A stretch of DNA of 64,000 bases, from contig CAVYRW010000004.1 of the NCBI GenBank assembly GCA_963771045.1, forward strand, positions 96,001 through 160,000. The letters run 5' to 3'. The stretch is from Waddliaceae bacterium (GTDB taxonomy: Bacteria; Chlamydiota; Chlamydiia; Chlamydiales; SLFE01). How positions within the stretch are numbered: the stretch's first letter is position 1; every line of letters starts with the position of its first letter. This document shows positions 1 through 64,000 of this stretch, piece by piece. The notes under the pieces were generated by a model, which had not been told where the DNA came from, ran no database searches, and worked only from the letters and a program-made list of their open reading frames with translations. The translations under genes and the position numbers were made by a program.

Positions 1-11
1 TGCGGGAGTAT

Positions 12-903
12 ATGCAAAACAAATATCAGATCCCTGCGGTTTATCAGACAAAAGAGGAGTTGTTATTTAAGCTTTCCGAGCTTAAAACTGTGAATCGGGA
101 GAGGCACGAGAATTTGCGGCATCTCTTCGATGAAATCGAGCGGGTTGTTTATGCGGGAGGTCCTCCAGACGAAGAAGAATACCAAAAATCGCAGAAGATT
201 GTAGAAGATGTTATCAATTCCAAATTATGAATATTATGTTCCCATATTTAAGGAAACGATTAAAAATAAGCTTGAAGAGCTTAGCAAACAAAGTTTTTTG
301 CAAAAAATTACCCGCATTGTTCAGCGGGTATTCAAGTACATTGCCGATTGTTGTCTTTTATCAGGAGGCATGTTCATTTGTTTTGGTTTTTTAAACGTCT
401 CTGTTGTCTTGCTGGGAGGGGCGGCGTTTCTTATTAGAGCTATTTGTGCCAATGCTCAAACTCGGGCTATGAAACTGGAAAAAGCCGTAAGCTATTTAAC
501 TAAGGCATCATCTTTTGCCGATGGGGGAGAATATTACAAAGCAGTCGACGAGATCGAAAACGCGCAAAATATCTTGCCCAAAAGCGACATTTCCAATACT
601 CAGATTTACCTCAATCAGTGTCTCAAACATCTTCGTCTTCGAGAAAAATGGAAAGCAATATCTGCGGCGAATCAGTTGATTCAACTGACACAGGAAGAAA
701 TTGATTATTTTTCCCGCCAAAGAAATATTTGGCCCAAGCTTATCGAGTATTTGCAAAGGCAAGTTCGATTCGGAAAAGCTGTCAGAGACCGACACGACAT
801 GGTTTCCCAATCATTGAATACACTTCTTATTTTTGAAAAAAGGGAGTTTCGATGTCTTTATCAAGAGCTTGAGGAGAAAGGGATTTTCCAGGATTTGACA
901 TGA
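12..903 (+). CDS. Hypothetical protein with Inc-like long hydrophobic segment; ORFs 12..230 and 208..903 are probably one frameshifted gene
   Basis: Two overlapping same-strand ORFs. A ~40-aa hydrophobic stretch (IADCCLLSGGMFICFGFLNVSVVLLGGAAFLIRAICA) is followed by a helical TPR-like region. Confidence 0.45.
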
Positions 904-1016
904 ATCGGGAATTTTCTTTAGAGGCGCTATTATTTTTCCGGTTTTGTAATTTCACTTATTGACAGTAAATTGATTACTCTCTACATATTTCGAAAACCTT
1001 TGAAAAAGTAGGGATT

Positions 1017-1231
1017 ATGATTCATGATGCGAGTGATATTTACGCAGATGTTTATGCAAAAAAGCAAGGCTGCAAGGGAGACTTGGACGGAAAGAGATAG
1101 GGGCAACCTATCCTTATCCGGGAAGTTTTGTATCCCTTGCCAATGAATCCGTCACGACATTAAATGTTAAGGCTATTTATCGGAAAATGTTTGAGGAACT
1201 CAAGCTTTTCATTGACAATGCTCTAAATTAA
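1017..1231 (+). pseudogene. Small ORF (~70 aa) broken by a one-base frameshift
   Basis: ATG 1017 (MIHDASDIYADVY...) stops at TAG near 1100. Adding one A in GGAAAGAG opens the frame to TAA near 1231 (...KMFEELKLFIDNALN). Confidence 0.25.
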
Positions 1232-1289
1232 AAGTTCAAAATATATATACCGAATTTTGACTTTTCTTATTATTCATAACGATGGACTT

Positions 1290-2069
1290 TTACTCTTCTC
1301 CGGAGGCTCTCTCGTAGGCGGCAAGAATTGTGTTGATGATGCCGGCGCGGACGGAAGAGTCTTCCATTTCGCGGATGCCTGCGATGGTGGTGCCTCCGGG
1401 AGAGGTAACCTGCCACTTGAGATCGCTTGGACTTTTTCCCGATTCCTTCATGAGTGTCAGGGCCCCTTCCCACATTTCCAGGGCAAGCTGCCGGGAAAGG
1501 CCTGAGGAAAGTCCCATCGCGATACCGGCGTCGATCATCGACTCGATAATCGCAAAGGCAAACGCGGGGCCGCACCCGGCAAGGGCTGTGAGGCCGGAGA
1601 TCTGGTCTTCGTCAATCCAGTGGATGAACCCGAGAGGCGAGAGGGATTTTTGAACCTTATCCCGGATTGCGTCCGTGAGGGTTTCGGTTTTTACGAGCCC
1701 GATAACTCCCTTTCCGAAGGCGCAGGCTATATTGGGCATGGCTCTGACAGTAAGAACCTGTCCAAAGAGCCTCTCAAGCTGAGCGAGCGGGACGCTGCCG
1801 ACAACGCTGATGACAATTTGATCTTGCGTCAGGTGGTCGCTCATTTGACTTGCGGCTTTTTCAATGTCTTTGGGCTTTACAGAAACAATGACAAACTCGC
1901 AGCCGGAAATGGCTTGCTGCAGATTTTTAAATCCTTCGGCTTTGATCTCGTCGGCAAGTTTTTCCACCTTTTCAGCGTCGCGATCGAAGAGATTTACCTG
2001 ATGATGCTGAGCTAGTTTTTTGGCCATGCTGCCACCCATGGCGCCGCATCCGATAACGCAAAATTTCAT
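1290..2069 (-). CDS. proC: Pyrroline-5-carboxylate reductase
   Basis: IGCGAMG Rossmann motif, RAMPN, GCGPAF, VTSPGGTT. Confidence 0.95.
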   Translation of the reverse strand: MKFCVIGCGAMGGSMAKKLAQHHQVNLFDRDAEKVEKLADEIKAEGFKNLQQAISGCEFVIVSVKPKDIEKAASQMSDHLTQDQIVISVVGSVPLAQLERLFGQVLTVRAMPNIACAFGKGVIGLVKTETLTDAIRDKVQKSLSPLGFIHWIDEDQISGLTALAGCGPAFAFAIIESMIDAGIAMGLSSGLSRQLALEMWEGALTLMKESGKSPSDLKWQVTSPGGTTIAGIREMEDSSVRAGIINTILAAYERASGEE

Positions 2070-2071
2070 AT

Positions 2072-3358
2072 TTATTTCCTCACGTGATAGTTGCCTTCAA
2101 CCACCCATTTATAACTTGTCAGCTCTTTTAATCCCATAGGTCCGCGTGCATGCAGTTTTTGCGTGCTGATTGCAACTTCCGCCCCCATGCCGAACTGGCT
2201 GCCATCGGTAAACCTTGTCGATGCGTTGACATAAACGGCCGCCGAGTCGACTTCATGCACAAAATGCTTGGCCCTTTCCTTATTTTGAGTCAATATCCCA
2301 TCGCTGTGGCCGGTGCTGAAAGCGGTAATGTGGTCGATGGCAGCGCCAGCGCTTTCGACAACCTTGATTCCTAAGATAAGATCGAGCCATTCCGTACTCC
2401 AATCCTGCTTTTTGGCCTTTTGTCCCCATGATCTTTGCTTCTCATCGATGAGATCCCATGAAGCCTCATCGAACCGGAAGGAGACATTGCCTTCTTTCAA
2501 CCGTTCCAAAGCCATCGGAACAAATGCCAAAGCGATTTCTTTGTGCACAAGCAGGGTATCTAAAGAGTTGCATACGGTGGGGCGTTGAGTTTTGGCGTTG
2601 TAAATGACTTCAAGAGATCGCTTAAGATCGGCCGACTGGTCGATATAGAGGTGGCAGATGCCGATGCCGCCTGTAATGACGGGAATCCGGCTGTTTTCCC
2701 TGCAAAATTGATGGAGCTTGGCTCCGCCGCGCGGAATGATCATGTCGACAAATTCATGCAGGTGTAAAAGCTCTTTAACCAGGGATCTATCGGGACTGGC
2801 TATAAATTGAATCGCTTCGGGAGGCAGGCCCGCTTCCTTCAAGGCTTTTTGGACGACGCTAACCAAAGCCTTATTTGTCCTGATGGTTTCCGAGCCGCCG
2901 CGTAAAATAGCTGAGTTGCCTGTCTTAATGGCGAGCGAGGAGACGTCGATTGTCACATTGGGGCGCGACTCATAAATGATTCCAAGAGTGCCGATGGAAA
3001 CTCTTTGTTTGGCAATAACGAGGCCGTTTTCTAGTGTTTGCCGGTCGAAGCGTTCTCCGATCGGATCGCCAAGCGATGCGACTCGCTCGACATCGCTGCA
3101 AATTCCCGAGAGCCTCCCCTGAAGAGAGAGTCTGTCGATCATCGCAGCATTCAAACCGTTTTTTTTTCCTTCGTCGATATCTTTTTGATTTTCGGATAAA
3201 ATCAGACCTTCTTCGGCATCGATATATGAGCTCAAAGCGATAAGTGCCTCATTCTTTTGAGAAGTTGAGGCCCTCGATAGGATTTTGGAGGCTTTTTTTG
3301 CCCTCTGTCCGATTTCTTTCATAAACCACTTAAATTCAGGTTCTCTATAAAGTGGCAT
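2072..3358 (-). CDS. proA: Gamma-glutamyl phosphate reductase
   Basis: IYESRPNVT, LRGGSE, IPRGG, CNSLDTLL, NASTRFTDG, ISTQKLHARGPMG. Confidence 0.97.
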   Translation of the reverse strand: MPLYREPEFKWFMKEIGQRAKKASKILSRASTSQKNEALIALSSYIDAEEGLILSENQKDIDEGKKNGLNAAMIDRLSLQGRLSGICSDVERVASLGDPIGERFDRQTLENGLVIAKQRVSIGTLGIIYESRPNVTIDVSSLAIKTGNSAILRGGSETIRTNKALVSVVQKALKEAGLPPEAIQFIASPDRSLVKELLHLHEFVDMIIPRGGAKLHQFCRENSRIPVITGGIGICHLYIDQSADLKRSLEVIYNAKTQRPTVCNSLDTLLVHKEIALAFVPMALERLKEGNVSFRFDEASWDLIDEKQRSWGQKAKKQDWSTEWLDLILGIKVVESAGAAIDHITAFSTGHSDGILTQNKERAKHFVHEVDSAAVYVNASTRFTDGSQFGMGAEVAISTQKLHARGPMGLKELTSYKWVVEGNYHVRK

Positions 3359-3376
3359 CCTTATTGCTTACTAATA

Positions 3377-3570
3377 GTCAACTGCACCTTCCTAAAGGAA
3401 GGAGCTTGTAACTTTCGGTCGAAACCGACGCTACCACCTCAGTGTTGACATACCCGTATTAGCGACAGCAGACGCTAATAGCTGCAAGCTTCCGCAATTG
3501 TAAGGCTTTACCTTTCGCCATGGTTTAGTGCCTGAGACCGAAGCCGTTGCAAACCGATGCTTTAAAGCAA
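3377..3570 (-). ncRNA. Putative TnpB-type omegaRNA (reRNA) scaffold; the guide would be the flank 3376 to ~3357
   Basis: Pairing elements on the minus strand: TGCAACGGCTTC/GAAGCTTGCA, TATTAGCG/CGCTAATA, GTAGC..TCGGT/ACCGA..GTTAC, internal GTCAAC with terminal GTTGAC, and a terminal CCTTCC-TTTA-GGAAGG hairpin. Confidence 0.6.
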
Positions 3571-3576
3571 AAAAAA

Positions 3577-3605
3577 ATTGTAACATGTTTAATATTTAAC
3601 AACAA
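3577..3605 (-). promoter_or_regulatory. Sigma70-type promoter inside the mini-element, pointing toward the omegaRNA and proA
   Basis: Minus strand TTGTTG-N17-TACAAT. Confidence 0.5.
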
Positions 3606-3784
3606 GAGGAGCGAGGTTTCCTCCCAGACTTGAAGGGCTGGGTTTCCATCTCGTCAGTTGGATGAATAAACCGGGGAAAGGTAACTACAGGCAGCAAATT
3701 TTCTTTTTTTCAAGGCCGACTAATTATAGAAGGACACTTTGCGATACGTATGATTGGAGTAACATTCGCCGCACAACGCCTTGA

Positions 3785-5140
3785 TTAACAGAGAAGCTTC
3801 CGCCATGCCCTTAGTTGATCGGGGGTTACTCCCAATCCCGCCAGCCGGCTCTCGTCAATGTGCTCCAAATCCTCGAGGACGTCCTCTGCAAAACCATCAC
3901 GCACCGCCTCTGGCACGCGCTTGTTGGCTTCCTCTCCCACAAACCTTCTCATATTCTCACCCACGAGCCCTTGCAGGATGACCTCTCTAACCACTTCTCT
4001 TCGCTCTTGTCGATACCGTACTCGGACTTCGTCAAAACCCATTGCTTTAATGGTGGAGTCATAAGCCGCGCATGTGCGTAGGTAGGAATAAACATACAAG
4101 TCTACCAGTGGTCGCACATCCTGCATTTCATAGATGGCGATCATCGCCGACATGTAGTCTTCGACACAAACATCACTGAATGCGAGCGGCACGAGGTTAC
4201 CTCGGATAAGAGATATATTTGCAGCCAGACGAGCGGTTCGTTTGTTGACATCGGCAAAGGCCTGCAAGTAACTGATATGAACCAGCAGAAAGATACTCTG
4301 CTCATAGGGATCCTGAATATCCGCTGCCTTTGCGGCAATCTTCTCCAATTGCTGCTCGAGTCTTTTCGGGTCTTCAAAGGGAATGTAGGTTGACCCGCCG
4401 ATACGCACACCATGTTTCCGAACCTTGCCTGCCTCCGCTGGCTCAAGAAGGCCATCGGAAAGGAGATAGTGCAGCGTGCATATCACGTTGCGGCTGACTT
4501 CTAGTTTCGGCGCGTTGTCGACAAGATAACGAATGGCCTCTTTGTGATTCAGAATCATCGCCTTCTCCTCATCAAGCTTTCCCTCAGCGGTATCACCGTG
4601 AAGAAGTAAACGTTCTGTATCAAGAAGCGAGTAAGTGTTGCCCTCAAGACGTGAGGAGTTATAGGACAGGTCAATGATAAGCCTGTTGAAGATCTGATGT
4701 GCGTAGGTCCCCGCAGGATCCTGTCCATTGGCACGCTCACCCGATGCCAGCAGCTGCTGTCGCAAAGCTTCGGGTAAATAGTAGCTAGAGTTAGGCTGAT
4801 AACAGTTGAACCAGCCGTCTGCATATGCGACCGGCTGCCGCTCGAATAAGGGCTTCTTAAGCTCCTGAATAGCTTTCAAGCTGCCGGAACTAAAACAACT
4901 ACTCACCTTATCGGCGACTTCTTCCGATCGACCAGCCGCAAGGTACTTGGTCCCTCGCTTCTGGCCGATTTTTTTTACTGCCCCCTCCTTGATTAAGAGA
5001 CCTAACCATCTCCTGACCGAGCGTTCCTTAAATCCCTTGCCCAGTCGAAGCATAAGCTTAGGCAAACTGATGGGTTCAGATTCCAACCCTAGCTGCCTCA
5101 ATACGGCCATTTTATTGTCACGCAAGCTCATTACGGCCAC
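3785..5140 (-). CDS. Fic-family protein with N-terminal winged-helix DNA-binding domain
   Basis: N-terminal ERSVRRWLGLLIKEGAVKKIGQKRGTKY; YNSSRLEGNT; Fic-like motif YLQAFADVNKRTARL. Confidence 0.88.
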   Translation of the reverse strand: MAVMSLRDNKMAVLRQLGLESEPISLPKLMLRLGKGFKERSVRRWLGLLIKEGAVKKIGQKRGTKYLAAGRSEEVADKVSSCFSSGSLKAIQELKKPLFERQPVAYADGWFNCYQPNSSYYLPEALRQQLLASGERANGQDPAGTYAHQIFNRLIIDLSYNSSRLEGNTYSLLDTERLLLHGDTAEGKLDEEKAMILNHKEAIRYLVDNAPKLEVSRNVICTLHYLLSDGLLEPAEAGKVRKHGVRIGGSTYIPFEDPKRLEQQLEKIAAKAADIQDPYEQSIFLLVHISYLQAFADVNKRTARLAANISLIRGNLVPLAFSDVCVEDYMSAMIAIYEMQDVRPLVDLYVYSYLRTCAAYDSTIKAMGFDEVRVRYRQERREVVREVILQGLVGENMRRFVGEEANKRVPEAVRDGFAEDVLEDLEHIDESRLAGLGVTPDQLRAWRKLLC

Positions 5141-5224
5141 CTCAATCCTCTAATACGGCCATTTTAGCAAAGATACGGCCACTCTTCAAGTATTTTTGGC
5201 CGTATTAACCTCAAAATGGCCGTA
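5102..5224. promoter_or_regulatory. Array of six TACGGCCA boxes over the Fic gene start and promoter (putative operator)
   Basis: TACGGCCA at 5102, 5132, 5154 and 5174; inverted TGGCCGTA at 5197 and 5217. Confidence 0.7.
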
Positions 5225-5239
5225 TCTTGATGAATAAAG

Positions 5240-5367
5240 ATCGGGTAAGAGAACCACGTTGCCGTGGCTCTCTCCCCTAAGAACCGTATGTGAAAGTTTC
5301 CCTTCATACGGCTCAAGCATTTGTAAGGCTCTGTTTTAGAACCCGTACCCTATATTTTCTTTGTGAC
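5240..5367 (-). mobile_element. Group II intron 3' remnant (domains V and VI, 3' splice site)
   Basis: Minus strand GAGCCGTATGAAGGGAAACTTTCACATACGGTTC (domain V), then TTAGGGGAGAGAGCCACGGCAACGTGGTTCTCTTACCCGAT (domain VI ending in AY). Confidence 0.88.
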
Positions 5368-6148
5368 ATTCACTGTGCGGATTCGCCGCCAATGATCCTT
5401 TGGGAAGTTGAAAAATGTCAAACCTTCCCGAATATTTTTCGACTATCTTCTTCAATCGCTGCTCTGCCTCCGAGAGATCCTCTGCTTGGTATATTTTTTT
5501 TCACTGCATCACAAAGCTCCTTTTTCAAAGCTTTTGTCGGAGAATGAAATGCCGCATTTTGCGCTAGATGAAATATGCAGCGCTGCCATGGAACAGAAGG
5601 CATTACACTCCTAAGAGCTGCTCGAAGGCCAGCATGATCGTCGCTGGTAATAAGCTTCACGCCCGTCAAACCTCTTGCGCATAAATCCTCAAGCATCTTC
5701 CTCCAGTGCACTTCTGCTTCTGATAGACTGCAAGTAATACCCAGAACTTCCCGATAACCTTTCTTGTTCACCCCAACCGCTTTGAGGATTGCCAGCGAAC
5801 GGACGCTTCCTTCATATCTAACCTTTTCATACTGGGCATCCAAGTAAAGGTATTCGATTTGTCCAAGGAAACGAGTTTTAAACTTTTCAATTTCCTCATC
5901 CAAAATTTTCGAGCAGCGAGATACCTGCGTTGCTGAAATTTCTTTCCCGTAGAGCTCCTCAGCCATTTTCTTCATTTTCCGGGTCCCAACTCCTTGAATG
6001 TAGGCCTCTGCAAATACAAGCTTGAGGGCTTGTTCTGTGCGCTCTCCTTTCTCTAAACAGCTTGGATAAAACGGCTCGTCTCGAACCTGTGGCACCCGCA
6101 AATGCAACTCGCCATTTCTCGTGAGGAGCTTCTTATCCTTAAAGCCGT
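5368..6148 (-). pseudogene. IS256-family transposase fragment, truncated at both ends and frameshifted
   Basis: LRVPQVRD, YLYLDAQYEKVR, SDDHAGL, WQRCIFH; in another frame FNFPKDHWRRIRTVN. Confidence 0.88.
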
Positions 6149-7769
6149 GTATCCGTTCACGGGGTAACTCTAGGAACGGCTACCGCCTCGCGCGCTACCC
6201 CACAAAAATAATAAAAATTTTATACGGCATAAAATAAGATTTTTATTATTATTCTGGTTGTTCAAAACCACTTTATAACATGAAGCCAACCTACGAAGAA
6301 CTCTTTGAAAAGCTGAATAAAGCCTTGGAGGAAATTGAAATCCTCAAAAAGGAAAACCAGGCACTCAAGGCAAAAGTTAAGGAGCTCGAAGATAAACTCA
6401 ACACCAACTCTTCGAATAGCTCTAAGCCCCCCTCGCAAGATCCCTTCAGAGCTCAAAGAAAGAAGGAACCTACGGGGCGTAAACAGGGAGCACAAAAAGG
6501 TCATAAGGGCCACCCCCGTCAACTAGTTCCAATTAATCAGGTGCAGTCGCTGCATAACATAAAGCCGGACACTTGTCCGAACTGCCACTCCCACTCGTTT
6601 AATTCGGAGGTGGTCAGAACGGATGTACGACAAGTAGTGGAATTACCGGACGCTCCTCCGGAAGTTACTCAATACAACATTCACACCTGTCAGTGTAGCG
6701 GATGTGGTAAGCATGTAAAGGCTGATATTCCCGAAGAAGCGCGATTTGGTTTTGGTCCCCGATTAATGGGTTTCGTCACTTCTCTTTCAGGAGAGTTTAG
6801 ATTATCCAAACGTCAAGTCTGTGCTCTAATGGGCAGACTCAATATTCGGATATGTTCCGGCAGCGTGTGTAAAATCCATGTCCGAGCTAGTCAGATTTTA
6901 AAAGCACCATACGAAGAAATTAGGACACACACTCTAAATGAAGAACATATTTATGCCGATGAAACGAGTTGGAAAACGATGTCGGAAAAGAGATGGATTT
7001 GGGTCGGAAGCGGCAAGGAAACTGTGTTTTTCGCAATCAAGGCTTCACGCAGCAACAAGGCATTCCGCGAGATCTTTGGTTCTTTCAAAGGGGGTTTAAC
7101 AACCGATCGCTATAATGCCTATAATTCGCATGAAGGTCTGCGACAACTTTGCTGGTCGCATGCAGATAGAGATTTTGAAAAGATTGCAGGCAGGGATGGA
7201 TTTGATAAATGGATCGGGGAACGGTTGTTAGAGTGTAAAAAGTCGATATTCAATCTTTGGCATAGCTACAAAAACGGTGAGATTGCAAGGGACGAACTGA
7301 TCGAGAAGATCGAAATAGGCCCAAAAGAAGATTTGAAAGTCCTCCTCAAAGCTGGTGCAATTCACAAAGAATGTTGCAATAAAACGAGGTCGACTTGCGC
7401 TGATTTTTTTGGACGGTTCGAGATGTTATGGGTATTTGCCTATCATGAGAATATCGAACCGACTAACAATACAGCCGAGCAACGTCTTAGAGGCGGAGTC
7501 ATTTGGAGGAAGCTATGCTTTGGCTCACAATCAGAAGAAGGTGAGCGATTTGTCGAACGGGTGTTAACAGTTGGTATGACATTGAAGTTACGTGCTCAAA
7601 ATTCGTTCGATTATTTTACCGAATGTTTTAAAGCATACATTCATGGCGGACAAGCGCCGCCGATATTTTCAAAATAGAAAACGGTTTCCTACGACACAAA
7701 TTCACGAGGTAGTTCTCGGTTAACAAAACGTGTTAGAAGTTTACGATTCCCCCTGGGGGGGGGGTACCC
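6149..7769 (+). mobile_element. IS66-family element (single-ORF type); right inverted repeat cut by ISAs1
   Basis: Left end GTATCCGTTCACGGGGTAAC. Only ...TACCCC of the matching right end remains before the ISAs1 IR. Confidence 0.8.
6280..7677 (+). CDS. IS66-family transposase
   Basis: NSSNSSKPPSQD, GAQKGHKG, zinc finger, YADET, TDRYNAY, QLCWSH, PTNNTAEQRLR. Confidence 0.93.
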   Translation: MKPTYEELFEKLNKALEEIEILKKENQALKAKVKELEDKLNTNSSNSSKPPSQDPFRAQRKKEPTGRKQGAQKGHKGHPRQLVPINQVQSLHNIKPDTCPNCHSHSFNSEVVRTDVRQVVELPDAPPEVTQYNIHTCQCSGCGKHVKADIPEEARFGFGPRLMGFVTSLSGEFRLSKRQVCALMGRLNIRICSGSVCKIHVRASQILKAPYEEIRTHTLNEEHIYADETSWKTMSEKRWIWVGSGKETVFFAIKASRSNKAFREIFGSFKGGLTTDRYNAYNSHEGLRQLCWSHADRDFEKIAGRDGFDKWIGERLLECKKSIFNLWHSYKNGEIARDELIEKIEIGPKEDLKVLLKAGAIHKECCNKTRSTCADFFGRFEMLWVFAYHENIEPTNNTAEQRLRGGVIWRKLCFGSQSEEGERFVERVLTVGMTLKLRAQNSFDYFTECFKAYIHGGQAPPIFSK

Positions 7770-9008
7770 CAGGGAAATTGCATGAAGAAATGATTTAACA
7801 CTTTCCCGTCAAAATATTTATCATATACTGCTTATTCCAACCTGCTTTTGATCGCTTATTTTTGATACCTGCTTTTGTTTTCTTGTCTGCTTTAAGTAAA
7901 TTCAAAGTTGATCGTCGAATTATCGAAAAATTTTCCGCACCATTATCTTTTCGAACTTTGCTTCCATCTTCTCCATAAGAAACATCAAGCTGCCAATGAA
8001 GTTTGTTTTCAATCGACCAATGACTTCTTATGGCTTTTCCTATTCTTTCCGCATCGCCCTTTATACTTGATATATAATACCTTAGCTCTACTGTCTCTTT
8101 CTCTTTTACAATCCTTGTGCTCCTTACACAAGCCAGAGATGATAAACCTTTCCATTCTTCCACTTGCGGCAACCAATCAAGATTCGATGTTACCCACACC
8201 TCTCTTTTCTCAAAACGATTTCTTGATTTTTCCTCCGTTATATAGTATTCACATTCAGCTTCTTCCGGCTTAAGGTTAAGCGCTTGATTAAAAAAATGTT
8301 CCGCTTCAGCGTATAAATTTTCCTGATTCCTCTTAAGTCCGAATACGTAATCGCCTCCTTTTTCGCGGATTAGAGATGCGATTGTTTTTTGGCAGCCAGC
8401 TGCATCTATTGTCACAGTAGCTTTTTTTAAATCCAACATCTCAATCAATAATGGAAATGCTGTTATCTCATTTGATTTGGCCTCAGTGGCCAATTGCCCT
8501 AATACAAGATCATTCTCGGCTGAGAATGCGCTTACCAAATGAATAGCTTGTGTACCGCAACTTTTAGAGTTGCAAATAGTCTTTCCATCCAAAGCTATGA
8601 CACCTTCAACGGCTTTAGAAATTTTCTGGGTCCAAGAGAGGAAACATTTTTCGAATGCAACAGGGTCTACATAGCGGAAAAAACGACTAAAAGTATCATG
8701 TGAAGGAGTACCATTTTCTCCAATGCCGTACTGTTTAAGCCAGTCTTGGTTAGATTCGCCCCATAAGGCGACATCAACCCAGTCATCGGCACTACAAAGA
8801 ACCCCGAGTATGGCTATAGTTAAAATATCGAATAACGGATATTTTTGATTTCTCGATTCCCTAGGATCAGGCAGGACGGAAAAGCTAATCATGATTGATG
8901 TCTCACTTATAAGATTTTGAGATGACATTATATACCTCCATTTTAAGAAGGTAAAGTCTTCAAAATCTGGCTTGACATGTCAAATCATTTCTTCATGCAA
9001 TTTCCCTG
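7770..9008 (-). mobile_element. ISAs1-family element, copy 1, no target duplication
   Basis: IRs CAGGGAAATTGCATGAAGAAATGATTT at 7770 and its reverse complement ending at 9008. Confidence 0.92.
7795..8928 (-). CDS. ISAs1-family transposase
   Basis: PDPR, PSHDTF, ALDGKT, KSNEI, IDAAGCQ, HWSIENKLHWQLDV. Confidence 0.95.
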   Translation of the reverse strand: MSSQNLISETSIMISFSVLPDPRESRNQKYPLFDILTIAILGVLCSADDWVDVALWGESNQDWLKQYGIGENGTPSHDTFSRFFRYVDPVAFEKCFLSWTQKISKAVEGVIALDGKTICNSKSCGTQAIHLVSAFSAENDLVLGQLATEAKSNEITAFPLLIEMLDLKKATVTIDAAGCQKTIASLIREKGGDYVFGLKRNQENLYAEAEHFFNQALNLKPEEAECEYYITEEKSRNRFEKREVWVTSNLDWLPQVEEWKGLSSLACVRSTRIVKEKETVELRYYISSIKGDAERIGKAIRSHWSIENKLHWQLDVSYGEDGSKVRKDNGAENFSIIRRSTLNLLKADKKTKAGIKNKRSKAGWNKQYMINILTGKC

Positions 9009-9735
9009 TTTTTCTCACTAGCCTTGAGCATCGCTGCCTGAGCGTGTTATTAAATCTCTCAATGTAGCTTGTCTTACCTGACTCCTTTCCGACTGGGCGA
9101 TGTTGTTCCCAAGGAAGGACTTCGTAGTAGATTGAGAACTTATCCGTATAAAAGACGGCTTTTTTTTTAAGTCCTCGGGGAGCTTCGCTAATAAGGATTC
9201 CGCTGCTTGCTTATTTCTTTTTCCTACATGCATAGCTAATACCTGTCGTGTACCTGAATGAAATGCGAGCCAAAGCCATATTGGATTTTTTTTCTTTCCT
9301 ACATAGCTCCACTGTTCATCAAGCTCAAGTATAGCTACCTCAAACTCTTCTTCTCCAGTGACATCCGCATTCAAATCTTCTGGAAGATCTTCGATTATTC
9401 TGTTCATAAAATTCAAAAGCCAGGGCATGCTGACGTCAAAGATTCTACAAATACCTTCGAGAGAAACGCGTTCAAGCAATGCCTGTCTTACTCTTGATTT
9501 TGTCTCATCTGATATTATTTTTTGCTGAGGATCGATGACGAATTGCCTTCCACAAGACAAACACCTATGATTTTGCTTTCCACTGTGAATATGGCCGTTC
9601 TTTTTGATACTGGTGGATTTACAGTTAGGACAAGTGGGTGTCATTTGGGTCCTCCATTCGTTTTAGAAACAAAGGAAAACGCACAAGGAAATCAATGTCA
9701 ATTCAAAAATTGAGCATTACATGTTATGGACCACC
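9009..9735 (-). mobile_element. IS1-family element copy 1 (insA/insB), 3' end removed by ISAs1
   Basis: CPNC...CLSCGRQF zinc finger, ELDEQWSYV, A-run frameshift site; IR GGTGGTCCATAACATGTAATGCT starting at 9735 on the minus strand. Confidence 0.9.
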
Positions 9736-9877
9736 CTTTCGTGATACAGTAGAAAAAGAAAATGGGTTATCAGGAATCTTATTTCGTTAAAATTTTATTT
9801 CATCAACTTGTAGGTTGTTCAAATTAAGCTGGTTTTGTCATGAAACATTTAGAAAAAAAGTGAAAAACTTAACAGAA

Positions 9878-10867
9878 TCATGCCGCTCTTGATTTTTCGT
9901 ATTTGACTGATTCAAGAAATTCTTGATTAAGTCCCTGTCCCCAATTGAGATAAATATTTGGATTTTGATCAACTAATTGGGATAAGATGTCTATTGATTT
10001 GTCATTCAATGGGTTATACCATATCGACAAATAATTAAGATGTTCTAATTCTAACAATTCTTCTGGAAGATTCTCTATTTTATTAAAATCTAATGTCAAC
10101 CCTCTCAGGTTCTTAAGATTTTTTATCTCTTGGGGAATCTGAGTAATCGAATTATTCATGACGCTCATATATTTTAGATTTGATAATTGAAAAATTGCTG
10201 TGTTTATTTCCTTTAACTTGTTGTCTGAAACTGAAAAATCTTCCAGGTTTTGGAGGTGGCGTATTTCATTTGGAATCTCTGAAATTTGGTTATTATCGAG
10301 TCTTAATGATATTAGTTTTGCTAATTTTCCTAATTCTGGAGAAATTTTCTTAATTCTATTATCCCGAAAATCTAGAAATTCTAGATTTATCAACCTAGAA
10401 ATATCTTGTGGTATTTCTTTGATATTTAATTCATTAAGTTCTAGATTGTTTATCATCTGGATTGGTTTCATCGTAATTATCTGATAATTAGCGAATTTCT
10501 TTGTCAGAAAGTCCTTTTCTTTGATATTTACATTTTTATTTTCAAAGCAAATAACTAAACATAGGTTGTTATCTACATTTTCTGAGTGGTCTATTGGGAA
10601 GAGAATGAAATCTATGCCTATGGAGAACAAGTCGTATAAAATTTCATCAGCTTCTTGTAATATTGGCAGGTGTTCGGTCAATTGGTTATTAGGAATTTTT
10701 TCTTTATGTTTGCTTTCTGATATTTGGATTTCTTTTCTATTGGACCAAAATTCGGTTAGTTCTTCTTTGAATTCATCTACCAGATTTTCATTATTTAATA
10801 AGTTATCAATTTTATCAAATCGTCCTTCAACCATCTCATCAATAAGTTTCTTGAATATGTCATCCAT
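9878..10867 (-). CDS. Leucine-rich repeat protein
   Basis: About seven 23-aa LRRs (LxxLxLxxNxIxxIPxEIxxL) in the C-terminal half. Confidence 0.88.
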   Translation of the reverse strand: MDDIFKKLIDEMVEGRFDKIDNLLNNENLVDEFKEELTEFWSNRKEIQISESKHKEKIPNNQLTEHLPILQEADEILYDLFSIGIDFILFPIDHSENVDNNLCLVICFENKNVNIKEKDFLTKKFANYQIITMKPIQMINNLELNELNIKEIPQDISRLINLEFLDFRDNRIKKISPELGKLAKLISLRLDNNQISEIPNEIRHLQNLEDFSVSDNKLKEINTAIFQLSNLKYMSVMNNSITQIPQEIKNLKNLRGLTLDFNKIENLPEELLELEHLNYLSIWYNPLNDKSIDILSQLVDQNPNIYLNWGQGLNQEFLESVKYEKSRAA

Positions 10868-11211
10868 AAAAACACCCTATAATTATTAACAGTAATTAAA
10901 AATATTATATATAGCCTCATTATAGCATAACTCTTAAAAACTAAAAAAATAAATTTGATTATAAATAATTTAAATTTATAGGGGTTTTTTAGCTCAGAAT
11001 ATATAAATAACTAATAATCAATTAGATAAATAAATCTATATTAAAAGAGCTGACAACTCCTTTTCAATCACTTTTCCCTGATATTGCTGTTTCTATTATT
11101 GTTAATTTTGATTTGATATTAACAAAATTAACAAAATTGATTAAATAAAAAATTTTAATTATAATTGTATTATAGTCTAAATCCTTACTATCATTAGTTT
11201 GGAGGTGGTTA

Positions 11212-12354
11212 ATGCAAAATCCTAATAATATACAACCTACCTCAGCTGGCAAGCTTAGCAGGCAATTCAATAAAGCAACCAAAAATAAGTCAGTTCTTTC
11301 CAGATCCGGCCGAGCTGTCAAAACACTTTCCGGACCTGATTCTATCAATCTATTGGCCGGAGAGTCTCTTTCGTTAGGGGAAGAGTCTGTTTCTCCGACA
11401 GCCAGGCTGTTATCTTCTGATATTAAAATAGGGGTATCCACCCCCAAATCCAATGCCATAACCAGACAGGGGAAGGTTGCTTTGAGAAGAGGAGATCTCA
11501 CTTTCATTGATGAAGATTTGGATGATTCTGATCGTTTTACTTTTTTAAATCAATTGGTTGAAGTAGAAAAAGAGATAAGTAATAATGATTTACAAATAAC
11601 CAAAAATTTTCTGAATAAGGAAGCATCAAAGCTTGGGTTTGATATTAAGACGGATTTTATGGAAAAAGATATTATCGGAATTAGAATAGAAGACGATTGT
11701 ATTTATTTTACTAAAAATTACAAAAAAGCAGACCTTATAATTAGTCCAGATGGATTAATTTTAGCGAAAAATGAAACACTTAAACAACACCTTATTACTG
11801 TTCTAAATAAAAATAATTTCCATTTTTCTAATGATATAGACCCCGAGATTAGGGAACAAATACTATCAAATATTTACTATCTCAATATTATTGTTGTGGG
11901 TGAGGAGAAATGGAATCGGGTCATCAGACTTATAGAAATGTATCGAGTTGTTAAAAAGGTTTCAGAAGTTAAGGAAAAACAAAGGAAGGTTGATTTTGGA
12001 AAACAACTAAAACTTCCTCCATTAATCGATCGAGATCTCAGAGATTTATATCCTGATAGAAAAGAATTCGATTTTTCATTAATTATAAATATAATGAAAA
12101 GCAATTATTATTTTACCAATATGGCTGAAATTATATCTATAATTTTAAACCATATTCTTGAATTAAAGAAAGAGTTGAAAGAGGAAGAATTACAAGAGAG
12201 ATTAAGAGAAATTAAAAAAGAATTTCGCAATCTGCTAGATTTACGTTTTGAAATGAGTCAAAAAGATCAAAAAATTAACGATATCGTCTATGATAACACA
12301 ACGTCCTTCCTTAGATTTCTTCTTAAGAAGGACAGAAAGTTCACAATATTATAA
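11212..12354 (+). CDS. Hypothetical protein with S/T-rich N-terminus and C-terminal coiled coil
   Basis: 380-aa ORF in AT-rich DNA, with GGAGGT RBS. Confidence 0.7.
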   Translation: MQNPNNIQPTSAGKLSRQFNKATKNKSVLSRSGRAVKTLSGPDSINLLAGESLSLGEESVSPTARLLSSDIKIGVSTPKSNAITRQGKVALRRGDLTFIDEDLDDSDRFTFLNQLVEVEKEISNNDLQITKNFLNKEASKLGFDIKTDFMEKDIIGIRIEDDCIYFTKNYKKADLIISPDGLILAKNETLKQHLITVLNKNNFHFSNDIDPEIREQILSNIYYLNIIVVGEEKWNRVIRLIEMYRVVKKVSEVKEKQRKVDFGKQLKLPPLIDRDLRDLYPDRKEFDFSLIINIMKSNYYFTNMAEIISIILNHILELKKELKEEELQERLREIKKEFRNLLDLRFEMSQKDQKINDIVYDNTTSFLRFLLKKDRKFTIL

Positions 12355-12365
12355 TAATATTAAAT

Positions 12366-12911
12366 TTATTTTGCCACTATCATAATACCTTTTTCATAAG
12401 TTATTATGATATACAAATGTAGTTTTCTTCCTTTATTCGGATGGTAAAATAAATTTCCATCTCCCTTAATTCCTATAGAATTATATTGATCCTTCATCTT
12501 GTCGAATAAGGCGCTGTCCGTTACAAACATTATCGAGTTTTTATTTTTATCTGTATAAGAACAATGTGTTATTTGTCCTTTCATAAGTGATATAAGGTCT
12601 CGAACCATTTCAGGCCGTGTTTCCTTAATTTCTTTCAGATCAAATTTTTCAAATTTTTCAAATTTTTCTTTGAAATTCTTCTTTAATCTCTCGGTGTTCG
12701 TTTGATCCTTATGATGAACTGGATTTGGAACTCTGGATTGATGATAAGGAGTTGTATGTGTGAAAGTTTTACCATTGAGATTGTCCTGTCCTGGCTGGTG
12801 ATGGACGGGGATGCGAGCACCAACGCCTCGTTGAGGGCCTGGCTTGGATTGGGTGCGCTGAGGCCCCGATTTACTGTGCCCTATTTGAAAGCCTAGAATT
12901 TTCATAACCAT
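12366..12911 (-). CDS. Hypothetical protein with disordered N-terminus
   Basis: 181-aa ORF with AGGAG RBS, convergent with the previous gene. Confidence 0.6.
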   Translation of the reverse strand: MVMKILGFQIGHSKSGPQRTQSKPGPQRGVGARIPVHHQPGQDNLNGKTFTHTTPYHQSRVPNPVHHKDQTNTERLKKNFKEKFEKFEKFDLKEIKETRPEMVRDLISLMKGQITHCSYTDKNKNSIMFVTDSALFDKMKDQYNSIGIKGDGNLFYHPNKGRKLHLYIIITYEKGIMIVAK

Positions 12912-13180
12912 CTCCTTGTAAGAGCTTTATAATTTTCTGTTATCTTAGTGTATTGTTAGCATTAAGATTATGCAAAAATTATATCAAAGAAGAATTATTA
13001 TTATCAAGCATTAATTTTATACTAATCAATCTTTTGTTTTCATTATAACAAATTATTTAAATTTATGTAGTAAATAGTTTTTGTTTTAACTCTATTAAAA
13101 TGGATTGTTTATTTGTTCTCTCCCTATGGTTTAAATTCTTCTTATCAGTAATCCAATAGTTTGGATATGAAAGACTTGTG

Positions 13181-14005
13181 GGTGGTCCATAACATGTAAT
13201 GCTCAATTTTTGAATTGACATTGATTTCCTTGTGCGTTTTCCTTTGTTTCTAAAACGAATGGAGGACCCAAATGACACCCACTTGTCCTAACTGTAAATC
13301 CACCAGTATCAAAAAGAACGGCCATATTCACAGTGGAAAGCAAAATCATAGGTGTTTGTCTTGTGGAAGGCAATTCGTCATCGATCCTCAGCAAAAAATA
13401 ATATCAGATGAGACAAAATCAAGAGTAAGACAGGCATTGCTTGAACGCGTTTCTCTCGAAGGTATTTGTAGAATCTTTAACGTCAGCATGCCCTGGCTTT
13501 TGAATTTTATGAACAGAATAATCGAAGATCTTCCATAAGATTTGAATGCGGATGTCACTGGAGAAGAAGAGTTTGAGGTAGCTATACTTGAGCTTGATGA
13601 ACAGTGGATCTATGTAGGAAAGAAAAAAAATCCAATATGGCTTTGGCTCGCATTTCATTCAGGTACACGACAGGTATTAGCTATGCATGTAGGAAAAAGA
13701 AATAAGCAAGCAGCAGAATCCTTATTAGCGAAGCTCCCCGAGGACTTAAAAAAAAGCCGTCTTTTATACGGATAAGTTCTCAATCTACTACGAAGTCCTT
13801 CCTTGGGAACAACATCGCCCAGTCGGAAAGGAGTCAGGTAAGACAAGCTACATTGAGAGATTTAATAACACGCTCAGGCAGCGATGCTCAAGGCTAGTGA
13901 GAAAAACCCTTTCATTTTCAAAGAAAATTGAGAACCATATTGGCATGATAAAATATTTTATATGTGACTATAACCAGAGAAAAGCATTACAAGTTTAGGA
14001 CTACC
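13181..14005 (+). mobile_element. IS1-family element copy 2, full length, with an in-frame stop at 13536-13538
   Basis: IRL GGTGGTCCATAACATGTAATGCT and IRR AGCATTACAAGTTTAGGACTACC. Near-identical to copy 1 except GAA to TAA. Confidence 0.9.
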
Positions 14006-14055
14006 CTAAATCGCACCAAATTTGGTACAATTATATTAGAAAGGAAAACTTATTT

Positions 14056-14122
14056 ATGAATGGCTCCAGGCCACCGAAAAAGATTGTTTCAGTTGTTTTC
14101 TACCGAGAAGAGACTGGTTCTG
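14056..14122 (+). pseudogene. 5' stub of a probable RelE/Gp49-like toxin gene, truncated by IS3
   Basis: AAGGA RBS then MNGSRPPKKIVSVVFYREETGS, resembling the 'V.FYrtexG.ePv' N-terminus of Gp49/RelE-like proteins. Confidence 0.4.
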
Positions 14123-15489
14123 TGTAATGGTCCCCAAAATTAGGACCACATGCTAAGCTAATATCCTCCTGAAAATCGGAGGATAAAAATGACCCGTAAA
14201 CGTAGGAAATTCTCAGCTGAGTTCAAGCTCAAAGCTGTAACTGAAATCTTGAAAGGAGAAAAGACCGCTTCCCAATTAGCAGGCGAGCTTGGTGTTCACC
14301 CCGTGGTTCTATCCGAGTGGAAAAAGCACTTTCTGGAGGTAGGACCTCAAATCTTCGAAAAACCTAAAAAGGCATCAAAGGTAAATCAGGAAGAGAAAGA
14401 AAAGGCCGAATTGTTCGAGCAGATCGGTCGACTCAAGATGGAAAACGAATGGCTTAAAAAAAATTGAGGACCTGGATTTAAATGACCGACGAGCCCTCAT
14501 TGAACCATCTCATCCACACTTTTCTCAGAGAAAACAGTGTGAAATTCTCTCTTTGCACCGCTCTGGATTATATTATCAACCGGCAGAACCGGGTGAGGAC
14601 ACTCTCCGCCTCATGCGTGCAATCGATGAAGAATATCTTGAAAATCCTCACTATGGGAGGAGGCAAATGGGTGAAATAATGAGGGCTCGGGGGTTTGATG
14701 TGGGCAATAAGAAGATCAGATCACTGATGCGTCTGGTGGGATTAGAAGCTATTTACCCCAAACAAAACCTGAGCAAACCCAACAAAGAGCATAAAAAATA
14801 TCCCTATTTGCTCCGTGGATTGAAAATTGACCGACCCGATCAAACCTGGGCAGGAGATATCACCTATATCCCACTTCTGCACGGCTTTGGTTACCTTTTC
14901 GCGATCATTGACTGGTTTAGTCGTTATGTGATCGAGTGGGAGTTGTCCAATCTACTAGATAGCAGTTTTTGTGTTGAAGCACTTGATAGAGGTCTTGTCG
15001 ATACAAGACCCGAGATTTTCAACACAGATCAAGGGGTGCAATTCACAAGTTGCTGCTTTGTCGGCAGACTTGAAGAGAATGAGGTAAAAGTGAGCATGGA
15101 CGGAAAAGGGCGGGCTCTTGACAATGTATTCATTGAAAGGCTCTGGAGAAGCGTAAAGTATGAGAACGTTTATCCAAGAGGATATGAGACTCTGAAAGAA
15201 GTCCGTCAGGGACTGAAAGGCTATTTCAAGTACTACAATGAGAGAAGGCCTCATCAAGGGCTTGATTATCGAACTCCAGCTGAGGTATATTTTGCGAAGT
15301 AGTATCCAAAGCGCCGGCGCGCGCTCCCCCCATGGGGGGAGCAAGGCTTGTGCCTTCGGATATGGAAGCGAACTAGTACTCTGAGGTTAGAGAAGAAAAC
15401 TGTGAAATACAGAAAAAGGAACTTTTAACAACCAGAGGATGTTAGCTTAAGTTTTGGTGATTTTGGTCCTAAGGAAGGGACCCACCTCA
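14123..15489 (+). mobile_element. IS3-family element
   Basis: TG...CA ends with imperfect IRs TGTAATGGTCCCCAAAATTAGGACCA and TGGTCCTAAGGAAGGGACCCACCTCA. Confidence 0.88.
14189..15302 (+). CDS. IS3 transposase OrfA (14189..14467) and OrfB, joined by a -1 frameshift
   Basis: RRKFSAEFK HTH; A8 slippery run near 14456-14463; DDE motifs WAGDITY, NTDQG, DNVFIERLWRSVKYE. Confidence 0.92.
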
Positions 15490-15644
15490 TATATTCTTTC
15501 TCGAATGCCCCTTTAATTTAATAAAATTAAATAGAGAATAGGCTGCTCACGTGGGCACGCGCATTCTATTCCCTTAAGTTTACAGCATTGGATCCTCCCC
15601 GAATGCTTACATATTCTTTATTTAGAACTTGATGTGGATTTCAT

Positions 15645-16745
15645 TCATAAGATAACCATATTATCGCGATGGACCACTTCCGGTCCAAACGTATAGCCTA
15701 AAACTTCTTCGATTTTTTCAGAATGGGTTCGCTTGATTTTAGCGATTTCGTCGTGGGAATAGTTTGAAATCCCGACTCCCATAAGTCCTTCTTTCGTTCT
15801 AATTTGTATGAGCGCTCCGCGATCGAATCTGCCTTGAGCCTCTGTGATGCCGATAGGAAGAAGGCTGGCTCCGCCGGTCCTGAGTTTGTTTGCGGCCCCT
15901 TGATCCACAAAAACTTTTCCCTTGGGTTTTTCTGACAAAAGCCACCGTTTGCGGCTTTCGCGGGGAGACTCTGTCGCGGCGAACCTTGTGCCGGCCGTTT
16001 CCCCTTTGGCGAGTTTGAGGAGGACGTCGGGAAGATCCATGGAGGTGATCTCTGTCGGGGTGCCGCTGTGTGAGGCAAGCTGGGCAGCCTCGATTTTGGT
16101 CGCCATTCCTCCGGTGCCTAGCTTTGTCGACGTGTTTTTTGCCGCTTCGACAACTTGATCGTTGATCGTTTTGACAAGGGGGATCATTTTCGCGTCGGGA
16201 TTGAGCCTCGGGTCTTTGTCGTAGAGCCCTTTTTGATCGGTTAGTATCACGAAGAGGTCGGCAGCGATCATGTTGGCGATATGCGCGCCGAGATTGTCAT
16301 TGTCTCCCACAAGGCTTTTCTTGTTGGCGACGGTGTCATTTTCATTGACAATGGGGAGTAGGGCGTGGTCAAGCATGGCATGCAGCGTGTCGCGGATGTT
16401 GAGGTAGGCCTCTCTGCTTGTAAAATCGCTTCTGGTGAGGAGAATCTGCCCTACATGGATATCGTGGAGTCCGAACAGCTCGGTCCAGATTTCCATCAAG
16501 CGCACCTGCCCTACCGAGCAGAGCATTTGTTTGGAGGGTACCGATTTGTCCTGTTTGTATTCGGGAATGACCTCCCTTCCGGCTGCCAGAGCGCCCGATG
16601 TGACGAGGACGACTTTGACCCCCTTGCTGTGCAGCCTCGCCACCTGTCTGGCGGCCTCGAGCATTGCGGGACGCGACAAATTCAGCGTTCCTTTCGTTAA
16701 GGTGCTGGTGCCCAGTTTGATGACGATTATTTTAAGACCTGACAT
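15645..16745 (-). CDS. proB: Glutamate 5-kinase with PUA domain
   Basis: IKLGTSTL, VTSGA, NENDTV, GDND, GTGGMATK, HRDNMV. Confidence 0.97.
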   Translation of the reverse strand: MSGLKIIVIKLGTSTLTKGTLNLSRPAMLEAARQVARLHSKGVKVVLVTSGALAAGREVIPEYKQDKSVPSKQMLCSVGQVRLMEIWTELFGLHDIHVGQILLTRSDFTSREAYLNIRDTLHAMLDHALLPIVNENDTVANKKSLVGDNDNLGAHIANMIAADLFVILTDQKGLYDKDPRLNPDAKMIPLVKTINDQVVEAAKNTSTKLGTGGMATKIEAAQLASHSGTPTEITSMDLPDVLLKLAKGETAGTRFAATESPRESRKRWLLSEKPKGKVFVDQGAANKLRTGGASLLPIGITEAQGRFDRGALIQIRTKEGLMGVGISNYSHDEIAKIKRTHSEKIEEVLGYTFGPEVVHRDNMVIL

Positions 16746-16796
16746 TTTTTCACAGTTTATTTATCATTATCTTACCAAAACGGAGGAGATTGCACC

Positions 16797-17129
16797 ATGA
16801 TTACCTACGATGATTTTACCAAAGTCGATATTCGGGTCGGAACAATTGTTGACGTTAAGGAGTTTCCGGAGGCCAGACGGCCCGCTTATAAATTGAAAGT
16901 GGATTTTGGGGAGGGGCTTGGAGTCAAAAAATCTTCGGCCCAGATTACCAGGCATTATCAAGTTGATGATCTTGTCGGGAGGCAAGTCATTGCTGTTGTA
17001 AATTTTCCGCCCAAGCAAATTGGTCCTGCGCTTTCTGAAATTCTTGTTTTAGGCTTAAGCGATGAGGAGGGAAATATTGTCCTTTTAGGCCCTGACAAGA
17101 AGGTTCCGAACGGCAGCAAGATGCATTAA
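16797..17129 (+). CDS. csaA: CsaA/Trbp111 tRNA-binding chaperone
   Basis: DIRVGTI, SSAQIT, VVNFPPKQIG. Confidence 0.9.
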   Translation: MITYDDFTKVDIRVGTIVDVKEFPEARRPAYKLKVDFGEGLGVKKSSAQITRHYQVDDLVGRQVIAVVNFPPKQIGPALSEILVLGLSDEEGNIVLLGPDKKVPNGSKMH

Positions 17130-17156
17130 TTGGAGAGTTGTGGTAAGCCTAAAAGA

Positions 17157-17645
17157 ATGGAAGATCAAGAATGGCTGCTTAAATTATCCAGAAGAGTCGG
17201 GATTGCCATCTATATTCTGGCAAGCTTCATTTTAACTCTCTACGCTCTCGGTATGATCTTCACCTCAGGCTTTCAGATCTACCAGTCTTTAAAAACAGGT
17301 CATTCGCTTCTCGATTCCATGCTGGACGGAGTGAGCCTGCTTGTCATATCCATCGCTGTTTTAGATGTCGGAAAATATTTTTTTGAAGAAGAGGTTTACC
17401 GTTCCAGGGAACTGAGGACCGCCAAGGAAGCCAGAAGGACGCTGACCAAGTTTTTGGTGATCATCCTCATCGCTATCTTGCTTGAGATTCTCGTGTATAT
17501 CTTCGAATCGGGAACAGAACATATGGCAATGCTCCTCTATCCCGCAATTCTTTTATTTGCGGCAAGCTTTCTTGTTATTGCTTTGGGAATTTATCAGCGG
17601 CTTAGCATCTTTACGGAAAAAGAAGACCTAGACGATTCAAGGTAA
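17157..17645 (+). CDS. Four-TM membrane protein (PsiE-like)
   Basis: Four hydrophobic segments; EARRTLTKF. Confidence 0.65.
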   Translation: MEDQEWLLKLSRRVGIAIYILASFILTLYALGMIFTSGFQIYQSLKTGHSLLDSMLDGVSLLVISIAVLDVGKYFFEEEVYRSRELRTAKEARRTLTKFLVIILIAILLEILVYIFESGTEHMAMLLYPAILLFAASFLVIALGIYQRLSIFTEKEDLDDSR

Positions 17646-18152
17646 TACATCCAGGATGCTTTTGCAAAACAGCGGCAGGTCTTTGGGCATCCGGCTTGAG
17701 ACCAGGTTTCTATCCACCACGACAGGTTCGTCCGACCAGTCGGCCCCCGAGTTGATGATATCGTCTTTAATCGTGTGGTAAGAGGTGCACTTCCGCCCTT
17801 TTAAGATTCCTGCTGATGCCGGAACCCAGCCGGCGTGGCAGATAAAGGCAACGAGCTTTTCCTGCTCATCGAATTTGCGGGTCAGGTCGAGGGCTTTCGG
17901 CATGGCCCTCAGTTTGTCCGGAGCGTATCCTCCCGGTATGACCAGCCCTTGGAAGTCATCGGCGGACATATTTTGTATCGCCACTTCCGACTTGCAGGGG
18001 TATCCGTGCTTGCCTGCATATTCCGTACTGGATTCGGGACCAGCAACATGGACCTCGTACCCTTCTTCGATTAAACGAAGGCGGGGGTAATGAAGTTCCA
18101 GCTCCTCATAAAGGTGATGGACGAAGATCAGAATTTTTTTATTATGTGGCAT
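17637..18152 (-). CDS. PfpI/DJ-1 family type 1 glutamine amidotransferase-like protein
   Basis: YEELE, IPGGYAPDKLR, ICHAG. Confidence 0.92.
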   Translation of the reverse strand: MPHNKKILIFVHHLYEELELHYPRLRLIEEGYEVHVAGPESSTEYAGKHGYPCKSEVAIQNMSADDFQGLVIPGGYAPDKLRAMPKALDLTRKFDEQEKLVAFICHAGWVPASAGILKGRKCTSYHTIKDDIINSGADWSDEPVVVDRNLVSSRMPKDLPLFCKSILDVLP

Positions 18153-18182
18153 AACCGCGATAGTGTCAGATTGCCCATTTAT

Positions 18183-20315
18183 TTACCAGAATCTTTGGTT
18201 GTAGATGGTTTTGTAGAGGCGGCGGCCGGTGGGTCCGCGATAGCCGACATCGCGGAGCCAGGCCGACATCGAATAATTCCATCGCTTGCGGCAGCTGTAG
18301 GTGTAGAAGAAATCAAGAGGCATGCTGATGCCTATTCCCTTGTCGAAGTAGGTCTCGCCATTGACCATGTCGTGGCCGTTTGTCCTGGTATACCAGCCGA
18401 AGAGTTCCAAACCGTTGGAGAAATAGCGGGTGCACTCGTAGCGGATGCCTACGTCGCGGGCAAGGAAGCGGCCGATGCTCATCTTAAAGTTCGTCTGCCA
18501 GTCGCGAAGATCGTAGTAGAGGTCGACGAAGTATTGCAGGCCGGTGAAAGGAACATAGGTGGGCACAAAACCGTCGAACTTGCGAATGGTATTTGTAAAG
18601 CCGAGTCCTGTAGTCGTCCGTTTTTTCAGGAGCGCGGCTTCAAAGCCGACGGCAAAGCAGCTGTTTACAGGATAGTAGAGCACTTCGGCAGCGGCGCCAA
18701 CGTAGTTTTGGGCAAAGTAACCAAGCGACAGCTGTCCAAACCAGCCGTGGGATAAGTTGACGCTTTTTTGCAGATACAGCTGGTCGAAAGTGATTCCTTT
18801 TTGTTGAAAATAACAGACGATGTCTGTGTGGACATTGATGAGCTGCGAGGGGTTTAACCTGTCGATTCCGATCATGTTTTCCAGTTTGGTGATGCCGATC
18901 CATCCCACTTGGAACTGATAAAAAATATCATAAGGGAGATAGCCGCAAGCTCCGGCGCTAAGGCCGAGGGCGTACTTGAATTTTCCCGTTGTGCTGCCGA
19001 AAAAGGTGTGAACTTTTGGCAGCAGTGTGAAACAAAAGAGGGACCTTTCCTGTTTAAACAGCTGCTGCGTTGCGCATGCGGCCGGTGTTTGCACTTCCCG
19101 CTCAGGGCTGATCAGGTCAAGTTCCGAGTCTCCGATGCAGCGGTTTGCATACATTTTGAGAAAACAGCTGTGATAATGATATTCCTGAATGGGAAATCCC
19201 TCGGCCTCGAGAACGACGACGAATTTGTCGATGTTTGAGGGAGCGAGGTTTCCGAGGATATGGTTGATGCGGCATCTTACCTGACTTTCAAAAAGATAAC
19301 GGCAGTTATAGATGTTTAATCGGAGGACTCTTCGGCAGCACTCATCCATCGTCAGATAGGCTCCCAATAGCTCAAATCCTTGCTCTCTTAAGGCGTAAAC
19401 GAAGTCTTGCACCACAACTTCTTCCGGCCTCAGCCAGCCGATGCTTTGCGTATTTTTCGGGGCGATATATGGCAGGGGATTGTCGATTTTAGGAAGCAAC
19501 CCTTGAGTCTTTCCAAAATTATAGTAGGTCGAGAGTGCAAATGAATACTCTTCTCCGCGGACATAACTGGCCATAAGGTCGAACGTATTCCATAAACGGT
19601 ATTTGAATCCGTAGTTGACTTTGGATTTTTGGCTTCTGCCGTCAGGGTGGGGCTCTCTTTCGGGATTTTTATAGTCGATCGCGTCATATTCGATTGTCAG
19701 CGACAGGTTTCGGAAAGGCGAGCACCACGACCTGCCGAAAGGATACCAGAGCAGTCCCCCGAACCACTGTTTGATGCGGCCGCTGCCGTAGCCGACGCTG
19801 ATTTCCGCGTTGAATTCGGGAAGGACCTGGGTAGCGACGATATATTGCGATTCAAATCCCTTGGTTCCCAGAAAATCGTCCCATCCAATAGAAATTCCGG
19901 GAAGAATATAATCGGAGTCTTCGGGGCGTATCAGGGCCAGTTTTAGATTGGCTCCTTTGTCGGAAAATTCTCCAAAGCCCATATGGCCGAAAACAGGGTC
20001 TAAAATGCCGCAAAATACGCGGTAGTTAGCAGTGACCTCGAGATTTTCATAGATCTGCGATCTAACATTCCAGTTTCTGTACGGAGGGACTTTGGAAAAA
20101 CCCAGTCCGATTTCCCCATCTTCGCCCATCAACGCGGAGGGCATGTTGATATACCCTCCCTGAAGAGTGTTATTGTAAGTTGTGGGATAGCGGTATTCTA
20201 GCTGCCGGTTGACCCAGTCGACGATCATCAGGTCCCGCATGAGTTCTTCATTGGCCGGAAGATAGGCGCAGCCAACAAACAGGAAAATAAGTAGTAATGA
20301 TTGGACCAGCTTCAT
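18183..20315 (-). CDS. YjbH-family outer-membrane lipoprotein
   Basis: Lipobox FVGC, GYINMPSA, GRFLARDVG, DKGIGISMPLD. Confidence 0.85.
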   Translation of the reverse strand: MKLVQSLLLIFLFVGCAYLPANEELMRDLMIVDWVNRQLEYRYPTTYNNTLQGGYINMPSALMGEDGEIGLGFSKVPPYRNWNVRSQIYENLEVTANYRVFCGILDPVFGHMGFGEFSDKGANLKLALIRPEDSDYILPGISIGWDDFLGTKGFESQYIVATQVLPEFNAEISVGYGSGRIKQWFGGLLWYPFGRSWCSPFRNLSLTIEYDAIDYKNPEREPHPDGRSQKSKVNYGFKYRLWNTFDLMASYVRGEEYSFALSTYYNFGKTQGLLPKIDNPLPYIAPKNTQSIGWLRPEEVVVQDFVYALREQGFELLGAYLTMDECCRRVLRLNIYNCRYLFESQVRCRINHILGNLAPSNIDKFVVVLEAEGFPIQEYHYHSCFLKMYANRCIGDSELDLISPEREVQTPAACATQQLFKQERSLFCFTLLPKVHTFFGSTTGKFKYALGLSAGACGYLPYDIFYQFQVGWIGITKLENMIGIDRLNPSQLINVHTDIVCYFQQKGITFDQLYLQKSVNLSHGWFGQLSLGYFAQNYVGAAAEVLYYPVNSCFAVGFEAALLKKRTTTGLGFTNTIRKFDGFVPTYVPFTGLQYFVDLYYDLRDWQTNFKMSIGRFLARDVGIRYECTRYFSNGLELFGWYTRTNGHDMVNGETYFDKGIGISMPLDFFYTYSCRKRWNYSMSAWLRDVGYRGPTGRRLYKTIYNQRFW

Positions 20316-20436
20316 GAGAACTCTAAAAATAACTCATCAAGCATAACAAACTAATTTCAGAATGCCTACTGAAAAAGGTAAGCATTCAGCCATTGCCGTG
20401 AATTTATTATTTGAAAAATTTCAACGCGGAGGCGCT

Positions 20437-20548
20437 CAAAACAAATTAACGATGAAAACGATTTAACGATAGGAACGATAAAAGAAAAAGATTGAGATCT
20501 TGATTGATTATCCTTTATATCGTTACATCGTTCTTATCGTTTGTTTTG
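20437..20548. repeat. Inverted repeat built from tandem AACGAT units
   Basis: AACGAT at 20448, 20457, 20465 and 20474; ATCGTT at 20519, 20527 and 20536; closed by CAAAACAAA/TTTGTTTTG. Confidence 0.7.
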
Positions 20549-20658
20549 TCTGGCCCGCTTTTCTCATAGATACTCCTGACATTTTGACATCCTTTAGGCG
20601 TTGTTGCATAAATCACCACTGAGACCACCGAGCTCACTGAGAGATTATGAGAGAGGAA

Positions 20659-21066
20659 TTAAATGATTAGACGCCTAATCCCATTTTTTAGAAGTTTTAC
20701 ATTGAAATTGATGAGCAAACCTCTGCCACCACCATTATGCTTAAGATAGGATAGAAGTTGGGCCTCATGAACAGGCAAGAGATTGGCCACAGATTTTATC
20801 TCCAAAATAACCTTATCTTCCACTATCATATCGATCCGGTAGCCTGAGTCTAGCTTTTTATCACGATAAATAATAGGTACTGGTATCTGCCGGTTAACTT
20901 TCAAACCCGCAAGGTTCAACTCGTAGCAAAGACAAGTTTCGTATGTCGATTCAAGCAAGCCTGGACCTAATCTTCGATGAACTTCAATCGCAGCACCTAT
21001 GATTTCCCCTGTTAAAAGGTCATTTCTTTTTTGGTTGGCTTCTTCAGTTGTGTGGGTACTAGTCAT
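20659..21066 (-). CDS. GxxExxY protein (PD-(D/E)XK nuclease fold)
   Basis: IIGAAIEVHRRLGPGLLESTY, RID...LEIK, AQLLSYL, GLLINF. Confidence 0.93.
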   Translation of the reverse strand: MTSTHTTEEANQKRNDLLTGEIIGAAIEVHRRLGPGLLESTYETCLCYELNLAGLKVNRQIPVPIIYRDKKLDSGYRIDMIVEDKVILEIKSVANLLPVHEAQLLSYLKHNGGGRGLLINFNVKLLKNGIRRLII

Positions 21067-21150
21067 CTTTTCTCCAAAAAGGGCGAATGCGAGCTTGCCG
21101 ACAAATACCTAATACTCTAATTTTTAGTTGCAACAAATTGGAGGATCAAG

Positions 21151-22094
21151 ATGAAGGCAAAATATCGCATTCGCAACTGGAACGACTATAACAAATCTCT
21201 TATTCAAAGGGGAAGCATAACTGTTTGGTTTTCTGAAGATGCTATCAATAAGTGGATGGCTCCAAAAGAAATAGGAAAAAAGGGGCGTCCAAAACTCTAT
21301 TCTGATGACGCTATTCTCACCGCGCTCATTATTCGATCGGTTTTTCATCTTCCATTGAGAGCACTCGAAGGATTTTTGACATCTCTTGTTATGATTTTAT
21401 CTGTTGGTTTATCGATTCCTTCTTATACTCAAATTTGTCGGAGAGCTAAGTTGTTGGGGCAAGAGTTGAAGAAACTTTCGAAAAAAAAGTCACCAATATT
21501 GTAATCGATTCAACCGGTTTGAAAGTGTACGGAGAGGGTGAATGGAAAGTTAGGCAGCATGGAATCAGTAAAAGGCGAACATGGAGAAAGCTCCATCTGG
21601 CAGTCTGCCCTGACTCTCACGAAATTATTTTCGAAATTCTTACTGAAAATAACGTTGCAGATTGTGAAGTGTATCCAAAACTTCTCGAGGTAATGCCGAA
21701 ATCAGTTAAGCGCACATATGGAGATGGGGCTTATGATACTAAGCGATGCTATGCTGCAAATGTAGTTCACGGCTCAATTCCTATTATTCCACCCAATAGG
21801 AATGCTGTTTTTCGAGAAAACATATCTCCTTCTTGGAAGATGCGGAATATCAGTTTGCTGGAAATTTCAGGTTTAGGAGGTGATGATGATGCAAGAAAAT
21901 TATGGAAAAAGTTGAAAGGTTATCATCGTCGATCACTTGCAGAAACAGCCATGTTTAGATTTAAACGATTCTTTGGAAATGATTTAAGAAGTAGAACTCT
22001 GGAAACCCAAAGGGCTGAATCAAGGGCAAAATGTGAAGCACTAAATATAATGACAAAGCTGGGAATGCCTGAAAGTGAATTAATAGCAGCTTAA
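21151..22094 (+). CDS. IS903-like transposase, frameshifted at an A-run near 21481-21488
   Basis: YRIRNWNDYNKSLIQRGSIT, IDSTGLKVYGEGEW, WRKLHL, DGAYD, GYHRRSLAET. Confidence 0.9.
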
Positions 22095-22297
22095 ATCAAA
22101 TCTCTCATATTCTCTCTGTGCGCTCTTGTGAGCTCTGTGGTTAATTACGCAACAAAGCCGGGACGACTACTTAGTTCGAGCAATATACTCCCAAATAATA
22201 ATATTCTATTTTAATTAATTATTTTATAATACTTAAACTATTGACAAAATAACTATTTTTGTAATATGCTAATATAATTGTAAAATTAGGAGTAATT

Positions 22298-23383
22298 ATG
22301 ATAAGAGATATAAACCAATCATATGCTATTACGAAGGACTTAGAGGCGCTTTCCAGAAAAGATACTGATTTGATTATCAAAGACTCAAAATCTTTTTGGG
22401 CTATATTTTGCAAAGCCTACAGCGATTTGCCTAATACAGATAAGGGGGATTCGGCACGTTTTACAGCAACTATTTTAGATAACAAACTCACTATAAAAGG
22501 GAATAAAAGTTCAATCGAAGCTATCAAGAAAGTTATAGAGTTCATAAGGAAAAGTTTTGAAAGAGATTATAAGGATAAGCAAGAGTCAACATTTATTCTA
22601 ATTCCTGATTATGGTAACTACTTCTATCGTCGACCATCTCGTGACCCGATTCATTTAGATGATCAATATAAACATTATTATCCTGATTCTATTACAAAGC
22701 AGTTGTTTGACCAGTCTATTAGTCCTTGTATGAAAGATTTTTCTCGATCCCTCGGGGCTATTTGTACTCGGAAAGTGACAATACAATTGATTGATCGTAT
22801 GAACAATTGGGATTCTTTTGGAGCAAAAGAGAGAGTTCATGCTTTTAAATTTGATTGGTCTCAAGGCTTAAATCTTGTTTTTCCTATTACCCCTTTACTC
22901 ATAAATAAAGAAAATCCCCTCTATTCACTCTATCAAAAACAAAAGAAATGCGACTTGACATTGTCTGCTAAAGGCGGAGAAACCGTAAAAGTTCACAGTC
23001 TTGTTCTTTATGCTAGTGCCGGAAAAGTTATGAGGGCTTTGCTTGACGCCCAAATGAAAGAATCAATCGAGAAGGTATTCGAATTGAAGGAATTTACACT
23101 AAGCACGGTAAAAGCTTTTGCCGAGTTTTGCTACCTGGGAACCGAGGGTATTTCACAAAAATCAATATGGAATAATGAAATTGACTTAATCGAACTGTTC
23201 AAAATGGCACATTTGTTTCAATATAAAGACCTTATTGACCACTGCACCAACATGATTGCCTTATTTTCTTCCAGACTAGAACTTGAAGATATCAAATATC
23301 TGTCGGAGAAATATGATAACGAACATTTAAAGCAGCTTCATGACCACCTAGCCAAAAAAAACGAAGAAAAAAAGGATGAGTAA
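22298..23383 (+). CDS. C-terminal BTB/POZ-domain protein
   Basis: CDLTL...KVHSLVLYA...FAEFCY...ELFKMAHLFQYKDLIDHC. Confidence 0.8.
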   Translation: MIRDINQSYAITKDLEALSRKDTDLIIKDSKSFWAIFCKAYSDLPNTDKGDSARFTATILDNKLTIKGNKSSIEAIKKVIEFIRKSFERDYKDKQESTFILIPDYGNYFYRRPSRDPIHLDDQYKHYYPDSITKQLFDQSISPCMKDFSRSLGAICTRKVTIQLIDRMNNWDSFGAKERVHAFKFDWSQGLNLVFPITPLLINKENPLYSLYQKQKKCDLTLSAKGGETVKVHSLVLYASAGKVMRALLDAQMKESIEKVFELKEFTLSTVKAFAEFCYLGTEGISQKSIWNNEIDLIELFKMAHLFQYKDLIDHCTNMIALFSSRLELEDIKYLSEKYDNEHLKQLHDHLAKKNEEKKDE

Positions 23384-23455
23384 GAGAACTAACCCGGATA
23401 CCTCACCGCAACCGGTGAGCAATCAGGGTCTTAGAGTTATCTCACCGAATACTTA

Positions 23456-23623
23456 CGAGCCACTTGCTTTAGCTCCGACAAAACCGATTTTTTGAGCTAT
23501 TTTGCCGAGATTTGCCAGTTGGCGCAAATTCACATACTCTTTAGAGTAGGGAATTTGCGCCAACTGGCAAAGGTCGGTGAAAGAGCCAAAAAGCGGTCTG
23601 TCGGAGCTAAAGCAAGTGGCTCT
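23456..23623. repeat. MITE-like long palindrome, family A
   Basis: GAGCCACTTGCTTTAGCTCCGACA...TTTGCCAGTTGGCGCAAATTC paired with GAATTTGCGCCAACTGGCAAA...TGTCGGAGCTAAAGCAAGTGGCTC; TA on both flanks. Confidence 0.85.
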
Positions 23624-23632
23624 TACCTGAAA

Positions 23633-25015
23633 TTATTCTAAGACTTCGGCGGCGTAGCTTCGAAGGCCGTCTCGGATGATTTCGACCATTTCCATTTTGG
23701 AGGGGCAGACAAATGCGGCGGGGCCGAAATCTTCGGGAGCCACCTCGAGAAGGCCGTACTGTTCGGCAAGATCGTAGTCCTCGGCCATCACCGATTTGAC
23801 AAGGTGCATCGTGGGAATATTCATCGGCATGACATTGTCATAGGGCTTTGCGATGATAAACGCGCGGTGTTCGCCGTGAAGGCTGGTTGTGAAGTCGTAC
23901 TCGCGGTTTGTATTGTCGAGATGTCCCGAAAGGTAGGTTTTGCTTGCGGTATATTTGTCGATTCCCAGTCGGAAAAAGTGGAGAAATTCGCGGGAAACGC
24001 TGACAGGAATGGCGCAAAACTCAAAATCATAAAAGCCCAGGAAATCGTTAGTTTCGACTTTTGTTCCCGTATAAATATTTCCTGAAACAAACCGCATGCG
24101 CCCTTTATGCACTCTTCCTGCGATAAGATTTTCCACAGGAGAGCCTGTTCTCACTTTAAAATAGCCTGTTTTCTCCGGCAAAATTCCCGGTCCGGCGATG
24201 CTGACGACCCGCTCGTTTAGATACTTCCCTGTACGCAAGAGGTGCCCGATGCAAACGGCGTCGTAGGCGGTGAGTGTCCAGACGACATCTTCGAAATGGG
24301 TGATCGGAGAAATAAAATGAATGTGTACGGAAGAATTGCCGATGGGATGAGGGCCTTCGGTTGTGTGTTTTTCGACATCTTGGGCATCAGTGAAAGCCTT
24401 GCAGTTCGATTCAGAGGGGTATACCAGATGAACCGGTCCTTCCGTGAGTTTTGAGAGAGCGGAAAGTCCGGTTTGGAAATCCTCTTCATGCCCCGCAACG
24501 TGCATTTCAGCAGGGGGAGCAAAAGGGGTTGAGGCCGATGCGTTCACAAAGATGCACCGCGGAGTTTTGGCGGTGTCGGCAGTGATATCGAAAGGGCGCT
24601 GGCGGATATGGGGAAAAAGCCCTCCCTCCTTCAATCTCAAAAGAATTTGATCGCGGTTTGCAGAATCGACGTCAAGGGGATTGAATTCGTGGATTTCCTC
24701 GTGTTCGGAAACTTCTATGACAATATCGAGAAGGCGTCTTTTTAAGCCCCGGCGGACTTCCTTGATAACTCCTGCGGCAGGTGAAACGAAAAGGCGTCCT
24801 TCGCATCCCTTGTCTTCAATAATCGGCTCTCCGATTTTGACAACTTCGCCCGCTTTTCTCAGCAGGCGGGGTTTGGATTCATAAAAAGGATTGAAATTTA
24901 GAGAAACGAGCCTTGGTTTGACGCCGTGCCCGTTCGCTTCAAGCCGCTCTGCAGGCCCTTCAGGTTTTCCGATAATGGGAATGTCGAGCCCTTTTTTAGT
25001 CTTAATCTCTGCCAT
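23633..25015 (-). CDS. nqrA: Na+-translocating NADH:quinone oxidoreductase subunit A
   Basis: KKGLDIPI, GPHPIG, LEVAPEDF, FVCPSK. Confidence 0.95.
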   Translation of the reverse strand: MAEIKTKKGLDIPIIGKPEGPAERLEANGHGVKPRLVSLNFNPFYESKPRLLRKAGEVVKIGEPIIEDKGCEGRLFVSPAAGVIKEVRRGLKRRLLDIVIEVSEHEEIHEFNPLDVDSANRDQILLRLKEGGLFPHIRQRPFDITADTAKTPRCIFVNASASTPFAPPAEMHVAGHEEDFQTGLSALSKLTEGPVHLVYPSESNCKAFTDAQDVEKHTTEGPHPIGNSSVHIHFISPITHFEDVVWTLTAYDAVCIGHLLRTGKYLNERVVSIAGPGILPEKTGYFKVRTGSPVENLIAGRVHKGRMRFVSGNIYTGTKVETNDFLGFYDFEFCAIPVSVSREFLHFFRLGIDKYTASKTYLSGHLDNTNREYDFTTSLHGEHRAFIIAKPYDNVMPMNIPTMHLVKSVMAEDYDLAEQYGLLEVAPEDFGPAAFVCPSKMEMVEIIRDGLRSYAAEVLE

Positions 25016-25061
25016 AGAATCATAAATTACTTGATTCAGGGCATTATAGGCAAGCGGGGTC

Positions 25062-25518
25062 TTAAGGCTTTGCTTCGCCGAAAAGGATGAATTTGATTCC
25101 TGCCGCTGCGACAGCACCTAAGCAATACGCTGGAGCTCCTATAAAAAATCCGATGGCCACACCTGTTAGTATGATCACCTTCACCACGCCTTCTGTTTCG
25201 AGATAGTCATTAAAATTGCGAAGCCAGTGGATGATTGTGTCGGCGAAATAAAAACCGGCAACAGCTCCGATGATCAGTCCGCCCCAAAAGGCTTGAAAAA
25301 ATAGAAGGATGATTCCGATGAACAGGGCGACATAGGCTAGAGTGTCTTTGGTATTGGTTTTGGCAAATGTATAAGCTTTTTGAACATGTTCGTGTTTTTT
25401 TAGCTCTTCAAAGCGTCCGGAAATTTGTTCGTGTAAAGGCTTTTTCTTTTGCTCTTCTTCTTTCCCTGCTTCGATTTGCTTCGTCCGGTTTTTCTTCGGG
25501 TTCTTTTGGTCCGGTCAT
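25062..25518 (-). CDS. Chlamydial membrane protein upstream of nqrA (CT635-like); missed by the ORF track because of a frameshift
   Basis: AGGAG RBS and ATG at 25518. After one shift an open frame reads AYTFAKTNTKDTLAYVALFIGIILLFF...GIKFILFGEAKP*. Confidence 0.7.
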
Positions 25519-25751
25519 GAGTTGTCTCCTTTCTTGTTTAATCTAAAAGTATAATAGCATATATTTGAATTTTTCATAGAACCTAAACATAATTTATTGA
25601 ATCTTAATGTTTTTATTTTACACTGGCCGCAGCAGGAGAGGCATTTGCCTTTAATTTTGTTTAACGACTATAATTGCAGTAAATATATATAATAAGGGAC
25701 TTGCAGTCTCAAATAAATACTAATCAACTAATTATTAGGAGTTTGTGAAGT

Positions 25752-27092
25752 ATGCCTAAAAGGTGGCTTATGCTTCTTAGTCTCTGGCATCTCGGGATTG
25801 GCGCTTTTTCTCTTGTTAATCGCGGGAGGAATGACGATGACGCGGCCGGCGTCCATTTCCGTTTCCGAGGCAAAGCCAAAACCCCGTCCTTTGCCAAAGA
25901 GCGCTTTCCGTTCCAAGAAATCGGGCTACGACGCCATCGGGACCACTTTGTTCACACTTAAGTTCGCCCCTCCCAAAATGCAGCTTCCCGATTTGAGAAA
26001 ACTGCTGACTTATTACGGCCCCAACGGGCGGCCGGACGCGAATCTCGACTCAAACGCTGTTCATTTCGGACTGGCTAACAATCAAGAGCAGGGCAGTGTC
26101 TCTCAGAACGAAAAACTCTATCTGCTTTTTGACAGAACCCAGCATCCACCCCGCTATGTGTTCAGTCCTGCCAACAGCCCGACAACTCTTTGGATTGAAT
26201 CGGAGCCCGAAGACAAATCCGCAAATATCTCCGTCTACATGGTCAACGAAGAGGGCGAAATCGTTCAGGAGCCGGCAGGCAGATCCAGATTCACTTTGGC
26301 TCAAAAAGAATTTACAAGATTCAATCGCGGCAAGCCGTGGAATATCGGCTTGAATCGCGTCGACGGCACTCTTTTAGCGCGCCAAAAGGCCAAGTGGTAT
26401 GGTTCGGACAAATTCTTTGAAAGGCACGGCGGCGAGGAATACAGCGACGAGGGTAAAAAACAGCGCATCGATTTTAGTGAAAAAGAGGATACCTATTCTG
26501 TTTTTCTGGAAGAAGGAGATGTTCTTGTCTGGGACGAAACCAGGTGGGTGGAGGCCAATCCCGGCTCTGATACCTTTGGGAAGCCTCTGATGCAATTGAA
26601 AAAAGTCGCCGAACGTCTTTTGACTTTTGAACTCTGGAATCCGGACGGCTCGAATAAGGTGGCATTGAACCTGCTGAAAAACAGCGAACGGTGGCTTCCC
26701 GAAAAGCTCAAACAAAATTTTAAATTTATATCCGCAAGAACCCGTTCCCAATATGTTTTTGAAGTGGACAAAGAAAGGATGACGCTTGTCCCCAAGGATT
26801 GGCTTGTCAAAACGGAAAATGGATGGGACAAACTTGAGACTGTCGATGAAATCGATGCTTATGTTCAAAGAAAGCTTCAAGGCCCTTTGTTTGTCTTTGA
26901 AGGAGTGGAGAAGCAGGGAGACGGCAGGTGCTGATCGGAACTCTTTTCAACGCTTCAAGAACCGATATGAAGCAAGTCGAGCTTGATGTCCCTCAATCCA
27001 CAATTACCGTAATCACTGTGCCCAAAGTTACAGACAGAATGGTGGGCAATGGAAACGAAACTGAAATTAAGGCCCATTACAATGAAAATTAA
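25752..27092 (+). CDS. Chlamydial protein upstream of gspD (CT573-like), with two apparent frameshifts
   Basis: Core ORF 25798..26934 with RVDGTLLARQKAKWYGSD; position in the T2SS locus. Confidence 0.7.
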
Positions 27093-29608
27093 CCCGCATT
27101 TCACACGCCTTCTCACTTTATTCCTGATGGCTTTTTGCACTGTGGCTCAGGCGCAAACCATTGCCGAAAAGAAAAAAGGGCTGGCCAAAGGGGTGACCGA
27201 TCTGGGTCCAAAGCTTGAAGCGGATTTGATTGAGGTGAATCAGCAGCTGGAGCTGAAAAGGGAAAATTTAAATGAGCTTTACGCCGATGTTGACGAGCTT
27301 TACAAAATCGGAGCTCCCGCCGAATGCTTCGAAGAGCTTGTTCAATTGATTAACAAAACGCGAAGCGAAATCAGGGAAATCAACCAAAAATGGCAGGAGA
27401 TTGCCAGCCAGTCGGCCAGAACCGATATTTACGCCCTCTGGCATCAGCCGGAACGACTATCGATCAGCTTGTCATCGACTACGGTTCCCAGGATTTTGTA
27501 TATGTCATGCCACCGAACATCGGTGAAATGAAAATCAGCGTCAATTCGAACATACCCATTCCCCAAGCCTCGTGGGAGAGTATGCTCGATTTGATTCTGA
27601 CTCAAAATGGCATCGGCACTCGTCAGCTGAATCCCTTTTTGCGGGAGCTTTATCTTTTCAGTGAAGAAAGCAGTCCTGTCAACTACATAACAGACAATCC
27701 CTCTGACCTCGAGTTTCTTCCTCAAAATCAGCGGGTCGCTTTTTTGATCACTCCCGACCCCTCCGATGTCCGCAGGTCCTGGACATTTCTGAACAAATTT
27801 ATCAATCCCATGACGACAAAGATCGAACAGGTCGGCAGGGAAATTCTTGTGGTTTCCCAGGTCGGGGAGATTCAGGATTTGCTCAAGCTTTATAATTTTG
27901 TCGCGACGACAAAAAACACCAAAAGCTATAAGCTTGTCCCACTGTCTAAAATTAAAGCGGAAGAAATGGCGAAAGTCATTTCGGCTATGTTCGACCAGAT
28001 GTCGGAAGAGGCGGTCGTTTTTGAAAAGGGAAAAACTCCTCCGAAACAATCCGGATTCCAGACCTTGTCAACGGGCTAAAGATTATCATTTTAGACACAC
28101 TGTCTCAGGCTGTCTTTCTTGTCGGAACCGAGGAGGAAATCAGAAAAGCCGAGCAAATGATTTGCAATATTGAAAGCAAAATCGGCGGCGGACGGGAAAA
28201 AATGATCCATTGGTATCGCGCTAAACACTCCTCTGCAGAAGAGCTTGCTGATACCTTGCAGCAAGTTTATACTGCAATGGTGACTCAAAAGATCGGAGTG
28301 GCCAAAAGGCCCGGACAAAACGGACAGCCTCCCTATCCAGGCTCCGACGTCAATCAAAATGTCAATTTCAATGAACTTGAAAGGCCCCAAGAGCCCTTTC
28401 CGATTTTCAACGACAACTATTATGTCTACGGAGAACCGGTTGTCTACGCTCCTCCGATTGATCCGGGAGCGGCTGTCAACGAACCGCCTCCTGTCCAAAA
28501 ACAAAACCCTAACTTCATCGTCGATGAGAAAACAGGGTCTATCATCATGGTCGTGGAGAAGGAGCTGCTTCCCCGCCTGATGGAGATCATTTTCAAACTT
28601 GACGTTCCCAAGAAAATGGTGCAGATCGATGTTCTTGTATTCGAAAGGCGGACGAGGGAGCAGACCGATTACGGCCTCAACCTCCTCAAAATCGGCGGCT
28701 GCGCCAGCCAGTCGCGCCTCACTTGCATTGACTGGGACCAGCCTGCGGCGCTCGGCATCTTTGAATTTTTGCTAAGTCGCCCTAAAACTTGCGGAGGATT
28801 TCCCGCATTTGATTTAGTTTACAAATTTCTGCTGACCCAGGAAAATTTGACAGTCAATGCCAACCCGTCGGTAGTCACGATCAATCAGACCCCTGCCGAA
28901 ATCAGTATCCGAGAAGAAATTTCGATACAGACAGGAATCAATTTCATCGCCACTACCAACGCCAATACCCCGCAAGATACTTTTAAGAGGGAACAGTTTG
29001 GAATTACGATTAAAGTGACCCCGACAGTCCATCTGTGGAATGAGGATGAAGAGTTTATCGATGGCGACGATGTCGACTATATCACTTTGCAAACCTATAT
29101 CAACTTCGACACGATCGAACCCACGCCCCAGTCTCCCAGCCGTCCCAATGTTTTGCGAAGGGAGCTTGAGAACGAAGTGCTCATCGCCGATGGACAGACA
29201 GTGGTTATGGGCGGCCTTAGGAGAAAAATCAGCAATGACGCCAAGCAGTCGATTCCCTTTTTCGGAGAAATTCCCGGATTTGGAAAATTGTTCAGCATGA
29301 ATGAAATGGAAGACAGAACCACCGAATTGATCATCTTTATGACTCCGCAGATTATCCACGACCCCTGCGAGGATATCGAAAAAATCAAGTTTCAAAAAGT
29401 CAGCGAGAGGCCCGGTGAGCTGCCCTCCTTTTTATGCCGCCTGAACGAGTCTCTTGAGTGCTATCAGCGCCGCGCGTTTGCTCAAACGATTAAGATTTTG
29501 TGCGGCAATCCCCACACCCACTATTACCCGACGCAAATAGGATGTGTTCCCGCGCCCGTTAAACGAGGGGAGTGGTCTTGTTTTTGCGGAGACTACGATG
29601 GACGTTAG
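27082..29608 (+). CDS. gspD: Type II secretion secretin, in three frames
   Basis: LDVPKKMVQIDV, GITIKVTP, DGQTVVMGGL, IPFFGEIPGFGKLF, ELIIFMTPQII. Confidence 0.9.
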
Positions 29609-31326
29609 AGAGTGGTACGAGGAAGGCAGAAAATGGCTGGAAAAACTCGCCAAAAAGCCTTCGGGGAAGGGGACGCCCAAAAAAGAGCCTGAGGAAAACG
29701 CCCATGGGGGGCTTAGCATCGGCGATGAGCTTGTACGGCAGGGAGTTCTCGGCGGCGATGATGTCAGCGAGAATTTAGCTAAGCAATTCGGCATGCCGAT
29801 CATTAAAGATGCGGCCATGATCAACCTCCCCCGCGAGCTTTACAAAAAAGTTCCTTACAGCTTCGTGAAAAAACACAACGTCATTCCTATCGACAAAGAC
29901 AATGGGGAGGTCGTTGTTGCCGTTTCCGATCCTCTCAATTTAGAGCCTCTTGAAGAACTGCAGATGATTCTCGAAACACCCGTAAGGGCTGTCTACAGCC
30001 CCAAAGATCTCATTTTATCTGCAATCAACGACTGCTACAATACCGAGCATGGCGCCGCCTCGCAGCTTCTTGCCGACCTTGGAGAACAGGAAGGGGAAGC
30101 CGAAGGCGAGACGGATATTGAATCCTATGACCTTCTTGACGATACATATGAACACTCGCCCATTGTCAAGCTTCTCAATTTGATTCTGACAGAAGCAATC
30201 CAGCAAAACGCCTCGGATATTCACTTCGAGCCTTTGGAAGATACTCTCCGCGTCCGCTATAGGATCGACGGCGTTTTGCACACGAGGCACACCCCCGCCT
30301 CTGAATATCAATCGCAGCTTTTGACTCGGATCAAGGTTATGGCAAAATTAGACATAGCCGAAAGGAGGCTTCCCCAGGATGGCCGGATCAAGCTCAGAAT
30401 GGGAAGGCGCGACATTGATTTTCGGGTGAGCACCGTTCCGATTGTCAACGGCGAGAGGATCGTCCTCCGAATTTTGGACAAAGGGAACATAACGCTCGGA
30501 CTCAATCAGCTTGGCATGCTCGATTCCACTTTGAAAGAATTTAGAAGGCTCATCCACCTTCCCGAAGGAATCATTCTGGTTACCGGCCCCACCGGAAGCG
30601 GAAAAACAACGTCTCTTTACAGCGCCGTTAGCGACCTTTATTCCGAAGAGACAAATATTATGACCATTGAAGATCCGGTGGAGTATAATTTAAAAGGAAT
30701 CGCCCAAATCGGCGTCCGCCCTAAAATCAACCTCACTTTTGCGGCCGGTCTGCGTCATATTCTTCGGCAGGATCCCGATGTCGTGATGGTTGGAGAGATT
30801 CGGGATTTGGAAACAGCCGAGATCGCAATTCAGGCCTCTCTTACCGGCCACCTCGTGCTGAGTACCCTGCATACCAATGATGCGCCGTCGGCAATGACCA
30901 GGCTTGTCGACATGGGAATCGAACCTTATCTGCTATCTTCTAGCGTTGTCGGCGTGATGGCCCAGCGTCTTGTCCGAAAGATTTGTCCCCGTTGCAAAGA
31001 ATCCTACCATGCCGACCGATGCGGAGCTTAAAGGGATCGGAATTGTCCGCGGCATGATCCCCGGAGGAAAACTTTACAGGGGAAAAGGCTGTCCAGATTG
31101 CTACCAGTCGGGTTATCAGGGGCGCCACGGCGTTTACGAGCTGCTGACGATAAACAGCTTTTTGCAGCAGCAAATCGTCAAGAGTCCCGACGCTGTGCAA
31201 ATGCGGCAGGAGGCAGTCAAGCATGGGATGGAGACGCTTCGCTGCCATGGGGCCGAGCTTGTTCTTCAGGGCATTACGACAGAAGCGGAAGTGCTGAGAG
31301 TGATAAGAGGGGTGGATGAGGAATAA
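29598..31326 (+). CDS. gspE: Type II secretion ATPase, frameshift near 31010
   Basis: ASDIHFEP, RLPQDGR, GPTGSGKTT, LRQDPDV, LSTLHTND. Confidence 0.95.
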
Positions 31327-32513
31327 TGCCGCTTTACTACTACCACGCGCTTGACGCCAAAGCTAAAAAAGAAAAAGGAGTGATCGAGGCTCAAAATGAA
31401 AAGGAGGCCAAACGAAAACTCCGCGACCGGGGTCTTATGGTCAGCAGTCTTTCGACAAAAGTCAAAGTCTCCTCTAAAGAGAACCTCAAAGCCGAAGCCC
31501 TTTTGACATTCACTATGCAGCTCTCGCAGCTGATCAATGCCGGCGTTCCCCTTTACCAGAGCCTTTTGGCTATCGAAGAGCAAAACAACAAAGAGCCTTA
31601 TCACCGTATTTTGATCAGCCTCTGCGATCAGATCAAGGGGGGAAGTTCCCTTTCCGAAGCCATGCGCGCCTACCCACGCAGTTTCAACCGTCTTTACACA
31701 TCCCTCATTGCCGCCGGGGAAGCTTCGGGAGCTCTCGGTATGGTTCTCGAAAGATTAAGGGAGCTCTTTGCCAAGCAGATGAAACTGAAAAAAGACATCT
31801 CGACTGCCATGATTTATCCCTCGATTTTGGCAGGGTTTTCTCTTTTGGTTATCGGTCTGCTTCTCGGTTTTGTGGTCCCCTCGATTGAAGGGATTTTCGC
31901 CGACCGCAAACTTAACGGATTTACTCAATTTGTTTTGAACCTGAGCCATTTTTTCCGCGATTGGTGGATCGTGTATCTCCCGCTTCTTGCCGGAGCGGTC
32001 GGCTATGCTTTTTGGGAATTCCGCACCGAGAAAGGGCGCATCAGGGTCGAGAAGCTGCTGATGAGAATCCCGATCATTAGCACTCTGATGGTTCAGGCCG
32101 CTGTGGCCCGTTTTTCAAGAACTATGGCATCTCTGCAGCAGGGAGGTCTGACGCTTATCGAATCGCTCCGAATGTCCAGGGAGGTGCTAAACAACCGGCT
32201 GCTCGAGGGAGAAATGCTCGAGGCGGAAAAAAGCATCATTGACGGAAGTTCTCTTAGCGCCGAGATCAAAAAATCGCGCTACATACCTTCGATGGTTTCC
32301 CGAATGCTCGCCATCGGAGAAGATTCCGGAAGCACCGTTGCCATGCTGAGCAGCATAGCCGACATGTACGAGGAGTCGCTGGACAAAACCTTAAACCGCG
32401 TCGTCGCGCTCGCCCAGCCGGTCATCCTTATCATTATGGGGGGCATCATCGGCCTCGTCATGATGGCCATACTCCTCCCCCTCTCGGATATCGCCTCATT
32501 CACTGCGGGCTGA
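31326..32513 (+). CDS. gspF: Type II secretion inner-membrane platform protein
   Basis: AGEASG, AMIYP, GEDSG, three TM segments. Confidence 0.95.
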   Translation: MPLYYYHALDAKAKKEKGVIEAQNEKEAKRKLRDRGLMVSSLSTKVKVSSKENLKAEALLTFTMQLSQLINAGVPLYQSLLAIEEQNNKEPYHRILISLCDQIKGGSSLSEAMRAYPRSFNRLYTSLIAAGEASGALGMVLERLRELFAKQMKLKKDISTAMIYPSILAGFSLLVIGLLLGFVVPSIEGIFADRKLNGFTQFVLNLSHFFRDWWIVYLPLLAGAVGYAFWEFRTEKGRIRVEKLLMRIPIISTLMVQAAVARFSRTMASLQQGGLTLIESLRMSREVLNNRLLEGEMLEAEKSIIDGSSLSAEIKKSRYIPSMVSRMLAIGEDSGSTVAMLSSIADMYEESLDKTLNRVVALAQPVILIIMGGIIGLVMMAILLPLSDIASFTAG

Positions 32514-32515
32514 TT

Positions 32516-32683
32516 TAAACCCGTGATTGTGACCTAATCTGAGGCTGGGCACTACAGCTGAAGGTCATTTTTCGATAAATTTCTCCTCCGGCATGTCTCA
32601 AGACATGCCTCTCGTCAAGACTTTTGAAATCTAACCTCCATCTGTAGCGCCCAGCCTCAGATTAGGTCACAATCATGAGTTAA
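32516..32683. repeat. MITE-like long palindrome, family B
   Basis: AACCCGTGATTGTGACCTAATCTGAGGCTGGGCACTACAG ... CTGTAGCGCCCAGCCTCAGATTAGGTCACAATCATGAGTT, with an inner GGCATGTCT/AGACATGCC stem. Confidence 0.85.
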
Positions 32684-32800
32684 AGAAAATATTTGACAAA
32701 TTTCGTTAAATTAAAGTTTGTCTTACATATAAGATATTTAAAAAAAATCCGAGAATAGTGTATTATTAAACTTTATCATTTAATTAAGAGGTATTTCACT

Positions 32801-33203
32801 ATGAAGAAAGTCGCTAAAAGATTTGTCACCCTCATCGAAATGATGATTGTTATGTTTTTAATTGCTCTTATCATCGGCGTCGTGGCTTATAACTATCAGG
32901 GGACCCTTGAAGAAGGAAAAGCCTTCAAAACAAAGACAGGAAAGGAAAAGCTCGAAACAATTCTTAATCTCGTTGTATCAGAAAGGCCTGAAGCCGAAGA
33001 TGATATCGAAATTAGATGGGCCGATTATGTCAAAGTCTTCTCCCCTTGTTCAAAATGCCGACACATTGATGAAAGACGGCTGGGGACAAAAATACGTTGT
33101 GAAATATGAAGACGGGAAGATAAAAGTTTCATCCAGGCGCTACGAAGAATACAAAAAGAAGAATCCTGCAACGATGTTTAGCGATAATTCTGAGCAAGAG
33201 TGA
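32801..33203 (+). CDS. Major pseudopilin (GspG-like), frameshifted
   Basis: FVTLIEMMIVMFLI prepilin motif; KDGWG in the second frame. Confidence 0.82.
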
Positions 33204-33780
33204 TGGTTCGTAAAAAATTCTTTACAATGATGGAAATGCTGATCGTTTTGGCCATCCTGACGCTTGTGGCCGGCGCTGCGGGGTACAACGTTCTGAAAAT
33301 GCGGCAGCAGCAGCAATTCCAAGCCGGGACCGTCTTGGTAGAACAGAAACTTCAGGCGGCGCTCGAAACCATGTTGATTCATCATAACAATGTCCGCGTG
33401 ATCTTTGACACTGAAGGTAATAAGCTGAAAGTTACAGCCGAGACTGAAACTCCCTTGGAAAAGGGGATGGGAAAGCTTCTTATTGCCAATCCGGTCATCG
33501 AAGGTGTGAGACAGGCGGTTTGGGAGCCTTATGGCAGCCAGCGGCCAAGCGGGAAGCCGATTCTGGTTCTTTTCCGCGGCAGCGGCAGCTACTCCAAAGG
33601 GCACTCTATATCTCTTATGGTCGGGACGCCTCTGACAAAAAAACCATCGTGCTGAAAGGGTATCCGCATTCTATTAAAATCACAGATGATGCGATTTATG
33701 AGCCGAAAGAAGAGCTTGCCAGTGAAGAAATGTATCCTAAAGAGGTCCGCCAGCTTTGGAGATCGGAAATCAAGCAGTGA
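33200..33780 (+). CDS. Minor pseudopilin, frameshifted
   Basis: FFTMMEMLIVLAIL. Confidence 0.75.
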
Positions 33781-34223
33781 AGATAAAAAAAAGACATATC
33801 CTTTTACTTGAAGTTCTCATTGCGCTTGTATTGGTCTCCCTATGCGCTTTTCCGCTGCTTGCTCCTCACTTTATGATGATTAACCAGGAAAAACTTCTAC
33901 TCGGGGAAATCGAGGCCGATAGGTTGGCAAATGAGATTTTTGTCAACATCGCGGAAAAAATGTACACCGGAGAAATTTCCTGGGAAGCGCTAGGCAGCCG
34001 GGAATCCAGGAGGGTGGATGGAGCCTTGTTAAATGAAGTCGCCATTCCGCCGCATTGGCCTTATGAGATGACCTATCATTTTGGCGATCCTAAGCTGAAA
34101 CCTGATAAAAAGAATCCCCGGTTAGGCCTTTTTCCACTGTGGATTGAAATGACGCCAAAAAAAGGAAAGGCAATCCGGCTGTTTTATGAAGTCTTTGTAG
34201 AAAAAGGGAAAGCGGAGGCGGCA
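33777..34223 (+). CDS. Minor pseudopilin; reads in-frame into the next pseudopilin with no stop
   Basis: HILLLEVLIALVLV. Confidence 0.65.
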
Positions 34224-34914
34224 ATGAAGAGGGTTAAAAAACACTTTGTCACATTGCTCGAGCTGCTTATTGCTCTTGGTTTGACCGCGGTTTTGCTGGC
34301 GGCTCTTCTCGGATATTATCAGCAGGCTTCCTACGCCCAGCTTGAAGTTCATAAAAAACAGGAGAAGAATTTCGAGCTTCTCTATGCTCAGTATCGCTTG
34401 AACCGCATCATTCCGACAATATTGAATCCCTCTCACAAGGATAATAAAAATCTGGGAATTTTCTTTTACACAAAACCGAGCAGAGACGCCTCAAGAAAAG
34501 TCAGGCAGTCTGATCTTCGATTACGACAACGGCACAGGGGCCGGATCGCTGTTTTCCAATGAAGTGCTGGCAAAGCTTTTTGTTGACAGCGAGGGGCAGC
34601 TCACGCTTTTGACCTGGCCTGTTCCGGCGCGCTTCGAGGATCCCGAACCTCCCATGAGGCAGGAGGTGCTGCTTTCAAATGTCGAAGATGTAAAATTTTG
34701 GTTGTACCGAGCTATTCCCAGGGATAAAAAAGGACTGGAAACCAACCCTGAAGCAAAAACCGGAGAGTATAATCAGTGGTTTTCCGAATGGCCGGTTGAA
34801 GAGAGGGAGCTGCCTGCTCTCCTAAAAATAGTTGTGGTCATAAAAGGCAAAGAAGAGCCTGTCGTATACGCGTTTATGCTGCCCAACGCCTCGGAGCATA
34901 TTTTTTACCCATGA
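34224..34914 (+). CDS. Minor pseudopilin, frameshifted near 34500
   Basis: FVTLLELLIALGL; C-terminal part in ORF 34564..34914. Confidence 0.7.
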
Positions 34915-35810
34915 ATGTTTTACCCATAGTCTTTTCTATCCTGATGCTTTTGGCGATTATGACATACAGCCAGCTGCAGACATTTTTGTTTCGAAGCCAA
35001 ATCCGTAAGGAGTATACCTGCTATCTGGAGAACCGCTCCCGAAATTCTGTCAATTCCCTTCAGGAAAATCTGTACGACTCCCTCAATGTAAAAGGAAAAA
35101 GCAATAAGAATCCCTCAGATCATGCAACAGCTTTAAGTTTCATCAGCATCCACTGGTTTTTGGATGAGCCGCGCAGCGATCAGCATTGGAGCTATCTTCA
35201 GGCAAACAACGAAATCGTCAGAAGGCTTTTCGACATCATCTATGGAGATCGGAAATTTTATCGGGAAGCCGAAGAGAAAAGACCAGATATCGTCAATGAA
35301 GTCTGGCAGGCGGTGATTGAAGAACTCAAGGAAAAAAAAGCGCATAATGAGACCCTTGGAAAAATTCAACATATTGCCAATCTCCAACTTCAGGATCCTG
35401 TGCTGGCGCAATTTTGGGCTCAGCTTTTGAAGTATGATGAAACACCGGAAAGCATTGAAGCGGAATGCGGATCCAAAGAGGTAAAGGATGTCCAGAAGAC
35501 GGTATCCTACTATCCCAACCTGCTCGATTTTTTAACAAATAAAAAGATCACATCCCAATCCTACCGTGTATGGCTTCTTAAAAAACCGCTCCTTATGGCG
35601 ATTTTTCAGGATGAAGGCGTTGCCAATGACATCATCAGGGATAGGCGGGTGTTTTATAATGAACTTGACAAAGCCGAGAAGAACCACAGAGGGGAGCGTA
35701 AACAGGATTTGGAGATAAAATTCGAAAACTTGTTTAAGAACAAAATTCCCTCCGATATACCTCAAGGCATGGTGAATTTTCAGGTTTCTTTGTCTCGTCC
35801 CCCGAAATGA
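34911..35810 (+). CDS. Membrane-anchored protein ending the pseudopilin cluster
   Basis: ATGA overlap with the previous gene; N-terminal TM. Confidence 0.65.
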   Translation: MNVLPIVFSILMLLAIMTYSQLQTFLFRSQIRKEYTCYLENRSRNSVNSLQENLYDSLNVKGKSNKNPSDHATALSFISIHWFLDEPRSDQHWSYLQANNEIVRRLFDIIYGDRKFYREAEEKRPDIVNEVWQAVIEELKEKKAHNETLGKIQHIANLQLQDPVLAQFWAQLLKYDETPESIEAECGSKEVKDVQKTVSYYPNLLDFLTNKKITSQSYRVWLLKKPLLMAIFQDEGVANDIIRDRRVFYNELDKAEKNHRGERKQDLEIKFENLFKNKIPSDIPQGMVNFQVSLSRPPK

Positions 35811-35839
35811 ACGGGGAGATTTCTTTTCTCCCCGTTTTT
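35810..35839 (+). terminator. Intrinsic terminator
   Basis: AACGGGGAGA-loop-TCTCCCCGTT followed by a T-run, between convergent genes. Confidence 0.8.
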
Positions 35840-35849
35840 GTCGTTAAAC

Positions 35850-37307
35850 CTAATCAATCTCGATCTCAGCTGAGAGGATCATCTCATTGCTGACTATCCA
35901 TCCCTTCTTATGGTCGAGCAGATCGTCAATACGGATCAACTTCTTGCCGATTTTAAGTTTCGAATCCTCTTCTGCCAAATTGTCCGGACATTCCCCGTCT
36001 TGAATTTTGGTTGTGATACATTTGTTAATATGTTTTTCTCTATCAAATTGATTGACCAAGCTCAATTTTAGGGCAACACAAAAGTCTTCCTGATTACCGT
36101 CTTCAGTTGTTAAAAGGTCGTTGCTCTCAAGGAAAAATTGCAGGTAGTTGTCGGATGTAACCGAACACGTTAAAATGTATTCATGCTTATATAAACATTT
36201 ACGTTCAAATCCCGTAGTTTTCTTGACTTTTCCCTCTTTCATATTTTCGATTAAGTAGTTCATGTCGTCAAGTCTCCAGAAAGTCTTGACCCTGTTGCCG
36301 TCAAATTCCGACTTCTCATTGTAATTATTCGGCTTCCAATCGGTTGGAAAATAAGACGACTCGACAAACGCCCTTTTGCAATGATCTTTTTCATAGAGAT
36401 CGCATTTCGTTTTATATTGTTTATATGATGGACTGCTTGCAAGTTTTTCGGTGAAAGTCTTAGCAAAGTTTTGTAATTCTTTATTGGACAAAAGATTAAT
36501 TCCTATAACATCCAGCATGTGCATTGGGTGTATCGAAGAGAAGTCGATCGTGTCGATGAGCCGCCGTCCATTCTCTGAAGTCAGTGAGCGGAGAAATTCT
36601 CCTAGCAATTTATCATCAGGACAATTTGTCTTTCCCCATATTAGTATCAAATTAAGCAGCTCATATTCCGTTTTAACATTGATAGAAGAATTTTCCAGAA
36701 GCTCAAAAAGATGATCGAGTGAAATGTGGGGGAATAGAGGTGATTTCTTCAGGCTTTGAGCATTGTTTAATAAAAAGTTGAGTACATATTTATTTAAGAA
36801 CGGAATGCCCTTCTTCCACAACTTTAAACAAATATCGATATGGCCTGCTGATTCGATAAAGTTGACACATTCATACAAAACATCTTCGACTTTCCACTTA
36901 TGAGCGACTCGGGCAATCGCCTCAATGTTTTGATCCGTCAATTCAATTTTGCCGGAATATAAATATTCGATAATCGGCCTCGCACCTTCGACAGGCTGAT
37001 TGACTGTTGCCGCATTGTCCAGAAGGCCGCCCCCTCCAAGTACGGAAACTTTGTCTGCAATTTCCTCATGGCATCGGATAAATTTCCCATTGTTTAAATA
37101 GATCGTGAAATCAGCTCTCTTTTCCGTCCATTCCTCTGGCAGATCAAGGCGGACCTCTTCAGGTGTATAGCGCTTTATCCTTTTGTTGTTGACACCCTCC
37201 GGCTGTTTCTGCTTTATGATTTCTCGCTTTTTAAACTGATTGATTTTGTCGGGCTCTTGTTGCTTTTCTTTATATTTCTCGCTAAATAACCAACTAATCG
37301 GATTCAT
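35850..37307 (-). CDS. Eukaryote-like BTB-BACK protein with probable C-terminal MATH/TRAF domain
   Basis: ADFTI, IIEYLYSGKIELT, LENSSINVKTEYELLNLILIW, FCVALKLSLVNQ, KKGWIVSNEMILSAEI. Confidence 0.75.
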   Translation of the reverse strand: MNPISWLFSEKYKEKQQEPDKINQFKKREIIKQKQPEGVNNKRIKRYTPEEVRLDLPEEWTEKRADFTIYLNNGKFIRCHEEIADKVSVLGGGGLLDNAATVNQPVEGARPIIEYLYSGKIELTDQNIEAIARVAHKWKVEDVLYECVNFIESAGHIDICLKLWKKGIPFLNKYVLNFLLNNAQSLKKSPLFPHISLDHLFELLENSSINVKTEYELLNLILIWGKTNCPDDKLLGEFLRSLTSENGRRLIDTIDFSSIHPMHMLDVIGINLLSNKELQNFAKTFTEKLASSPSYKQYKTKCDLYEKDHCKRAFVESSYFPTDWKPNNYNEKSEFDGNRVKTFWRLDDMNYLIENMKEGKVKKTTGFERKCLYKHEYILTCSVTSDNYLQFFLESNDLLTTEDGNQEDFCVALKLSLVNQFDREKHINKCITTKIQDGECPDNLAEEDSKLKIGKKLIRIDDLLDHKKGWIVSNEMILSAEIEID

Positions 37308-37466
37308 GATAACCTCCTGTTAAAATCTTTGGAGATTATCAAATTACATATTTAAAGTTATAGGAAAAAAAGTGAGAATTTGAACTAAAAACTTTTGGGA
37401 CTGGTTAAAGAATTATTTTTTCCTCTCTGCGCTCCTTAGGGAAAATTGCTTTAGCTCAGGCCATTG

Positions 37467-38264
37467 TCAATGTTTTTTTCCGGAGTTTGAATTTTTTTGG
37501 ATAGTCTTATCATCTTCGATCTGCTTGGAATAAGAAGCGGTTATTTTGTCAAAGATTTTGCTGCGAATACGATGCAGCACTTTAAGCTGGTAGTTTAAAA
37601 TTTCGCATAAATTCTTTTGCTTGTTTTTTTCAGCCGATTGAATTTTTTCATCAAGCAACTTTGTGTTTAATTTATCTTCTAGGAGTTGAACGGATTTCTT
37701 AATCTGTTGAGCCTCTATATAAGAAAAACAAACTTTTTTATATAATTTATATTGAGTTATCAGATATCGAATTCTACCTATATATTCATTGGCATTTGCT
37801 ACACATTTCTTCTCAAGACAGATTTTGGCAGCCTGTTTGTATAGCGGGTCACTGAGCTTAGAGGAGCGGATTTGTTCTATAATTCCCACTGCTTTTTTAA
37901 CGTTTGCCTTCTTAAAATAATGTTTGGCAACTTGCGCGTACAGAGGATCGCGCCGGTCGGGTGATGGGATTTTTCCTATGATAGCAATAGCCTTGAGAAT
38001 TTTCCCTTTTTTAAAATATTCTATAACTTGTTCATTTAACGAAAGATTTGCTTTTACTGACGCGATGCCTCTTGTGTTGAGTTCCGGCATACAATGAGTA
38101 ATTCGAACACTTCCTTTGACAGTATATGTTTTGCTATTTCTTAAAGGCGACTGGTATTGGCATCCCGGTTTAAGCTGAATGCTTTTGGCTTCAGGAAATT
38201 TTTTTTGCAATATATTTCTTGTCTGATTGACTAATGGATCCTGATGAAAAAGTGTTGTACCCAT
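37467..38264 (-). CDS. Hypothetical basic helical-repeat protein
   Basis: Repeated KAxxIIxxI...DPLY units. Confidence 0.6.
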   Translation of the reverse strand: MGTTLFHQDPLVNQTRNILQKKFPEAKSIQLKPGCQYQSPLRNSKTYTVKGSVRITHCMPELNTRGIASVKANLSLNEQVIEYFKKGKILKAIAIIGKIPSPDRRDPLYAQVAKHYFKKANVKKAVGIIEQIRSSKLSDPLYKQAAKICLEKKCVANANEYIGRIRYLITQYKLYKKVCFSYIEAQQIKKSVQLLEDKLNTKLLDEKIQSAEKNKQKNLCEILNYQLKVLHRIRSKIFDKITASYSKQIEDDKTIQKNSNSGKKH

Positions 38265-38320
38265 AATTTCCTTAAAGTAAATTTTTTTCGTGTTATGATA
38301 CTCAATATAATAAATTTTTA

Positions 38321-39322
38321 TCAAGAACAGATTAACTGGGCGCATCTTTTCGCGGCATAGGTGAGGATGAAGTCCGCTCCGGCTCTTTTTATTGAAAGCA
38401 GGTGTTCCATTAAAACTTTGTCTGCATCAAGCCACCCCTTCTCCGCGGCTGCCAGAACCATCGCGTACTCCCCGCTTACATGGTAGGCGGCGACGGGCAG
38501 GTTTGTCCTTTCTCTTACTTTTGCGATGACGTCCAGGTAGCTAAGCGCCGGTTTGATCAGAAGAAAATCGGCGCCTTCTTCCTCATCCAGGGCGCTCTCT
38601 ATGAGAGCTTCTCTGATATTTGCGGGATTCATCTGGTAGGTTTTTTTGTCTCCAAATTTCAGGCTTGAACCCAGAGCGTCTCGGAAAGGGCCGTAGAGCG
38701 ATGAAGCATATTTTGCCGCGTAGGACAAAATGCCAACGTGTGTCAATCCCTCTGCATCCAGACGTTTTCGGATATGGCCCACCCTTCCGTCCATCATATC
38801 GCTCGGCGCGATCACATCGGCGCCGGACTCTGCGGCAAGAACAGACATGTCCGCAAGGACCTGAAGGGTCCGGTCATTGTCAATTTCTCCTTGTTCGGTC
38901 GCAAGGCCGTCGTGGCCGTGATCCGTATAGGGATCGAGGGCAATATCGGCCATCAGGCACATTTCGGGAATTTCGCTTTTCAGCCTCTTTAAGGATTGCT
39001 CCAAAAGATTGCCGGGCCGCACAGCCTCGGAGCCGGCAGCATCTTTTCTTTCGTAAGGGATAACGGGGAAAAGGTCGACCGCCCGAATTCCCAGCCTGTA
39101 AAGTTCGATGGCCTCTTTCACTAGTCCGTCCGGAGAATAGCGAAAAACTCCCGGAAGAGAAGCAATCGGCTCTTTATTATTGGAAATTTCAGCAACAAAA
39201 AGCGGAGCGGCAAGATTTGCCGGAATCAATGCCGTTTCCTGAGTAAGGGATCTGATCGCTGGAGATCTGCGGCCTCGCCTTGGGCGGCGTATGAGAAACT
39301 CGGGAGCTGATGTTTTAATCAT
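38321..39322 (-). CDS. hemB: Porphobilinogen synthase
   Basis: DIALDPYTDHGHDG, APSDMMDGR, YGPFRDA, IKPA, YHVSGEY. Confidence 0.97.
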   Translation of the reverse strand: MIKTSAPEFLIRRPRRGRRSPAIRSLTQETALIPANLAAPLFVAEISNNKEPIASLPGVFRYSPDGLVKEAIELYRLGIRAVDLFPVIPYERKDAAGSEAVRPGNLLEQSLKRLKSEIPEMCLMADIALDPYTDHGHDGLATEQGEIDNDRTLQVLADMSVLAAESGADVIAPSDMMDGRVGHIRKRLDAEGLTHVGILSYAAKYASSLYGPFRDALGSSLKFGDKKTYQMNPANIREALIESALDEEEGADFLLIKPALSYLDVIAKVRERTNLPVAAYHVSGEYAMVLAAAEKGWLDADKVLMEHLLSIKRAGADFILTYAAKRCAQLICS

Positions 39323-39343
39323 GGTTTGCTATACTCCAAGTTG

Positions 39344-40087
39344 ATGATAAGTATTACTATACTAACGAAAAACAGTGAAAAGCATCTAGAAAAAGTTTTA
39401 GATGCGCTTGCCGATTTCGACGAAGTGCTGATCTACGATACCGGCTCGGGAGATAAAACACTGGAAATCGTCTCGAGGTATTCCAATACTCGAGTATTTG
39501 AAGGTCCGTTTGAAGGTTTTGGAGCCGCTCATAATCAAGCTTCGCAAATGGCCAGTCACGACTGGATTTTGTCGATCGACAGCGACGAGGTTCTCACTCC
39601 CGAATTAAAAGAAGAGATCTTCAATCTGCAACTGGATCCTTTAGCCGTCTATTCATTTCCTCGCAAGAATTACTACAACGGGAAGTGGATCAAATGGTGC
39701 GGCTGGCATCCGGACCGCGTCGTTCGTTTATACAACAAAAAGAAGACAAGGTTTACCTCTTCCAATGTTCATGAAAGGGTGGTTGCCGACGGGTTCAAGC
39801 ATTGCCGGCTGAAGGAAGCTGTGAAGCATTACCCCTACGGCGGCACGGCGGATTTTCTCTCAAAAATGCAGCATTATTCGGAATTGTTCGCCCGCCAAAA
39901 TGCCGGGAAAAAAAAGTCGTCGTTTTTTAAGGCTCTCTTCCGCTGCTGGTTTGCCTTCTTTAAAAGTTTTTTTCTCAAGCGGGGATTTCTTGGCGGAAAG
40001 GAGGGTTTCATCATTTCCCTCTATAACGCCAATACCGCGTTTTACAAGTATGTAAAACTTAGTGAAGCGAATCAACGAGAATCTTGA
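39344..40087 (+). CDS. GT2 glycosyltransferase (WaaE/KdtX-like)
   Basis: DTGSGDKT, WILSIDSDE, VHE, KRGFLGG. Confidence 0.9.
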   Translation: MISITILTKNSEKHLEKVLDALADFDEVLIYDTGSGDKTLEIVSRYSNTRVFEGPFEGFGAAHNQASQMASHDWILSIDSDEVLTPELKEEIFNLQLDPLAVYSFPRKNYYNGKWIKWCGWHPDRVVRLYNKKKTRFTSSNVHERVVADGFKHCRLKEAVKHYPYGGTADFLSKMQHYSELFARQNAGKKKSSFFKALFRCWFAFFKSFFLKRGFLGGKEGFIISLYNANTAFYKYVKLSEANQRES

Positions 40088-41102
40088 GTATTTTCCTATG
40101 TCCCGATGAAAAAGGAAGGCGTTGGATCTCTGTTTGGGAAACCCAAAAATAATCTGTGCATTCGGGAGTTTCAGTGACCCGGTAAACAAGCGGGGTCAAT
40201 TCGGCTCGAAATCTGGTAAAAGAATGTTTGACTTTCGGAAGTTTTTGTTTGAACCGAGGCACAAGGCGCCATCGTTTTTTTATGCACCTCAATGCTTCTT
40301 TGGGTTCAAGCCCTTTTTCTTCGGTTTCAATGTAGGGAAATTCATGCAGGTCCTGCATAACCTTTCCTTCGGCGCCTTTTGTTATGAGTATCTTGTCCTT
40401 TGACTGAAGAATGAAGACGGTACGGTTTAACTTTTCATATTTGATTTTTGCCGCTTTCACGGGAAATTCTTTTTCTCTCCCCAGTTTATAAGCCTGGCAG
40501 CCGCTCTGTAGAGGGCACCCTTCGCATTCGGGCTTTTTTCGGCAGACAGTGGCCCCCAGTTCAATGAGCGCTTCCATGGCTTCCCAAGGCTTGTCTTCGG
40601 GAAGGAGGCTTAAGACATGATTTTTTATGGCGGCATAAGTCTTTGGTTTGTCGATATCTTCCTCGATAGCAAAAAGACGCGCGATCACCCGTTTGACATT
40701 GCCGTCGACAGCAGCCTCCTTTTGTTTGAATGCAAAGCTTAAAATCGCTCCGGCTGTATAATCTCCGATCCCTTTAATTTTAAGAAGGGCGTCCTTTTTT
40801 TTCGGAAGCTCGCCGCTGTGCTGCCGGAGAATCATTTTGGCACCGGCATGAAGATTTCTGGCTCTTGAATAATACCCTAAACCCTCCCACGTTTTAATTA
40901 CCGCATCCATCGGAGCTTCAGCTAAATCTTTGACTGTTGGATAAACAGCCATCCATTTTTCAAAGTAAGGAATGACGACCGGCGCGAGAGTTTGCTGGAG
41001 CATCACTTCAGAGATCCAGACGCGGTAGGGAGTCGGAGAAACTCTCCAGGGGAGGGCTCGTTTATTTCTTTCAAACCATTTTTTTAATTTCTCGATTTCC
41101 AT
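40059..41102 (-). CDS. mutY: A/G-specific adenine glycosylase
   Basis: SEVMLQQT, WEGLGYYSRARNL, VDGNV, 4Fe-4S Cys motif. Confidence 0.96.
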   Translation of the reverse strand: MEIEKLKKWFERNKRALPWRVSPTPYRVWISEVMLQQTLAPVVIPYFEKWMAVYPTVKDLAEAPMDAVIKTWEGLGYYSRARNLHAGAKMILRQHSGELPKKKDALLKIKGIGDYTAGAILSFAFKQKEAAVDGNVKRVIARLFAIEEDIDKPKTYAAIKNHVLSLLPEDKPWEAMEALIELGATVCRKKPECEGCPLQSGCQAYKLGREKEFPVKAAKIKYEKLNRTVFILQSKDKILITKGAEGKVMQDLHEFPYIETEEKGLEPKEALRCIKKRWRLVPRFKQKLPKVKHSFTRFRAELTPLVYRVTETPECTDYFWVSQTEIQRLPFSSGHRKILKILVDSLH

Positions 41103-41234
41103 AAGGACAAATGTTAACAATCCAAGAACTTTTTTTTCTAAACATATTTCTGTTTGAATTTTAAGAGTATAAACGATACTCTCGTTAGGTAGTATTTCAG
41201 TAAGTATTCCAAAAATTATTGCGAGGTTGTGTGA

Positions 41235-43391
41235 ATGCCCTATCTTGAGGAGTTCAAAAATCGAATCCATCAAAATGACTTTCCAGGGTTCTTGCAGCTA
41301 TGGGAAGAATATGCGAATGGAGATAGCGTCAGTCCTGATGAATTTAACGAGATTCTTGAGAGGATTCAGGGCTCGGACTTTGCATCAAAATTCGGACAGT
41401 ATGTCGAGACAGCGCTGCCGCTTTGGTCGATTATTGAAGAAAAGGAAGCATCTTATACTATTCTCAGACGGTTGCTTGATTTGCAAAGCACTAATACCCC
41501 TCTTTTTCAGGAATTGGCCATTAAAGCTTTGCAGCAAAGGTATGGAGACACCCCCCAGTTCGACATACGCCTTCGCCTAGTCGGCCTAAGGGGCGTGGGA
41601 AATTTCCAGGGGGCTCTTTCCAATTTCGACCTGCTGGTTCATATGGGCAAAGGAAAATTTGTTTATCATACCGCTGGCTGGGGAACGGGGGAGATTATTG
41701 AAATTTCTCTGATAAGAGAACAGTTGGTCATTGAATTTGAAAATGTTTTGGGAAAAAGGGATCTTTCGTTTGAAAATGCTTTTAAAACATTGAAGCCCTT
41801 GCCAGACGATCATTTTCTTGCACGTCGTTTTGGGAATCCCGACAAATTTGAAGGAGAGGCCAGAAAAGATCCGACTGAGGCAGTCAAGCGCATTTTGAAA
41901 GATCTTGGTCCGAAAACAGCCTCGGAGATCAAGGACGAGTTGTGCGAGCTGGTCATACCGGAAGAAGATTGGACAAAATGGTGGCAAAGCGCCAGGCAGA
42001 AGCTCAAGAAAGACACTATGATAGCAGTGCCCGCCTCTTTGCAGGAGCCTTTTTTCTTAAGGGATGCGGAGGTTTCTCATGAAGACAGGTTCCATAAAGA
42101 GATTTTTCAGGCAAAACAAGCCGGAGATATCATTCTGGCGACTTATAATTTTGTCAGGGATTTTCCGAATATGCTTAGCAAAGACGATGTGACATCATCG
42201 ATCAGGGAAAAACTTATGGAATTATTGAATCTGCCCGATCTGACGATCGATCAGGAAATTCAGATATTGCTGTTTTTCGAAAATTTTCTCAATTCTTCCA
42301 TTAAAGATAAACCCTTGAAAGATGCGGTCCAATCTTTAGATAATCCTGGAAAAATTGTCGAGGATATCCAAATATTAGCTTTAAAAAAACGGCTGCTATC
42401 AGCGATTCGCAATTTCCGGCCCGATTGGGAGGAGATCTTTTTGGATGCTCTTTTCAATCTCCAACAGAATCAGCTTCGCGATTACATATTAAAAGAACTA
42501 TCCGGCAAGGAGACAATCAGAAAACTCGAGCACAAATTGGAAGAACTCCTCTATCATCCATTCAAATATCCCGAAGCTTTTGTCTGGTATTTTCAAAAGC
42601 TTGTTTCGCAACCCGGCGAGCTTTTTGCCGACAAGAGCGCTCAATGCGAATTTTTAGAGGCTTTCCTGATTTTGCTGCATCAGATCGAACAAAAATTGAA
42701 ATACCGGGATCTGGTGAAAAAGATGTACCATATTCTGACTAACAAACGTTTTCAGGTCGTCCGCCAGATAATTGAAGGATCGAGTCTAGAGTTCATACAG
42801 GAATTCATTCTTCTTGTGACTAAATGTCAAACGTTTAACAACCACGATCTCAAGATTATGCGAGCTCTTGCCGAAGTGGTTCATCCTTCGATTGCCGAAG
42901 ATAAGAAACAAGTCAGCCGAGAAGAGGAGCATTTCATCTGGACGACAGAAGATGGATATCGAAGAACCCATAATCGAATCGAACAGCTTGGAACTGTGGA
43001 AATTGTGGAAAATGCCAGAGAGATTGAGAAAGCCAGGTCTCTAGGAGATTTGAGAGAGAATTCCGAGTATAAATTTGCTCTGGAAAAGCGGGCCCGCCTT
43101 CAAGGGGAGCTGAAAATGTTGTCAGACCAATTAAATCGTGCTAGGATCATAACGACACAGGATGTTCCCTCAAACGAGATAGGAGTAGGCACTGTCGCCG
43201 AACTGGTCAATTCCCAGGGAGAGAAGTTGACTTATACAATATTAGGTCCCTGGGATGCCGATCCCGACCGAAATATTTTGTCTTTCCAATCCAAACTTGC
43301 CCAGGAAATGAGAGGGCTCAAATCGGGGGACAAGTTTACTTTCCGGCACGAAACATATACTGTGTCAAGTATTCAGAGTTTTATGAAATAA
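41235..43391 (+). CDS. greA: Chlamydial extended GreA transcription elongation factor
   Basis: C-terminal GDLRENSEY; long chlamydia-specific N-terminus. Confidence 0.93.
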   Translation: MPYLEEFKNRIHQNDFPGFLQLWEEYANGDSVSPDEFNEILERIQGSDFASKFGQYVETALPLWSIIEEKEASYTILRRLLDLQSTNTPLFQELAIKALQQRYGDTPQFDIRLRLVGLRGVGNFQGALSNFDLLVHMGKGKFVYHTAGWGTGEIIEISLIREQLVIEFENVLGKRDLSFENAFKTLKPLPDDHFLARRFGNPDKFEGEARKDPTEAVKRILKDLGPKTASEIKDELCELVIPEEDWTKWWQSARQKLKKDTMIAVPASLQEPFFLRDAEVSHEDRFHKEIFQAKQAGDIILATYNFVRDFPNMLSKDDVTSSIREKLMELLNLPDLTIDQEIQILLFFENFLNSSIKDKPLKDAVQSLDNPGKIVEDIQILALKKRLLSAIRNFRPDWEEIFLDALFNLQQNQLRDYILKELSGKETIRKLEHKLEELLYHPFKYPEAFVWYFQKLVSQPGELFADKSAQCEFLEAFLILLHQIEQKLKYRDLVKKMYHILTNKRFQVVRQIIEGSSLEFIQEFILLVTKCQTFNNHDLKIMRALAEVVHPSIAEDKKQVSREEEHFIWTTEDGYRRTHNRIEQLGTVEIVENAREIEKARSLGDLRENSEYKFALEKRARLQGELKMLSDQLNRARIITTQDVPSNEIGVGTVAELVNSQGEKLTYTILGPWDADPDRNILSFQSKLAQEMRGLKSGDKFTFRHETYTVSSIQSFMK

Positions 43392-43400
43392 AGAGGTTTC

Positions 43401-44012
43401 ATGGAAATTGTCCTTGCCAGCCGCAATGTTCACAAAATACGTGAATTTCGCGACATGTTGCGTCTCATTCTCGGTTTGGATGTCGACTCATTGCTCAGCT
43501 TTCCCGATTATTCCCCTCCTCCCGAAACAGGTGAAACATTTGAGGAGAATGCCGAGATCAAGGCGGTGCATGCCGCTAAGGCTTTGGATAAAATTGTCCT
43601 TGCCGACGACTCGGGCCTTGTTGTCCCTGTTTTACAGGGGGCGCCCGGAGTGTACTCAAGGCGTTTTGCAGGCGACGAGGCAACAGATAGAGAAAACCGG
43701 CTCAAGTTGTTGGATAAACTGAAAGGAAAAACGGGAATCGAACGGCAGGCGTATTTCGAATGCAGCCTGGTCCTGGCTGGTCCCGAAGGGGTGCTGAAAA
43801 AAGCCAGGGGCCACGTTGAGGGATACATTGCCGAAGAGGAAAAAGGAAGAAACGGCTTTGGGTACGACATGATTTTCATCAAGCACGATTATGATAAAAC
43901 CTTTGGCGAGCTTAGCGAAGATGTAAAAAACCGCATTTCACACCGCAGCAAAGCCATTTCAATGCTTTCTCCCGTTCTTGGAAAGCCTAGCGCTCCGACA
44001 AGTTTAAACTGA
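43401..44012 (+). CDS. rdgB: Non-canonical purine NTP pyrophosphatase
   Basis: ADDSGL, PGVYSRR, GFGYD, SHR. Confidence 0.95.
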   Translation: MEIVLASRNVHKIREFRDMLRLILGLDVDSLLSFPDYSPPPETGETFEENAEIKAVHAAKALDKIVLADDSGLVVPVLQGAPGVYSRRFAGDEATDRENRLKLLDKLKGKTGIERQAYFECSLVLAGPEGVLKKARGHVEGYIAEEEKGRNGFGYDMIFIKHDYDKTFGELSEDVKNRISHRSKAISMLSPVLGKPSAPTSLN

Positions 44013-44473
44013 TGGTATCTTACCACATAGATCTGTGTTTAAATTTGGTTCTTCACAAGAACCAAAAATCCTCACTACTCACTAAGTATTTTTCAACCAA
44101 CTTTCAATCGCATATATTAAGTATTTTTCTTATTTAGAAAGCCGACTTTTTGCTATTGCCTGCTAATTTAATTTTTAGGTAAGATGCTTCATAAACCACA
44201 GGAGGTTTCGCAAATGCAAGTTACAGAAAGTTTTGATATCAAGGATGCCCTTCACAATCAATATCACTCACTTCCGGAAAATAGCGGCAGCAATAGAAAA
44301 ACCTATTTAATGCTTGAAAAAGGAACTACAAAAATTGGCGTGGAAATGTTAAAAAAAGCTCCGGAAAAAGTACCGGAAGGGTGGCACGCCCCCCTCTCTA
44401 AGCAAATTGCGGAAGTGGAAGTAACACCTTCCAACGACAGCGTCGAAAAAGCTGTCGGTTCGTGGTTCAAATC

Positions 44474-45712
44474 CAGGGAAATTGCATGAAGAAATGATTT
44501 GACATGTCAAGCCAGATTTTGAAGACTTTACCTTCTTAAAATGGAGGTATATAATGTCATCTCAAAATCTTATAAGTGAGACATCAATCATGATTAGCTT
44601 TTCCGTCCTGCCTGATCCTAGGGAATCGAGAAATCAAAAATATCCGTTATTCGATATTTTAACTATAGCCATACTCGGGGTTCTTTGTGGTGCCGATGAC
44701 TGGGTTGATGTCGCCTTATGGGGCGAATCTAACCAAGACTGGCTTAAACAGTACGGCATTGGAGAAAATGGTACTCCTTCACATGATACTTTTAGTCGTT
44801 TTTTCCGCTATGTAGACCCTGTTGCATTCGAAAAATGTTTCCTCTCTTGGACCCAGAAAATTTCTAAAGCCGTTGAAGGTGTCATAGCTTTGGATGGAAA
44901 GACTATTTGCAACTCTAAAAGTTGCGGTACACAAGCTATTCATTTGGTAAGCGCATTCTCAGCCGAGAATGATCTTGTATTAGGGCAATTGGCCACTGAG
45001 GCCAAATCAAATGAGATAACAGCATTTCCATTATTGATTGAGATGTTGGATTTAAAAAAAGCTACTGTGACAATAGATGCAGCTGGCTGCCAAAAAACAA
45101 TCGCATCTCTAATCCGCGAAAAAGGAGGCGATTACGTATTCGGACTTAAGAGGAATCAGGAAAATTTATACGCTGAAGCGGAACATTTTTTTAATCAAGC
45201 GCTTAACCTTAAGCCGGAAGAAGCTGAATGTGAATACTATATAACGGAGGAAAAATCAAGAAATCGTTTTGAGAAAAGAGAGGTGTGGGTAACATCGAAT
45301 CTTGATTGGTTGCCGCAAGTGGAAGAATGGAAAGGTTTATCATCTCTGGCTTGTGTAAGGAGCACAAGGATTGTAAAAGAGAAAGAGACAGTAGAGCTAA
45401 GGTATTATATATCAAGTATAAAGGGCGATGCGGAAAGAATAGGAAAAGCCATAAGGAGTCATTGGTCGATTGAAAACAAACTTCATTGGCAGCTTGATGT
45501 TTCTTATGGAGAAGATGGAAGCAAAGTTCGAAAAGATAATGGTGCGGAAAATTTTTCGATAATTCGACGATCAACTTTGAATTTACTTAAAGCAGACAAG
45601 AAAACAAAAGCAGGTATCAAAAATAAGCGATCAAAAGCAGGTTGGAATAAGCAGTATATGATAAATATTTTGACGGGAAAGTGTTAAATAATTTCTTCAT
45701 GCAATTTCCCTG
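44474..45712 (+). mobile_element. ISAs1-family element copy 2 with 10-bp target duplication
   Basis: IRs CAGGGAAATTGCATGAAGAAAT; GGTTCAAATC at 44464-44473 and 45713-45722. Confidence 0.95.
44554..45687 (+). CDS. ISAs1-family transposase
   Basis: Same 377 aa as 7795..8928 apart from CSAD versus CGAD. Confidence 0.95.
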   Translation: MSSQNLISETSIMISFSVLPDPRESRNQKYPLFDILTIAILGVLCGADDWVDVALWGESNQDWLKQYGIGENGTPSHDTFSRFFRYVDPVAFEKCFLSWTQKISKAVEGVIALDGKTICNSKSCGTQAIHLVSAFSAENDLVLGQLATEAKSNEITAFPLLIEMLDLKKATVTIDAAGCQKTIASLIREKGGDYVFGLKRNQENLYAEAEHFFNQALNLKPEEAECEYYITEEKSRNRFEKREVWVTSNLDWLPQVEEWKGLSSLACVRSTRIVKEKETVELRYYISSIKGDAERIGKAIRSHWSIENKLHWQLDVSYGEDGSKVRKDNGAENFSIIRRSTLNLLKADKKTKAGIKNKRSKAGWNKQYMINILTGKC

Positions 45713-46009
45713 GGTTCAAATCCCAGTTGAGATGGTATCCGAGTATCTACGATTATAGAAATGCTTTTTATAAGGTTACAATTAATAACAAGGAACTTGA
45801 ATTGCCGAAACCGGCCAAATATGAAGAATAGATTTTATGAAAAAATGTGCATTTTTTGTTCTATGAGGAGACAAACAACATTGGATTTTAACATTTTTTT
45901 ACCAATATTTACCCCACGACAGGAAATTGCCTGCTGGCCTAAATGATTTTCTCTCCAAGGCGACGATGACGATATGACATAAATCACGGCCAATTTAAAG
46001 TTCTACTTT

Positions 46010-46078
46010 AGAGCCACTTGCAAAACTTCGGCAAAATAGCTCAAAATTCGGTTTTGCCGGAGTTTTGCAAGTGGCTCT
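46010..46078. repeat. Short member of palindrome family A
   Basis: AGAGCCACTTGCAAAACT...AGTTTTGCAAGTGGCTCT; shares CGGCAAAATAGCTCAAAA with the reverse complement of the 23.5-kb copy. Confidence 0.8.
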
Positions 46079-46105
46079 TTAGATTAGCCGTGATTGTTTA
46101 ATTTG

Positions 46106-46651
46106 TTAACACCGTTGGAACCGGTGCAGTTTCGTCAGGCCATAGGTCCTGATATCGAGAAGAATCAATGTCTCAAAGGACTCGGAATTGATATCGGTTC
46201 CCTCTTCAATGAAGAGAAGCCCTCCTTTGGCAAGGAGGGAGGATCGGTCGAGGGCGTGGAGGAGTTTTTCCCCGATCCCTTGGCTATAGGGGGGGTCGGC
46301 GTAGATGATGTCGAAGGTCTCGGCCCCTTCCATCTTAGAGAGATGTTTTAATACATCGCCGAATAGTAGCCTGGTTTGATCCCGCAGGGAAAGGGCATCG
46401 ATATTTTGAAGGATGCTCTGCTTTGCGTCGCGGCTGCTTTCGATAAGCACCGCTGACTCGGCTCCCCGGCTTAAGGCTTCAAAAGACATGACGCCTGATC
46501 CGGCAAACAGATCCAAAAATCGGGCTTGGTCAATTTTCGACTGGCAAATGTTGAAAATCGCTTCCCGAACTTTAGATGGAGTGGGTCTGGTTTTCCGCCC
46601 CTTCGGGGTGACTATTTTTCGATTCTTGAACCGGCCGGCTGTGATTCTCAT
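46106..46651 (-). CDS. rsmD: 16S rRNA m2G966 methyltransferase
   Basis: MRITAG, TRPT, LDLFAGSG, ADPPY. Confidence 0.95.
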   Translation of the reverse strand: MRITAGRFKNRKIVTPKGRKTRPTPSKVREAIFNICQSKIDQARFLDLFAGSGVMSFEALSRGAESAVLIESSRDAKQSILQNIDALSLRDQTRLLFGDVLKHLSKMEGAETFDIIYADPPYSQGIGEKLLHALDRSSLLAKGGLLFIEEGTDINSESFETLILLDIRTYGLTKLHRFQRC

Positions 46652-48864
46652 ATTTTTTTACGTTGAACTCAACTACTTTAGTTTCTCCCGAAGGCGAGCT
46701 GATATGCAGCAGGTATTTTCCGGTCGGCCAGCCTTGGGATGGCGCTGTAAACACATAGTTTACCACAGATTCTCCCGGTTTGTCGAGTACGGCCGATACC
46801 GGCGGGATGTTCGAATTGGATTTGACATGCTCTAAAACCGCCTCAACTTGATCTCCTCTATCGCCGTTTTCGTATAAAAACATTGACTGTGATTTCCTTA
46901 TCCTGAGGGGAAAAAACAACTTTTGGATCGGTCACAATGCCGTCGAGTCCAATTTCGGTTCCCATCTGCACTTTTGAAATCTCAAGGGGGTTTTGGTTTT
47001 TGCGAATGTCGTCTTTATCCCTGTACATTTTTATGCTCAGGATTTTCCACTGATTATTTTCTCGGATCAGACGATATTGATAAGTATTTTTATCTCCGGA
47101 TAGCCCCTCGGCGACGACTGCTGCTGAGATGAAACTAGGCTTAAAGCTAAGGTCGATTACCTGGATCTCTTTATTTTTTCCCAGTTCCGGATGCCTGGAG
47201 ACATATTTCTGAAAGGCGTCAAAGGAGGCCGCTTCCTGGAATTGTTTAGAAACAAAAGCGTAGTAGGCTTTCGACAGGTCGTCTGCTCTTAGGGCTTTGA
47301 ATTGGTCATCGATCAACTGTTTGATTTCTTTTTCATTTTCAGGCGTGTCCTGAACATTGGTCAGGATTTGTATGCCCCAGATTTTCCAGTCGCCGTCCTG
47401 CTTGATCAGCCGATAGTCAACCTCGGAGGTTTCATCATTAGATTGAAGAGCTATTCGGATCAATCTTAACTTCCCCTCTTGCATGCCTTGGCCGATCGTG
47501 GCTTCCTTTTGTTTGGTAAAGATAGGATAATCTTTGAGAAATGCCTGAAAATCTTCAAATGAAGTGTTATTTTGAAAGTCCTGAGCGGTAAAGGCATAGT
47601 AGGCTTTGGAGATGTCCTCTTCCCTTAAAGCTTTCAACTGGCTTTCGATGACGTCGACTAGCTCGGCTTTTTCCTTGTCTGTAATCGGAGGATGATAAGC
47701 CGATTCCTCAACTCTTATCCCCCAGATTTTCCAATCTCCGTCTTGCTTTGCCAGCCAATAGTCGACATCGCTGTCCCCTTTTTCAGTGGTCAGAATAATC
47801 ATAAAATGCACTAGGCCGTCTTTTTCCGTTTGACTTTCAACTTTCATGGAACTGAATTTGACAAATTCAGGATAATTTTTAATAAATTTTTCAAAATCCT
47901 CTTCAGATGTCGCTTTGGTAAATTCATGAGAGACATAGTCGCTGTAGGCTTTGGGAATGTCGCCTTTTTTAAGATCCTGAAGTTGGTCATTAATTGTTTT
48001 GAGCGCGCCGCTCACCGTGCTTTGAGATTGATTCTTTTCATAGTCTGCGTTGTCGCTCACTTCATAAGCATCTACCGGCTTCGGCCCATTTACTTCAATG
48101 GCCCAAATTTTCCATTGTCCTCTGTCTTTCTCCAGCCAATATTGTAAATCTTGAATATCTTCATCCGATATCAATGATAAGTTAAGCTGTTTGAGTCCGT
48201 TGTCTTCCTTAATTTCTCCAAATCGAATTGAGTCGAATTGGACAAGCTCGGGATTTTCCCGGACGATAGTCTCAAATTCTTCATAGGGAACAATTTTTTT
48301 AAATTCTTCCGAGAGATAATTTTTATAAGCTCCTTTGATATTTCGATATTTTAAGTCAAGAAGATGGTCCTGAACGACTTTTACCAGGTGTTCGCTGTTG
48401 GCATTCTGCGACTGTATTCTGGGCTTTTGTTCGAAGGACATTGCGATCTGTTCCGACATTGTCTGGATGCTGTCGATTTTCCATTCCCCATACTCTTTGC
48501 TCATCCGATAAATAATTGGAACTAAAGAGCCTTCATTTGTTTTAAGCTCTCCAGACAGAGTGGCATGATCCCCCCGTATGTTTTCTCCGAAGAAATCGAC
48601 CGAGTCATTATCTGTTAAAATGGGGCGGGCTTTGACCCAATTTCGGAATTGTTCGAGGGTATTTTGTTCCTGATAGTTATCCGAGGTGTAAAGATAATAG
48701 CCCCGGGAGTAATTGCCTCTCTTTAATGCAGTCAGTTGATTTTTCGCTGTTTGAGTCAAGGTCTGCTTGGATTCCTCCAGAACATAATAGCCGACGCCGG
48801 CTATGATCATGAGGGCGATGATAAAGAATCCAAACCAGAAGATTGTATGCTTTTTTTGCTTCAT
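46650..48864 (-). CDS. Membrane-anchored protein with five DUF4864/NTF2-like repeats; C-terminus frameshifted near 46880
   Basis: N-terminal TM; five units QLxALxxxDxxKAY...WKI. Confidence 0.75.
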
Positions 48865-48938
48865 ATGGGGGAAATCCTATTGGGTCATGTTTATTTAAGA
48901 TAAATGCCGAAGGACAATTAATTTTGCAAGGGGCTCGC

Positions 48939-49958
48939 TTAAGAAAGTTCGGAGTTTTGGGCATCCCCATAGTGTTGAATGAGCGTCTCGGCTTTCCCCG
49001 GATCGATGTTTTTGAGTTTTTCATAGATTGCAAGTCCTTTAGCGTTTTCTCCTTGCTGTAAATACAGAGTTCCCAGCTTATAGAGAACTTCATCTTCGGA
49101 GGGAAGCAGCGATAAGAGAATTTCGTATTCTTTTATCTCTTCCTCAGGCATTTGCAGATCATGATAGCTATAAGCGAGCTGCTGATGGATCCAAGGGTCA
49201 TTCGGGGCATATTCATTGAGTATTTTAAATTCTTCAATTGCTCTTTTCGATGCGCGGGTGAATTTTTCCTGAAAGATTGGATATTTCCACGCTCCTTTAT
49301 GGTGATAGAGTCCGGAGAGCATCACATAGGCATTAGCAAGGGCTGCATGCAGCTCAAGGTCAGTCGGTTCCTGCTTTATGAGTTCGATATATTCTTTCAC
49401 TGAGCGGTGCAAAAGGCATTCTTTCATTTTATAGACGTCGTGCCAGTGCCACCAGAAACTGAGTTTCGCTGAGGCGGGCGATAAGAATTTCAAGAGTCTT
49501 GGGACAGGGTAATATTTGTATTCTTTGCCCTGAAGGGCCCCGGCCATGCGGGCAAAGCCGTTTGCTAGTTCGATATGATATTCAGGTTCATCGGGATGGT
49601 GTGATGAGTGGCGCGCAAATTCTTCGGAAAATGTGTCGCAGATCTCTTCGAATTTGTCTTGTTTTTGCGTGAGTTTATGGAGACGGAGAATAAAATAGGC
49701 AAAGAAGGTGGCGAATATCAGAGCCAGGTTCACAGCCAGGATTGCCGATTCTACAAGAAAGGTAAAAAATATGACAAAGGCGACCACTTCGATTGCCAGA
49801 AGAAGCCAGAAGAAGTAATTAAAAAAGGCGTAGTTTCTTGTGAATCTAAAAAAACGGGTAAGTATTGGTGTCCGGATCTTTGTTTTGTCCGATTTTATCC
49901 CGGATTGCTTAGCTGCGGCCGGTTCAATGAGAGAATTCTGAATATCCGAAAGTGACAT
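48939..49958 (-). CDS. Two-TM TPR protein
   Basis: TM hairpin and C-terminal TPRs (HAALANAY, YKLGTLY). Confidence 0.8.
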   Translation of the reverse strand: MSLSDIQNSLIEPAAAKQSGIKSDKTKIRTPILTRFFRFTRNYAFFNYFFWLLLAIEVVAFVIFFTFLVESAILAVNLALIFATFFAYFILRLHKLTQKQDKFEEICDTFSEEFARHSSHHPDEPEYHIELANGFARMAGALQGKEYKYYPVPRLLKFLSPASAKLSFWWHWHDVYKMKECLLHRSVKEYIELIKQEPTDLELHAALANAYVMLSGLYHHKGAWKYPIFQEKFTRASKRAIEEFKILNEYAPNDPWIHQQLAYSYHDLQMPEEEIKEYEILLSLLPSEDEVLYKLGTLYLQQGENAKGLAIYEKLKNIDPGKAETLIQHYGDAQNSELS

Positions 49959-49979
49959 TTGACTAAACAATCGCTGATA

Positions 49980-50906
49980 TCAGATTTTTTTTCCATCAGA
50001 TACTCTGGTTTTGGAAGGATATTCCAGTTCTTCCCGATGGAAAAGATAAAGGCCCGAAAAAACGACAGCGACGGAAACAAAGAACGGCCACCCGGCAGAC
50101 TCTCCAAGGAAAATCCAGCCGAAAAGCGCGGCAAACATTGGAGTCGTGAAACCCGCAAAGGACATAAAAGTCGGGCTGTAGCGCTTCAGTAAAAAGCCGT
50201 AGAGGTTGTAAGCCAGGAAATTCGATATAATCATCAGCATAAGGGCGCATTCAAAAAAAGGAATGATATTTGTGACTGGAATTGGATTCCAATTTTCATA
50301 AGCTAAAGAGTGTCCAAGAGCAAGGGTTCCGCCAAAAAGCATGCAGACCCCATTGATCATTAAAGGTGAGTAGCCCTCTTTCATCATTTGGCTTAAGAGA
50401 ATCCAGCCATAGACGCTGCTGAGGGCGGCGACGATGACTGCGAATTCAGCGGAGGTTAAGAAAAAGAAGTTTCCTGAAAGCTCTTCGCTTCCTTTCTGGA
50501 CGACGAGTATAGGAATAAATCCGACAAAACCGATAACCAGGCCAATCCATTTCATTTTGGTCAGTTTTTCTTTAAACAGCAAGTAGCAGAGCAGAGCGGA
50601 TGCAAAAGGGGAGAGGCTGTAAATGAAGCAGGTTTTGAAAGACGTTAGGTATTGCAGTCCCCAAAATTCGCAGACATTTGTCAAATAGATCGCGATAAAT
50701 CCTAAAAAAAGAATTTTTCCGATATGCTGTTTTTTGATATAAAATTGTTCTCTTTTGAAAAACCACTGATAACCAAGCAGAATAATGCCTGCCAGGGTCA
50801 TGCGGGTCCCGACCAGGAAAAACGGGGCGGCATCGATGCCAAGGGCTGTTTTCCCCAAGGTGAAGACGCTGGCGAACAGGGCGTATAGGATAAAAACTAA
50901 AATCAT
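49980..50906 (-). CDS. EamA/DMT-family transporter
   Basis: About 10 TM segments in two EamA halves. Confidence 0.88.
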   Translation of the reverse strand: MILVFILYALFASVFTLGKTALGIDAAPFFLVGTRMTLAGIILLGYQWFFKREQFYIKKQHIGKILFLGFIAIYLTNVCEFWGLQYLTSFKTCFIYSLSPFASALLCYLLFKEKLTKMKWIGLVIGFVGFIPILVVQKGSEELSGNFFFLTSAEFAVIVAALSSVYGWILLSQMMKEGYSPLMINGVCMLFGGTLALGHSLAYENWNPIPVTNIIPFFECALMLMIISNFLAYNLYGFLLKRYSPTFMSFAGFTTPMFAALFGWIFLGESAGWPFFVSVAVVFSGLYLFHREELEYPSKTRVSDGKKI

Positions 50907-51070
50907 AACGTTTATTTTAAAGGATTTACCAATTAAACGAAAGATTTTTGATAACCTATGAGGCCGCATCGAATTAGTTGAATAATATAAGATATTTTGA
51001 TAAAATTTATTTAAATTGAAAATATATTAAGTGTTTAATATAATTTAGATATAAAAAAAGGGGTTTAAAA

Positions 51071-51760
51071 ATGCAAAAGATTAACGTTCTCTTGATAGAA
51101 GACGAGCAAGATATTGCCGACTTGATTAAATTGAATGCAGAACTATCTGATTTTAAAGTTGTTGTTGAAAATGACGGACTCAATGGATATATGGCGGCTG
51201 AACGAGAAAAGCCCGATATTATTGTCTTAGACATTATGCTTCCGGGGATGAATGGGCTCGATGTTTGCCGAAAGGTCAAAAACAATCCGGCGCTCATGGG
51301 CATTCCGATAATTATGATCTCGGCAAAAAGCGAAGAGCTTGATGTGGTACTCGGATTGGAGCTTGGGGCCGACGACTATGTGACCAAGCCATTTTCTCCG
51401 AAAATTCTCCTATCCCGCATAAAAGCGGTTCTGAGGAGGAAAAGCGAGCCGAAAAAAGAGCCTAAGAGGCTCGGATTCGGTAAATTTATGATGGATATCG
51501 ACAGCTACCAGCTGCGTAAGGGTGAAAAGCTTATCCCCCTGACGTTGTCTGAATTCGGAATCCTCAAGCGGCTTGTCGCCAATCAGGGCAAGGTCCTTAC
51601 AAGAAACCAGCTTCTTGACGATCTGCACGGGGACGAGTCTTACGTCGTTGACAGGAATATCGATGTGCATATCGCTTCTCTCCGTAAAAAATTGGGTCCT
51701 AACTTCAACTGGATCGAGACGGTTCGCGGCGTCGGCTACCGCTTCAAGGATGAAGCTTAA
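51071..51760 (+). CDS. OmpR/PhoB-family response regulator
   Basis: LIEDE, LDIMLP, GADDYVTKPF, ETVRGVGY. Confidence 0.95.
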   Translation: MQKINVLLIEDEQDIADLIKLNAELSDFKVVVENDGLNGYMAAEREKPDIIVLDIMLPGMNGLDVCRKVKNNPALMGIPIIMISAKSEELDVVLGLELGADDYVTKPFSPKILLSRIKAVLRRKSEPKKEPKRLGFGKFMMDIDSYQLRKGEKLIPLTLSEFGILKRLVANQGKVLTRNQLLDDLHGDESYVVDRNIDVHIASLRKKLGPNFNWIETVRGVGYRFKDEA

Positions 51761-51774
51761 TTTATATTTTCTTT

Positions 51775-51820
51775 TTAAAAATAAATGGGTTTAGAGTATT
51801 CTAAACCCATTTATTTTTAA
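51775..51820. terminator. Perfect 21-bp inverted repeat, probable terminator
   Basis: TTAAAAATAAATGGGTTTAGA-GTAT-TCTAAACCCATTTATTTTTAA. Confidence 0.6.
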
Positions 51821-51865
51821 TTTATGGTATAATAAGGTGTATAAATTACTTTTTAATTTAAAATT

Positions 51866-54355
51866 ATGAGCCGTTTTAAAGAATTACAATCGATCGTGAG
51901 TCAGCAGGTAAAATTCAGAACCCCTGCCGAGATGTCCCCCTCTAAGCAATTGGGGAAAACGGACGAATCCGTAAGCGGCAAGGCGCTAGGAGTTTTGGAA
52001 GACACCGGCTCTGTCAAAGAGGTTCAACTCAACAGAAGTCTTACAGTACCCAAATCTTTAAATTCCGAAGCTGTCAAAGCCAGCCAAACAGCAAAAGATT
52101 TTTTCGGGGATCAATTATCGGGGCTCGCTCGGAGGGCGAGCAAGGTATTTTCTTCGGTTTTTTTCTTGGTCTTTATCAGTGAAAAAATCGGCGGCAGGGT
52201 TAGCAGTCAGCGCCTCAGTCAAAAAATGGGATCGGAAATTAGAAAGAGTGAGTCGCAAGTTGCCAAAAATATTCGTGGATGGCCGGACGAAGTAGCCCAA
52301 TCGACCAGCATTTTTGAAGAAGCTAACAAACCCCCTCCCGGCCGTGGAACGCTGGATAAATATTTTGCTAAAGTTCTTGAGAAAGGGGTCGGCGAATTAT
52401 TAGAGGAAATTCATAAGTTGAAAACCCAGCCTTTCAGCTCTTCTGTCGGGAATCCTACACAAAAATTACAAGAAAATAATGCCGAAGAAGCCCAGCTATG
52501 CTTGGATATTGTGAGTGGCGTAAGAACAATAGCCGACCTAAAAGAATCAGAAGACAGCTCGGGAATTAAAACTTTTTTATTCACTCATGAAGGCCTAGAC
52601 TACGAGATCAATCACAGCCAAGATCCCCATGTCTATAATGGAGTCAAGAACAAAGATTTGATCAGAAGAGCGGAGCTGATTTTCGACGCGGCAAATGATC
52701 CTAAATTAAATGTCTTGAAAAAGAAAACGCTCGAGAATCTCTCGGGGTTGTGCCGAAATCCCGATCAAATCGATGATGATTTAAAAAACGGATTGGACAT
52801 ACTGGCCGATGTTTTTTACCAGGTAGAAACCCGTATGAAAAAGGAAAATCCCAATTTTGATTTGCAAAGGGCTGAAGCTGAACATATCAGGGATCGGGGC
52901 AGGCCGATTATCGTCAATATTTTTGAAGTGGAAGCCGGAGGCGAAAGAAGAACGTTTGTGGGAATGCATAAACCGATGTCAGAGGAGACCATTCCCAGTT
53001 CAATGCAAAGCGAAAACAAGCTGGCCAACTATGTATCGACATCGGCGGGTGTCGTACGGGATGGAAAAGTGGAGATGAAGTATACAGGAATTCGTCATTC
53101 ACGCCCCTCTCCTATTGCGATTGAAGATAGTCATCAAAGACGGGCCATTTCCGCCTCGAATGTCAAACAGTCGATAGTCGATATCGCAAATAAAATGGAA
53201 GTCAATGAGAATAATTCAGAAAAAAATCCGCTTCCGGTTCCTCTGGCTCCCACGACGCTCCTCACTGCGAAAGTAGGGGACATCGTTCGAAACAGAAAGA
53301 AGAAAGTCGCCGGCAGTTGGATGGGAGATTCGGAATCCATGCAGCTGCAAGAAGCTATGCAGGCTTATCGTCTTTATGACGGTTGCGTTTTGAATGTCAA
53401 TGGCGTATGGATCAAACCGGTTATCCATCATATGAATTTTGGAGTGAATCCCCCTGGAGCTAATCATGGCTTAAAAGGAAAAGTTCCGGATGCTCCATTT
53501 CAGAATGAACTCAATGCCCACGGCATGATGGCGCAGCATCAGCTTGTGAAAGATTTTTTTAGCGAAAATATTTCCGATGAAGGTTTAAAGAACCGGGTTT
53601 TTGAATTCTTATCCGGCGATTTGACAAAACTGGAAGGTCAATACAAAGATCTCAAAGAAGTCATCCATCGCAATTTGCAGAAAGATCAAGAGGCTCTTGC
53701 ATCCCATTATGAAAATTATAGCCGGAAGCCTTCTCGAAAAATAGAAAAAGAAATTGTCAAATTGGAGAAAAGAATTGCCGGCGAATACAAAAGATTGGAC
53801 ATCATTGCAAGGGGGCTTGTCAAAAAGCAGAAAGAGGCTTTCTTGGGACAGCCAAATCGTCATGAAGTGCTGGAGAGTTTAAAGGAAGAACTCAATCCCG
53901 CTCTCGCTTCTCTCCTTCAAGATCATGAGGACTTTAGACGCGCAATCTTTACGATGGCTCATAAAAATACTGCGACAGTTGTCGATGTACCAGCGATGCG
54001 GAATATGATTTATCAGAAATTGGGGATTCTCAGTCTCTTTTACTGCAAGAGCGCCGAAGACCGTACCGGCAATGTCGAAATTGAAACCTTTCAAAGAATG
54101 ATATTTGAAGAAATGTCAGGAAAACCACCGGGCATCGTCGACTGCAAAGAAACGGGCATTACGAATGAGATATTCAGACAAGTCTTTAACGCCTCCCCGT
54201 CTTTAAACAACACCGAGCACAACTCCGACTCCCGTGGCCTGCAGATCAGCCCCGAGGTAAATCCTCCAGATATGGAGCAGCAGATCAAGCAGCAAAAGAA
54301 AATGGCGGAATTTGCCAAAGAAGTCCCAAAAAAAGCCAGAGAAAAGGTTCAGTGA
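51866..54355 (+). CDS. Putative IpgD/SopB-like inositol/phosphoinositide phosphatase effector
   Basis: Cx5R motif CKSAEDRTG at 54044-54070; upstream GIRHS and NFGVN. Confidence 0.65.
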   Translation: MSRFKELQSIVSQQVKFRTPAEMSPSKQLGKTDESVSGKALGVLEDTGSVKEVQLNRSLTVPKSLNSEAVKASQTAKDFFGDQLSGLARRASKVFSSVFFLVFISEKIGGRVSSQRLSQKMGSEIRKSESQVAKNIRGWPDEVAQSTSIFEEANKPPPGRGTLDKYFAKVLEKGVGELLEEIHKLKTQPFSSSVGNPTQKLQENNAEEAQLCLDIVSGVRTIADLKESEDSSGIKTFLFTHEGLDYEINHSQDPHVYNGVKNKDLIRRAELIFDAANDPKLNVLKKKTLENLSGLCRNPDQIDDDLKNGLDILADVFYQVETRMKKENPNFDLQRAEAEHIRDRGRPIIVNIFEVEAGGERRTFVGMHKPMSEETIPSSMQSENKLANYVSTSAGVVRDGKVEMKYTGIRHSRPSPIAIEDSHQRRAISASNVKQSIVDIANKMEVNENNSEKNPLPVPLAPTTLLTAKVGDIVRNRKKKVAGSWMGDSESMQLQEAMQAYRLYDGCVLNVNGVWIKPVIHHMNFGVNPPGANHGLKGKVPDAPFQNELNAHGMMAQHQLVKDFFSENISDEGLKNRVFEFLSGDLTKLEGQYKDLKEVIHRNLQKDQEALASHYENYSRKPSRKIEKEIVKLEKRIAGEYKRLDIIARGLVKKQKEAFLGQPNRHEVLESLKEELNPALASLLQDHEDFRRAIFTMAHKNTATVVDVPAMRNMIYQKLGILSLFYCKSAEDRTGNVEIETFQRMIFEEMSGKPPGIVDCKETGITNEIFRQVFNASPSLNNTEHNSDSRGLQISPEVNPPDMEQQIKQQKKMAEFAKEVPKKAREKVQ

Positions 54356-54370
54356 GTGTATAATTGAACC

Positions 54371-55195
54371 ATGTCTGATTATGAATTGCTAGACAGCGGC
54401 AACGGGAGAAAATTGGAGCGCTTCGGCCGCTACATTCTGGACCGGCCGTCTCTTCAAGCTCTATGGCGCCCGAAGCTTCCCCTTGAAGAGTGGAAAAGGG
54501 CCCATGCCGTTTTTACTCGGGAGCCGGGCGGCCTTTGGAAGAAAAGCCGGGGATTTCCCGAAGAGTGGATCATTGAAGTGGAGGGCATCAAATTTACACT
54601 GTCTCCAACTGATTTCGGCCATTTGGGCATTTTCCCCGAGCAGAGCCCTTCCTGGAAATGGATAAAAAAAGAGGTGCGAAATGAGGCGAATGTACTCAAT
54701 TTGTTTGCTTACTCCGGAGGTTCGACGCTTGCTGCGGCGCTATCCGGAGCGAGAGTCACCCACCTTGACGCATCAAAGAAGATGGCGGCCTGGGCGCGGG
54801 AAAACGCCCGGATTAACGGGCTTGAAGAAGCTCCTGTGCGCTGGATTGTCGATGACGTTAAAAAGTTTTTAAAACGAGAGATTCGGCGCAGCAGCCGCTA
54901 CGATGCGATCATATTGGACCCCCCGAGCTTCGGAAGGGGGGCAAAAGGGGAAGTGTTTAAAATCGAAAAAGACATCCAGGGAATCTTAAGCGACTGCAGC
55001 GAGCTTCTTAGCGGCCGGCCGCTTTTTGTCCTTTTGACATGCCACAGCCCAGGTTTTACTCCGATAGCTGCGAGCCATTTGCTGACTCAATTTTTTGGCG
55101 GCGGCAAGGTGGAAACGGGCGAGATGATTCTTAAAGGGCAGGAAAATGTCTTCTCTCTTCCAAGCGGCAGTTTCGCGAGGTGGAGTCCATGCTGA
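54371..55195 (+). CDS. Class I SAM-dependent methyltransferase (RlmI/K-related)
   Basis: YELLDSG, LNLFAYSGG, ILDPPSFG. Confidence 0.9.
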   Translation: MSDYELLDSGNGRKLERFGRYILDRPSLQALWRPKLPLEEWKRAHAVFTREPGGLWKKSRGFPEEWIIEVEGIKFTLSPTDFGHLGIFPEQSPSWKWIKKEVRNEANVLNLFAYSGGSTLAAALSGARVTHLDASKKMAAWARENARINGLEEAPVRWIVDDVKKFLKREIRRSSRYDAIILDPPSFGRGAKGEVFKIEKDIQGILSDCSELLSGRPLFVLLTCHSPGFTPIAASHLLTQFFGGGKVETGEMILKGQENVFSLPSGSFARWSPC

Positions 55196-55974
55196 TTACA
55201 AGTTTGCAAAACCCGAAAATTAAAAATCTGGTCCGCCTTCGAGAAAGGAGGCAGCGAGATAAAAGCGTCCTTTTTTTAATCGAAGGCTATCGCGAGCTTT
55301 TGAGGGCTGTCGACTCGGGCATTGAAATTGATGAATTTTATTTTTGCCCTGAACTGTTTTTAGGGGAAAATGAAGAGGCGCTCATTCAAAGAATCGGAGG
55401 GCAGTCATTTACGTGTACCCGGCAGGTGTTTAAAAAAATATCCTATCGGGATCGACCAGACGGTCTTCTCGGCGTTGCCCGCCAGATGAAACGGCAGTTA
55501 AACGATATTCGGTTTCAAGCGGTCCCTTTTGTCGTGATTGCCGAAAGCATTGAAAAACCGGGCAATTTGGGAACGATTCTCCGCACATCGGACGCTGCCT
55601 GTGTCGACGCGCTGATTGTTTGCGACCGCTGCACCGATATTTACAATCCCAATGTTGTGCGGGCGAGCGTCGGCACACTCTTTACTGTTCCTGTTGTCGA
55701 AGCAAAAAGCGAAGAGGTCTCAATTTGGCTGAAAAGCTGCGGCATTTCAGTGGTTGCCGCGGCTCCCTCCGCAGAAAAGATCTATACTCAGGCCGATTTG
55801 ACAAAGCCGATAGCTGTTGCGTTCGGAACCGAACAATACGGCCTCTCGGATTATTGGATGGAGGCGGCCGAAACCAAGGTGAAAATTCCGATGCGTGGCG
55901 TCGCCGACTCTCTTAACGTGGCGCTGTCGACCGGAGTGCTGCTTTATGAGGTTCTCCGGCAGCGAGGTTTCTGA
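55189..55974 (+). CDS. SpoU/TrmH-family RNA methyltransferase
   Basis: PGNLGTILR, FGTEQYGL, IPM, SLNVA. Confidence 0.93.
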   Translation: MLITSLQNPKIKNLVRLRERRQRDKSVLFLIEGYRELLRAVDSGIEIDEFYFCPELFLGENEEALIQRIGGQSFTCTRQVFKKISYRDRPDGLLGVARQMKRQLNDIRFQAVPFVVIAESIEKPGNLGTILRTSDAACVDALIVCDRCTDIYNPNVVRASVGTLFTVPVVEAKSEEVSIWLKSCGISVVAAAPSAEKIYTQADLTKPIAVAFGTEQYGLSDYWMEAAETKVKIPMRGVADSLNVALSTGVLLYEVLRQRGF

Positions 55975-56582
55975 TGGACATTGTGTATGAAGACAACCAT
56001 GTGATTGCCGTGAAAAAGCCGGCGGGACTGCTCACCCAGCCAAGCGGTACCGAAGAGGATAACCTTGAAGACCGGCTCAAAGCTTATATCAAAAAACGGG
56101 ATGCGAAGCCTTCAAATGTCTTTCTTGAAGCGGTCCACCGCCTTGATAAGCCGGCTTTCGGGCTGGTTGTGTTTGCCAAAACAAGCAAAGCCCTTTCCCG
56201 GCTGAATGCAGCTCAAAGAGAGAAGAAATTCCGTAAATTTTATCGGGCAGGGATAGAAGGGACTCTCCCTGCGAAAAAAGGGACTCTTGCCAATACCCTC
56301 TACCACGATCATCACAGAGCCCGTGTTGTCGCTTCCGGCTATCCCGGGGGTAAGGAAGCGATTTTGCACTACAGGGAGGTAGGTCCTCAACTAGTTGAAA
56401 TAGAATTAGTTACAGGACGCTATCATCAAATTAGGGCTCAATTGTCCCATATAGGCTGTCCTATTTTGGGAGATAAAAAATACGGAAGTGTAAAGTCCTT
56501 TTCTTCAGGCATTTATCTTGAACATTACCGGATAGAATTTCCTCACCCCATAAGTAACAATTCTTTATTAATTATAATTTAA
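55974..56582 (+). CDS. RluA-family pseudouridine synthase
   Basis: KPAG, HRLD, TGRYHQIR, ILGD. Confidence 0.93.
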   Translation: MDIVYEDNHVIAVKKPAGLLTQPSGTEEDNLEDRLKAYIKKRDAKPSNVFLEAVHRLDKPAFGLVVFAKTSKALSRLNAAQREKKFRKFYRAGIEGTLPAKKGTLANTLYHDHHRARVVASGYPGGKEAILHYREVGPQLVEIELVTGRYHQIRAQLSHIGCPILGDKKYGSVKSFSSGIYLEHYRIEFPHPISNNSLLIII

Positions 56583-56642
56583 ATTATAAATTATAATGGT
56601 ATAATGTAATTAAGCATTGTTTATTTATGGGTTAATAATTGT

Positions 56643-57479
56643 ATGTATAATAATACAAAGAAGAAAAAAAGCTCTATCTGGGGAAAAATAAGGTCGGCAT
56701 ATTTAAACTGTATCCGACTCTACGTCAAATACTTAAAAAGACGCAATGTCGTTGTCTTTGGGCTTGTTTCGGCAACTTTTCTCACAGAACCGCTTAACGC
56801 CTTCAAAGGGGCGTTTATGACTCCATATGGGTGGAAACGGCATTTCGACTATTTCGATTTAAATCCTAAAGAGCTTACAAGTAGTCAGCTAAGAGAAAAT
56901 CCAGTTCTTCTTATTCATGGGAATTACGATAATCAAAGGGCCTGGCTGCAATTGGCTGAAAAACTGCAGAAAGAAGGCATTCCCGCTTTTACCCTCAACC
57001 TTCCCCCTGGAAAAGTGTCCCGCTGGGATAAATGTCTGCTAGAAAGAAAATGGGATGAGATTCGAAACCTTTATCACCGCTATGGCCGTAAAGATGCGGC
57101 TATCAATATCGTCGGTCACTCCAGAGGGGCTTATCTTTCTGTCATGATGGGCGTCAACAAGGAAGGGTGGGAAATCAGGAAACGAGGGGTTCTTTCCACC
57201 GACTTAATGAAAAGACATCAAAGACCCGATATTGGCAAAATTATTCAAATCGGCCAGTACTTTTCCTTAAATGAATTTCAGGATGAAGTCGCTACCGCTC
57301 TGAACCTTAAAGAGAGAATTTTCAGCATTACCGGAACTAGGGATATCCTGGCGCCTTCTAATTCCAATGCCTTGCCTCCTGATCATAAATTTACCTTTGA
57401 CGAGGGGCATTTGGGATTGATTTTTTCCGACGAGGTGGATCAGAAAATCATTGATATTGCTCAAATCTCCTTAACATAA
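56643..57479 (+). CDS. Alpha/beta hydrolase (lipase-like)
   Basis: VLLIHG, GHSRG nucleophile elbow, Asp (TRD) and His (GHLG). Confidence 0.85.
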   Translation: MYNNTKKKKSSIWGKIRSAYLNCIRLYVKYLKRRNVVVFGLVSATFLTEPLNAFKGAFMTPYGWKRHFDYFDLNPKELTSSQLRENPVLLIHGNYDNQRAWLQLAEKLQKEGIPAFTLNLPPGKVSRWDKCLLERKWDEIRNLYHRYGRKDAAINIVGHSRGAYLSVMMGVNKEGWEIRKRGVLSTDLMKRHQRPDIGKIIQIGQYFSLNEFQDEVATALNLKERIFSITGTRDILAPSNSNALPPDHKFTFDEGHLGLIFSDEVDQKIIDIAQISLT

Positions 57480-57563
57480 ACTCCCTATTATGATTTTAAT
57501 GTAAAGAGAGAATTGAAAATCGGCTCAACCTTAATTTTCAATTCCCTTTTGAAGAGGTACCTC

Positions 57564-58722
57564 ATGTTGGCAACGCTTGTTTCGATCATTTTGGTGGTCG
57601 TCTTTACTCTGATGTTTCAGGTCCCTGCGCTGGGTTTTTTTCCCATCTTGGCCTTGGTAGTCGGAGCCTTGATGATTTTGATCACCCCTTTGATCAAAGG
57701 GCTGACACTGCTTCCTTTGCAGGCGGCCAGTGTTGAAACATCTTCGCGCGCGATGAATATGGCGAGGAAGGATCCTCTGCAAATTGCGCTGACTTTTGTG
57801 TGGATCTCTTTTGCCCTTTTTTCTTTTATTTCCGCAGCATTCGGAACCGAGATTTTATTCATTATCTGGATGATATGGCTGGGGCTTTCTCTTGACGCTA
57901 TCTTTTTTTATACCTGGCGCCAGACCGGTTTCTCCGATCCGCTGCATTTGATTGTCTTGCTTGTCCGAAATGGAAAGAGAAATTTTTCCGCAAATAGGCA
58001 GAAAGAGCTTTGTTCATCAATTGATGCGCTGGGCGAAGTCAGCCTGAAGGCGCTGTTTCAAAAAAGCCTGCCGCTTTCAGAAGAAGTTGTCTCTTCAATG
58101 GAAGGTTTGGCAAAAGATTACCTTAAGAGTTTCGGGGCAGATCCTACAGAAGATGCGGCAAATCGTGTCAATTACACTCTGGGTTTTTTGCTCCACCGCA
58201 TGCAAATGCTGTTTAACCACGCAGCCGAAGATAATCTGGAGCCTTTGGCGAATCAGATTATTTTGAGCGTATCGAAACTCACGATCAATGTGGCTAAATT
58301 CGATACGTCTCTGACAAGCCTTCCTCTGCATTTTCTCGAAAATTTCTTCAAAAAAGCGCATGAGTACGAGTTAACAGAGGTGGCCATCAACAGTTCGATC
58401 GTTTTACAGGAAATGGCAAAATCCATGATCGAAGATCCAAGCCTTCGCGACCGGAACTTAAGTCGCTGTTCTTTTTTCCCTTATTGAACGGATGGAGGAG
58501 CTTGCGAAAGACACATTTAAGAAAGATAAAAGCACTCCCATTTCTTTGCTGATCAAGCCATTCGAGGAGCTCAAATCCCTTTTGGAGGAAAAAATTCCCG
58601 AATTTTCCGACTCCAAAGCGGTGATTGCCAATCTTCAAAAAGTCATCGCCCAATTTCAGGCTCTTCAGGGCGTCCTTCAGTCCGTTCCCAATATCCCCGG
58701 ATATTCCGAATCCGAAGAATAA
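57564..58722 (+). CDS. Hypothetical membrane protein, frameshifted near 58470
   Basis: Four N-terminal TMs and a helical C-terminus continuing in ORF 58492..58722. Confidence 0.65.
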
Positions 58723-58761
58723 TGTTGTATCTGGGGCTTTGGATTTGTTATGATCCGGCAC

Positions 58762-59349
58762 ATGATTCTCGCTCTTCTAAATAAAGGTGTTGAAGACGCT
58801 GTTTCGGCTGTTGGCCAGCTCGGGAACGAAGAGTCGCTTCAGTTTATGATGAAGTCTGCCGAGCTCATTTCCTGCGCGTTTGAGAGCGGCAATAAAGTTA
58901 TCATTGCCGGCAACGGGGGGAGCCTTTGCGACGCTATGCATTTTGCCGAGGAGCTGACTGGCTTTTTCCGAGGTGAAAGAAAGGCTCTTCCGGCTATCGC
59001 CTTGTCCGAGCCTGGGCATATCACCTGCACCGGCAACGATCTTGGGTTCGATTACATTTTTTCCCGCGGGGTCGAAGCTTACGGGCAGCCCGGCGATGTT
59101 TTTGCTTGGTCTGACAACAAGCGGCAACTCCCCAAATATTGTCAATGCGGTTTTGCGAAGGCCAAGAAGCAAAATCTCAAAACCGTGGCTTTCCTGGGCA
59201 AAGGAGGGGGAAGATTGAGGGGCGAGGCCGATCTTGAGCTCATTATCGACGGTTTCAAAACCTCAGACCGCATTCAAGAGGCCCATATGGCCGCCATACA
59301 CCTCATTATCGAACTTGTCGAGCACAGGATGTTCGTTTCCCACAACTGA
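58762..59349 (+). CDS. gmhA: D-sedoheptulose-7-phosphate isomerase, with two compensating indels
   Basis: GNGGSLCDAMHFAEEL, GND, RIQEAH; LTTSGNSPN lies in a shifted frame. Confidence 0.92.
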   Translation: MILALLNKGVEDAVSAVGQLGNEESLQFMMKSAELISCAFESGNKVIIAGNGGSLCDAMHFAEELTGFFRGERKALPAIALSEPGHITCTGNDLGFDYIFSRGVEAYGQPGDVFAWSDNKRQLPKYCQCGFAKAKKQNLKTVAFLGKGGGRLRGEADLELIIDGFKTSDRIQEAHMAAIHLIIELVEHRMFVSHN

Positions 59350-59553
59350 TCAATCTACAGGTAAGCATTCTAGTGTCTTGCATGCCGTCGCCCGCGCTGC
59401 GTTCTCGAGAGGGGCGTAACCGAACAATCTTTACAAAAATCCCAATTTTTGGTAAAATTCTAATTAATTATTAACATTTTAAGTAAATAATAGCAATTTT
59501 TTTAAAAATGGAACAAGAGCGGACATTCGCTTTTTCTCCCCTTAGATTTAACC

Positions 59554-60663
59554 ATGAAAAAACGGTGCGAACGATACATTTTGGACGTGATCCAGGGAAA
59601 AAAACGGGGATTTCTCTCCGGAGCAGCCTCTCATGGGTTGAAATTCTTAAGTTTCGGCTTCCAGGCCGCCGTCAATGCTCGAAATTGGGCGTTTAATCAA
59701 GGTCTGCTGACAAGTTACTACCCTCCGGTCCCGGTTGTAGTTAGTATCGGCAATATCGTTGCAGGAGGCACAGGAAAGACCCCTGCGGCCCTTATGCTGG
59801 CCGAATCCTTGAGTGAAACCCACAAAATCGCCTTCCTTTTAAGAGGCTATAGAAGCCCCTCTGAACTGCGCAGCTCCCCCCTCGTTCTGTCGCTGGGAAA
59901 AGGGCCTGAATATTCGGCATCGTACTCGGGAGATGAGGCCTATCTCTTATCGCGGCGCCTTCCTGAAGCGTTAGTATTTGTGGGAAAGAACCGAGTCCGC
60001 TCATCGATACTGGCTGCCCAAAATGGAGCGGAGATTATCATTTTGGACGACGGATTGCAGCATAGGCGTTTGGCCAGGGAATTTGAGATTATCGTTGTGG
60101 ACGCCAAGGATCCGCTGGGTCAGGGGCATTTTCTTCCTCGAGGCTTTCTGCGCGACCACCCAAAGACTCTCGGAAGGGCCGACCTCATCATTGCCAACCA
60201 CGTTAGGGACAGCGAGGATCTGGACGTCCTCCGGGAAAAAATCGGCCCTTATTCCACGGCGCCTATCGTGGGGGTTTGTCCCCAGATCAGTTCGATTGAG
60301 TCAATTGCCGGCGAGGGCGTTTCTTCGCTCAGCGGAAAAAAAGCCGGACTTTTCTGCGGGATCGCCAAACCCGAAAAATTCAAAACTCTTATTGAAAGCC
60401 AGGGAGTTTCAATCGTCTCGGAGCTCATCTCTTTGGACCACGCTATTCCCGGTAAAAAAAGATTGAGGAAATTTTCCGAAGAGTGCGCAAAACAAGGAGC
60501 CGAGTACTTGATCTGCACAGAAAAGGACAAGGTTAAATTATCCGAGGATGAGGGTACCGCGCTGCCGATCATCAGCGTCAATATACGTTTAAAGATTTCC
60601 GCCGGCAGCTTGCATTGGGAAAACTTGTTGGAACAAATAAAAACGAAGGTGGGGGCGAAATGA
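59554..60663 (+). CDS. lpxK: Tetraacyldisaccharide 4'-kinase
   Basis: SIGNIVAGGTGKTP, RGY, GDE, LDDGLQH, TEKD. Confidence 0.96.
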   Translation: MKKRCERYILDVIQGKKRGFLSGAASHGLKFLSFGFQAAVNARNWAFNQGLLTSYYPPVPVVVSIGNIVAGGTGKTPAALMLAESLSETHKIAFLLRGYRSPSELRSSPLVLSLGKGPEYSASYSGDEAYLLSRRLPEALVFVGKNRVRSSILAAQNGAEIIILDDGLQHRRLAREFEIIVVDAKDPLGQGHFLPRGFLRDHPKTLGRADLIIANHVRDSEDLDVLREKIGPYSTAPIVGVCPQISSIESIAGEGVSSLSGKKAGLFCGIAKPEKFKTLIESQGVSIVSELISLDHAIPGKKRLRKFSEECAKQGAEYLICTEKDKVKLSEDEGTALPIISVNIRLKISAGSLHWENLLEQIKTKVGAK

Positions 60664-61901
60664 AGTTGTGGCTCCAAATATTTATCGCGATGATTGCGGG
60701 AACGGTTGTTGGAACGATCATGAAGCTGACCGGTTTCGACGCAAAAGCTCTGCAGCCTTTGGGAACGATATTCCTTGAGCTGATCCGCATGCTTGTGGTG
60801 CTTCTTATCTTCGCGTCCATGACATTGGGAGTGTGCGGTGTTCATGACCCGAAAAAGCTCGGAAGGCTTGGGATCAAAACGCTCCTTTTTTATCTGCTTA
60901 CGACGATTTTGAGCATCGGAGTCGGCATAGCCTTTGCCACTTATTTTCAACCGGGAGTTGGTTTTTCCGATGAAATGGCAAAAACTCCGATTACGATCAC
61001 CGAACCGCAAAGCCTGGTGGATATTTTTAAGTCCATTGTTCCTTCGAATCCCTTTGCTTCGCTTGTTTCGGGCAACGCTCTTCAGATTATTGTCTTTTCG
61101 GCATTTTTGGGCGTGGCTATTAATTTAGCCGGAGAAAAGGGCCGGCCGCTTCGCGAGGCGATCGAATCGCTTGCCGAAGTGATGTATCAGCTCACTTCGG
61201 TTGTTATGAAATTCGCTCCCATCGGCGTTTTCGGAATTATGGCCTATGTTGCGGGATCGCTCGGGTTTGAGGCAATCAAAAGGCTGGCTCTTTTTGTGCT
61301 GATTTATTATGCCGCCTGTTTTTTGTTTGTCGGGATTGTTTTTTTCGGGATTTTACGGTTTATCGCAGGATTGAATCCCATTTACTTTATAAAAGGGCTT
61401 TGGTCGGCCATAGTCGTAGCCTTTAGCACCGGCAGCAGCTCTGCAAGCCTTCCGGTATCTTTGCAATGCGTTCATGAAAACCTGGGCGTTTCGAAAAACA
61501 TCACGAATTTCGTTCTTCCTCTCGGCTCGACAATCAATATGAACGGCACGGCGATTTTTCAGGGGATGGCAGCAATTTTCGTCTCGCAGGCTTATGGAAT
61601 CCATCTCGACATGTATTCGATTTTAACGATTGTGATTACCGCCACATTGTCGGCAGTGGGAACTGCTGGAATACCTGGCCAGGGTTTCATTATGTTGTCT
61701 GCTGTGTTAACATCGGTTGGGCTGCCATTCGAGGGACTTTCCGTGTTCATGGCCATTGACCGTCTGCGCGACATGGTCGGCACATCGCTTAACGTTATGG
61801 GCGATGCGGTCGTTGCTGTGACTATTGCCAAGCAGGAAGGAGAACTTGATTTGAATTGCTACCGGCAGTCTTATGTAGAATTGGAGGAAAGCGAAGCTTA
61901 A
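60660..61901 (+). CDS. Dicarboxylate/amino acid:cation symporter (GltP/GltT family), copy 1
   Basis: FSTGSSSASLP, PLGSTINMNG, DRLRDMVGTSLNVMGD. Confidence 0.94.
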   Translation: MKLWLQIFIAMIAGTVVGTIMKLTGFDAKALQPLGTIFLELIRMLVVLLIFASMTLGVCGVHDPKKLGRLGIKTLLFYLLTTILSIGVGIAFATYFQPGVGFSDEMAKTPITITEPQSLVDIFKSIVPSNPFASLVSGNALQIIVFSAFLGVAINLAGEKGRPLREAIESLAEVMYQLTSVVMKFAPIGVFGIMAYVAGSLGFEAIKRLALFVLIYYAACFLFVGIVFFGILRFIAGLNPIYFIKGLWSAIVVAFSTGSSSASLPVSLQCVHENLGVSKNITNFVLPLGSTINMNGTAIFQGMAAIFVSQAYGIHLDMYSILTIVITATLSAVGTAGIPGQGFIMLSAVLTSVGLPFEGLSVFMAIDRLRDMVGTSLNVMGDAVVAVTIAKQEGELDLNCYRQSYVELEESEA

Positions 61902-61902
61902 G

Positions 61903-63138
61903 ATGAAACTTTGGGTTAAGATTATTATCGCCATGTTTGCCGGAATGGTAGTCGGCTGGGGGATTGGTCCCCGAGCTGAAATGCTGTATCCTATCGGCGA
62001 GGTGTTTCTCAAGCTCATCAGCATGATTATCGTTCCTCTGGTTTTAGCCTCGATGACTGTCGGCATCACCAGCATTCACGATCCGAAAAAGCTCGGACGC
62101 GTCGGACTGAAAACGTTGGGATTTTATTTGATCACAACCATCATCAGCATAGCTTTGGGACTTTCTTTTGCCTATCTCTTCAACGTCGGGACCGGGATTG
62201 AAATTTCCACTCAGCAGCCCGTGGCACAAGTTGAGCCCATGGGCCTTGGGCAGATTTTTTCCAATCTTATCCCTACCAATCCGTTTGCCTCGCTTATTTC
62301 CAACCATCACATTCTGCAGGTGATCATTTTTGCGATTTTTTTGGGGATTGCGATCAATTTTGCAGGAGAAAAGGGAAGGCCTCTTTTGGACATTATGGAA
62401 GCGACATCGGAAGTTATGTACTCGCTTACCTCCATCGTCATGGAACTCTCTCCCATAGGAGTATTTGCGATTATGGCCTGGGTGGCGGGCCGTTTTGACA
62501 AGGAAGTCCTCTTTTCGCTCGCCAAATTTTTAACGGTTTATTATGCCGCCTGCTTCATTCAGCTGTTCATCGTTTTCGGGGGCATGCTTGTTTTTGTGGC
62601 CAAGCTGAATCCCCGTCCTTTTTTCAAAGGGATGTGGGATGCGATGACTGTGGCGTTTGGGACATGCAGCAGTTCCGCAACCCTGCCGGTTTCCATGCAA
62701 TGCGTCCAGGAGCATTTGGGCGTGTCGAAAAATATTTCCAGTTTTGTACTTCCTCTCGGCTCCACGATCAATATGGCCGGAGCGGCTATCTTTCAGGGAA
62801 TGGCTGCCATTTTCATTTCCAATGCTTACGGCATCCACCTCGATTTCATGACAATCATCACAGTGGTCATCACGGCCGTGCTTTCCGCAGTCGGCGCCGC
62901 GGGCATCCCCGGTTCGGGGATTTTGATGCTCTCTGCTGTTTTGGCCTCTGCGGGCCTTCCGCTTGAAGGGGTTGGCGTTCTTTTTGGCATCGACCGTGTT
63001 CGCGAAATGATCTCAGCAGTCGTCAACAGCATGGGCGACGCTGTGGTTGCTGTCACCATCGCCAAACAGGAAGGCGAGCTTGACGAACTTCAGTACTACG
63101 AAGCCAAGCTTGTCGAACTTGAAGAGTCTGAAGCTTAG
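61903..63138 (+). CDS. Dicarboxylate/amino acid:cation symporter (GltP/GltT family), copy 2
   Basis: FGTCSSSATLP, PLGSTINMAG, DRVREMISAVVNSMGD. Confidence 0.94.
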   Translation: MKLWVKIIIAMFAGMVVGWGIGPRAEMLYPIGEVFLKLISMIIVPLVLASMTVGITSIHDPKKLGRVGLKTLGFYLITTIISIALGLSFAYLFNVGTGIEISTQQPVAQVEPMGLGQIFSNLIPTNPFASLISNHHILQVIIFAIFLGIAINFAGEKGRPLLDIMEATSEVMYSLTSIVMELSPIGVFAIMAWVAGRFDKEVLFSLAKFLTVYYAACFIQLFIVFGGMLVFVAKLNPRPFFKGMWDAMTVAFGTCSSSATLPVSMQCVQEHLGVSKNISSFVLPLGSTINMAGAAIFQGMAAIFISNAYGIHLDFMTIITVVITAVLSAVGAAGIPGSGILMLSAVLASAGLPLEGVGVLFGIDRVREMISAVVNSMGDAVVAVTIAKQEGELDELQYYEAKLVELEESEA

Positions 63139-63165
63139 CCGGTTAAATTTGAAGATTTTTGTTTT

Positions 63166-63666
63166 TTATGACTGCTTAAAATGATCTGAACCTCTGTAAA
63201 TCGGTTGTTCAATAAAATTCACCTGCAATTCTTCCGAGTATTCTTCCCGCATGAATGTGACCCTCACGTGGTCATTTTCAAGGATTTTTTTGTCGACATT
63301 TTGATTGATCAAGTATTGACGAAGCAGATGTTCTTCTTGCTTGGTATTTGAAATGATGCGTGGAATACATGTCAGCAGGCGAACTGGGAAGGTCAAAACA
63401 TCCAAAGGCAGCGCGGCTAAAACGGCGAAAATTTTGTCTACAATGTTTTGCACTTTGACCGCATGATTAATGGTTGTTGGGAGAAAGAAATCTTTTGAAA
63501 AATTCTTTAGGTTGTTTGTACGCACAGGGATGACAGTTGCAGCAACAATTGAAGCCGTTCGGTGTCCTGCGCCCCAGTTCTTTACCTTGTTGAACTCCTG
63601 CTCTGTCAGATTGCTTTCCCAAACTAAGCTGTTTTCTATATTTTGTACTTTTATGTAATATGCCAT
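63166..63666 (-). CDS. Hypothetical protein
   Basis: 166-aa ORF with AGGTGG RBS and one hydrophobic segment. Confidence 0.6.
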   Translation of the reverse strand: MAYYIKVQNIENSLVWESNLTEQEFNKVKNWGAGHRTASIVAATVIPVRTNNLKNFSKDFFLPTTINHAVKVQNIVDKIFAVLAALPLDVLTFPVRLLTCIPRIISNTKQEEHLLRQYLINQNVDKKILENDHVRVTFMREEYSEELQVNFIEQPIYRGSDHFKQS

Positions 63667-63928
63667 ACTATACCACCTACATTTATAAAAAAATATTATA
63701 TACTAAATAGATATTTGTTGTAAATAATATTTTTTTTTAATTTTAGGGCCAGCTCAATGGACAACTTCTCATAACGTAACGAAAATAGAGCAGTTCCCGC
63801 TGGGATTTTTTAAGAGCCCTTAGCTTCGTTTTTCGGGAACGTAGACCGCCGAATACTTATGGAAATTCTTGACTCATTAATTTTAAAAAACTAATATTTA
63901 TGTTTAATCTGAAACCAAGGAAGTCTTT

Positions 63929-64000
63929 ATGAAGGAAATAAGCCTGACCATTCTAGCATCAGTAATCACTTTTTCAGTATGCGCAGAAAGATCTCCGGGA
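63929..64000 (+). CDS. Start of a gene with a signal peptide, running off the window
   Basis: AAGGA RBS; MKEISLTILASVITFSVCAE. Confidence 0.45.
   Translation, partial: MKEISLTILASVITFSVCAERSPG

Follow-up and report, generated by a model that had tools for sequence, protein, structure and literature searches.

A protein-less IS200/IS605 element with a TnpB-type omegaRNA scaffold between proB and proA of a Waddliaceae bacterium, probably idle in its present genome

The window analyzed here is a stretch of 64,000 nucleotides from a Waddliaceae bacterium (genome G000, contig C4, positions 96001-160000), the assembly of which comprises 2.57 Mb in 5 contigs and is 90.6% complete. On the minus strand of the window, between proA, which ends at 2072, and a gene of 451 aa (5140-3785), lies an element of 285 nt (3661-3377) without a long ORF (Table 1). 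The element is found inside an island that parts proA from proB (16745-15645) and is flanked by a 14-nt near-direct repeat (15650-15637 and 3324-3311); proA directly follows proB in genomes G001 and G002. The island carries IS256, IS66, ISAs1, IS1, and IS3 transposases, and the empty site of the element was not found in relatives, as the island is absent from G001 and G002. There is no protein gene between the ends of the element: its sole frame counts 51 codons and makes no sense as TnpB, and a short zinc-finger remnant is present besides. A search of 2800-4300 against Rfam returned a single chance match, located outside the element. A first-pass annotation of the window had described a protein-less IS200/IS605 element with a TnpB-type omegaRNA on the minus strand and a promoter facing the scaffold; class, strand, and promoter orientation all hold, and every letter that it quoted is present in the window.

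Table 1 Features of the element and its surroundings (positions in the window).
Feature	Position	Strand	Basis or remarks
TTCAT, target motif of TnpA and predicted TAM of TnpB	3662..3666	-	Host sequence outside the element; TTCAT before 60/70 distinct left ends
Left end	3606..3661	-	DNA guide GAAA 3646-3643; subterminal hairpin ~3646-3620; resembles the left ends seen in tnpB elements L003, L004
Predicted promoter	3577..3605	-	-35 3605-3600, 17-nt spacer, -10 3582-3577; predicted transcription start near 3570
Leader, ~75 nt	3500..3576	-	73/78 identical to G102 over 3577-3500
tnpB zinc-finger codon remnant (C-G-S)	3487..3499	-	Alignment with parents G128, G247
TnpB-type omegaRNA core	3377..3486	-	Covariance model R1, 40.9 bits
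Core hairpin, intact	3480-3457	-	R1 alignment
Pseudoknot-holding stem, 2/5 pairs broken	3456-3439	-	R1 alignment
Pseudoknot loop hexamer	3449-3444	-	Complementary to terminal 3382-3377
Core hairpin	3435-3408	-	Followed by the right-end hairpin
Right end	3377..3408	-	DNA guide CAAG 3408-3405; one T-T mismatch in the hairpin; ends in TTGAC
Predicted guide (flanking island DNA)	3357..3376	-	Sole match is the empty site of the element
proA	2072..3322	-	Homologous start 3322, 55 nt past the right end; G001, G002 start at matching codon
12.3-kb island between proB and proA, contains the element	3325..15636	.	G001 has proB-proA adjacent

Both ends of the element carry subterminal hairpins with DNA guides that match the adjoining motifs, including the left-end hairpin already noted in the first-pass annotation. 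By the TnpA pairing rule, DNA guides pair with the cleavage motifs; here, GAAA fits TCAT and CAAG fits TGAC, and family members with an AAAG guide have TTAC ends. A left-end profile scored 48.8 bits at the element, its sole strong match in G000. Among distinct loci, de-duplicated on their flanks and including IscB elements and minis (protein-less short elements) that share this end, the five bases before the left end are TTCAT at 60 of 70, another base followed by TCAT at 7, and a sequence without TCAT at 3. TTTAT (3670-3666), previously proposed as target and TAM, is refuted by these counts, as it occurs at the corresponding offset at 2 of 67 loci; it seems to be tolerated on rare occasions, since one copy in genome G102 sits after TTTAT. 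The TTCAT motif is host DNA: on the opposite strand, 44 of 63 such motifs begin a reading frame with a length of ≥100 codons, as against 387 of 2000 background sites. The left-end counts, the motif's place in host DNA, and the fit of the DNA guides thus identify TTCAT (3666-3662) as the target and predicted TAM and set the start of the element at 3661 rather than at 3665.

G000 holds one further copy (C4:175940-176099), which matches window positions 3523-3377 by BLASTN. This second copy is truncated at its 5' side, with neither left end nor promoter, and differs from the window by 3 substitutions in 147 nt and by 13 extra nucleotides. As it shares the terminal TTGAC but continues into a different flank, the right boundary falls at 3377, where it had originally been placed; three copies in G102 stop at the equivalent base, again with flanks that all differ. 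Insertion of the family 3' of a fixed motif at varied sites is evident from the 60 of 70 loci after TTCAT and from the differing flanks of these four copies. The many dispersed copies once envisaged as a guide library are not seen in the assembly of G000, where there are two matches only, one of them lacking left end and promoter. Of the relatives that the first-pass annotation proposed to look for, one truncated copy was found in G000 and others elsewhere, but no tnpB-bearing parent in G000. The six intact tnpA genes of this genome all belong to another IS605 family. Taken as a whole, the element is almost certainly a protein-less, PATE-like derivative of a TnpB family of IS200/IS605.

Candidate parents were found elsewhere in the order. 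Of 400 genomes of the order, 35 contain relatives of the parent tnpB at E ≤ 1e-30; G000 and the five other genomes of its family contain none at this threshold. In G247 (L025), a 1250-nt element consists of a left end, a single ORF of 378 aa, and a right end; the protein scores 174 bits with the NCBIfam model guided_TnpB (cut-off 100), and three RuvC acidic motifs can be seen by eye. The window element resembles the tnpB-only (IS1341-type) parents of G247 (L076), G199, G173, and G128 in left end, TTCAT, promoter position, 3' RNA architecture, and a right-end type with terminal TTGAC, but is ~960 nt shorter (285 versus ~1250 nt). An exact or closer parent with the mini's own hairpin was not found: a 20-nt interior pattern occurs only in the G102 minis among genome contigs, and not in metagenome contigs. 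Literature searches returned no publication on this mini or its parent family, although supplements may list such elements.

The promoter boxes read in the first-pass annotation, TTGTTG and TACAAT with 17 nt between them, are present, and the G102 minis retain the -10 hexamer and the 17-nt spacing even though identity over the stretch is only 16/28. On direct reading, only 3 of 6 bases of the -35 box match the consensus, and a consensus promoter scan called 0 sites at this position. The start codon of the parents lies ~100 nt from the left end, and in several parents a -10-like hexamer is often found ~7 nt before the tnpB start. Since the parents place this hexamer just before tnpB, the predicted promoter of the window would be an inherited tnpB promoter. 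It faces proA, the start of which lies 55 nt past the right end, and no terminator-like site was found in 3200-3900; as proB and proA are joined in G001 and G002, it could be speculated that the copy is kept for read-through into proA-proC, cut off from proB by the island. Such a role is compatible with the interpretation preferred below, yet distinctly unlikely, as the promoter is a family feature kept in G102 at unrelated sites and the co-oriented gene at 5140-3785 could supply transcription too.

The leader downstream of the promoter does not resemble the parents' coding DNA significantly (501 of 1000 shuffles as good), and its likeness to the parent protein is marginal (18 of 1000 shuffles for the window, 110 of 1000 for G102). 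A MAFFT alignment had looked collinear for the leader, but the shuffles disagree, and the idea that the entire interior is decayed tnpB, supported only from 3499 downward, was abandoned. A stable leader hairpin was likewise rejected, since shuffles fold equally well (z = +0.64).

The remainder of the interior is homologous to the 3' end of tnpB together with the right end, on the strand of the lost tnpB. The last ~153 nt of 20 parents align and share a structure of five helices, one of them a pseudoknot formed by the hexamer of a loop and the six terminal bases. In these 3' ends, 93.4% of cells are paired, and both partners have changed in 22 of 37 pairs, a level reached by 0 of 500 shuffles and compared with 36-43% in slid controls. 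The pseudoknot covaries as well, with A-U in 15 and C-G in 5 parents in step with a TTTAC or TTGAC end. The covariance model R1 was built from the tnpB 3' ends of these 20 parents only, over the last 107 positions, omitting L097, L101, L094, L003, the short-type parents L100 and L102-L104, and parents cut before their right end. R1 matches the window at 3486-3377 on the minus strand (40.9 bits, E ~5e-8), the second G000 copy at 42.3 bits, the G102 minis at 57-63 bits, and parent-type ends of the closest clade outside the model at 71-90 bits. The interior had been called multi-stem on inspection; minus-strand folding alone does not show this (z = -1.24), but the covariation in relatives supports the stems. 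The related copies, the tnpB-bearing parent family, and the covarying stems, the absence of which would have spoken against the first-pass annotation, were thus all found within the order.

A contrary possibility is a stand-alone IscB-type (HEARO) omegaRNA on the plus strand, running inward from 3377. IscB elements of the order share the same ends (L016), and the plus strand folds somewhat better than its shuffles (z = -2.76). Yet, neither the window nor a G102 copy (L067) matches the HEARO model RF02033, which scores four positive controls (L016, L159, L168, and L187) at 100-147 bits; the interior aligns with tnpB 3' ends, and R1 reaches 30.4 bits on IscB elements through the right end alone. 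The IscB-type family PF14239 had no match in G000, a result to be read with the finding that the same search had no match in its controls either. The IscB-type alternative, disfavored from the outset, was rejected on the HEARO test and is exceedingly improbable; on these sequence comparisons, we regard the TnpB-type reading of the minus strand as settled.

Contrary to the earlier statement that no recognizable protein remnant is present, a trace of tnpB survives just 5' of the core. The letters 3496-3487, with 13 more nucleotides in the second copy and in G102, stem from the zinc-finger codons C-G-S-x-Q-H of tnpB: G102 and the second copy read C-G-S-S-Q-H where the parent has C-G-S-Y-Q-H, and 21 of 26 nucleotides of the G102 remnant are identical to the parent. 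In a protein-profile test, 1 of 1000 shuffles beat the G102 sequence and 63 of 1000 beat the window interior. The codons around the RuvC-III aspartate have gone with a 23-nt deletion, to which the window adds the loss of the further 13 nt. Decayed tnpB coding sequence in the interior had been named as grounds for giving up the RNA interpretation; part of it is indeed there, but the interpretation is unharmed, since the reRNA of TnpB itself comes from the 3' end of tnpB (PMC8612924).

The history of the element is best seen in G102, a genome of another family, which carries three near-identical full copies of the same mini at different sites, ~80% identical to the window. By part, identity to G102 is 47/56 in the left end, 16/28 in the promoter, 73/78 in the leader, 12/13 in the linker, 66/74 in the core, and 25/35 in the right end. 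The interior (151/165) is more conserved than the ends (72/91; Fisher p 0.006) and than the promoter region (16/28; p 2e-5), a test that rests on one sequence pair. The window element appears to belong to a lineage and not to be a fresh deletion, and since its interior is better conserved than its ends and copies exist in another family, the lineage likely functions as a stand-alone omegaRNA gene. The right end of the G102 copies is 35/35 identical to that of parent G128, and so the higher interior identity could arise in part by end swapping with co-resident parents. Likewise, the scaffold may have been retained simply because it adjoins the right end. Minis of the same plan occur in G016, G060, G014, G007, G124, and G125. 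Thirty loci picked by left end alone comprised 14 with tnpB, 6 iscB-like (by eye, one confirmed), 5 with a left end only or cut short, and 5 complete short elements. All five of the latter carry an omegaRNA, 3 of the TnpB type and 2 of the HEARO type; L159, being of the HEARO type, is excluded from the count of TnpB-type minis.

Against this background, the element might be a plain MITE or PATE relic, in which only the ends mattered and promoter and core were passengers that never loaded TnpB in trans. The two G000 copies, at two sites, share a damaged stem although no more than 3 substitutions in 147 nt set them apart, indicating that the damage did not block spread; the cognate tnpB was not found in G000, and a ~105-nt element after TTCAT in the same genome, a weak match, has no scaffold. 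Against the relic stands an interior that is better conserved than the ends across two families. Both strands of the hairpin at 3480-3457 have diverged from the parents, but it still pairs in full; an omegaRNA is kept in all 5 complete short elements picked by left end alone; and the minis of a sister lineage (below) have inserted new hairpins yet retain the pseudoknot. We consider the relic unlikely and favor, with a probability of roughly 0.7, the following reading: the element arose by deletion from a tnpB-only family that targets TTCAT and, now without a gene, has kept both ends, a predicted promoter, and a TnpB-type scaffold, in a lineage that likely spreads by borrowing TnpA and TnpB, and the present copy is damaged and likely idle. 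That the lineage functions in trans is, as a separate matter, somewhat probable.

The state of the present copy is a different question. In both G000 copies, 2 of 5 pairs are broken in the stem that presents the pseudoknot, as is 1 pair of the right-end hairpin, all of which are kept in G102. In constrained folding, the damaged stem pairs with a probability of 0.33 in the window and of 1.0 in G102; this is a weak test, as the intact parent L089 also gives 0.03. G000 has 8 TnpB-domain loci, namely six intact tnpA/tnpB elements located after TGAA and two interrupted loci of other families, and by best tblastn match its TnpBs share 22-28% identity with the parent family. No compatible TnpB was found in the 90.6% of the genome that is assembled, and the cognate tnpB may sit in the remainder. 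The first-pass annotation had this copy loading TnpB in trans; in G000, its RNA would have to guide an unassembled cognate or a resident IS605 TnpB. The promoter boxes, the pseudoknot hexamer, and 3 of 4 core hairpins are essentially intact, and the incomplete assembly and the six intact tnpA/tnpB elements leave room for such an enzyme. Yet, the resident TnpBs are distant and sit after TGAA rather than TTCAT, and the RNA ends of the resident IS605 elements do not match R1 among the 150 of 673 candidates scored. On the same 150 of 673 candidates, R1 has at least five matches in G000, and apart from the two minis these are weak; the family has but a single strong left end in this genome, and the stem is damaged. 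Activity of this copy in G000, unsupported in view of the lacking tnpB and the damaged scaffold, is very unlikely. As no matching tnpB was found and the stem is damaged, the copy is probably orphaned and idle in G000.

The predicted guide following the right end would be directed at the empty site of the element, as had been proposed, since no better TTCAT-adjacent match exists in G000: among 9626 sites scanned, the best other site has 5 mismatches in 16 nt, and for neither G000 copy does a guide have an off-site target better than this. The guide does not cover the ribosome binding site and start of proA, as was once thought, but consists of island DNA, with the homologous start of proA at 3322. 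An ATG further upstream, at 3358, is not conserved and, on direct reading, leaves no spacing from the supposed ribosome site.

Omega-RNA-bearing PATEs and stand-alone omegaRNAs are already published, and the window element behaves as one of them, with the features of PATEs that were compared but with no compatible effector found in its genome. Protein-less PATE-like elements occur in Geobacillus stearothermophilus, and according to Meers et al. (10.1101/2023.03.14.532601), an omegaRNA dependent on TnpB supplied in trans is a frequent component of PATEs. Common to these PATEs and the window element are ends shared with tnpB or iscB elements, no protein gene, an omegaRNA needing TnpB in trans, and, as would follow for the window, mobilization by TnpA in trans. 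The TTCAT of Meers et al. (10.1101/2023.03.14.532601), however, adjoins ISGst5, an IscB element, whereas here it belongs to a TnpB family. The window element also differs in having no cognate TnpB found in its genome, a damaged scaffold, and a leader without significant likeness to parent coding DNA. Stand-alone omegaRNAs of OMEGA systems exist and work in trans (PMC10691335); like the window element, they are mobilized omegaRNA loci without effector or transposase, but their genomes hold an effector that fits them and their action in trans has been demonstrated, whereas for the window element no such effector was found and function in trans is only predicted. The reRNA of ISDra2 TnpB comprises the tnpB 3' end and the right end, with ~16 nt of flank as guide and a TAM equal to the TnpA target (PMC8612924), and TnpB trims the 5' end of its own RNA (PMC10278001). 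These two systems are protein-coding and act in cis, and the TAM of ISDra2 is TTGAT, while that of the window family is predicted only.

For the lineage as a whole, the conserved ends and the copies at varied sites suggest that TnpA made elsewhere would excise the element as single-stranded DNA and insert it 3' of TTCAT. The inherited promoter is predicted to yield an RNA of ~193 nt plus flank, starting near 3570. By analogy to TnpBs described elsewhere, the nuclease of the parent family would trim the 5' leader and bind the ~110-nt core; guided by the sequence from 3376 onward, it may then cut the donor joint left beside TTCAT after excision, and repair from the sister chromosome would restore the element. 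In G000, the last two steps would lack their cognate enzyme, and the stem holding the pseudoknot would be weakened. A bolder and rather unlikely extension is that protein-less TnpB minis of the order are long-lived parasites of parasites, RNA genes released from coding constraints and under their own selection, in which rebuilt stems and new leaders (75 nt in the window, a three-way junction in the sister lineage) help to capture TnpB from full-length elements, and which compete with or dampen the parent transposon.

As a single locus, the element carries little weight, since it is of a known kind and this copy looks orphaned. Within the order, a single group of ends is shared by tnpB genes, iscB genes, and minis of both the TnpB and the HEARO type, which makes it a test set for trans function and selection of stand-alone TnpB omegaRNAs. 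It also points to a compact TnpB family (~370 aa), for which TTCAT is the predicted TAM and the ~110-nt scaffold is well defined.

Finally, some observations concern the other minis. The cognate tnpB was not found in G102, G337, or G353, and a parent-type right end lies at a contig end of G102. No Rfam family of self-cleaving ribozymes matched the minis at 13 loci at E up to 1. By eye, the leader of the window had hinted at a common origin with that of the sister lineage; this was rejected, as a sequence profile lent it no support and R2, the covariance model of the sister-lineage leader, run with filters off, had no match at the leader of the window or of G102. The sister lineage itself occurs in G125, G337, G353, G007, and G124, and its leader RNA is a covarying three-way junction with no Rfam match. 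In G125, one full tnpB is found together with four minis of this lineage.

A sister lineage of protein-less minis (~300–400 nt), distinct from the lineage of the window's own mini, carries a conserved leader of ~90 nt followed by a remodelled omegaRNA. The leader folds as a three-way junction plus a hairpin, with 91.3% pairing and two-sided changes at 10 of 21 pairs. It had no match in Rfam, and the tnpB parents lack it. In metagenomes, all five matches of the leader motif lay directly behind a left end, and none was accompanied by a tnpB match; four of these minis extend to the right end, two of the four being identical. In a model scan, 3 of the 150 genomes contained the lineage. Ends of the type seen in the window's family also occur on three protein-less minis with an IscB-type omegaRNA (HEARO), scoring 100–138 bits against Rfam.

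Many insertions of the window's element family, among them L004, L012, L014, L015, L019, L020 and L021, coincide with the apparent start codon of an oppositely oriented host gene. This placement arises because the target motif TTCAT reads ATGAA on the complementary strand, and the host gene stays whole after such an insertion. In G102, the genome of another family with three related minis, a parent-type right end (L153) at the end of contig C38 and two left ends (L071, L072) at contig ends suggest a full-length tnpB element collapsed in the assembly.

The window's own genome (G000) holds further mobile elements. The two copies of a second mini family are 95% identical, and its 3' part resembles the end of an interrupted tnpB element at 52 kb of contig C4. 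A ~105-nt single-copy element, built of three hairpins with a terminal GTTGAC, lacks an omegaRNA core and represents a PATE-like element in minimal form. The second, truncated copy of the window's mini (L011) overlaps a 308-codon ORF and supplies its final codons and stop. Six intact IS605 elements, nearly identical to one another, are located after TGAA, encode a 133-aa TnpA and a ~347-aa TnpB, and have a very short RNA end.

Features and loci, with coordinates where given
Feature	Genome or contig	Position or loci	Remark
Sister-lineage minis	G125	L142–L144, L197, L200–L202	
Sister-lineage minis	G337; G353; G007; G124	L184; L185; L148; L154	
Sister-lineage minis	metagenomes	L192–L196	
HEARO minis	G005; G360; G011	L159; L168; L187	Rfam
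Second mini family, L110	G000:C4	1193850-1194264	apparently gene-less
Second mini family, other copy	G000:C4	2231377-2231692	apparently gene-less
PATE-like element	G000:C4	1527260-1527375	preceded by TTCAT
L011	G000:C4	175940-176099	
308-codon ORF	G000:C4	175029-175955	
Intact IS605 elements	G000:C4	near 468k, 785k, 1064k, 1236k, 1669k, 2236k	
proB–proA island	window	3325-15636	
Leucine-rich-repeat protein	window, island	10867-9878	effector-like matches under cut-off
ORF	window, island	11212-12354	no assigned identity
ORF	window, island	12911-12366	no assigned identity

Finally, proB and proA are separated by a 12.3-kb island, at a 14-nt near-repeat. One island protein, which we take to be Fic-like from its motif, had no match in NCBIfam, and no integrase was among the listed ORFs; the transposases of the island belong to IS256, IS66, ISAs1, IS1 and IS3.

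Follow-up and report, generated by a model that had tools for sequence, protein, structure and literature searches.

A locus in the window, the whole 64,000-nucleotide stretch of Waddliaceae DNA analysed here, raises the question of why an IS903-like insertion sequence carries a GxxExxY gene inside long, repeat-built ends, and whether that gene helps to move the element or is carried by it. The composite insertion sequence (20597-22159, plus strand) is 1563 bp long in the window copy, whereas the 15 further full copies in the same genome measure 1564 bp; the boundaries are identical in all 16. Its outermost 18 bp on each side are IS903-type terminal inverted repeats, or tips (20597-20614 on the plus strand and 22142-22159 on the minus strand), which match the right end of IS903B at 16/18 and 14/18 bases, respectively. 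Directly inside each tip lies an arm of three CACnGAG-like units. The left arm (20615-20654, plus strand) has units at 20617-20623, 20626-20632 and 20635-20641, followed by a purine-rich tail, while the right arm (22101-22141, minus strand) has units at 22139-22133, 22130-22123 and 22120-22114, giving periods of 9 and 9 bp on the left and 9 and 10 bp on the right. The arms enclose a GxxExxY (PDDEXK_3) gene of 135 aa (20659-21066, minus strand), from which the right arm is ~1 kb distant, and an IS5-family, IS903-group DDE transposase gene (21151-22094, plus strand); the stop codons of the two genes are separated from the inner edges of the arms by 4 and 6 bp, and the reading frames of these two genes are the only ones within 20597-22159 to match a protein family. 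When the two ends were compared (20597-20654 and 22101-22159), 47/59 columns aligned with a score of 45.5, against 29.5 for the best of 5000 shuffles, and the inner part alone scored 31.5 against a shuffle maximum of 22.5. A preliminary description of this DNA had already placed a transposase and a divergent GxxExxY gene 84 bp apart between IS903-type termini, with ~58-bp inverted repeats built from these units and with both stop codons near the inner repeat edges, and its coordinates and anatomy proved correct on each of these points.

The divergent intergenic region of 84 bp (21067-21150) can be aligned between composites and holds no arm remnant; in 10/10 composites, no arm stands on the 5′ side of GxxExxY. 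It likely contains the presumed promoters of both genes, and a sigma-70 scan of the region returned no site. A tip-like word before the transposase start was dropped as a candidate feature, as it is present in only 4/10 composites.

An intact copy of the transposase matched NF033579 with 289 bits (cut-off 140) and shares ~46% identity, across 99% of its length, with the transposases of ISSod12, ISVa2 and IS903B, with a DDE triad (D120, D192 and E265) that is kept in 76/76 cases. The DDE profile, the tips and a 9-bp target duplication assign the transposition module to the IS903 group of the IS5 family. The preliminary description overlooked that the window copy is frameshifted: one base is missing from an A run near 21480, which splits the gene into ORFs of 117 and 191 aa, whereas 15/16 full copies have a single 314-aa ORF. 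The longer A run was found in all six DNA sequencing runs with covering contigs, although these contigs merge copies, so that a mutation and an assembly slip look the same. The A run looks slippery, but programmed frameshifting was rejected given the 15/16 copies in frame. Canonical IS903 has one ORF, whereas this element has a second, divergent gene, and the IS903-group entries in the accessible text of PMC3281130, including ISPam1 and ISPpa8, are 1050–1054 bp long with ends of 15–27 bp. With a repeat arm joined to the inner side of each tip, the ends reach 58 bp and are longer than those of IS903; at 1564 bp with two genes, the element is therefore a variant rather than a canonical single-gene IS903.

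The GxxExxY protein matched TIGR04256 with 148 bits (cut-off 35) and PF13366 with 142.7 bits (cut-off 22). Residues E39, D79, E89, K91, Q103 and Y107, which we take to be RecB/Cas4-type motifs, are kept in 81–83 of 83 homologues, and a structure model (pLDDT 91) has a PD-(D/E)XK-type fold, so the protein is a predicted PD-(D/E)XK nuclease. Structural matches to R.SwaI (Z 7.8, rmsd 3.1, 114 aligned residues), Cas4 SSO0001 (Z 6.9), Hjc (Z 6.5) and AddB-type domains were middling to weak, with no clear best among PD-(D/E)XK enzymes, and Foldseek returned nothing at E 0.001 or better. Among solved structures, no relative was found by sequence; Pfam found no TnsA domain in GxxExxY, and TnsA was absent from the matches listed by two fold searches. 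Estimates of dN/dS ranged from 0.044 to 0.096 in the four measurable pairs, the other 11/15 pairs being saturated at synonymous sites, and these codon comparisons show GxxExxY to be under purifying selection, part of which may date from its time as a free cassette. The closest named relatives come from Parachlamydiales, Chlamydiales and Waddliaceae assemblies (best 80 of 550 matches), while relatives in a plasmid collection occur in eight records and are all <60% identical. A predicted complex of transposase and GxxExxY scored 0.00 against a mark of 0.32, which counts neither way, and an RNA contig of 217 bases that partly covers GxxExxY, with five differences, was rejected as a sign of expression. 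In the available text of PMC3424549, PF13366 is listed as a family of unknown function, and one published account mentions a GxxExxY gene that another tool called cas4.

Comparison of copies showed that the element transposes as one two-gene unit. The 2.57-Mb genome (G000) has 16 full copies that differ at seven alignment columns, and both genes are present in 16/16. A 9-bp target duplication was identified at 13/16 copies, of which 12 are exact and direct and the thirteenth lies behind an IS256-like element inserted in the right tip. A second genome of the same genus (G001) encodes nine full transposases at 98–100% identity, with duplications at 7/8 two-ended copies, none of which equals a G000 target. 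The earlier expectation that both genes move jointly with a 9-bp duplication was thus borne out in both genomes, and the arrangement named there as contrary to it, a left inverted repeat just upstream of 21151 with no GxxExxY, is absent among the 16 full copies. Six of the seven G001 copies compared differ from the window element by 2–5 bases and the seventh by 21, whereas flanking core DNA is 88–90% identical between G000 and G001; near-identical copies at other target sites against this level of core identity make a recent transfer of the element between the two species likely. A seventeenth G000 copy is a hybrid, whose left 349 bp match this element and whose right part derives from a sister at 78% identity. 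The hybrid is flanked by a 9-bp duplication, and its GxxExxY gene is interrupted by an IS256-like element. This IS256-like element, assigned to its family by sequence reading, is 1398 bp long and present in nine copies, two of which are those inside the hybrid's GxxExxY gene and in the right tip of another copy of the composite (C4:1701314-1704285 and C4:792027-793424 in G000).

The window copy is one of three full G000 copies without a target duplication, as the preliminary description had seen. Of four duplication-less cases among the 17 copies, one is explained by the IS256-like insertion in the tip, while the remaining three, including the window copy, have likely lost the duplication through adjacent deletion; the accessible text of PMC11708052 reports that some IS903 copies lack a duplication and that adjacent deletions are common. 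Inversion by recombination between duplication-less copies was discarded, as no swapped-duplication cross-matches were found among the 17 copies.

The insertion sites bear directly on whether GxxExxY drives homing or addiction, cutting free arrays or element-free sites and so favouring insertion or retention, as the preliminary description had suggested. A predicted nuclease with intact motif residues would suit such a role, as would the location of the window copy: the 3.2-kb island around it stands in place of most of an arm-like hairpin that G001 has at the same site. Homing-endonuclease elements insert at a specific site, however, whereas the 13 G000 targets with a direct duplication are unrelated in sequence beyond a low GC content (0.31–0.41), other targets are used in G001, and none is at an array. 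A loose arm-like match was found within 500 bp of the insertion at only 1/17 copies, no target is common to G000 and the examined G001 copies, there is no methylase or antitoxin partner inside the element, and derivatives without GxxExxY are common. With insertion sites that are AT-rich and lie away from arrays, and with no sign of homing or GxxExxY-driven movement in the G000 and G001 copies, we regard homing or addiction as very unlikely.

The island around the window copy (20436-23631), which is missing at the matching place in G001, consists of an AACGAT-unit hairpin, the insertion sequence, a BTB gene and a palindromic repeat. At this site G001 has an intact, gene-less hairpin of CGCGGAG/CGCAGGG units, of which the window keeps the first ~16 bases (20420-20435). 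The AACGAT hairpin (20443-20546) is an inverted repeat with 50-bp arms, in appearance a further module with repeat arms and no gene. Contig C3 has a copy at 95% identity, which likewise adjoins a CGCGGAG-type hairpin. The gene at 22298-23383 (plus strand) encodes a protein of 361 aa with a eukaryote-like BTB/POZ domain (PF00651) and has no DNA match in G001, G002 or G003. A MITE-like palindromic repeat of ~170 bp (23454-23625) has partial copies at ~12 places in G000 and many matches in G001 and G002. Elsewhere in the window, an IS3-family element with ORFs of 92 and 249 aa occupies 14189-15302 (plus strand).

To establish where the arms come from, we compared GxxExxY loci with transposase loci. 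The best 80 of 550 GxxExxY loci, drawn from many phyla, were surveyed, four of which were dropped for short flanks; the remaining 76 include five copies from one assembly and two composites. Inward-facing CACnGAG arrays occur on both sides of the gene at 54/76 of these loci and some array occurs at 71/76, compared with 7/750 control windows, and these counts are underestimates, as the array pattern missed visible arms of L134 and L065. The preliminary description had stated that CACAGAG-type inverted repeats often flank GxxExxY genes, and the 54/76 loci confirm this. In the same survey, only 1/133 long neighbouring ORFs encodes a transposase and most are housekeeping genes; the transposase fragments in the two composites were too short to pass the size cut. 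Conversely, among 80 related metagenome transposase loci (best 80 of 574), 71/80 have no GxxExxY match, and in these GxxExxY-less relatives arms were detected on 0/61 left ends and 1/66 right ends, the single armed end being that of L058, whose contig is cut 76 bp upstream. As arms surround GxxExxY genes and are missing from GxxExxY-less relatives, these comparisons show each extended end to be an IS903-type tip fused to a three-unit CACnGAG arm of GxxExxY type.

Alignment of 20 ends showed that the letters of the units are invariant or nearly so, while the spacers vary, and 11/12 right arms of diverged relatives also parse into three units with variable spacers. The left and right arms of one element mostly differ (scores of 0.63–0.89 in 6/7 elements), the exception being L055, whose arms are 95% alike. 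Right-arm similarity weakly follows that of GxxExxY (Spearman 0.31, against −0.11 for the transposase, across six elements that are not independent). The host genome has only about two lone CACAGAG arrays, which gives little indication that GxxExxY spreads arms there. A search of the literature, with ISfinder, most subscription papers and supplements outside its reach, found no description of the element or of the arms.

The composite is old and selected. A divergent GxxExxY gene is present in all seven metagenome loci with a transposase at least 67% identical and >200 bp of upstream sequence (best 80 of 574), and the tip-plus-arm pattern was detected in 19/401 genomes sampled from the phylum, of which the G015 match looks like chance, while a reversed control gave no matches. 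Five genomes have bursts of 16–33 fused ends (24, 16 and 16 pattern matches in G011, G194 and G224, respectively). Many pattern matches are gene-less derivatives of 70–263 bp that keep tip and arm, some with a 9-bp duplication (exact in L219, L221 and L234, with one mismatch in L235). A transposase tree (LG+G4; 31 of 88 rows) placed 11 composite transposases on one branch with moderate support (85/84), sister to three arm-less elements. L065 has the fused architecture on another transposase branch, and its placement on the main branch was rejected (p-AU 0.003, in a one-clade test without L082); a separate origin, a transposase exchange or a gain followed by losses would all fit. In a quick and weakly resolved GxxExxY tree, the composite genes do not form one clade (five changes for nine rows) and the tip-less genes L133 and L004 group among them. 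The sequence identity of GxxExxY does not follow that of the transposase (89% versus 71% in L055; rho −0.15).

GxxExxY cassettes have apparently been captured repeatedly, including by an IS630 element. In one Waddliaceae assembly, five near-identical 1.76-kb IS630 elements (L135–L139; about 2831-4594 in L135) each contain a complete GxxExxY cassette with its arms, in convergent orientation relative to the transposase gene; these arms are tight on the GxxExxY gene and far from the IS630 ends. This is an independent GxxExxY transporter IS. L062 (1-1860) is an IS903-like element with a co-oriented GxxExxY gene, an internal hairpin and plain ends. A longer-period arm type, found both fused to IS903 tips and around a free GxxExxY gene (L226 and L238 in G293, L227 in G313, and L142), hints at a further separate fusion or at arm replacement. 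In G011, a 480-bp unit (L256, 1428-1907) has tips and arms at both ends, a broken GxxExxY gene, no transposase and no duplication.

These data could be taken to mean that GxxExxY is an accessory transposition subunit. Bound to the subterminal arms, it would process either the ends or a branched intermediate, in the manner of TnsA or a junction resolvase. The element resembles Tn7 in that a PD-(D/E)XK-fold protein and a DDE enzyme are paired within one pair of ends that have repeated subterminal units, but it has no third or fourth gene and no ATPase or target-selector genes inside 20597-22159. In addition, Tn7 makes a 5-bp target duplication rather than one of 9 bp, and GxxExxY mostly exists without a transposase. 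A subunit role would account for arms that are fused to both tips and kept through synonymous-site saturation, for the same architecture on two transposase branches, for the bursts of fused ends and for the weak fold neighbours, which include Cas4, the Hjc resolvase and AddB-type domains; TnsA itself is described as a PD-(D/E)XK transposase subunit in the available text of PMC3424549. We nevertheless consider this role unlikely, given that the nearest sister transposases are arm-less at their readable ends, that GxxExxY has no TnsA domain by Pfam, that its identities do not track those of the transposase, that it also rides on IS630, and that a 9-bp duplication is usual for single-gene IS903-group elements in the portion of PMC3281130 available.

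At the other extreme, GxxExxY could be an inert or host-serving passenger, with arms that are either extra transposase sites or the outcome of ends copying each other. Two IS903-like elements carry an unrelated divergent passenger of 184 aa with a SEC-C motif and have no arms (L088, 42-593; L091, 168-719), the gene-less derivatives keep tip and arm along with 9-bp duplications, and the near-identical arms of L055 would be a direct product of end copying. In most elements, however, the two arms differ yet keep their unit letters, so copying alone is insufficient, all putative catalytic residues of GxxExxY are under strong constraint, and the IS630 element keeps both arms tight on GxxExxY at a distance from its own ends. 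We therefore doubt that GxxExxY is a plain passenger, and hold this to be improbable.

The account that we favour, and think somewhat more probable than its competitors taken together, is that the DDE enzyme alone moves the unit and that a GxxExxY cassette was captured, after which the left end was duplicated on the right and the inner arm disappeared, with GxxExxY still recognising the arms. The transposase would move the whole 1564-bp unit through its outer 18-bp tips, with cutting and joining by ordinary IS903 chemistry for which GxxExxY is not needed. Elsewhere the DDE module functions with no GxxExxY, which is missing from 71/80 related loci, and a papillation assay for IS903 used the transposase and ends only, according to the accessible text of PMC3003695. 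A GxxExxY cassette would have landed just inside the left tip, and the left end would then have been copied onto the right, as the L055 arms suggest; with the subsequent loss of the inner arm, the arms now enclose the transposase as well. The predicted nuclease would still recognise the inverted arm pair around itself, and we propose that the arms and the gene persist because of this recognition, which is likely in view of their co-occurrence. The cassette would thus be a selfish unit that is nested in, and spread by, an insertion sequence and that at times leaves as a free cassette. The preliminary description had alternatively proposed that a GxxExxY cassette recruited a DDE transposase, but the polarity looks reversed: the outermost ends, the length of the duplication and the bursts of copies are those of the DDE enzyme, and the IS most likely captured the cassette because sister IS903-like elements have neither GxxExxY nor arms.

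A further reading, which we hold tentatively and regard as rather unlikely, is that the element has two functional, nested sets of ends, with the DDE enzyme acting on the tips and GxxExxY acting on the arms. GxxExxY would either help to process the ends, in a minimal system of TnsA/TnsB type that arose more than once, or provide a second route by which the arm-bounded core moves by itself. Movement of the core was looked for in several ways. No copies moved at arm boundaries were found, as tips are present on all 16 full copies and the hybrid, and G000 has no empty tip pairs that could be footprints of excision at the arm boundaries. Contigs from eight sequencing runs, which drop rare forms, contained no circles or arm-to-arm joints. 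Four empty tip pairs were identified in 2/5 other genomes, cut inside the tips, with one 9-bp and one 8-bp repeat; these were not counted as support for excision, given the position of the cuts and an alternative IS903-like source in G011.

The element fits the description of a transporter IS, in which an extra ORF lies between the ends and moves with them as one unit, as in the 16/16 copies here. By definition, the passenger of a transporter IS has no part in transposition. Here the passenger came with inverted cis-repeats of its own, now incorporated into both ends, and it is conserved across many host families, whereas the passengers of transporter IS differ between elements. The term (tIS) is used for ISKpn21, ISKpn65 and ISRel10 in the available text of PMC10132070, and also appears in that of PMC9330008. 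Compared with other members of the GxxExxY/PDDEXK_3 family, the gene has the same profile match, motif residues and CACnGAG arm design, but most members have housekeeping genes as neighbours and an arm close against the gene on either side. Here, by contrast, the transposase separates the gene from its upstream arm, at a distance of ~1 kb, and the unit is multi-copy and has moved recently. The pairing of a small DNA-processing gene with short inverted repeats, and with gene-less pairs nearby, is comparable to REP/REPIN sequences and RAYT, although RAYT is a tyrosine transposase in the portion of PMC3337134 available, while the flanked gene here encodes a PDDEXK_3 protein and it is a DDE enzyme, making a 9-bp duplication, that confers mobility.

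GxxExxY is a widespread family of unknown function, and its usual quiet cassettes between housekeeping genes offer nothing to assay. This element unites a GxxExxY gene and its candidate DNA sites in a 1.56-kb unit that has recently transposed and likely crossed species, so GxxExxY recognition and any effect on mobility are directly testable. If GxxExxY were a plain passenger, the value of the element would fall to that of a well-documented new transporter IS. On the account that we favour, the ends of one selfish unit have taken in another, apparently on more than one occasion in the phylum. If the nested-ends reading were true, GxxExxY would be the missing mobilising enzyme of a widespread and undescribed class of repeat-armed cassettes, present here in an assayable form.
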